DNA of 63,973 nucleotides, filler included, from Reticulomyxa filosa (Eukaryota; Protista; Foraminifera): the NCBI GenBank assembly GCA_000512085.1. It is 14 parts of 14 records of this genome, joined end to end, with 100 filler letters (N's around TTAATTAATTAA, not from the genome) between each part and the next. Parts side by side here need not be neighbours in the genome. Positions count along the whole stretch, not along the records: positions 1 to 7,593 come from ASPP01005373.1; 13 more parts are not named here. One strand, written 5' to 3'. Made by a program: the position numbers and the translations under genes. Under the pieces are notes generated by a model that ran no database searches, had not been told where the DNA came from, and saw only the letters and a list, made by a program, of their open reading frames with translations. Every line of letters begins with the position of its first letter. The first letter of the stretch is position 1. Shown in pieces: positions 1 through 63,973 of the stretch.

Positions 1-44
1 AAAAAAAAAGAAAAAAAACAGCACACGATAGCGATGACGAAAGT

Positions 45-3000
45 ATGAGTGAAGAAGAAAATATGTGGGATAAATTGGAGGATATGCAGGAAATAAACAA
101 AGAAATCGAGGAAATAAAAGACGTGGAGCCACCTCGAAACCAAGAAAATGAAGACTTTGTCGTAGTTGAACAAGAACAGGAAGAGAAAAAAACAGAGGCA
201 GTGGTAGTGGAGGAAATTAAATTCCAGGTGACAGAAGTGTATGCAATATTGTGGTCCCATGAGGACTTGCTTTGTGGTTTTGTGGATGTATTATCGGTCG
301 TGTATGACCATTCAAAAAGAGACTTGGAAAATATGAATAACGTTTGGAAGGAGAAACTATCGTTACATGAACATGTAGCGAAAATACTCGCAATTGTGTT
401 GGACGTTGTGGAAAGGTCATTGGAAATTACATTAGTTGAAAACATGAAACGTAAAGTGGATCATTTGTCATCGATTTCACAAGCCTTTGAATACGTTGTG
501 CAGTGGTTGAACCAAGGATATCCCAACAAAGACTTGATAAAAGATTTGAATCGACGATGGGATTTGTTGAAGCTGTCAATGCTATGTATCACTGCTACCA
601 AGTATCAAACCAGAAATGGTGTACTCACTCGTTCGATTAAAGAGCGCTTTGCCAATTGTCAGTTTGACAATGTCGATTCCTTAAACGCATTATCGGCCCT
701 TGTTCAGAATTCATTGAATCAAGATCGCGTGGAAGGAAATGAAGTTAATGAGGTATTGCAATGGCTCGCTCAAAACTATGTTGGTGTATTTGGCTTAAAG
801 ACTGCCGCTAGTTATCATCACGAAATTGCACACACGATCTCTAATGACTTTGCCGAAAAGTTAATTCAATGGATTGGAGGAAGATCTGATACATTGCCAT
901 TCGCCCCAACTTCTTTCACAAAGATGGAGATCGGCTCACAATTGATTTCAATTATACGAAAAAAAGTTTGGAGCTTCTTCCTTTTTTTTTTTTTTGTGGG
1001 GGTTTAGTATAAACAAATAAATTATTTGTCTTTTTTTTAAAATAAAAAAAAAAAAAAAAAAAGGAACATCAAAATGTTCGTAATCTTTTGATGCAATATT
1101 TACAAGCATGTAACTTGAACAACGAATTTGCAGTGCTGTTAGTTCGAGTGCAAGAACACTTTTTACACTTCCGCGAAATGGTGCATCGCAAACGACTAGA
1201 ACAAGAAGATCGGCCCGATGTGCAAAAATTTACTCGATTATCAGAAACACTGAAAGAGAAAGTGAAAAATAGGAGTCTGTTGGATATACTGTTGATCATT
1301 GCGGATTGCAAAATGTGGACGTATTATCTGTCGCATTATATAAATCGAACCATGACCATTTCGTATGCGTATGGAGACGAAGGAATAAAATACTTTTGGC
1401 TGGAAGGCAAAGAAAAACGTACGCGCATGTATTTGTCTGCACAAGATTGTGCCAAAATTGGACAGCTGTACAGATGCGATCAAAATGGAATAACTGAAAT
1501 GGAGAGACAGATACGTCAAGGCTTAAAATATTACCTTATGGTTGAACTATGGAAGAGAAAAGGTTCCACTGCTGCTTTGCATTTGAATGATAAAAAATTC
1601 AAGAACTTGTTTGGATTCGCGGTAGGAATGAATAACAATCAGCAACAGAGTGGTCGTATCAAAAATATACCTTCCAATGATATCTTTCAATTATTGGAGC
1701 ATTGTGATAATCAAAGATTGGACAGTGCCTTCAAAGAAATGCACTCCGCTTTTACAAAGGCCTTCATTTCCAATCAAATTGATTGGCAAAACTTTGATCG
1801 AAAGCGCTTTATACATTTCGTTGCTGGTTAATACACAAACAAACTCTATTTTTAAAAAAAAGATTATTATTTCATGTTTGTTTGAATTAAATAATAATAA
1901 CAGGCATATTTACGGAATTATATTTGAAAATGACACAAACCATTTCGAGACTATAACGAAATTCACAAGAAATATCAGTAGACATTTCAATGATCATTTG
2001 CAGGGTACACAATCTACACGATGTCATGACCGAATAGATTTTATTCTCACAGTTTTGTATGGTGTTCTCATAAAATAAATTAGTCAAAATGCAAATGGGA
2101 CAAATATATGATAGATTGGCAATTGGTGATTCGGAGTGCTCACTATTCAAAAATCAAAATGGTAATGCAACATTAGAGCACGTGCAAATATATCGGTTGG
2201 CTTGGCATTTGATTGGAGTGGTCTTATCTTTGCCACAATCACCTTTGAGTATTTTATTCCACAACCCAATGGCCTATGCTAATCAATATCTGTTGGCAAT
2301 GCCGGAAGATCAGAGTGCCTCGTTACTTAGGGCGATGGCTGGATCTGGAGCCTGGTTATGTCCCAACAATCATCTGTACTTTGTAACCGATTGCACAGCA
2401 ACAAACGAAAGCGCAAAGTGTCCGACCTGTGGAGATGCTATTGGAAATGAAGCTGGCAAAGGATTTCACAACGCTGCGAAAGGGAACCGTCGAATCGGTG
2501 TAGTGCAAGATGATGGCACAATTTACCCTGATAAAAACGGTGCAACACAAGGAATGGAAGAATATCGGCCGGAACTAATGGCTCCACAAGGATACGTTAT
2601 ACTGGAGGGTGCTGTCGACGACAAATGCAGAAGATTCAATGAAACGTCTATTCGAATCGCACGATTGTTTGTCAATCTGATTTTGCTGATTCATCACACA
2701 AATGCTGAAAGATCCGATTGTTTACAGTTATGATTTCAAAAAAATTTTATTGTGTTGAAATAATTTAATTAATTAACAAAACAAACAACAAACAAAATCA
2801 CTAAAAATTAAAAGATTTACGAAATTGGGTAAAAGCAATACTGAAGTGATGAATAAACTGTTTAAGATTGTCCAACGCTATTTAGAAAAAATTGCAACAA
2901 TGATTGGAGAATCATTCGAAGGCACCCTATTGTTATTACACTACATGATCCATTGCATCTATATGAAATTCGAGACGCGTTTCCCCAATGGGTTTTTAGA

Positions 3001-5159
3001 TCTGTCGCTCCAAGGACGTCAAAATTTTGAAAAGTATTTACTTGAAGAGTGCATTGACCCAGTTATCCAAAATAAAGACGTTATGATTCGATTGGTGCGA
3101 GCACAAACTGTATCCCAAGAAGAGTGTCGATATTGGGGAAAGCGAGTGGAAGAAGATATGAAACCCGATAGTGACGAATTCAAACAATTCCGAGAAACTT
3201 ACCTCCCTAATGTATACCTGCCATATCGAATTGTCACACTCACCGAATTCCGACATTTCGTATTCCAAAGCCCTTCCAATGAAAAGAAATATCCAGTCAT
3301 TTGGGGTATATTAAAGACAATCTCTTCTGCCAGTGGGTTTTCGACATTTGCATTGCAATATTTACCAGCAATGATCCAATGGATGAAATTAGTCCATTCG
3401 CGGTTCAATTGTCGTTTGACGCAAGAAGAGGTGGAAGAACGACCACAAGAGTTTTCGGCAGAATATGCACTTCAAAAACAGTGGGGGGAGAAAACCAAAT
3501 TTGATGACACATGGAAAAGCTTTGTGCAAGGTTGGAACCATGTTGCTAGTCGCATCACCACCGACCACCAAAAATCCGGATCCCGAATCCGCGGATCTGG
3601 ACAAGAGCCAGCGGAGAATGAACAAAAAGAAGAGGAAAAGAAAGGAGATGATGAAAAGTATGAAAAGAGAAATAACAATAATACCCAAGTGCTTGATGTC
3701 GGCACTGACGAATATAAAAGATATTTAGTTCTTGCTGATGCCCTCAATCAATGTGAAAATATATCATTTCAGTGCATTAAAGCAAACAATCCAAATGATG
3801 AGCTGTCCGCCAAAGAGGTTCCATTGTGGATGGCGATTGATTGTGGAAGCACTGGACCGTTGGCAACTAGTAAAATGATTCGTTTGTTATTGGAACATTT
3901 GGTTACTGTCAACAATAATTGTTTATTCAGCTGTCATCAGTTCAGTATTTATTTATGTATATTTGTGTAATGATCTTATGTTTTAGATGGAATTTAAAAT
4001 TAAACGTTACAAATATCTAAGATTGAATGCTACTGAAGAAAATGCACTTGCAACACATACCTTGGGAGAAATTTTGCTAACTCATATTTCCAGTGAAAAG
4101 GATGTCGTTGGAATTGATGAGACTAAATTCTTACAGTTTGTATTCTTTTTTTTTTTTTAAGAGTATATATGCGTATGTAATGTTTGATTGATTTTGCATT
4201 TTAAAAAAAAAAAAGAGAAATACAAGAATGCACCAGCCAAAAGTTTGAATATGGGACAAATGTACCATTTGCTGTGAATTTGAGATTATTAGAAAGCCGA
4301 ATGAAAGACAATTACATTGTTGGAAGAAAAATAATCAAATTCACATTAAGTGAATTGATGTTTGAATTGGCAGGACAACATGATATTCGACAAGTAATTG
4401 TGCATATAACTGCAAAGTATAATGAAGTAAAAAATACTATTGCTAAACAAGAATATTTCCAACGTGTTGGGCAAGAACTTCTCAAGGATTTAAAATTAGA
4501 GATCGATCAACGTGCGGATATTGCAATTGGTGGAAATATTGCACAAAACACTGGAGGACAAATTGCAAATGCAAATTCAGTAATTGCTTTTAAAGTTGCA
4601 AAACAATGCATTAGAGCAAGTCTTGATTACATTGCGTCGACAAAAAGACCTTCCAGATAATAATTGTGCTGTTGGTGCCTACATGAAAGATATTTTGCAT
4701 TTACAACAAGCTGAATTCGAACCTTTTGTTCAAGTTCAAGAATTGCGTTTGGCTCATTGTGAGGACCTTTGGAAATATTTGGAGAGATTGCATTTGTATA
4801 CTGAAAATGTCTGGCACAAAATACCAAGAAAATTAATGAACTTGTATCAAACAAAAGTACCTGCTCCTTTGAAGCCTGTTTTGCAAAATTTTGTAGTTGA
4901 AAGTGATTTAAATTTAATGTGGGAATTGCTGATACAATGGAAGCAATTTTTAGAAACTAAATTGAGCCGAGAAACGTATCAAAAAGCATCTTCCGTTCCA
5001 CTCAAAGAGTATTTGGGAACGGCCATGAGTAATGAAAGATTAGAGGAACAAGTACAAAAATTACCAGATAATTTGTTCCTTATACATGCGGGAACTGGTT
5101 ATGAGATTTGTGCTCAAATGTTTCAAGAAAGAGGAATGCCATCAATGAATAATAACTAA
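45..5159 (+). CDS. RNF213-like: RNF213/mysterin-like E3 ubiquitin ligase, C-terminal part (E3 module, RZ zinc finger, CTD); probably 5'-truncated by contig start; multi-exon with apparent homopolymer frameshifts
   Basis: RZ finger C-x3-H-x6-C-x8-C-x2-C (CPNNHLYFVTDCTATNESAKCPTC, 2359-2430) preceded by LAMPED (RNF213 LPTMPED). Downstream blocks YPVIWGIL, LQYLPAMI, FVQGWN, LLEHLVTVNN, AYMKDIL and LAHCEDLWKYL are colinear with the animal RNF213 C-terminus as I recall it. Inferred GT-AG introns 966-1063, 1827-1903, 2057-2114, 2727-2814, 3940-4021, 4136-4215; frameshifts near 1923 and 4643. Confidence 0.85.
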
Positions 5160-5590
5160 AATAAAAACAAAGCAACAACGAAACAAGTTTTTAATTATAG
5201 GTCATAAAACGTGCAAAATGTAATAAGTTTAAAAAACTTTCTTTGTTTCTCGGTTATTTTACATCATTTGTTCACAATAATCAAATTCAATTATTCTCGA
5301 TAGGATATTTTGTTACAAATGATATATTTCAATAAAGTTGCAATTGCATTGAAAGATCAGTTACATTTTTAGAATTCATTTTTGAAAGAGCAAACCAATG
5401 TTAGTGCAATGATGAAAATTACAATTTCAAAAACAAAAAACACCAACCCAAAGCAACAAAAAAACCAAGTTTGTCAATCACCTTGCAAACAAAAAGAATT
5501 TTTTTGTTTTTTAATTGAAATTTTCGGGCGTTTGTTCTTCCAATTTGACAACACAAAATCAAAACAATGGATAGCCAATAACCAAAGCAA

Positions 5591-7480
5591 TCAAACTTTG
5601 AAATTAAGCTTCCTCACTAACTGCCATGACATCTGCCGTTCTTCATTAATAATTAGTGAATTGACTCGTTTTTCCTCGGCACGACAAGTGCGGTCTTTAC
5701 GTTTTCTCGAAATGTTGACATCATAGCCGCCCTGTGTTTTCTTATCAGTCATTTGCAGGGTGGTGTCATAACCATCAGAGTCAATCTCCATATTTTCTTC
5801 CCGCGCTTCATTGTTTTCGTCTTCATTACTTTCTTCTTCCTCCTCTTCTCTTGCATTGTACGATGCCATACGTGCATCTCGACTATCCTCATGTTTATAG
5901 CACTCTTCCTCATGAGAGCTATCACCTTTGGTATTTCTAGCTGGAGGACTTGTACTCATTGATGAATTCTTGCGCTTGGATGTGTCATTGGCACGTTCTC
6001 GCTGAGAGCGATTCACCACCACAGATACTTTCATCTATATCAAAAAAGCAAAGACAAAGTACATCGCGATTATTGTTGATTGAAAGGTTCACGAATGCTA
6101 TGACACACTTCTTTGTCACTTTGGTCATGAGCACCCTTTTGCTGCGATTTTGTTTGAGCGTTTTTGTTTTTTTCCAATTTTATTTTTTCTGTTTTTCCCA
6201 TTTGCGTTTTTTCCTTTTGTTTTGCCTTTGCTTTTGCTTTCGCTTTCGCTTTAGTTAGTTGTTTGTTTTCAGTGTTTGCGCTTGCACTACTTTCCCACGC
6301 CTGTTCATCTATATCCCCACTACTATCACTGTCAGTATCATTTCGATTTGCATTGGAGCGGAGACTTTTGTTAGGACGTGCCGTTTCAGCACGAACGGGG
6401 ACGTGTTTCGCACTGTTTTGATTTGTGCCGTTATGAAGCGCAAAAAGTGGAGCAGACGGATTGACAGAGCAGTGGACTTGGTGGTTTTGGTTGGATGCCG
6501 TTGATCAGTGGCATCATCTGCAGGATTGTCTTGAGCAAGATCATCCCCGGACAAAGTGTTACAACTAGACGAAGAAGATGGGCCAACTCCAGAGCTGTCC
6601 TCGCTTTGCGTGCGCTCTCTGTGTGCCGGGGCACTCAATGTATTGGGTCTTTTGCCCGTTCCACTTGTCCGTTCTTTTTTGCTTTGTCTTTATCTCTCTG
6701 CTTTTTTGTTCTTTCGTCTTTTTTCTCTTTCTCTTCATCTTCATCACTATCTTGATTATTATCGTCATCATTACCGTCATTGTTGTCATTGCCCCCTTCT
6801 TCTTCTTTTTCTTTTTCGTTGTCTTTGTTGTCAACTTTTTTTGGAACACTTCTGTGTGGGAAAATATATAAGGTCAGTGAGTGTGTAAATTGTGCAAGAG
6901 ATGCAAAAGAGTTGGGGGAAAAAAAAAACAAAACAAAAAACAAAGAAGAACACATAACATAAAAAAAGGAAGAAAAACCTATTGACAAGTGAGCTGTCAA
7001 AAGTGGTTCGTTTGGAGCCGCAAGGTTCGATCAAATCAATATCGCGACGAGGTTTATTAAAGGACAAACTACCTGCGTCCTGTTTCTTCCCTTTATTTTC
7101 TTTCTCTTTTTCTTTCTGTTTGTTCTCCAAAGTGTTGGAATATCTTCGCGTAAACAAACTCAACAAAGAGTTGCCTTTGTGGGTCACCGCTGCTTCTTTT
7201 CTTTTTCTCCCTTCTTTTGCTTGGTCTCCTCTCGAAGTAGATGACGAGAGAGTGAACGCGGCAAACAAGAAAACGAGTGAAAGGATTCGACCATGGCATT
7301 GGGAGAAACGTCGAGCGAACAATAATGAGCGACGCACTCTTCCCATGTCAAGTTCGCCTTGCACGATTCGTACGTCATCAACTTTGCATTCTTTGTACTG
7401 CTCAGCGACTTTTTATATCCCGCTTTGCTCAACAAGTGTCGAATCGTTTCCGATTTGCCCCAATCTATCCCAATCATATA
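5591..7480 (-). CDS. Hypothetical low-complexity (K/E/D/S-rich) protein, partial, several frame breaks
   Basis: Chain of minus-strand ORFs (7184-7477, 6831-7364, 6635-7000, 6309-6638, 5591-6034) with charged disordered composition and intron-like interruptions; no recognisable domain. Confidence 0.45.
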
Positions 7481-7534
7481 CTCTTTCTATTACATACTGT
7501 ACACGACCATATTATATACACAAAACAAATATAG

Positions 7535-7593
<59 letters not shown>

Positions 7594-7693
7594 NNNNNNN
7601 NNNNNNNNNNNNNNNNNNNNNNNNNNNNNNNNNNNNNTTAATTAATTAANNNNNNNNNNNNNNNNNNNNNNNNNNNNNNNNNNNNNNNNNNNN
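7594..7693. other. Artificial contig spacer N44-TTAATTAATTAA-N44 (stops in all six frames); repeated at 12142, 16764, 18711, 19999, 22271, 24821, 30325, 44588, 49227, 53798, 58558 and 62758
   Basis: An identical 12-mer flanked by N runs occurs 13 times. Confidence 0.98.
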
Positions 7694-10600
7694 TGTTGTT
7701 GTTGTTGTTGTTGCAATTGCTGCTGTTGCTGTTGTGACAGTGACGACTGCTTTTGCAAGTGCGGGATATCGACAACAGAATTGGCGTGGAGCTGAAAATC
7801 TTGCCAAGGGGGAGCGATAGGCATGAGAATGGGCTGTTGGATAAGATTGGTGGGGTAGGCGGGATGCGTAAAGGGAGAATACCGCGGATCGACGGGCATA
7901 GTTGGAAACGTATTGTACAAAGAGATGCCATTGGGGAAATTGGTGTTGGGAATATAAACGGAATGCCATGGGGTGTGATGAGGATGAGAATACATGGTGG
8001 TATTAGAAGCATACGAAGAGGAATCCACATGCATTGCTGGCATCGTTTTTCTTTTTTTTGATACCAATCGAGGCTTTTTAGGTTCGAATTGATTTGAACC
8101 GGAAAAAGATTTTTTTTTTGTGTGATATTTGTTCAATTCATTTCGTTTGATTAGCACACTTGCACTTTGATGAGCAACGGGATTGCTTTTATGTTGCTTT
8201 AATGTGAGCCGTTGCTGGCGTTGGATTTGCACGCTCTTGTCTTGCTTTGGCTCTTCGTCCATTCGTACCGGTCTCCAAATGCGTTTTATCACTTTGTTGT
8301 TATTCGGAGTGGTGGCGATTGTATGTAGTGTTTCCATTACTGTGGTTGTATTGCCCGTCATTATGCTGATTGAACTTTCCTCTTTTTCCTTTTGCTCTTC
8401 TTCGTCTTCTTGATTCCTTTGTTGCTGCAATTCGGATTTCGGAGGATTTGTTGGGGGTAGCATTATCTTTTTTTTCCGTCCAAACTTCATTACCAATGGT
8501 TCGTTTGGTGCATTTATCACACTTTGCAATTCTTCGCCAAACTTTCTCAATTCGCTTACATGTATTGCGTCCCTTTGGAAACTGTTGTACCATTCTTTTT
8601 TTTTTTTTTTTTAAAAAAAAATGTTGTTGTTGTTGTTTGTTTCTTTTGATCATGTTTATGTTTTCAAAAGTTAAAAAAATAAACTTTTGAAAGATGGCAG
8701 TGACATGTCTTTGGCATTGGTTCCACGTTGGTGGAATATATCCACACTTTGGAATGGTGTCATGTCGAATCAAGTCATTGGATAAAAATGACGAATGATG
8801 AAACTTACCATTGGCATTGACATTGACATTAACATTACCATTGATATTTGCATTAACAGGTTTATAGGGATTGAAACTCAAATTGGACCAGGACTTGGAG
8901 GCGGAATTGTTATTTACCAAAGCAGGTCTCGCTGACAATAAAGACGAGGACGTGTCAAGCAGTCCAAAACTGGATTTATGAATGGAATCTTTTTCGCACA
9001 AAAATTTAGTAACATATACCCGACAATAATGAACAATGCAAAAATATAAAAATAAACAAATGCAATCTTTCCCATACAACAACGACTCCTTGTTGTCATT
9101 GTCATCACTGAAAGGAAACTGGGGATTGACTACCAAAGGGTGCGTCGATGACAAATGGATATCTGTGTTCCATCGTGTGCTGATCTGAAGAAACACTTGT
9201 TGCAAAATGGTTCGACGTTCGTCGAGTAACATATCTGCCAATTGCGAATGCGAGACATGATAAAACGTCGATATTTTTTTAGTTTCGATTCGTTCTTTTA
9301 GCCAACGTAAATAATTCAAATAATGTTGGATTTCAAATGTGTTTGCGCCCATGTCCATATTATGTCCCTCCATTTTATTCTTATTCTTATTATTTTTATT
9401 TTTATTCTTAATATCTTTATTTTTATTCTTAATATCTTTATTTTTATTCTTATTCTTATTCTTGTTTTTGTGTTTATCTTTCTTTTTGTTTTTGCTTTTC
9501 TTATGTTTTTCTTTTTTATTGCCTTTTGTCGTCTTTTTCGTCCATCGCTTTTCATGTTCGTCTTCGTCCTCTTCGCTATCGTCGTCGTCGTCGTCGTCGT
9601 CGTCGTCATCGTCGTTGTCATCCTCATCGTTCTCGTCGTCGTCGTCGTCGTCGCGTTGTCGTTGTCGTCGTTTTCATCGTCCATTGTTCTGTCTCTCTCT
9701 CGTTGCACACTTGCGTCCATGCTCTCGTTCACATTCTGTAAATATTCCTTGAAGTCATTTTTTATCACAAATAAGTAGGGCTTTAGACCAGACAGCGACA
9801 ATTGCATGCTTTCCATGTTTTGTTTTTGTTTTTTTTTTTTTTACGTTTGTGTGTCCACTTGCTTTGCCAATGCAACACAAAACAAAAACATAAAACAAAA
9901 GACCTACTTACTTGATACCCAATTCGTCGAGCAAATAACGCCGAACAGTCAACAAGAACATGTACTGGACGTCATTGAACATGTAGACTTGATTGAGCAG
10001 AGCGCGTTTTTGAAGAGAGGAATGAGTGGAAGAAGAGGAGGAAGAGGAGGAGGAGGAGGAAGAGGATTGAGGGGGATAGAACTTGCCATTCGATTCGATT
10101 GCATTGCCGTTGCTATAGTAATAGTTTAAATATTCCATTGGCAAATTCTCTCGCAGCTCATACTCTTTGCGATCCGAGTATTCCAATATGTCATCTAAAC
10201 TCCACGTTTGGAACCACTCTTCAAATGCATTTCCTTTCTTTTATACATTTACACAGAATTACTTTTATTCACATATGTTTGCTATATGTAATTTCAACAC
10301 AATACACACACACACATACACTTATAACGTACTTGAAATGTAAGCTTTTGAAATTGAAAAGACTCCAAACGCAGCTTGATGACTTCAAACAACTCGAGCA
10401 ACACATTGCGGTCATCAATTTGCAACAGTACGCTTCCTGCAAACAATTGATTGTATGCATTTGATCTGCCTTCTGTCTTCATTGCTATCACACGTAGACC
10501 GATGTTATTTCCTCGGAAAAGTGGTTTCACCGTCCATTCAAACGATCCTTTCTGCTCTTCATTGCCTCGATGCCAATGGAACTGACTTTCGTTGTTTTTA

Positions 10601-10800
10601 TCCATTTCAATGTTCATCAGATTCGTCTCTTCGCTCATCTTCTTCCCCCTTTCTTCTTCCTCTATTTCCGTCGGGGGGCTCCACCCTGTCTCTCTTTTTC
10701 CACCCTTCTTCGATTGTCGTTGCTGAGGCAGCACAGAGGGTTTATTGTTCTTCACCATTTGCAAGGTCGAAACGGACATACACGGGACTGAGTTGCCCAT
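7694..10800 (-). CDS. Multi-exon hypothetical protein with N-terminal acylation motif, a PDZ-like domain and D/N/K/Q low-complexity tracts; 3'-truncated
   Basis: Starts MGNSVPC. The segment NNIGLRVIAMKTEG..LFAGSVLLQIDDRNV...FEVIKLRL...KLTF (about 10335-10530) resembles a PDZ domain. Co-oriented ORFs continue at 9908-10186, 9316-9816, 8300-9373 and 7642-8550, ending in poly-Q. Confidence 0.55.
9370..9670. repeat. Coding microsatellite-like tracts: TTATTC/TTATTT-type repeats (Lys-Asn on minus strand) and (GTC)n (poly-Asp on minus strand)
   Basis: Directly visible tandem repeats. Confidence 0.85.
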
Positions 10801-11169
10801 CTTATCTATCTATCTATCTATCTATATGTCTTTGTTTGTCCTGCAAACAAAGTACCTCTTAAATGAGATTTAAAAACAATATGAGGTAGCCTTTTTTATT
10901 TCGATTTTTCCCCTCTACTTTTTTTTGCTTTCGAGACAAGCATTTCCGCTTATCTCTGCTACTTGCTGTAGGATCCAGCTATTTCACAACATTTACATTT
11001 TTATGAGATAGCACTGAATCGTCCTTTTATTTGAGATAGAATCCTTGCACTTGCAATATTTTCCTACTTTTTTTTTTGCCAGAACTTGTTTCAAATTGGG
11101 TGAGTAGAAAAAGTTTCAGGGTCATTTGTAAAAAAACTACCCTCGCCATAACATACTGATACACAGCAA

Positions 11170-12141
11170 ATGTCTGTAAATGTGTTCATAAGATTCAAAG
11201 GTGAGAAAAGCTTAACGAAGGGCCTCTCTACAAAATCCAAACATCTTAGACCCAATTCACAGAGGAACTATGTCCGAGTTGACGACGAGTTTAATCTATA
11301 CTATACAAATGTATTACCGATAAAAGCAAAACAAGAAGACGTGTTCGACGCAGTGCAGCCACTGATATCTGACTTTTTTGATGGCAAAAATTGTTGCGTG
11401 ATTGCTCATGGTGCCCCTGCAAGTGGAAAAACATACACCAGTTTGGAATAATATACCAAACATAGGAGAAGGGAGACAAAAATAAAGACAAGACAAAGAC
11501 TACAAAACAACAACAAAAAAAAAAAAAAAAAAAAAAGTATTTGGAACAGGCGATGAACATACCCGAAAGAATGGAGTGATTCACTTGGGTTTGTTGCCTC
11601 GCTTCGTATCGAGTGTATTAGATCAGCTCTCTCAGTTGGAGCGACAAAACCACGGTGTATTTTCGTATTCAGTCGACTGCTCATTTGCTGAGCTTTACAA
11701 TGTTATTTGTCCATTCAAAAAACACATATTAACTATGTATTGTTTTGTAGTGCGTCACACTTCATATTGCATTTCAATGTACGTTGAATGAGTACGTAAA
11801 CAAAAGAGGTGAAAAAAAAAAAAAAAAAAAAAAAACGGATAAGGCAATTGACTTACTAAACCTAAAAAATCGAGACACGGTGACATTGCTTCCTCGTAAA
11901 AATGATGAAGGATACGAGTGGTATAATTTGACAAAGGTATCGATTCGACAAATTAGTGATTTGCTCAAGTACATGCACACGTCATTCAATAACCGTAAAT
12001 ACGTACTTCGATACAATGCCGAAGGAGTGCCCGACCCTCAGCAATTCCGAAAGGATTCCACCGTCGCACCGCATTGGGAAGCCAGTCGATCACACACGAT
12101 TTGCGTTTTACGTTTGTCCTTTCGAGTTATCCAATATACAA
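11170..12141 (+). CDS. Divergent kinesin motor-domain protein, 3'-truncated, multi-exon
   Basis: VNVFIRFK, QEDVFDAVQPLISDFFDGKNCCVIAHGAPASGKTYT (P-loop), GLLPR, SFAELYN, IDLL and ASRSH (switch I) in kinesin order. Confidence 0.85.
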
Positions 12142-12241
12142 NNNNNNNNNNNNNNNNNNNNNNNNNNNNNNNNNNNNNNNNNNNNTTAATTAATTAANNN
12201 NNNNNNNNNNNNNNNNNNNNNNNNNNNNNNNNNNNNNNNNN

Positions 12242-12676
12242 TTCTCTTTCTCTTTCTATTATTAATTCTTTTTCTTTTTCTTTTTCTTTTACTTTTACTT
12301 TTTTTATCTTCACTTTTGCTTTTTCATGGCTCCCCTTTTTTTTTTTATCCCTCTCTTTTTTTTCTTTTGGACCCCTTTTCTTCTTTTTTATTTTATCTTC
12401 ACTTTCTTTTACTCTCACTTTTGGAGCCGCTTCTTTTTCTTCTTCTTCTTCTTCTTTCTCTCTCTTCTTCGTCTCCCTATACGCTGATACCAACTTCAAC
12501 TTTGTCACTGGCGAAAACTCCCAGTCTTGACACAAATCGCGAATATCCTCCACTGTTGACTCCAACAACGTCGACAATGTTATGTGATGCTCGTTCAACT
12601 TTTCCAACACACTCGGCTCTGTTAGACCATTCGCATGTAACCAAGACACTAAATCTCTTGCATCGTTCTGTGCCAT
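12242..12676 (-). CDS. SAM-domain protein with K/E-rich tail, 3'-truncated
   Basis: LVSWLHANGL...EKLNEHHITLSTLLESTVEDIRDL......PVTKLKLVSA fits the sterile-alpha-motif pattern. Confidence 0.7.
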
Positions 12677-13065
12677 CAACAACCAACACTTTGGTATATT
12701 GACAAATACAATGCCCAAAATTCCGTCGGGTTTTCTTAGCCTTTTGCTTTATGTGTTTCAAACTTTTTTTTTTTTTAGTCCTCTCCGAAAAAATCTCTAA
12801 CTTGGTCAATCATGACTTTTTGCAAATACATATTATTGTTTTCCTTGCATTTTTAGAAGCAAACAACATCTTTAAACGCGCAAAACGCTACCGTCAAATT
12901 TGAAAGTGTTATACTTGCAAACGCTTTTTGGAAGTCTTAGCGACACTTTTTCTTTCATGAATAAAATGTTTATTGCTTTTCTGATGGTAGTAAGATTGTT
13001 TACCAGTAACACAGCAAAAAAAGGAGGGGACGTCTAGGAGAAGAGAAAAAAACTGAGCATTAATT

Positions 13066-14238
13066 ATGGAAGATAAAACCCGAAAACAGCGGCTGGCAAC
13101 AAATGGAGCACCAATTGTAAGCCCTTTTGTATTCATTTTTGTTGTTATTGGCAGATAATTATTGAAGCGCTACTTTCAACGTAACGACAACACAACAAAA
13201 AACTCCCCCTCCTGAAATAGTACAATGTTGTCTTATTAGGGACTGGTGCCGTTGGGAAAAGTGCAGTTACATTGCGAATTGTGAAAGACAAATTTGATGC
13301 CAGTTATGACCCAACAATTGAAGGTATGTTGTATTCAAATAATCATCCTGGAAGGAAGGGGGTATCAGAAGGGAGAGGGAAAAAAAAAGCAAAAAGTAAA
13401 TATGCAATATATTTAACATTAAAAATGGGGGTGTGGAAATATAGACAGCTACACGTAAGTAACTTCATTTATTCGCGGATATGTCAGATAGTAGTGGAGC
13501 TCTCTTTAAAACAGATTTTTAATGTCCGAAAGGGGTTTTTTTTCCAAACGAATGAGCCAAAAAAAAAAAAAGAGAATAAATGAAAATTAAAAAACAGTAA
13601 AGCCATAGAAGTCGACAGTGAAACAACAGTATTGGAAATACTTGATACTGCCGGACAAGAACAATTTCTGGCGTTGCAAGAAAACTGTTTGTAATGTTTT
13701 TTTTTATTATCATTATTTTGTATGCGTTTGCTTTCTTTTACAAAATTGCAACTTTGCGCATTCACGCATGTTGAAAGAAATAAATAATACCCATTAATGA
13801 TACTATCAATACTTTATATAAATAAATAAATAAATAAACAAACAAACAAACAAACAAACAAAAAAAGGGATCAAACAAGGATTAGCATTTTTTATAGTGT
13901 ATTCGATCGATTCTGAGCTGTCTTTTAAGGGAGCGCAGGACATTTACAATAAGATACAACAGGTGAAAGACGACAAAGAACATTATATTGTATTGTTTGC
14001 CAATAAACTTGACTTGGGTGACGCGAAACGCGAAGTTCAAACTCGACAGGGACAAGACTTGGCCAAGTCTTGGAACGTCCCTTTCTTTGAAGGGTCGGCT
14101 CTTACATCAACTAATATCACTGAGGCGTTCAATGAAATTGTCAGACTCTGTCGAAATGGAAAATCAGATCCTAATGACAACAAAACAAAAGGAGGAAAAG
14201 GCAATGCAAATTCAGGAGGTTGTTGTTTGATACTGTGA
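13066..14238 (+). CDS. ras-like: Ras/Rap-family small GTPase, 5 exons (13066-13116, 13221-13323, 13445-13454, 13598-13686, 13868-14238)
   Basis: G1 GTGAVGKS, effector YDPTIEDSY, G3 DTAGQE, G4 NKLD, G5 SAL and C-terminal CCLIL CaaX; exon phases join with GT-AG introns. Confidence 0.93.
13818..13862. repeat. Intronic (TAAA)n(CAAA)n tetranucleotide repeat abutting a splice acceptor
   Basis: Visible in sequence. Confidence 0.9.
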
Positions 14239-17060
14239 TCCCAACAAAAATGTTTCACCAAAAGTTAATCCAGCTAAACTTTTGATGTGTATGAAATTTG
14301 AAGAGAAAAACGAAGGGAGGGCTATTGGACTTTCTGTTTTTTAATTTTTTTTTCTTTTTAATAATTTTGTGTTGCCAGTGATGGTTGTCGATCTGATGAG
14401 ATCTTCTTTTTCTCTTTTGTTCAATATCTTTTTAAAAACAAAAAAAGAAAATAATAACCAGAGCTTTATCACTCCAAAAGTACTGTTTGGCAGTGAATGA
14501 TTGACAGAAACGCCACTCATTGTTATCAGCACATGAAAGAATCCTTTTTTTTTGTATACCTTCATCCACACTTGAATATTTTATTGCCTTAATTCCAAAT
14601 AAATCAAATCGTTAGAAAATTACATTAGCAAATATCAAATAGCTTTTTCATTATTTGTGGATAGCAACTTCGTACATTTGCCCGAGAGCAACGATGTGTC
14701 TTGTAAATTAATTGACCTTTACTTTTTTTCAACGATGCTCTCAAAACATGATGAATTCTTTTCCTTGTTTCATCTTTTTGTTAAATACATTCGATTATCA
14801 ATTTGAAAAATTGAGAAAAGTAAGCAACAAACTTTCTGTCATCATCGTACTTTGCTTTGTGATTATATCTTTTCTCAAATCGACCATTTCTTGCATTAAT
14901 GAAAAACAAATAAATATTACTGTAATAAAATGGCATTAAATTTATAGCTTTTTATTCGTAAAAATTGTCAGGAAAAAAAGTGTATTGCATGTACACGTTA
15001 TGTAATGGTATATAATATATTATTTTTGATACTTATTTTAGGAAAATTTCGAATACAATATTTGACAAACGCAGATTCTTTCAAAAATTATTATTTGCAA
15101 TGAAGTTAAATGAACCAAAAAATAATAAATTTCAGCATATATAGTTTCGTTATCAATAATATTTCGTTTCTTTTTATCCAAATTATCAAATTGCATTAAA
15201 TAATTGAAATGTACATAATTTTATACTAAATGTTAAGGTTCCGAAATGAGCACGTGATTGACACATTTTTTTACAAATTATCTTTTGAAGCTAAGTGTAT
15301 ACTTCGTCAAAAAATTAAAATACATTTATAAGAAAGAATAATATTTTTTTTTAAATAATATTTATAACGTTTCCATTGTAAAATTCGCCAAATAACCAAA
15401 CAGTTATTACTCAAAGTTAGCAAGTGACGATGTTAAGTGTTGAGTATGGCAACCAAAGAACATCAAAACATTTTATGGTTTTTTTAACTTTCTTTTAGCA
15501 AAAGAAGAGTTCCTCATGTTGGACAGTGCTTGAGAAAAAGCTTTCTGTAAAATATATTACAACAGGTTTATTGCTTTTGTTCGAATAGAACATCTTACAT
15601 CTTATCAACAGTGTCTCACCATCAACTAAGTTTGTGAATGGCTCAACATTGGACAATTGGGACAATTGTCAAAAGTATCTTATAAAGATATAATTTTTTA
15701 CTCCGATTTGTCGAATTTTTGGAATAATCCAATTTTTTCGGACTAAGATATTCAAGAATTTTTTTTTAATATACAAATAGTACTCGATATTGATACGTTG
15801 CTTTAGCAAATAATTTCGTACAGATTTTTCTTATCAATACAAATTAAATGTTTAAACATGTGCTTTTTTTTGTGTCCGAAAACGTGGGGCAAAAAAACAT
15901 GTTTGAAACATGGAAACAATAAGGTTTTGAGATGAAATTTTACCAATGTGGATACATCAGGTTTTGCGTTTTAACTTGAAGAGATCTTCTATTTTGCTTT
16001 AAGCAGGGGTAACTTTTGTCTTAGAAAGGGAATTATTAGAGATTGAGTGGATACAGTTTTGATACAATCGCAAATATTTTGCATTTGTGTAGTCTATTAG
16101 AAAATATTTCAATTGAGTTCAAATAACACAATACATATGTTTTCGCTTCTTGAAAATTCCAAGGACGTGACAAGCAAGTAAATCAATAAGATTTTAAACA
16201 TAGAATGACAATATTGCCTCGTTATTCTGGAACCCGGTTTGAATGCAGTGATTTGGATTAAGACAATACATGTAAACTTTTGAGAATTAACTTTATAAAG
16301 TTTCTATTGAGGAATTTTCTCAAACAAAAAGCAATCTCATTATTTTTCCTTCTATTTTATTCAAATAGAACTTAAATATATACTATTGACATCGTGGGAT
16401 GCACAAAAATTGAAATAAAGATTTCAACTTTTTATATGTCAATTAATATTTTTATATGTTCTTATTTTCTCAAAGATGAAACAATATCGCTGTACACAAA
16501 AAATTAAAATAATATCAAAAAAATAAAAATATTCTGACCACTTGTTGCTTTTTAATGAAAATGACTTATTAAAAACAAATATAAAATTTGCATAATAATG
16601 TAAGATGCAATAAAAATACACAAAAAAACATTGAAAGCCAAAAAAAAAAATTCAAAAATTTAACACAGAAAAGGAAAACTATAATCAATATCAAAAAAAT
16701 AAACGTTTACGATTAAATAAAATCACGTCTAAAATATAAACTTTATGTCCATTCAATTAAAAANNNNNNNNNNNNNNNNNNNNNNNNNNNNNNNNNNNNN
16801 NNNNNNNTTAATTAATTAANNNNNNNNNNNNNNNNNNNNNNNNNNNNNNNNNNNNNNNNNNNNTTCGGCCATTCATGAGAAATATTGTGTTAAATTACTT
16901 GAGATAATACAGAAAATAGAATCATGTTCCTTCTCACTCCGAAAATCAGTACTTTTAAAATTTTAATCAAAAACTTATTTTTATTAGACAGATGTCAGTA
17001 CTGTTTATATAATATACACATAAATAACTGATAATTATACAATTCACATTTTCAAATAGG

Positions 17061-17901
17061 TAAGAGATTTTGAATTGCTAATGGTTTTACAAGCACATAG
17101 TAATGCAGTAAGCAGTGTAAGATTTTCTGCAGATGGTTGCAAGATTGTTTCAGCATCATATGATCGCACTATTCGAATATGGGATGCTGCATCAGGAAAA
17201 CAGCTTCAAACTTTCAGAGGGATCTTTACTGCAAGATTTTCACCAGATGGAACAATTCGATTATGGGATATTAATACGGGAAATGAAGTAATGAAATTAA
17301 AAAATGATTCCAATGAAATATGGGATGTAAACTTTTCTCCAGGTGGAAAATATGTTGTATCAGGTTTGCAAGATAATACAGTACGATTATGGGATGTGCA
17401 ATCTGGAATAGAAATAAAACTATTATTAGGACATTCAAAAGCTGTATTGAGTACACAATTTTCATCAGATGGTAAAATGATTGTGTCATCATCAAGTGAT
17501 AAAACAATTAATTTGTGGAATGTAGAATCTGGTGAAAGATTGAAACAATTCAAAGGGCATTCTAATGATGTAACAAGTGTAAAATTTTCTCCAGATGATA
17601 AATTTATTATTTCCTGCTCATTGGATAATACAATTCGAATATGGAATATTGAAACTGGAAGAGAGTGGAAAATACTAATAGAGCATTCAAACCACGTAAA
17701 TGATGTAAAATATTTTCCAGATGGTCGAGCAATTGTATCATGTTCAAGTGATAATACAATTAGATTATGGAACTAGAATTAGGGAAGAGAATACAAATAT
17801 TGGAAGTACATTCTCAATCTGTGAGATCTGTGGATGTCTCTCAAAATGGAAATACAATTGCATCAGGTTCTGATGATTGTAAAATTCGAATTTGGGGATG
17901 A
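17061..17901 (+). pseudogene. WD40-repeat gene with frameshift (~17772) and internal deletions
   Basis: Repeated GH...V..V.FS.DG..IVS.S.D.TIR.WD units. The last repeat continues in another frame to IRIWG*. The second repeat is collapsed (TFRGIFTARFSPDGTIRLWD). Confidence 0.75.
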
Positions 17902-18357
17902 TTAAGATTCACACAAATAAATAATTTTTTTTATTGAATAAAATTTTCTAAAGTGAAGCTTAGTAAAAAAAAATACATTATTTATTATTCTTAATTTTTT
18001 ATGTTTTAATACTTAAATCATTTTTTTTTCAAAACAAATTCTCTATAATTTGATTTGACATCATTACAACAATTTTTTTTTCCTAATTTCTTCAAAACAA
18101 TATTTTTCTTGAAAAAGATAATTGTATCAAACAAGAGTTGCTCAATTATCGGGCAGATATTGAAATGATGAAAAAATATTTCAATAAAATATTTAATTGG
18201 AAGGAAGATTTTAGTATAGAGTCAAAAGTAGATATTTCAAATTTTTAAATTGTATGCCACAAAATCAATTGGTGAAGTGGGATACTTATTAATTGAAAAA
18301 TACATATCTCTCTTTGTTTTTTAAGCCAAAATTCAAAAAACTTCATTTCGTATGTAT

Positions 18358-18710
18358 TCATCCCCAAATATGAATTGAACCTTTGTGTGAGCCATAACAT
18401 AAACCAATATCACAATCATTCAATTTTTGCTCATTATTCTTTCTTTTTGTCTTCAGTGGTATCAATTTAAAATGATATATTCCTTTATCTTCCTCATTTC
18501 CTTTAATTATGTGTAATTCCCTGTCATTTGATCGAATATCCCAAAAACGAATTGTGTTATCATTTGATCCAGAACATATCACATTTGAATCAATGACTTT
18601 ACTATTATTCTTTATTACAAATGGTGAATATTCAACAGCATATATAGTATTTTTATGTCCATTAAACGCTTGAATTTGTTTACCAGATCGAATATCCCAC
18701 AAACGGACAC
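18358..18710 (-). CDS. WD40-repeat protein, C-terminal part
   Basis: WDIRSGKQIQAFNGHKNTIYAVEYSPF...ICSGSNDNTIRFWDIR...IHIWG. Confidence 0.88.
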
Positions 18711-19521
18711 NNNNNNNNNNNNNNNNNNNNNNNNNNNNNNNNNNNNNNNNNNNNTTAATTAATTAANNNNNNNNNNNNNNNNNNNNNNNNNNNNNNNNNN
18801 NNNNNNNNNNTATTATTATCATCATTATTATTATTGTTATTATTGTTATTTGATATTTCATTTTTGTTGTCCATTACAAAAAAAAAAAAAAAACATCCTT
18901 GGCAACAAACTTTTTGCAAATTTCAACTTTCAATTTGCACTTCTTTAAATATAAATGTGGTATGGTTTTTAGGAGAGAGTGACACACACACACACACACA
19001 GTCTTACCGGCTCTAGATTGCTCAGTGCTCGTCTTTGTCTCTTCAATGCTTGCTTGCTTGTTTAAACCTTTTTTTTTGTCTTCGCATTCCTTTTTTTATC
19101 GTCGCCGCTTTCTTCTTCTCCCGCAAACCAAGCTGTTGCAACGAAGAACACAACATGATTTGCTTTTTATGACGGACAACTTAAAACAGTATAACGCTTA
19201 CTTTCTATTTTATGATCGGCGAGGTCACCTGTAAACAATGTTACTTTCATTTTTAGCCCGATTTTAAATTATTTACTCCCCATCCCCCTTTTAGTTTTGT
19301 GTAAAAAAAAAAATTGTTTTTTCTGAAAGTAATTTTATTGAGATCGTTGAATCAATCATCCTGTTGATCAATAAAGAGCACAAAAAAATCAAATTTTTTT
19401 TCCCTCTTTTTTCTTCTAAACAATCGCAAGTAATTTTTTTGGGTAAAAAAACGCAGGTTGAGTTCCACGGGTAACTTTTGAGCAAGTTCACTCATAGAAT
19501 TGAACAAAATATTCTGAAAAA

Positions 19522-19998
19522 ATGAAATCTGAGTGGGAAGATGCTCTTAGACGTTTTGATATTTGCTTATCTACTATTTCTTTTTCTTATTCTCGATTCT
19601 CTTCTGTGTTTTGTCGACAAACAGACCAAATGTTTGAAAAGTACAAAGACAAATATGGTGAAGACGCGGCATTGGCTCTCTCACATTGCTGGGCAAACAA
19701 ATGGTTTTTAGGTTTGGAAATAAAACATTAAAACAACAGCATAAATAGTTTGAAGTATAAAACAAATAAAATCATTGCTCTCAGGATGCTGCTACACAGA
19801 AAAAGTAATGGAAATAATTGACAGTTGGCCCGCTCCACGGAAAGATGACTTAACAAAATATACCAATGAAAGTAAAAGTGACAATACAAATAATGCCAAC
19901 AATGAAACCAAAACGAACAATACAAACGATACAAACAATGCAAACAATGTAAACGATGCAAACAATGCAAACAATATAAACAATGTAAACGATGCAAA
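19522..19998 (+). CDS. XRN2-binding-domain (XTBD)-like protein with Asn-rich repeat tail; partial
   Basis: Splicing 19712-19784 gives AALALSHCWANKWFLGCCYTEKVMEII, matching the XTBD pattern LS.xWAN..FLGC.Y...VM. The N-terminal exon structure is uncertain. Confidence 0.6.
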
Positions 19999-20154
19999 NN
20001 NNNNNNNNNNNNNNNNNNNNNNNNNNNNNNNNNNNNNNNNNNTTAATTAATTAANNNNNNNNNNNNNNNNNNNNNNNNNNNNNNNNNNNNNNNNNNNNAT
20101 ATATATATATATATATTTATATGTATATAAACTTTTTCTTGTCTTGAAATCATC

Positions 20155-21329
20155 ATTGTGAAAGTATCAACAATGCCAAGAGACGTCACAAGAGGAAATA
20201 TCGGATTATGTCGAGGCCACGAAAACCATATCCAATGAAGTGGTGCTATTGGCCGCTCAGAACTCGCGTCTGGAACAACGTGTCGAAGAACTCCAAGGCG
20301 AGCTGCAACAACGTATACATGAAATCGAGCTGCTCTCACAAGTCAATGTCATTCAAACGAGACAATTGCAACACGGCTCGGTTACTTTGGACCCTCCAGT
20401 TCTCTTCCATATATACATATACATATATTGTATATACATTTATATACATTTATATACATTTATATATGTTTGTGACAGCAAGCAGAATTAGACGATACAT
20501 TGTTTGGATTAAATAACAACCTCAACGTCGATAACCACATCAGTGTCGATAACAACACCTTTGTGCTGTCGCATCTCGAGGACGAAACTAGCGATCATCT
20601 CCATGACCATCCTCACGAATCTGCATTGATGTCATCACGTTAGCTATTTTCTTACATGCAGTCATATGCACGTGCATATGCGTATATATATATATATATG
20701 TATATGTATATATTTATATATATATATTATATATATGTATATGTATATAAGTGAATGTGGCTCCATTGTTTGTCAAATAAAACCAAACTCAAACTCAAAC
20801 TCAAACTTATCAATGATTAGAAAAAGAGGGAGAAAAAGGAGAGCCGATAGACGTAAGCAATGAAAAGCCGCAAAGTCCGAATAACAAGGACTTGGAGACG
20901 ACACCAGGAAAAGGAGTGACGGGAATGGGAGCAGAGACAGTGACAGCGACAGCGACAGCAGCATTGGCGCCAGCGACCGAGGCAAAAGACGAAAAGACGA
21001 CGAAGATGACGGAGAAAGACAAGGAAGACTTTGTGGCGGATGTGATCAAAGAGTACTTGCATTTGTCAGCGTCGTCTGTGAAGATCAAATTCCCGCTGGT
21101 CTCCGCCATATCCAACGAAATGTTGATCGAGCAGACGAGACATTTGCCGTTTTACCAATATCACGACTTTATGGTGCGAATCATGGAAAAGGAAATGAAG
21201 CGTTTGGAAGAAGAGAAAAAAAGAAAATTGGAAGAGACAGAGCGTCAGCGTCGAAGATCGCAAGCGGATTCCACGTTACAAAAGCCTGTCGGTCGTCGTT
21301 CTTTGCTCGGGAATTTCTTCGGTATATAC

Positions 21330-21370
<41 letters not shown>

Positions 21371-22100
21371 GTGACCTCCTCATCTAAACTACACATATAC
21401 ATATATATATGTACATATATATATATGTACATATATATATATGTACATATATGGATAGGGCTTTTTAGTGGAAAAGAACAACCCGAGGCCGGAAAAGAAG
21501 AAGAAACAGACGATGAAGACGACCACAAGACTTCTAGAGGACGTATGAAAGATGCAAGCAGTGCTCCTGGCTCGCCTTTGAAATCATTTGCGAAAAGCAA
21601 GTCGTCCAGCAACATATCGACTCCCAACATTGTGTCATCGCGTCCCACTATGCTCCGCCAAAACTCGGCAGACACGCCTCGTACGGATCGTGTGGTGCAG
21701 ACTGAGCGTGCTCGGCAAAATGCCACCAAGTTGTCGGCACGTGAGAGACTGGACGAAGATAGCAATGAGGAGGACGATGACGAAGAGGACGTCGCTGGCG
21801 ATACACCACATACCAATCGCGATGATAACAACGACTTTGGAACGCTGTTGGATGACGATATCGAGCTGGACTTGGATCAAATCTTGGATGATCATGACCT
21901 GACCGGTGATCTTCCCTCGTCCAAAACTCCTCGTGGAAGAAGCACGTCGCCCGCACGGACCAGAAGTCGCAGCAATGACCGTCTTCCTGCTGGCCAACAT
22001 AAAGGTGCTCACGATCATACAAATACTGATGCCCGAGACACTGCAAGGGGTATGCTTTATCGAGCTTTGTCACGCAAATAATCTGCAATACAAATCCTTG
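20155..22100 (+). CDS. Hypothetical protein, multi-exon, coiled coil plus acidic/Ser-rich tail
   Basis: ORFs 20240-20491, 20892-21371 and 21371-22081 are separated by (TA)n-rich GT-AG introns (e.g. 21323-~21458). Confidence 0.6.
21324..21452. repeat. Intronic (TA)n-type microsatellite; similar tracts at 7536-7593, 20410-20468, 20683-20748 and 61993-62030
   Basis: Visible dinucleotide repeats. Confidence 0.9.
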
Positions 22101-22229
22101 ACGTAGTGTTGTTGTTGTTGTTTTTTTTTTTCCCTGCTTCCATCTCTTTTTTTTTTTTTTTTTGGACTTTGGTAACTTTGGTTTTTTCCGACTCATTGTT
22201 TGGGTTTATTATTTCTTTTTTTTTTCATG

Positions 22230-22269
<40 letters not shown>

Positions 22270-24030
22270 ANNNNNNNNNNNNNNNNNNNNNNNNNNNNNN
22301 NNNNNNNNNNNNNNTTAATTAATTAANNNNNNNNNNNNNNNNNNNNNNNNNNNNNNNNNNNNNNNNNNNNATATTTAAAGTGATTATGTCCCACGCGGGA
22401 TAACAACAGGTAAGTAAGTTTTTCTCTGTACTTGTTTAAAAAATATATCTTAGTATGGTGTGGTTGAATGTTATGGATCAGTTTGGCAATGCGTTCGAGT
22501 GTATGTGGAAGCATCATACGACAAACGGTTCGATGTGGTGAAGATGTTGAAGTGGATAAAGAAAATTAGCAAGCAAAAGGAGAAAAAGATCAATCGTCGA
22601 GTGAGTTGGACTGGAGTGAATAATGGCATGCAATCCAATCATTACCCGAATTCAAGACAGAAAATGGATATTGCCAACACCAGAATAATCAAGAATGAAC
22701 AGATCAACCAAGCAAGAAGGCAGCAGCTTTATCTGAATGTATATATTATTTTTATCATATCTTCAGTTGTTGTGGAATATCTTAGCCAAAACAATGTGAA
22801 CATGATCATTTTATTGTAGGTTTGTAATGAAAGAAAAAAGAAGGTTGTATTAAGTGAAGAATAAGCAAAAATGTAGACTATTAGTATTATGGTATATGGA
22901 TTATAACAGCTGGCAATGAATCGTGCGGGAAATATAAGCTATTGAAAGAGAGTCAAGAAGATAATCTGAACAAAGATGATGACACAATAACTCCATTTCA
23001 TCAATACTTTGAGTGGATATGAATGATATGTGTGGACTTCAAATTATATAACAATATTCAAATTAGCACGCACTAACTTCACTAGATCCACTTCAACTCG
23101 TCAATGCGCATAAATCAATTAAATTGCGGTATATTTTCCACCAAGTTAACACGAAGGCCATATCAATTGTACGTTAGAAATATTTTCGTGTATCTTTTAG
23201 TGTGTCAATGTCGGAAGTCAAATACAGCATAATTGTACTAATACACGTAAAAGGAAGCAACAAATATTTGATCGAATACAAGGACAGTCTCATCCAACAG
23301 TATGGAGTGAACTAGCAAACAAAAGAGGAAAATCATGGATTGAATATCAAAAGATTTTAAATATATATATATGTATATTAAAACATCAATTCTAACCCGT
23401 CCAGCAATAAACCTTTTCGTCCGTGGATCTTCATCACTTTGCCGGCAGACAGCTGCTCGATTTCAACTCAAAGACTTAATTCAGCAGCACAAGCCCAAAG
23501 AGTTGGAAGGAGAATCACAAAACCAATCCGCATGATTTTTATTGTCCTTGAATGATGCAAGCGCAAGATCTTACCTGCTATTTTATTCACTGGCAATTCT
23601 TTGTGTTCTTTCATGTTTGTGTACATTCTTTGGTATCACAAATGTCTTATCTTATACACATAAATAAATAAATAAATATATATTGTTTGAAGAGAAAATC
23701 AATGGCGTAAACATAGATATAAACTATGCGTGTGAATTCTGTTGATTTGTTTGTCTGAAAAAAAAAGCCAGATGAATCCACAACAAATGATGCTTCTTCA
23801 CGACTCTCGCGCACAGACTAAACGACACAGATTGACAACGACCCTATTGGACAGTATCTTTGATCAGATTGTGGATAATACCAACATGTTCGTGTATGTT
23901 GTGTGTTTGCACATATATACATTAGTGACTAAATCAAATAACAAAAACAATAAAAAAAACAAAAACAAAAAACAAAGCAAACAAACGATATGATTGTGAG
24001 AATATAATTATTGTCACTGCAGACATTCTA

Positions 24031-24820
24031 ATGGAGCTCAACTTCTTGCAAGAAAGGAAGGATTTGAAAATGCGAGCATAAGAAGCACATGAAGCCTTGC
24101 AAGTTCGTGAAATATTGAAAATCAGCAAGCAGACATTCCCTTCTGTGCAAGGGCAGTTGCAACGAATTGCAAATGACAAACTTCGTACTATCCCACAAAA
24201 GTGTCTGATTGGAAAAAATATTGATTTGTTATTGGATCAATCTATAAATGGTATGAATTTTCATTCTAGATTACAAACACAAAAACTATAGATCACACCA
24301 TGTTATATCTGTATGCACACTTGAATATATATATATATATTTTTAAAAAATATATATGTATATGAATATCTGTTTTGTTTGAAAAAAAAAATCATAAAAA
24401 CAAAATAATTAGTACAAGTAAGTCCTGAAGTCGATTTCAAGCACAAATTTGATGGAGCAACGCCTGACTTTGGAAATAAGCGCATAATGCCGTCCTCCAA
24501 GATATTATTGACATGTTTGTGATTGCTTTTTTTTTTTTAAATTCCTTTGTTTGAGGTGTTTCAATTGCTTGTTGACACAGCTTGTATTATGATAGATTTG
24601 GAAACATTGCCCGTTGAAGATTACAAATTCCACGACAATTATCTACCAAATTGCCCTCATTCAAGGAATTTTTGGAAAAATGTCCGTTGAATTACTCAAA
24701 ATAAGCGAATTGAGCATGGTCATGGTAATCAGTGAATTAATGGAGCAATCACTCTATTTGACGTTGCAAAGCACATTTCGGATTGTCGTGAAATGTTGTT
24801 TGCCCTATTCGTGGGTGCGG
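24031..24820 (+). pseudogene. Degenerate gene fragment with in-frame stops
   Basis: Protein-like reading MELNFLQERKDLKMRA*EAHEALQVREIL... with an intron-like break and further stops near 24590 and 24690. Confidence 0.35.
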
Positions 24821-24920
24821 NNNNNNNNNNNNNNNNNNNNNNNNNNNNNNNNNNNNNNNNNNNNTTAATTAATTAANNNNNNNNNNNNNNNNNNNNNNNN
24901 NNNNNNNNNNNNNNNNNNNN

Positions 24921-25439
24921 ATGTATCATGGATATCTCCATTCAAACATGAACGTGAAATTTTTGTTTGCAAGATCTAGGATAAATCCTGTTTATGATGA
25001 GAAAGCGCATACAAAACAATATGCATGGAATGCAAAAGTAGAGAGTGAAAATGAATATACACAAATGATATTATTGACATGGACAAGATATGATCAGTAT
25101 ATCCAACAAATTATGCAAATAAGTGCAATGTGGAGTCATACAATTGACTTGAATCTTATCCATGTAATTTTACGAGATGTCCAAGGAAAAATTGATCAAG
25201 CTATTACGCATTTATCGGCCTTTAAAGCATGGAAAATGCGACCAAAAAATAAAAAAAAATATAAAGAAAATATAAATAAATTTATGAGACGACGTTGCAG
25301 CAATAATCAAATCAATTTGTTTTGTATTTATCTTGCAGAAAATAGACTTTCAAGACACACTGAAATTGAAACCGCAATAATGTTTACTATCAACAATTGC
25401 TTACCATTTGTTGAAAAAGACAAAAAGAGAAATAAATAA
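24921..25439 (+). CDS. Hypothetical protein (lineage-specific family style), 5'-truncated
   Basis: 172-aa open ORF with globular composition, ending LPFVEKDK. Confidence 0.6.
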   Translation: MYHGYLHSNMNVKFLFARSRINPVYDEKAHTKQYAWNAKVESENEYTQMILLTWTRYDQYIQQIMQISAMWSHTIDLNLIHVILRDVQGKIDQAITHLSAFKAWKMRPKNKKKYKENINKFMRRRCSNNQINLFCIYLAENRLSRHTEIETAIMFTINNCLPFVEKDKKRNK

Positions 25440-26445
25440 TTTTTAAAATTTGTAAATTTAACATTCATTAAATATCATACGGAAAGATATTCCCTTTGGT
25501 CAAGTCCTGAAAGACAAGTTTTAAAACAGTTCAAAAAGTGCAAAATGAAAAAATTTACCATGCAGTAATATAATACACAAACAAGCTATGATACATATAT
25601 TTAAAGCTCTTTTATTTTAAATTTCTGGAAAACACATTTATTTAAAGAGCTTGAGTATTTCTAAAGTGAGCCCCTAAAAGGACTTGTAATTCAAGGTGGT
25701 GAAATTATCTTCAAACAAACGCTTTCTAAGTAAGTGAAGAAATATTTTAAAATCCTGGGGGCACTGTAAGAAAATTTTGAAGAGACGAAGATTCTCTTGA
25801 CGGGGATAACATAAAACACATAACAACAATTTTTTTTATTAAAAAAACATCAATACTATCCTAAATAATTTTTCAAATTAAAAAAATAACTTCAAAAATT
25901 ACAAATAAAAAGAAACTAATAAATAACACACAGAAAAATTTAAATTTTTAAAAATAGGAAAGATGGATAAAAAACTAAAATTATAAAAAATCTTTGATAG
26001 GTTTTTCGTCAAAAAAAACTATAATTTCATCTTAAATCCTTTGCAATTTGTACAGCTTCAAATTGCTTTTGAAAGAATTTAATTAATTCAACATATAACT
26101 TTTTTAGTTAATTGTCTCATCTCTTGCTAAAGTATATTTGCGTTATTACTTTTTGTCGGTTTCTTGGTCTAAAAATAGGGAAAACTTTTGCAGAGAGTGA
26201 AATGCCGGTATATGTTCAGAAAGGTATGGTATTTGCATCAACATTAATCAATAGAGGAAGTTACACAATCAGATATTAGTTTTCCAAGCCCTTTACCTAT
26301 TATCTATCAATTTTTTTTTTTTTTTTATAGTTAAGTGATCAATGATATATACGTACTAGATAGAGAATGTGTGTTGATATGTATCTGACGCAAAGGCAAT
26401 ATTGATGTACTTGCATTATGCAAAGAAGAAAGAAATACAAAGAGA

Positions 26446-42200: not shown

Positions 42201-44480
42201 CAAGAGTACTGGAATTTTTGACGTGTGGGCTATGTAGGCCGAGGAATAAACAGTTTAATACAATGAGAATATTGATAAACCATTCGAACGACTCGGATGT
42301 AACCAATTGGTGAAGATATACGCGCAATGGATGAACAGGAGTCAATATGTGAAGGGCCACTCCTGTTATTTTTTTTTGATTTTTCAGCTTTTCAATACGC
42401 GCCTCATAACGTGCGGCTGCTCTTTCTGCGGCTTGTTTCTTGCGTGCTTCTCGAACCATTATTTCCAGCTCATGTATTCCTGTTTGTTCATCGTCCTCGT
42501 ATTTTTTCCATAACACACGACCTCGCCGAATTAAGTCATCTAACATCAACTGAATTGAGTCCTATTTGTACATATACACATACATAATTGTGTAAACAAT
42601 ATGATTATGTACAAATGAGTCTACGATACAAAGAAATCAATTGAGTATGTCCATTAAAAGTTACATAATCCAGATAAATGTACATTTGTGTATACTTGGA
42701 CATATCACAAAACTTGATTTTGCATTCGGTTAATTAAAATCGCCAAGCACAAATTTTTGAAGACGAATAAACCGAGAGCTACTGCAATGATTACAATCAC
42801 CACTGCTCCGTTTGTGGTTGCCCGGGTAGTGTCAGCCCTGTAGTGATATACGTGTTTGTATTTTGTAATAATGAATCACGTGTTTGGTTGATAGTCGAAA
42901 CAAACAAATAAATACACAAAATAAAATAAAGGTATGTATACAGCAACGAACATGATATACATCCAACCATCCCCCGAAAATAATTGCATAAATGTCATAA
43001 TGGAGAACCACAAATTATCAAAACGCCATGGCTTTGTAAATTGTTCAAACGTATTGATTTTGAGTTTTTGTACATGTGTGGAAAACATTTGAACTCCTAG
43101 CACGCCAAACTATTTTAAAAACAAGCAAAGTCATTACACTTCAACTCCGTTTATTCTTTCCCTTCCTTTGTTTTGTTTGTCAAAAAAAAAATAATATATA
43201 TATATATACATATATAAACAATATACCATGAACAAAAACAAGGCCAAAATAAGAAACAAAAGCGCAATAGGTTCCACCGCTTCAAGGATTGCGTTCAATA
43301 AGATTCGGAGTGATTGAACGCGATGGAACAATCGCAAGATGCGAAGCACGCGCAATGCTCGAAAAGCCAAAACCACATTTGCAATTTTTGGGTGATTGGA
43401 AGCACTTGAGACAATTAAGTCCACCAATGACACCATCACAATAATACCGTCAAATATATTGGAATGATCACTCCACCAAAGTCTCGGACTAATTTAATTA
43501 TAGTATTTGTATAAACACGTATAAATAAATAAATAAATAAATAAATAAACAAATAAATGAATACATGTATATATGTATATATGTACTTAATACCCTAATC
43601 CTATCAACATCAAGACTAATTCAATAACGAATATGACTGTAAAGATACTATTAAATACTTCCAACACTGTTTTAGCGGTATCGTTCATATGTGGCCATAC
43701 CAAAGCCAACACAACAGTATTCAACAGAATAACGACAAGCATTACGTTTTGAAAAGCGGTGCTTTCTACTAGTTGGTGAATTTGTAAAACAATGGCAGGC
43801 TTGTTGTCCAAATATTCATTTTTGATGGGTTTGCAGATTTCCCAAATGGAAGCAGCCAATTCCGAATTGTATGACCTTGTCCATTCCTCGATTACTCGGT
43901 TCCTTTGGATATTTTGTTCCAGCGCCCGTTGCGAAAAGGATAACACTTCATCGTCGTCCTTTTCGAATTGTAAATCATAGTGTGTTTCAGTTGCAATCTC
44001 TTCTGCAATTTGTTGTAACTCCATTGCAAAATCGCTCATTTCATTTTTTTCGTCATCCCGTTCTTTTAAGTATAAAAAAAAAAAAAAAAAATGAATATGT
44101 ACGTTACAATATCAAATATCCAAATCGAATAGAGCGTTAATTGAAGAGGAAAAGATGTTTTTGTACCTGTATTAATTCTTAGTTTTTTCTTCCTCATCAA
44201 CTCGTGTTTTTTATCGACAACTTCGACGATAGACCGGTTCGACTCTTTGAACACCTCTTCAAATTTTTGCATCATCGATTTTACATGCCTGACTTGTCTT
44301 TCGTAGTTATCGTATGTAATCTCTTGCAGCAATGGTGCTCTTCCCCGTTGGCTTGATTTTACGTGAATTAGAGTGTCAACTTCCTGAATCGTAGTGCCCA
44401 TATCTTCTTCGCCCTCAACTGCTTTCAGACTGCGTGAATACGTGTCCACGATCACTACCCATTTCATTCCCGTTAATGCA
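39208..44480 (-). CDS. Four-domain voltage-gated cation (CaV/NaV-superfamily) channel alpha subunit; domains II-IV present, 5'-truncated
   Basis: S4 segments FRALRVLRILRLFHR, LRGLRAIRPIRV and IRVIRVVRLVHR; P-loops FSGDGW, SNFAHW and ATNDNW; S6 MVNLFIAVILD; apparent frameshift near 40422. Confidence 0.92.
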
Positions 44481-45187
44481 ATACAACATGTTGTGATCAA
44501 CGTTGTTCAGATGAACAGAAAGGACAAAAGAAGAAGAGAGACTCAGAGATGTAATAGTGAATAATAATAAACACATACACACATAAANNNNNNNNNNNNN
44601 NNNNNNNNNNNNNNNNNNNNNNNNNNNNNNNTTAATTAATTAANNNNNNNNNNNNNNNNNNNNNNNNNNNNNNNNNNNNNNNNNNNNAATTTTTATTTGA
44701 AGCAAACGTAGGAGCACTAAACGTAGTACAAAAGTTGTTACTGAATAAATGTCAAAAAAAAGAAAAGAATTGAAATAATAAAGAAATGGCTAACACACTG
44801 CATATGTTGATATTTTTTTATTAGACAAAACAATATTTGAACATCAAGTATTGTTAACACATGTACATAGCAGCACAAACCAGCATTAAAAATTTGTCTT
44901 TTGATTATGTGATTACATCAGCCCTTTTTGTTTTTGAATCTGAAATTGGGGTTATTGCAAAAATTAACCCAAAAAAAAAATATACTGAATGGACTTCTCA
45001 CATGTCCACAGATTTTTCATTTTCGCATCACGTATTGCTTAAGACTAAGTAATCTATCGAGATACTTAAATCAGTAAAAATCACCTGGCAGGGGAGGAAA
45101 GCCATTGATGATCTTACTGGCAGCCCTCAATCTTCTTTTCTTTATTTATTTTTGGCAATGAAGAAAACAAAAATTGGAAGTAACATT

Positions 45188-45922
45188 TCAAAATTCCCAT
45201 TTTTTGACATCTTGTCCAGTAGGCAAAACCCTATCCTTCCCATCATAATCTTTATTTCTAACCTCATCCCAGTTTGTTGACAAAACAGTGCCACCACTAG
45301 TTTGGAATGATTTATTCATTGCCTTCTTTTGTTCGTCTGTTGCATTTGAGTATATCTGTTGGAACAGTTTTTGCAAAGCCTCATCGCCCTCAGGTTTTTC
45401 GTTTTCCAACTCTTGAGTTGTCTCTTTTGATATCTTGTTCCAATCTCTACGTGTCGTCCAAGGAGCTTGACTTGTTCCACCGGATACATTTTCTCTTATT
45501 TTCACTGGAATACTGCTCTCTTGTTTTATTTCTAATGAGTTCCATTCAGTTCCGGCTTTTTTCTTTTTTTGTTAATAAAAAACATGCTTAAAATTGTATA
45601 CCCCCTTTTTTTTTTATTAGTTACATCATTTTTTTTTTATTAAGCAGAAACATACCTGGAGAGTAATAATGACTTTGTAGGGATTTACTTCAAGCTGTGT
45701 TCTTTCTGGAATTACTTCTCCAAATAAATGTAGGCATTCCACATGTTCCGTTTTGTTTGGCATTGATAACTTGATTTCCAACGTTTTGTTGTCTTCAAAT
45801 CTTGTTGCCACGTTCTCTCGCTTCAAGTTTTTTAAATAAAGAACATACGTGATATCTTGTTTATTTTGATACCAAGTTGTTCGATAGCTTGGTTTGTTAG
45901 CCGCTTCAACAGCCTCGCTCAT
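45188..45922 (-). CDS. SGT1: SGT1 co-chaperone (CS and SGS domains)
   Basis: YRTTWYQ CS-domain start; SGS motif [14 protein letters not shown]....[18 protein letters not shown]; intron 45563-45655. Confidence 0.93.
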
Positions 45923-46550
45923 TACTGCAGTCTTCAAAAAAAGATTTCCTTTTTTCTCTCTTACCCCCGTTCCAAAAAAAAAAGTGTGGCACAAAGTGTA
46001 TATGGCTGTCCGAACTAAACAAATAATATGATCACTATTGCTACTTTACACTGATATACAAGTGGCGCAGCATATCTTTCTTTGCCTTATGAAAACAATT
46101 TTTATTTCGTTATTATTTTTTTCTTTCTTTTTCAATTTGTGTCAGACGCCTTATTTTTGCCTTTAAAAATCCTAATTGATGAAAGTATTTAAAAACGATA
46201 TGCACAAGTTCTTTGTTGCTTACTATTTGTAGTCTATTTTTAATTTTTGAAAAGTTAAACAATGCTTTCAAATAACACAAGAACAAAAATGAAGGGCTAT
46301 ACTAACAAGGAGATAAAGTAATACATCTAGCTATTGCACACGAGGTCTCTCGCTAGTTGGTCGTGCTTGACATTCAAATTGAAAATTCTGAAATATTGTG
46401 ACATTCAAAGTAAAGAGTAAGTGTATCTGAAGCGTCGCAAACATTGTTCCATTGAAATACAATCGTTTACAACGGTACTTAAGCCCAACAAAAAAAAGCC
46501 GTCGTTCAATTTTCCCTTGTTTTTCTTTCTTTTTTGCAGTTATTTTTTAG

Positions 46551-47268
<718 letters not shown>

Positions 47269-49356
47269 ATTTGAATAGTCTTTTTTATGCGTTTTTTTTG
47301 CGTTTTTTCTGGTGAAAACTTCTTTTGCAGTTTTGATTGGCGCTTCGTTGAGATTCGGCTTTTTCTTTTATGGAAGTTACAAACTTGTCTCTCTGGTTGG
47401 CCCATTTATTTTTGGACCAATCATTTTGAAAAATTTTTGGAATATTCGCGTCCTTTTTTAACGTTGGTCGCTCTTTCAAATGTCCGAAGATAATCAAATG
47501 CACATTTTTTTTCATAAAAGCAGATTTTTTTCATTCTTTATATTCTACCATCGCACGTTTATTACAGTAGTCGTCGTTTTTTTATTTTTTATTAAAAACT
47601 GATGTTGCGACTTTTCGTGTTATTCTTTAAAAATTGCTGAAATTTTATGACCGTATTGTGAAAAATAATGCTTTGCATTTTTAAAAATCTGTATTTGAGT
47701 GATGCATAAAAAAAAAACTATTTAGAATTCAAACATTTGCTGGTCTTTTTTGTGGTTAGAAATGAAAAATGTACAATCGAAATATGACATTGTCTTAAAA
47801 ACTAAAAATTAAATAAACGAATACTATTCATTCGAATAATAGAAGAGACAAAGCGAAATTATTGTCATACTCTACACAAAAAATGTCCACAGAACGTTGA
47901 AGCTTTTTAAAAAGGGTAGTGTTTTTTGTGGAGCGTTTATGCAAATTTATTTTTAACAAATGCAGCAAATAATTTACATAAATTTAGAAGCAGTGAAGGC
48001 AAGACAAACAACAGAGAGGTATTGTGAAAAATCTGAGTATATTAACGCTGTAAAACTCTTCAAGAAACAACAAGGTCGTTCTTTTGTAGTGCTCCAAACA
48101 AACATGCATAATTCGTTATTGTAAAACATAAAAAATATCTTAAGATTTTTCCACAATTTCTATGCCAATAGTAAAACTTTATTTGTTCTATTCTGGACCC
48201 TTACTTTTGATTTTATGATAAATTTTTCAAATGAATTTGCTATTGGCTACTTTTTTTGCTGACACCAGTGCCTTCAAAAACTGGTGTCTCTTTAGATTAC
48301 TAACAGCAGAACCAAAAACAAATAAAGTTTTTTTTGCTAAAAAATTGAACTAGTTTTTTCATTGAAATGAATCGGAGTTGCCGTTTTGCGCTGCCCCCTT
48401 TTTTAAATCTAATTAAAATGAAAACTACAAAAACGAAGACCATTAATGATTTTCGGCAAATGTTAGAGGAACTACACGCTTTAAGAACAAAAAGAGAAGT
48501 TTTTCACGTGTTGATATTGTTTTGCACCCTGTTTTTCTGCGTGGAATTATGTTTGCCTGTGTTGAACGGTTTCGATAATGAAAACTCTGCCAGCAATATC
48601 GCTCATACTGCTTTTACCGACACCACAATTAGTAAAAGTGTCATCAAGCCCATCAATGATCTTCGTTTCACAGACTCTTGTTTAGCTTGTTTTCGACCTC
48701 AAGGTTTCGATGTAAGTTGTACATTTCCGTTAACTCCAACAAATATTACGGTAGAAGTAAATGTAAAGATCCAATGTGCAAGAACTGAATGTAAGTACGT
48801 TGAATTTGAAAAACACGTGATACTAACTACAGTCCAAGAGATTAACGTGTTTATTTGGATAGTTTATCAACACCTAGGACTAGTCCAAGCTGGTTGCCCT
48901 CTTCCGCAATAGCTATAATCTTTATTTTTCTGTTCATCATGCTATCTCATCCTTTTATTTTTTTCTTTATTTAAATATGATTCTTTGCTTTATTCATTGA
49001 CATTTTTCAATTTTGATCACACTATATTGTTTAAAAATTGAAAAATTCAATATCCATAAAAAAGAAATTCTATTTTTTTTAAAAAAATCCTCTTCGCTCC
49101 TCTCGAATAATAAAAAAAATCCATAGAATACCGACAACAAAATTTTTTTTTTATGCAAAGAGACAAAGAATGAAAGTAGCAAAAAAGAATTTTGTACACT
49201 TTTTTTGAATGATCAAAAAAAAAAAANNNNNNNNNNNNNNNNNNNNNNNNNNNNNNNNNNNNNNNNNNNNTTAATTAATTAANNNNNNNNNNNNNNNNNN
49301 NNNNNNNNNNNNNNNNNNNNNNNNNNAAATTTAAAACAAAAAAATAAACAAAATTT

Positions 49357-50178
49357 AGCTAAGAAAAGATCGTTTCATTGGATGGTACCATTCCCATCCA
49401 TTTGACGTCGGTGTGCACAGCAACGCCTTTTTGAGTGGTACCGATGTGAACACACAATTGATGTGGCAGTTGCAATTTGGCAAATGGGTCGCTATCGTGG
49501 TTGATCCATTGCGTTCGTTGGCCAAACAAAAAGTGGAATTGGGATGTTTCATGGCATATCCTCCGTCATATGATCCTCCCAAAAATCAAGGTCCAGACGG
49601 AAACTTTGATACGAATACGGTGTGTATGTTTTTTTTTTGAAAAGATTAAATGTATGTTTGTTATATTTTCATTCAACATACATTAAAAATACATACAAAA
49701 AATAATAATTTTTATAAAGAGCAATCTGACAACTCGATGGGGAGCTGTTTACAACCGCTACTACATGTTGAAACCTACTTTCTTCATGGGGTCTTTGGTT
49801 CGACACAATCTTGAAATGATGTCACGAAAACACTTGTGGATCCGTCATTTGTCCTCGACTGCCATATTGGAACCGGAAAATCGAACTGAGTTACCTAAAC
49901 GCATCAATGCATTAACTAAAGGCACCACGGATCAATCGCTCAGCCGCAGATCTACCAAGAAGTCAGAGGAGGCCTTGGCAGAGTCGCTTAACATCAGGTA
50001 TTTCTTTTGTTTGCTGCTTTTTTTTTCTATTTATCTATCTTTTTCTCTTGCTTCCATCTTCTTGCAAGAGGGCATTGTTTGTGTAATCAGTCGTGATATT
50101 GCTGTCGAACAATGCATTGGAAACTCTGGACAATTGGTAAAAAATGTGGTATTCAATGCCTCATTGGGCTCCCAATGA
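49357..50178 (+). CDS. CSN5: COP9 signalosome subunit 5 (JAMM/MPN+ protease)-like, 5'-truncated
   Basis: IGWYHSHP......FLSGTDV.TQ...Q....VAIVVDPLRS.....VELG.F, then WG.CYNRYYML. Confidence 0.8.
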
Positions 50179-51862
50179 AAACATATCGGGCCGATTGGGG
50201 CTTTGTTGTGGTCTTCTTTTTGTTTTGTTTCTTTGTTTTTTTGGGGAACGATTGAAGTTGTTGCAATTTTCTTCGGTGCACGTGCAAATGGAACAATGAA
50301 CACAATATTTTCAAATACGCACTTGTAACTTGATGTTCCGCGTCTTATTGACAAACATACTTTAGTTCAACTCTGATTTAGCACTCTCTTGATCAATGTT
50401 TGGGAAATTAAAGATTGGCACGGTGATGATAGTAAATTTTTTTGGGAATTTTTAATACATAAATATAATCATCAGAGAAAACATATCTTTCTAAAGCTGC
50501 ACAGTTCGTCGTATTTTGCCAAAAAAACATTTTTATTTGCTAATCCCTTCAGCAATAAAGGATGCCACCTTGCAATCATTCACCGAAAGACAATTTTTTC
50601 TTAGTATTGTCTGTTGCTTTTGCTTCTTCACGCACTTCATGCAAACCACACTGGATAGACTTCGACGCAAAAACACCTAACTTGAGAACATCCATTTCTT
50701 ATTGCATAGATACACCATTTTTCTTTTTTAGGCAGTGTGTGAAATGTGGAAAATCGAGTGGTGCTTGTAGTACCGAAGAAGAGAATAGTTGAAAACATTG
50801 TTTGTTTGTGAGCAAAGAAATAAGAAAAACAACAAAAAAAATAAGTTAAAAAATTTGGACTTTGTCCCCAAATATTTGTTATAATATAATTGAACTAACA
50901 AGGGAACCGAGGAAGTGGAGTGCACTGTGGTTTCCGCCAATGGTTCGAATCCATGACCCCCTAATACAATCAGGTTTGACTTTTTTTTATTTTTTCAAAA
51001 ATCATTACGAGTTGCCGGATCATGAAAATGAATTCTACAGAGATTTGTGACTTGAAATTTGTTTTCAATTTTTATTTCAGTTAAATTTTTTTGTGAGAAA
51101 AAAAGGGGGTAACACGAAGTACATCAATATTATCACACCACTCCATCAACATCAGCACAAACTCTTTTTCTCATTTTAAAAAAAGGGGACTGGAATATAA
51201 AAAACTCTTTGCAAGTCAATAGTTTGATCTTGATAAGAGGGTTAAAAAATAATAATAAATCCAAATCAACAAACAAGCGCTTTGCTTCATTCTTTTTGCG
51301 CGCTTGGGTTCTTTGGTGACAAATCGGAATTGTCGCCATTGAGTATTCCATTCTCCATTGCACCATCTACACACACGTCCCAAACATTATATAATCAATC
51401 ATCCAAGTTGATATATTATTGCTTTTTTTTTTGTTTGGCCACGCTGTTCTTCTTGTTGTTCCCCTTCTGGTTTCCAAATCTTTTCTCGGTTCCATATAAT
51501 TTGCAGGCCGTTACCTCCTCCGGCACTTCACGTTTTGAAGCTTCCAGTTTGTAATTTAGCACAAGCAGTTTCATTACAGCCACATTTTTTGCTGCTTCTC
51601 CTTTAGTAAAATTTGAATGTTATTGCAGATCTACATACTCAATGAAAGACCAACTCTTGACGTTCAAAACATAAAAATTGAAGTCCATATCTATCTTCTT
51701 GTTTGAAAACTGATGTCAGAGTTTTGTGTTCAGTTCAAAGTCAAAATCTAAATCTAAATCCATTTCATATTTGCTGGGAAAAAAATTCAAGCTATTTGCT
51801 ATTTTACGTTTTTTTCTGACCTTAAGAAAACGAAGTCGTGGGAAAAGCTCTTCGTAACAATA

Positions 51863-53100
51863 ATGGGCTGTTGTAAGAGCAAGAATGAAGATGCTCCACC
51901 ATCAAAAGTTACAGAGGACAAATTATTGCAATCAAACCCTGCTATTCCTGATCAACAAAATAATTCAGCGTTGAATCCAAACGCCGAGAACGGAAGCTGC
52001 GTGTGTTTTTTTGTTCGTTGACCACTTCATACAACATGCACACTTACAAAGACCACAAAAAATAATGCAACATGCAAACAATAACTGGACAATAATATAG
52101 GAGGATCAGGGAATGAAAGTATTCCATCCCAAAATATAGGAAATATGCCAAATTCGGCCGAGGACCAACAAAAAGCATTTACAGAGTTGCAAAAACAATT
52201 GGAACTTCAACAGCAGCTGTTGCAAAAAATAATGGGTGATCCTTCTATGATAAACAACATCAACGTTGCTGCCAACAATAATAGCAATTCGAACGAACAA
52301 CCAAGACGAGCGTCAAATTTTATAACCAATCCGACAGGGGACAAAGGTAATAGCCATAATTGATTTCTTTTCCTTTTCCAAACACCTATGGGAGTTGACG
52401 GCCAATTCTAAACTGTGCGAAAATATTGATTGAACAGAAGTGGCGAATGCATATACTGTTCCGCAGGAGATAATCCAACAACAGCGAAGAGTGTCAATGC
52501 TGATAATGAATATGACAAAGAATGCGAAAGAAACCCCGGAGCAGGAGACGGAACGTAAAAAAAAGGAGGATGAGATGCTGCGGAAGAGCGAAGGGACACA
52601 TGAAGAGGTTGGACCGAGAAACAATCCCGATCCGTCTGCAATATCGGGAGTACCATCTCCACTCCCTACAACAATCACAGAAGCTGACAAAGAAGATGAA
52701 GAGGAGGAAGAAATGATCAAACAAGCACAAGCATTGGCCATCAGCATTGAAAATGTCAGTGGCAGTCCAATGGCCAATTCTCCTGTTTCTGGCTCACCTG
52801 TTTAGTCCTATGTACCTTTTTTTAACCTTTTTCTCAATTCACAGAGTTTGTATTTGACGAATTGACGCACGTGTGGCGCAGAAAGCCAGCGAAGATAATG
52901 TCGCACTAATCGCTCCAAGCAATAACAGCAATCAAGACAACTCAGAAGTAGACGAAGAAGGAGAGGGAGATGGAGGCAATGCTGCAATTCAACAAAACTC
53001 CGATGAAAATGCAAAAGATGCGTCATTGAACATCAATGACGAAAAGAACTTACAAAGAATGTACAGCTGACGAGGCCAATTTCGATTTGGGTACCGCTAT
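51863..53100 (+). CDS. Hypothetical disordered protein with MGCC N-terminus and UIM-like motif
   Basis: Starts MGCCKSK; later exon contains EEEEEMIKQAQALAISIE; exon-like ORFs at 52145, 52440 and 52873. Confidence 0.55.
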
Positions 53101-53897
53101 AAAAATTTCAGAACACAAATCTGTTCAATTTTAATCGTCGAAAAATAAATATGCAATTACTGAAAAATATCATCTTACGAATATCTTGATAGTAAAAATT
53201 GTGTAGAGCAGATGTATTTTTTGTGATTGTTTTCTTTTGTCTATTTGATATGTGGCAAATGGCAGAACAAATCAAGACTTCATTCAATTGACAGATACAA
53301 ATTACTTCACAGCATTCATGTCTTGGTTATGAACGTATATTTGAAACACTTTTTGCTAAATTTCAAACAGATGATAAGCAAGCAACAATGACAACCAGTT
53401 GTTAAATTGTTAAAATATTCTTAAGCGTTGATAAATTCTAATAATAAATTATTTCATTTCTGTTGTCGGTGTTGAATCAATTATCTGGAAAATTTTCAAC
53501 TCATATTTACAGTAGCATAGATTAAATGTAAAAAAATGACATTTCTTGGAATACTGATTTCACACGTGCTATTCATGCATAAAATGTGTGATTTCATAAC
53601 AAATTTTTATTGGGACTAAAAAAACGACAGAAATGATAGCTTACAACATATATTGATTATGAAAATGGTTCAAAGTCAGTCGGACCACTTAACAAAATAC
53701 AAACAAAATCGGAATCAATTTCCTCCGCAAACAAACATTTGTCCCATCCATTCACATGCGAATCTAAGATAAGGGACAAATTGTTTGATTTTGCTACNNN
53801 NNNNNNNNNNNNNNNNNNNNNNNNNNNNNNNNNNNNNNNNNTTAATTAATTAANNNNNNNNNNNNNNNNNNNNNNNNNNNNNNNNNNNNNNNNNNNN

Positions 53898-56800
53898 CGG
53901 TGCATTTTCTATCGCTTAGCAGCGAGTCTATACCAAACTTGGCGCAGAAAATGAAAAACTTTTTGGTGGACATTCTGTGTATTATTTTCGAAAACGGCAA
54001 TTCTTTGCTTTACAAAAGACAAAAGGATGAGCGAATCGACAATTTGTTTTTGCATATTTTGAGTGAGCCGAAAATCGTTTGCATTATGCAAAGGGAGCAT
54101 CAAGGGCACAGCCACGAAATTGTCCCCAAAGACAACATTCCAGGAGGAGGTCACTTCCCGTTTAGCTCGCATCTGCACGCTTTTATGTCTTCCTTCCGCG
54201 AGATGAGCTTCGGGATATACGAGCGAACGAAACAGGACATCCGCAAAAGCTTGGAAGAGTTCCTGATTGTCCAGATACATACGTCGATTCAGACATCGGG
54301 ACTGAAGCTCAATTTGAACCGATTATTGCCAGTGGATCTTATGAAACGACTGTTGCGCGACGTCGTGCACTTGGAAAGCAATGGCATCTTGGGCTTGCAT
54401 CGTTTTTTGAGGAACGCACACGTATACGATACGCTTGTCAATCACGTGTGTCTGTTCGTTGAAAAAGCATCGATGGAAGCTCTGCACAAATTTGGCGCTT
54501 CCACGGAAAGAAAACAGGATTTGTCCATTGCCATACAAGAACACGACTTGAAGACAACAGTAACGCAATCCACGGAGAATGTCGTCGATGAAGAAAAAGA
54601 AGAACTCAAACATGCAGAGATAAAAATGGAGCCTGAAGAGATCCAGTTTCAAGTCACTGAAATGTATGCCATTTGTGGTCACACGAACAACTTTTATCTC
54701 ACTTTGTCGACATTTTTTCTATTTTGCAAGAGCATTCGATTAAGGATTTAGAGAAAGTGATCAATGGTAATGTACATATGTACAAATATATGTTGTTTAT
54801 ATTTACCTAACGCTGTGTGTGTGTGGATTGATTTAACCTTTTATCGACCCTTCACAGTTTGGGCGGAGGAAGCAAGCCTACATGAGTGCGTAGGCAAAAT
54901 ACTGATTGTCGTGTTCCAGTTAATTGAAAAGTTTTGGCGAAATATTTCCGACAATAAAATGAAACACAATCTCGATCGACTGGCTTCGATATCGCAAGCG
55001 TTTGAGAATATCATCCAATGGCTGCGAAAAGGCTGTCGTGACCAAGACGTATTCGAAATGGTGGATCGGCAATGGGACCAATTGAAACTGAGTATGCTAT
55101 GTCTTACAACGACCGATTATCAAATTCAAAGCGACAGATTTGTCGATTTCATTAAAATGAGATTTGCTCAATGTCGCTTTGATAATTTCCAATTACTAAA
55201 GTATTTGGTGGAACACATTCAGGGTCTGTTGGATCGAACGAACCTCAAAGCAGAAAACAAGCAGGAAATGCTGCAATGGTTTGTACAAAATTACATCAAC
55301 ACATTTGGATTGAGGACGTCCATTGTCGCCTCCGACACAAGACACGTCATTGATGACGAATTTATCAAACAAATTGTGGAGTGGTTGCTTGGCAAAGATA
55401 CAGAATTTGCCTTAAAACCAACCGTATTCACAAAAATGGAGATCGCAATCCAACTGGTTGCGTTAATTCGAAGAGTTGCGTCGAATTTGTTTGTTGTGCT
55501 ATGTTATGTTTGAGACAAAACAAAATCCGGCTGTTTGTCACTTGGAGGGCACAGAATGAACATCAAAACGTTCGAAAAATTTTGGTGAACTACGCCGAAA
55601 AAAGTGATTTGAATGGTGAGTTTGCGGTTCTTTTAATTCGTGCGCAAGAACAATATTTGCACTTTCAAGAAACCACTTTGCGTAAATGTTTAGAAATACA
55701 AGATAAACCTGACGTTAACAAGTTTGTAAAACTGTCACAATCACTAAGCGAAAAAATACAAAGCGGAGTTTTGCTGGAAGTGCTGCTATTGATCGCAGAG
55801 TGCAAGGTGTGGACGTATTACTTGTCGCACTACTTGGGTTGGACAATGAAATTGCCTTATGTGTATCAAGACGACGGCATTAAAGAAATGTGGATGCAAG
55901 GAACAGAAAAGCATCTAAAAATGTATTTGTCACTACAAGACTGTGCCAGCATTGGGCAATTGTATGACCATTGCCAGAACGCACAGATAACTGACAAAGA
56001 ACGCAAGCTTCGCCAAGGGTTAGGATATTATTTGCTGACCGAACTGTGGAAACACAAAGGATCGCGTGCAGTGTGGTATTTGAGTAGTATAAGATTCAAA
56101 AAACTCTTTGGTTTTGCAATCCAAATGGAGTTAGGTATAGTCGAGGCCCACCGTGTCACCAATACGCCTTGTGACAACATCTTCCGCTTATTAGAATACT
56201 GTCAAGATCAAACACTGGATGAAAAATATATCGAAATGCAACAAGTGTTTACAGCGGCGCTTCAGCTCAACCAAATCAATTGGCCATGGTTTGAGCGACG
56301 CTACATTATCCATTTCATTGCAGGTTTTTTTTTTTGTGCACATGTATGTATACGTGTATGTGTACGTATTTACGGGTTGATTAACACAACATTAGGCGTG
56401 TTCAACGAGTTGTACATAAACAAGTCCTCTGGCAAGTACCTTGAAATGATCAAAAACTTCTTTGGGTCAATAATCAAGTATCTTCCTGACACATTAGAAA
56501 ATCCAGAGCGATGTCATGACCGTGTCAAATACTTGCTCTCACAGTTGATTGCTTTGTCTTTTTTTCAATTGATCAAAACGTTTTTATTCTTGTATAGACA
56601 TGCTTTTTTTTTTTTTTAAAGATTGGCCACTGGCGATTGCGACTGCACAGTGTTCAAAAACACTACGGCCTCTCTCGAAAATGTTCAGCTTTATCGCTTG
56701 GCCTGGCATTTCCTTGGTACTGTATTGTCTTTGCCACAGTCGCCCTTCAGCATTTTGTTCCACAACCCCAAGACATTCACAAACCAGTATTTGGTAGCAA

Positions 56801-58557
56801 TGCCAGAGGATCAAAGTGCATCGCTGTTGCAGGCCATGGCCGGACTAGGTGCCTGGTTGTGTCCCAACAACCATTTGTACTTCGTGGCCAATTGCACCGC
56901 CACTAATGAAAGCGCCAAGTGTCCTACTTGTGGACATGACATTGGAAACAAGAAAGGCGCCGGCGGCCACGTAGCGGCCACAGGCAATCGGCGATTAGGC
57001 AAAGTACAGGCCGATGGACGCATTGTCGCGGATGACTATGGCGCCACTGAGGGAAAGACCGAATATCGACCTGACTTGCTCGCACCTCAGGGCTATGTCA
57101 TCATGGAAGGCGCCGTAGAAAACAAGTGCAGGGATTTTAATGAAATATCCATTCGCGTCGCGGGATTATTCGTCAACTTGATTTTGCTGACTCATCATAT
57201 GGCTACTGACAAGAGTGATTGCATCGAGTTTTGTATGAGAGCACTCTCAACTATATTTCACTTTTTGATTTTGGGCTCTCTCTCTCTCTCTCTCCTCCCT
57301 CCTTCTTTTTCGACACAATTTAACAAAAAAAAGATTTACGAAATGGGGCAAGACAAACGCAGATGTAATGAGCCGTCTTTTGAAACTTGTGCAGCAATAC
57401 GTAGAAAAGATTGGAGCCTGCATTGGTGCGCTGTCCATCGAGAGCACATTGCTTTTGATGCATGGCATTATTCATCGCTTTTACTTGTCGTTCGAAGCAA
57501 GATATGAAAACGGGTTTGTGGACTTGTCAATGGCCGGACGTCGCATCTTTGAAACGTATCTAATCGACGAGTGCATTGACCCGGTGATAAAGAATCACGA
57601 GCAATGCATTCGCGAAATAAGAGCACAGACAACGATAGATTCAAAGATAAAGTTCTGGGGACGGAGAGTAGAAGAAGACATAAAGCCAGAAAGCAACGAA
57701 TTCAAACAATTCCAAGAGGTGTATCTCCCCAACGTATACTTGCCATTCCGAAGCATCACACTATCCGAATTTGGACAATTTCTAAGACAAGACCCACTCA
57801 ACGAGCATAGATATCCAGTCCTTTGGGGCATATTCAAAACTATAGATACGTTGAATGGGTTCTCGATTTTTGCCGTGCAATATTTGCCAGCCATGATCCA
57901 ATGGGTCAAGCTAATTCACTCTCGCTTCAATCGACGTTTGACACAAGAGGAAGTGGAAGAGCGACCCAGCGAGTTTTCCGTGGAATACGCCTTGCGTCGT
58001 CGAGAAGAAAACGGATGGGGAGATTTGATCAAATGGAACGAGGCGTGGCAAGGCTTTGTTCAGGGCTGGAATCACGTGACCAATCGCGTGACCACTGAGC
58101 GACCAGAGCAGGAGAGCGCATTGCTCAAAGTGCTAATGGTCTAACTCAAGCCAATACAAAGCAAGACAATGCCATGGAAGGGGGACAAGAAGAAGAGAAA
58201 AAGGATGCCAATCAACTACCCAAACTCAAAATCGAAGATAGAGATGAAAATGGAGCCAGAACGGTCCCTAACACTGGCATCAATGAATTCAAACGTTATC
58301 TGGTTATCGCCGATGCTTTTAATCAGTGCGAAAATATTCCATTCCAATGCATTACAGGAAGTGGCGAACATGGGGACGTATTACCCAAGGATGTACCATT
58401 GTGGCTGGCTATCGAATGTGGTAGCAATGGACCGTTGGCCACAAGCAAAATGATCCGTCTTTTGTTTAATCATTTGGTCACTGTTAATAACACCTGCTTA
58501 TCCAATTGTCATCAGTTACGCTCAATCAAAAGACTGTCTCTTGTTAAGGGAAGAAGA
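53898..58557 (+). CDS. RNF213-like: Second RNF213/mysterin-like E3 ligase paralogue, internal fragment with RZ finger
   Basis: Colinear with 45-3970 (e.g. FQVTEMYAI, FTKMEI, KVWTYYLSHY, AMPEDQSASLL, CPNNHLYFVANCTATNESAKCPTC at 56860-56931, GPLATSKMIRLL); FPFS motif at 54155; frameshifts near 54672 and 58104. Confidence 0.85.
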
Positions 58558-59839
58558 NNNNNNNNNNNNNNNNNNNNNNNNNNNNNNNNNNNNNNNNNNN
58601 NTTAATTAATTAANNNNNNNNNNNNNNNNNNNNNNNNNNNNNNNNNNNNNNNNNNNNACACATCAATTAATGTTACATGCATAAACAGGTCTTAACACTA
58701 CATAGCAAGACCACAAGATATGTTTCCACTAACAATTTGATATTTTATGATGAAAGTCAGCTTCTATTTACGCACACATTCATGACTTACACGAAATTGT
58801 TTTGCAACTTTGCACAAACTCCAGCACTGGTGCAACAGCTCAACAGCAAGTCCTTTGTTAAAATTTTCAATCAAAAAACTCAAATATTGAGCTAAAAAAA
58901 AAAAGAAAAGAAAAATAAAGGATAAAATATTGAAATAATTATGAAAGATATAATAAAAACCAAAATGATATTTAAAAAGTACACGATTTGTAGATATTTT
59001 TAAAAAAATTATGTATGAATGTTGTTTTTTAATGTAGAAAATCAATCATATCTATAAGGTGCCGTTTTATGTGTCAACTTTACTTTGCATTCTAATGTAG
59101 TTTTCACATTTTTAATCTCTTTTAGTTCATTCATTGGCATCATATTTTAATTTCTATCTTGTGTGCTATCGCAAACTTTACATAAACTAATCTTGAATTT
59201 TAATAAATGCTTGCTAATTTATGTCTTTGCTTTTTTGCTTGTAATATTCGATTATTGACACATTCTTCACACTATTATTCTTATTTTGTCTTAGTATCAT
59301 AGTATTCGTATCAAGTATTGTACTTGTTTTGTTTGTGGTTATTTTATTTTTAATTTTAAAAAACTCACCTTCTTCACATTTTGTTTCTATCGACATATCT
59401 TTCATTTGTTCTAATAAATCATGAAAATTCACACTGTAAATATTAAAAAGTATAATGACAAAAGAAAAGTTAATTGACGATCAACCGTCAACCAGCACAT
59501 TGAGGTGCAAACTGTACGATCAATGAAATTAGAGACCTTTTTTTTGGCTGGTGTAACTTTTTTGACAAAAAATTATTTTCTTTATTATTTAAAAAAAATG
59601 TGAAAGTGATCAACAAGACACCCAAAATTGACCCATGTGCTGTCTAGTAGGACAAATTCGGCATTTCAAGCATGAGTCTCATATTGCAAGAAGTGAAAAC
59701 CAAAACGGTTCAATTGCAATTTTTTAACGTATTTTGCCGAAATGGCAATTTAAACTCAAAAAAAAAGAAACACAAAAAATTTTCAACATTGCCTGAGAAA
59801 AAAACACTCACTACAACACGCACAAAAGTAGAATAATAA

Positions 59840-62740
59840 TTATGTCCAAAACCAATGATTAGAAACAGGATCAAATGCAACGAGTTGTGAGACCTGCGCA
59901 AAAGCAGCACTATCTTGCATTTCAATTCCTTGCAATAAGGGTTGTCCGTCCGAGCTTCCATGCTGTAAGTCAATTTTGACGATCCATTTTAAACTGAAAT
60001 AAAAAATTAGAGCCAAAATACACGCAATGGCGAGGAAGATCATGAGAAACTCAAGATCAGCAGACTCTTTGCTTAAATGGATGCCAAATATAGAATAGGG
60101 TAAAAGTTGGTGTACAAATAACAATTCGATGACTGAACCGACAATACCAGCAGCAAAGGTGATAGATTTAAGAATGGAAATACTGTATGGAAAAGCAGGG
60201 GAAATGGCATTTTGAAAATGTGAGGAGGATAGGCTGTACCAAGACCAAATGGCAGTGGAGAAAAATAAGATCAAACACATAATCAATTGAGTGAGGAGAA
60301 CGCCAAGTGGCTCGCCTTGGCTGATCAATTGAGCCCCCACCAACAAGCACGATTTAGCCAAAGTAACAGCCGATAAATAAGGTTTAATCAGTTCAACCGT
60401 CGATGTGAGCGACAAGTAGTCTCTGCAATTGCCTTTCAATGGAGGAGAAAACTCTGCAAACATCGGAGCGATCATGATGCTGAATGGGATATAATAAGAT
60501 AACGCAATTAATGCCATCGATGCAATATATTTATGCTCGCCTTGCCAACAGGTTACATCCATGTCCACTCTCCACTTTCCATCACTTGAGCAGCAAACGA
60601 GCATTATTAATTTATCGCATATGACCAAAAATAAAATGTCACACAATATCTTCATTGCCTTAATCATTTATGTGTCAGTGTATTGCGTATACGTATATGT
60701 ATCATACACGAAAATACTTCTTCCCTTCTCTGCTTTCTTCTCTCTTAATTTCTTTTGTAACTTACAATAGCGAGTTTATTATTAGCCGCATTCAATTGGC
60801 CATGTCCATAGATAATAGTCCCAACAAATGAATGGAAATAATGATTTCTCGCACCTTCATGATCCTGTCGTATGTACTTGTAGACGCCGTACCTTTTCAC
60901 TTCCCATAAGAACAACACCATGAATATCGTCAATACCACGGCCACGCCTCCACATCCAATTATTGCATATACATATAACGCATTTGTTTTTAACCAATTC
61001 AGTGATATGAAACTGAATTCTACTAACTGTTTCTTCCAACCTTTTTTTTTTTGCGCAAAAGAAGGGGGGGGGGGGGAGTAAGTAAGACTCGTTTACTTCT
61101 AAGAAATTATATACACAGTATGAGTAGGGTATAGACTTAATACAGAATGAATGCTTTAGTTAACGTACCTCCGAAATGTTCGTACGTTTTTTGATTAGTG
61201 GAAGAGAGTGAATGGGTGGTGGAAGAATTGGACACGGCATAGGGTGCAAAGACGGCAAATTGGAATATCTCATAACACAATAATAGTAAAGCGATGACAG
61301 TACCAACATTCCAAAAAAACACTTTTTTTTGGGTTGTGATTTCTTTGTTATTGCTGACTCTTCGCTGATAGGACTGCAACGCACGAAAAGTGCCAAAGCT
61401 TTGCAAAAGTAAGACAAACAACATGTACGTTCCAATGGCCGCAATGGCGACATCGTTATCAAATTGGAAGGCGGGAATTAAATATAAAATGATGATCACT
61501 GGGATGACGGTTAAATAAGTAAACATAAAAAATGCCCTTGTCAGCTGTGAAAACACGCGTTGCAAGCGTTGTTTCCATGTTTCCGCTTCGATTAGCCGTT
61601 GGCGAATGACCAGTTCTTTTGTGTCTGTTTCCACTTTGTTCATTCGGACAATCAACAAAAAATAACACGATGGTAAAGTTACGCACAAACTTATCAACAT
61701 TATCAATGGATACAAACACATTCTATTTTGCGTTTATGTTTATCAATTTTTTTTGTGTAATTTTAAAAAGTGATATGCATGCTTATAAATGTATAGAACA
61801 TATCAATATGAATAAAACACAAAAAATAAACCTGCTCAATAAATTGAGGGCAGCCAGCCATGTGGTTTTCTTCCAATTGTCATGGTAATTCACCGGCTTC
61901 CATTCAAGTTGTGAAGTGAGTTGGGCCAATAAATAAAAGCCATTTTCCAAATCCGCAAAAATATTATCAATAAACAATTTTTTGTCGCTACATTATATAT
62001 ATATGTATATATGTATATATGTTTATATGTATGCATAATATGTGTATGCTTATGTGCTCCACTCGATTGGTACGTACCTCTTCAGCCAATCCATCAAATC
62101 AAAGACTCGCTTTTGCTCTTGTGTCGATTTTACAGATTTGGTGTCGTCAACAACCTCTTCTTTGGATTCTCGAACGCCATCTTCTAATTCGATCTTTGTC
62201 ACCTTCTTCTTCCCATCGTCGGGTTCTTTGTCCTTTCCTTTCTCCCTGTCTCTCTCTGCGTGCTTCTCGATCTCTTTCTCTTCCTCGACATTCAACACCT
62301 GCGACTTTCTTTTGCTCGCAGAAAAGGATTTTTTTGCCTCCGGGATCGTGGATTGAATGGACGAGTCTTCCACTATTACGTTGGACGGCGGCAAAGGGCG
62401 CACGAAATCGGTCGCCCCAATGGCGGAAATGGGAATCGCGTGGAACTGTTCGCCGGCGTACACTGGCAAGGAAGAAGACGTCGAGCTCTTCTTTGTCATC
62501 TCCGGCAAAGGTAGCCAATCGATCAGTTTGTTGTCACCAGGCGCGATCAGAGGGGGTACTACGGTCGGCTCCATTGACACTGGTGCTGCAGAGTCCATAT
62601 TTATAAAATCAAAGTTCCTCTTTAGTTCCACATCCGGTTTCGTTAGCAGCAATATCTTGCTATTTCCTCCAATAAAATAATCCGCAAGTGTTTTGTTGTC
62701 TTCAAGTTCTCTTTCCTCGTGGCGTAATTGGATCTCCTCT
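59840..62740 (-). CDS. Multi-pass membrane protein with N-terminal ubiquitin-like and calponin-homology-like segments; 5'-truncated
   Basis: EEIQLRHEERELEDNKTLADYFIGGNSKILLL (UBL-like); LMDWLKRY...FIDNIFADLENGFYLLAQL (CH-like); roughly 10 hydrophobic segments, including the CWQGEH-proximal helices. Confidence 0.65.
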
Positions 62741-62926
62741 TTTTTTTTTTTTTTTTTNNNNNNNNNNNNNNNNNNNNNNNNNNNNNNNNNNNNNNNNNNN
62801 NTTAATTAATTAANNNNNNNNNNNNNNNNNNNNNNNNNNNNNNNNNNNNNNNNNNNNTAGTATTCGTGGCCTTGTTCTATTCACATTTAATACAATGATT
62901 TGATCATTGTATAATGTGTTAATCCG

Positions 62927-63973
62927 TCACTGGATATGAATCAATGCAAGACGCGTAATAATGGGGTCGTGTTCATATTCACAACAGCAAAATTGTTCGT
63001 GTATTTGGCGAAACGAAGTGACCCTTGAGAACGCAGGTATTACTGCAAGGATGAGAGTTTGTGCATTGTGATAAGGATGGCAATTACTTTCTTGACTCAT
63101 GTCGTCTTGAAAAAGATCCACCAATTTGTTTTTGAACGAGTGGAAATGGTACTCCCGATATTGTGGATGAACCAATATTGTTTACCGATTCAATCTCTTC
63201 CCGTGTCTTTTCCATTGTTATCATTTGTTGTTGGTGTTGTTTATCATGGAAGAATCACTATACTATTATTATTTTTTGGATATCAAATTTTCTTTGTTTT
63301 TTTGTGATGCTTCGGTTCTCACCAGGACAGCAGTATTTACTTCAGCATTTTTGAACATCCTCTTCTTTTTCATTTGCGGCTCCACCACATATGCCTCCGT
63401 GGACTTAGTACATTCCAGTTGTTGTAACAACAAAAACAACAAACAACAAACTCATTCAAATTACTTAGAAAGACAAAAATAATCTTTTTTTTTTTTAACT
63501 TCAATCTTCTATCAAATGCATTCGAAGCAATAAGTCTAATCATTCTCCACCAATCTTACTTGACAGACAGTATACTACGATTGAATATTTTCCACGAAGG
63601 CCATACCAATTATATATTGGAAGTGTTTCAATGTATCTTTGGTGTGTCGATATTAGGGGGGGGGATCACAAGTAGCATAATCACAAACACATGTAAAGAG
63701 CGACTCATGATATTTGACCAAATTCTGTGGTATTGAATGAAAGTAGTGCATGATAATCTGAGTATTGTTGTGTGATTTCAAGCACAGCATCTTTTAGGGA
63801 TTGCATTATGTTTATCCTCTTCATTCACACTATCTCCTTTCTTCACTAAATAAGTTTATACTTTTTATACGATTCGCCACCACTTGTCATATTTCTTGAT
63901 ATAACTCATATATCACCAATACTATTCGGCAATCTTTTTTTCTTTTCTCCTTTCCTTAAGCTAATTTTTTTCT
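62927..63973 (-). pseudogene. Possible degraded gene remnant
   Basis: Short protein-like stretches interrupted by stops; no long ORF and no family recognised. Confidence 0.2.

What the first reader, a model, noticed from the sequence alone, without database searches (positions are those of the whole stretch)
2290..2470. RNF213-like giant E3 ligase with an intact RZ finger outside animals
Seen: LAMPED followed by C-x3-H-x6-C-x8-C-x2-C and a downstream His (2467-2469), plus a colinear C-terminal domain. Established: in human RNF213 the RZ finger (H4509, catalytic C4516) drives RING-independent ubiquitylation of bacterial LPS. The equivalent Cys is retained here (2392-2394), and the distal His is displaced by an insertion of about 4 aa shared by both paralogues. 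Inference: a bacterivorous protist may tag cytosol-invading bacteria or lipids by the same mechanism, suggesting an ancient origin.
Basis: partly seen in the sequence, partly recalled or inferred. Interest (0 to 1): 0.8.

Follow-up and report, generated by a model that had tools for sequence, protein, structure and literature searches.

The report
RING-less RNF213-like ligase gene, foraminiferan
The window holds the last ~1,550 codons of a foraminiferan (Reticulomyxa-type) relative of the human antibacterial ubiquitin ligase RNF213, with a complete catalytic RZ zinc finger and the matching C-terminal domain but no RING finger, and this copy is frame-broken as assembled.

Summary
LAMPED lies at 2293-2310, followed by C-x3-H-x6-C-x8-C-x2-C-x12-H at 2359-2469. 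Pfam calls it an RZ finger (PF20173, E 9.9e-16).

- The finger sits in a seven-exon gene on the + strand. It is cut by the window's start and has its stop codon at 5157-5159.
- Its closest relatives are Reticulomyxa filosa paralogues: 45-80% amino-acid identity, and 79% nucleotide identity including introns.
- About 320 aa upstream of the finger match the RNF213 family (hhalign E 2e-16). The whole ~800 aa downstream matches it colinearly (E 1.3e-41), and that comparison profile hits the solved RNF213 C-terminal domain at E 1e-79.
- The AAA+ core lies outside the window. It is present in paralogue ETO06491 and in a 3,510-aa relative (E 3.5e-101 to RNF213).

- There is no RING, either here or in any non-animal homologue tested.
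- Giant AAA+/RZ proteins also occur in diatom, dinoflagellate, Naegleria, Diphylleia, an amoebozoan and a glomeromycete, so forams are not special.
- This copy has frame-breaking indels in two exons. They are either assembly errors or recent pseudogenisation.

Antibacterial or lipid ubiquitylation remains inference. I rate it a new member of a known kind, of moderate interest.

The parts
3..965 (+). Exon A (frame 3), cut by the window's 5' edge. An acidic low-complexity stretch is followed by a helical region. No RING.
   Evidence: BLASTP to R. filosa ETO06491 (P0002) residues 1101-1335, 45% identity, E 4e-59. Pfam finds nothing. Splice phase tested.
1064..1826 (+). Exon B (frame 2), part of the E3-shell-like region upstream of the finger.
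   Evidence: 47% identity to P0002 1353-1607, E 2e-82. Its second half lies inside the hhalign match to non-foram RNF213-like proteins (Prob 98.7, E 2.1e-16).
1904..2051 (+). Exon C, conserved but frame-broken as assembled. One base is missing in the A-run at 1927-1930 and two bases are missing near 2036-2040, relative to paralogue contig ASPP01027183.1.
   Evidence: DNA alignment A2, pairwise gaps and piecewise translations: GIFTELYLK / NDTNHFETITKF...HDRI / LFSQ match P0001, P0003 and P0005.
2115..2726 (+). Exon D, which carries the MPEDQS motif and the RZ finger.
   Evidence: Pfam PF20173 E 9.9e-16. 70-77% identity to R. filosa paralogues. Weak direct hit to RNF213 in the PDB, E 0.033.
2359..2469 (+). 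RZ finger core, C-x3-H-x6-C-x8-C-x2-C-x12-H. CHCC zinc ligands at 2359, 2371, 2419 and 2428; putative ubiquitin-accepting Cys at 2392-2394; distal His at 2467-2469.
   Evidence: for coordinates. Residue roles taken from mouse RNF213 C4451/H4455/C4462/C4471/C4474/H4483 (bioRxiv 10.1101/2021.05.10.443411). Family alignment.
2815..3939 (+). Exon E, the N-terminal half of the RNF213-type C-terminal domain, with a Lys/Glu-rich low-complexity insert.
   Evidence: 47% identity to P0002 1893-2241, E 2e-112. hhalign A1 against A3, E 1.3e-41. AF2 model is all-helical, pLDDT 72.
4022..4135 (+). Exon F, C-terminal domain continued.
   Evidence: tblastn to P0002 2239-2269. GT-AG junctions reproduce the paralogue's sequence.
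4216..5159 (+). Exon G, the end of the C-terminal domain with the stop TAA at 5157-5159. It carries one extra base at about 4607 that shifts frame 2 to frame 3.
   Evidence: tblastn HSPs fall in two frames. Homologues read AFKTAK-x-A-[VI]-EQVL, whereas the window needs CAA[T]GCA. The terminal motif P..L.L.HAG is shared with RNF213-like proteins.
966..1063 (+). Intron 1. The other introns are 1827-1903, 2052-2114, 2727-2814, 3940-4021 and 4136-4215. All are 63-98 nt, GC 16-27%, and GT-AG with a GTT donor.
   Evidence: Phase-consistent GT..AG pairs whose junction peptides match paralogues. Intron identity to the paralogue is lower than exon identity.

Best explanation
The window carries the 3' part (seven exons, about 1,555 codons) of a foraminiferal member of the RNF213 family. 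It comes most likely from Reticulomyxa filosa or a very close relative.

The encoded piece is the C-terminal E3 module: a helical shell region, an RZ-type zinc finger and the RNF213-type C-terminal domain.

By analogy with mouse and human RNF213, I propose this mechanism:
- The C-terminal domain docks a ubiquitin-charged E2.
- The CHCC site of the finger holds one zinc ion.
- The loop cysteine (codon 2392-2394) takes ubiquitin from the E2 by transthiolation.
- It passes ubiquitin to a substrate, possibly with the distal histidine (2467-2469) acting as a general base.
- The reaction is gated by ATP binding in a dynein-like six-AAA core encoded upstream, off this contig.

The protein has no RING, so the RZ/C-terminal-domain route would be its only E3 activity.

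Shown here: domain identity, residue conservation, colinearity, family membership of paralogues, and absence of a RING.

Inferred: catalysis, the E2 partner, ATP control, and any role in tagging bacteria or lipids.

The copy as assembled has frame-breaking indels in exons C and G. It is either mis-assembled or a very recent pseudogene.
For: - RZ finger: Pfam E 9.9e-16, with all six key residues present.
- Closest relatives are R. filosa proteins, colinear over every exon. Nucleotide identity is 79% including introns to contig ASPP01027183.1.
- C-terminal domain: hhalign Prob 100, E 1.3e-41 over 611 columns against non-foram homologues, whose profile hits the solved RNF213 C-terminal domain at E 1e-79.
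- The 320 aa before the finger: Prob 98.7, E 2.1e-16.
- AAA+ core of RNF213 type in paralogue ETO06491, in P0011 and in all giant RZ proteins tested.
- Third codon positions diverge more than first and second positions against the paralogue (69-78% versus 83-91% identity), which indicates purifying selection after duplication.
- Residue roles and E2 docking on the C-terminal domain come from bioRxiv 10.1101/2021.05.10.443411.
Against: - No AAA+ sequence can be shown for this copy, because the contig ends.
- Exon C lacks 1 + 2 bases and exon G has 1 extra base relative to paralogues, so the assembled gene cannot encode the full protein.
- A foram-only C-terminal-domain profile does not hit RNF213 in the PDB directly. 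Homology is visible only through intermediate sequences.
- The structure search was inconclusive.
- Several foram paralogues have lost the catalytic Cys, so activity is not universal in the family.
- No expression data are available.
Confidence: 0.9

Rival explanations
1. The window's copy is a recently dead pseudogene of the foraminiferal RNF213-like family. The indels are real and no functional protein is made from it.
For: There are frame-breaking indels at three places in 4.7 kb of coding sequence. The segment between the two exon-C deletions has two stops in the entry frame. The sister paralogue contig also shows 12-, 1- and 53-base gaps and loses similarity after 3962. The family is multi-copy, with degenerate members.
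Against: There are no stop codons in the homology-guided frames. All catalytic residues are kept. The codon-position pattern indicates purifying selection. One deletion is an A5-to-A4 homopolymer change typical of sequencing error. From my own recollection, unverified, the public R. filosa draft is highly fragmented.
Confidence: 0.35
2. It is a ZNFX1-type or otherwise unrelated protein that merely shares the RZ finger.
For: RZ fingers also occur in ZNFX1-like helicases. Some weaker hits have the finger at the extreme C-terminus.
Against: No helicase or NFX1 fingers occur in the 700 aa upstream. The finger is followed by about 830 aa homologous to the RNF213 C-terminal domain. Paralogues carry the RNF213 AAA+ core.
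Confidence: 0.02
3. The gene is animal contamination or a recent horizontal transfer from an animal RNF213.
For: RNF213 is described in the literature as a vertebrate protein (eLife 2020).
Against: In the tree it sits in a 100/100-supported clade with R. filosa, Nonionella and foram-like metagenome sequences, far from the tunicate RNF213. It lacks the RING that the tunicate has. It has short AT-rich GTT-AG introns shared with R. filosa paralogue contigs. Homologues exist in many other protist lineages.
Confidence: 0.03

Closest known systems
RNF213 / mysterin (human, mouse; PDB 6tax, 7oik, 8s24, 9i1j)
   Same: RZ finger with CHCC zinc ligands, loop Cys and distal His. The conserved MPED motif lies before the finger. 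The roughly 620-800-aa C-terminal domain is colinear to the very end (P..L.L.HA motif). A dynein-like AAA+ core lies upstream in paralogues.
   Different: There is no RING finger anywhere in the 700 aa upstream of the finger. There is a four-residue insertion before the distal His, and IGN in place of IGG. A Lys/Glu-rich insert sits in the C-terminal domain. Direct pairwise similarity outside the finger exon is undetectable. The gene is multi-copy in the genome, whereas it is single or double in vertebrates.
Reticulomyxa filosa hypothetical proteins ETO06389.1 (UniProt X6LXS4, 'RZ-type domain-containing protein') and ETO06491.1
   Same: Same family and same exon structure, at 45-80% amino-acid identity. 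ETO06389's contig is 79% identical in DNA over window 1382-3962, including introns.
   Different: They are distinct loci. The window's copy extends through the complete C-terminal domain, whereas ETO06389's locus loses similarity after exon E. The window has its own frame-breaking indels.
ZNFX1 (SF1 helicase with C-terminal RZ finger)
   Same: Same RZ finger family (PF20173) with a conserved catalytic Cys.
   Different: ZNFX1 has a helicase core and NFX1 fingers, with the RZ finger at the extreme C-terminus. The window has none of these, and has the RNF213 C-terminal domain after the finger.

Membership tests
RZ-type zinc finger (Pfam PF20173) | Profile match above the gathering score | tested here: met
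   57.5 bits against a cut-off of 27, E 9.9e-16.
RZ-type zinc finger (Pfam PF20173) | CHCC zinc ligands plus a non-ligand loop Cys (mouse C4462 / human C4516) and a conserved distal His | tested here: met
   All are present at 2359, 2371, 2392, 2419, 2428 and 2467. The His is displaced by a 4-aa clade-specific insertion.
RNF213 family | RNF213-type C-terminal domain (the E2-docking domain) directly after the finger | tested here: met
   hhalign Prob 100, E 1.3e-41, 611 columns. The comparison profile hits mouse RNF213 4517-5137 at E 5e-76.
RNF213 family | E3-shell region preceding the finger | tested here: met
   hhalign Prob 98.7, E 2.1e-16 over the 320 aa before the finger. Regions further upstream did not align.
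RNF213 family | Dynein-like six-AAA core upstream | not testable with these tools
   The window is cut at its 5' end and no genome or reads are available. The core is present in paralogue ETO06491 (E 1.8e-18), in P0011 (E 3.5e-101) and in all giant RZ proteins.
RNF213 family | RING finger about 450-500 aa upstream of the RZ finger | tested here: not met
   No RING by Pfam in exons A-D, nor in foram, Diphylleia, Naegleria, Ambispora or diatom-like homologues. It is found in tunicate RNF213. The RING is dispensable for RNF213 transthiolation (eLife 2020).
RNF213 family | E2~Ub transthiolation activity at the loop Cys, activated by ATP | not testable with these tools
   Biochemical feature. Only residue conservation can be shown here.
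ZNFX1 family | SF1 helicase core and NFX1-type fingers, with the RZ finger at the C-terminal end | tested here: not met
   No such Pfam hits in about 700 aa upstream, and about 830 aa follow the finger.

The most novel reading that the evidence does not exclude
The AAA+/RZ/C-terminal-domain machine is an ancient, originally RING-less, pan-eukaryotic transthiolating E3, and the RING is a later addition on the animal line. Foraminifera have expanded it into a multigene family of catalytic and Cys-less paralogues. The family is used for cell-autonomous defence, ubiquitylating non-protein targets such as the LPS of ingested or invading bacteria.
Probability: 0.2. Interest if true: 0.75.

Novelty: new member of a known kind. 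Interest (0 to 1): 0.45.

Why it matters
RNF213 is studied as a vertebrate immunity and Moyamoya-disease protein. The structural literature I could read calls it 'conserved in all vertebrates'. No paper in the searched library links it to Reticulomyxa or Naegleria.

The window, with its relatives, shows that the RZ finger, the C-terminal domain and the AAA+ core travel together in Rhizaria. My hit list extends this to stramenopiles, dinoflagellates, Discoba, CRuMs, Amoebozoa and a fungus, and none of these has the RING. That fits the biochemical finding that the RING is dispensable. It also suggests that the RZ/C-terminal-domain route is the ancestral activity.

The family could offer simpler, RING-free proteins for mechanistic work, and a test of whether ubiquitylation of bacteria or lipids predates animals.

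The limits are clear. These genes are already in GenBank and UniProt as hypothetical or 'RZ-type domain-containing' proteins. This copy is truncated and frame-broken. Function is unproven.

Tried and rejected
- Own-genome searches were impossible because no genome is held. No sequencing run was listed, so neither expression nor the indels could be checked with reads.
- The ESM Atlas feature search on exon E was uninformative (score 0.76).
- Single-exon phmmer against the PDB gave nothing for exons A, B and E. A foram-only C-terminal-domain profile also missed RNF213. Homology appeared only through profile-profile comparison with intermediate taxa.
- AF2 model of exon E (pLDDT 72): Foldseek placed RNF213 chains at ranks 3 and 11 but at E 4-8, which is not significant. 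VIA-align could not align chains over 3,000 residues. The structural test is therefore inconclusive, not negative.
- First splice models were replaced. A 257-nt intron at 1827-2083 and donors at 2057 or 2062 gave way to the current model once paralogues showed that exon C is real and that the MQMGQIYDRL stretch of the long ORF is intronic.
- The pairwise HMMER alignment to human RNF213 put the window's His opposite a later 'GFH' histidine. The family alignment shows it is the conserved distal His behind a 4-aa insertion.
- ORFs in 5160-7593 gave no credible family.
Exons were searched one by one by reference. Only short junction peptides were translated locally, to test splice phase.

Full report
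**1. Observation**

Frame +1 of the window reads ...YLLAMPEDQSASLLRAMAGSGAWLCPNNHLYFVTDCTATNESAKCPTCGDAIGNEAGKGFHNAAKGNRRIG.... The coordinates are:
- LAMPED: 2293-2310.
- Motif C-x3-H-x6-C-x8-C-x2-C-x12-H: 2359-2469.
- Distal His: 2467-2469.

Pfam scores the stretch as ZnF_RZ-type (PF20173), with E 9.9e-16 and 57.5 bits against a cut-off of 27. The motif occurs once in all six frames.

**2. Gene anatomy**

The window is AT-rich (GC 29-43%) and the coding signal hops between + frames. Using tblastn against paralogues and phase-consistent GT..AG pairs, I get seven exons:
- Exon A: up to 965, cut by the window edge.
- Exon B: 1064-1826.
- Exon C: 1904-2051.
- Exon D: 2115-2726, which holds the RZ finger.
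- Exon E: 2815-3939.
- Exon F: 4022-4135.
- Exon G: 4216-5159, ending in the stop TAA.

That is about 1,555 codons. The six introns are 63-98 nt, GC 16-27%, and all start with GTT.

Part of the long ORF 2074-2730 (the MQMGQIYDRL stretch) is intronic.

Exons were searched one at a time by reference.

**3. Whose gene**

An exhaustive HMMER search with the RZ exon found 183 proteins.
- The top hits are Reticulomyxa filosa proteins: ETO06389 (77% identity), ETO06491 (70%), ETO01107, ETO17034, ETO22337, ETN98040 and ETO23675.
- Next come the foraminifera Nonionella stella and Bolivina argentea, and then metagenome proteins.
- Contig ASPP01027183.1 of R. filosa is 79% identical in DNA to window 1382-3962, including introns.
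- In a maximum-likelihood tree of the exon-E region, the window pairs with ETO06389 (support 100/99) inside a foraminiferal clade (100/100). That clade is weakly sister to a diatom-like sequence. The tool flags long-branch caveats.

The source is therefore R. filosa or a very close relative, which is a non-animal.

**4. Is it RNF213-like beyond the finger?**

Directly, only the RZ exon touches RNF213 in the PDB (E 0.033, including the MPED region). Exons A, B and E hit nothing.

Through relatives the picture is clear.
- Every window exon matches ETO06491 colinearly. Exon A matches residues 1101-1335, exon B 1353-1607, exon D 1672-1872, exon E 1893-2241, and exons F and G run on to residue 2588. 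E values range from 4e-59 to 2e-112.
- ETO06491 is N-terminally partial. Its residues 39-246 still match human RNF213 (2974-3169 in the numbering of the tagged 5,247-residue construct, about 2934-3129 native) at E 1.8e-18.
- The 3,510-aa relative P0011 matches the RNF213 AAA core at E 3.5e-101.
- A profile of foraminiferal sequences downstream of the finger, window exons included as separate rows, aligns with a profile of non-foram homologues at Prob 100, E 1.3e-41, over 611 colinear columns.
- That second profile hits the solved RNF213 C-terminal domain (mouse 4517-5137) at E 5e-76 to 1e-79.
- The 320 aa before the finger align at Prob 98.7, E 2.1e-16.

The AAA+ core of this copy itself lies off the contig.

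**5. What differs from RNF213**

- No RING. Pfam finds none in exons A-D, nor in the 800 aa upstream of the finger in foram, Diphylleia, Naegleria, Ambispora or diatom-like homologues. The tunicate RNF213 has one at the expected distance.
- A 4-aa insertion. Most RZ fingers read IGG-x2-H-x4-GN and the foram clade reads IGN-x6-H-x4-GN. The diatom-like sequence has an insertion of the same length.
- A multigene family. I count at least seven other R. filosa loci. Several foram paralogues have lost the loop Cys or the distal His (P0004, P0005, P0007, P0008, P0011 and P0012). Retention in the window is therefore informative.

**6. State of this copy**

Relative to paralogues, exon C lacks one base in an A-run (A4 against A5 at 1927-1930) and two bases near 2036-2040. 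The conserved peptide in between is readable only in another frame, and the entry frame has two stops there.

Exon G has one extra base at about 4607 (CAA-T-GCA, where homologues read AK-x-A-[VI]-EQVL).

Elsewhere there are no stops. Third codon positions diverge most against the paralogue (69-78% versus 83-91% identity), which indicates purifying selection through most of the gene's history.

Without reads I cannot separate assembly error from recent pseudogenisation. I put the pseudogene reading at about 0.35.

**7. Mechanism**

For mouse RNF213 (bioRxiv 10.1101/2021.05.10.443411):
- C4451, H4455, C4471 and C4474 bind zinc.
- C4462 (human C4516) is the ubiquitin-accepting nucleophile.
- H4483 is a candidate general base.
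- The C-terminal domain docks the E2~Ub.
- ATP binding activates the ligase.
- The RING is dispensable (eLife 2020).

All these residues and the C-terminal domain are present here. The most likely function is therefore a RING-independent, transthiolating E3 module controlled by an upstream AAA+ ring.

Shown: domains, residues, colinearity and family membership. Inferred: catalysis, the E2 partner, ATP gating and the substrate.

Tagging of bacteria or lipids is plausible for a bacterivorous, expanded and fast-diverging family, but it is untested.

**8. Distribution and novelty**

Giant proteins with the same AAA core and an RZ finger are present in:
- Diphylleia rotans,
- Naegleria gruberi (D2VJ31),
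- the diatom Odontella,
- the dinoflagellate Polykrikos,
- the amoebozoan Clydonella,
- the glomeromycete Ambispora,
- tunicates.

'Outside animals' is therefore true but not specific to forams, and the sequences are already public as hypothetical or 'RZ-type domain-containing' proteins.

I found no paper that discusses this.

Verdict: a new member of a known kind, with a notable RING-less variant architecture. The interest is moderate and lies in the family-wide pattern rather than in this damaged, truncated copy.

**9. Structure check**

An AF2 model of exon E is all-helical (pLDDT 72, pTM 0.47). Foldseek lists RNF213 chains only at E 4-8. VIA-align skips chains over 3,000 residues. The result is inconclusive.

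Noticed in passing
window 1927-1930, 2036-2040 and about 4607: Single- and double-base indels relative to paralogues break the reading frame in exons C and G of an otherwise well-conserved gene. They are either assembly errors (one is an A5-to-A4 homopolymer change) or recent pseudogenisation.
   Followed up: partly
window introns 966-1063, 1827-1903, 2052-2114, 2727-2814, 3940-4021, 4136-4215: All six introns begin with GTT (GTTTGG, GTTAAT, GTTTTG, GTTATG, GTTCAG, GTTTGT) rather than the usual GTA/GTG. Several end in A-rich tracts before the AG. This may be a foraminiferal splice-site peculiarity.
   Followed up: no
L001 (R. filosa ASPP01027183.1) 38-2581 versus window 1382-3962: The sister paralogue locus has 12-, 1- and 53-base gaps inside the exon-E equivalent and loses all similarity after window 3962. 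Its GenBank model (ETO06389) skips conserved sequence. That copy looks truncated or degenerate too.
   Followed up: partly
RZ alignment of foram paralogues P0004, P0005, P0007, P0008, P0011, P0012: Several foraminiferal RNF213-like paralogues have replaced the catalytic loop Cys (by G, S, N or A) or lost the distal His. The family therefore mixes putatively active and inactive members.
   Followed up: partly
Homologues P0108, P0110, P0138, P0155, P0055, P0002, P0011 versus P0097: Among AAA+/RZ giants, a Pfam-detectable RING upstream of the RZ finger was seen only in the tunicate protein, and not in any protist or fungal homologue tested. Naegleria and Ambispora also use CNCGY instead of CPNGH at the first zinc site.
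   Followed up: partly
P0155 (diatom-like, 4,992 aa) RZ region: It shares an insertion of the same length before the distal His as the foram clade, and it is the foram clade's weakly supported sister in the tree. This is a possible shared SAR feature, although the dinoflagellate homologue lacks it.
   Followed up: no
window 5160-7593: The region downstream of the gene is low-complexity, with Lys/Glu- and Phe/Leu-rich ORFs on both strands and a reversal of AT skew from about 5500. It ends in a TA-rich microsatellite-like tract (reads as IYIYIY) from about 7540. No credible protein family was found.
   Followed up: partly
window 975-1062: Intron 1 contains a T-run of about 14 followed by an A-run of about 19. 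Such homopolymers are likely to provoke assembly and sequencing errors in this genome.
   Followed up: no
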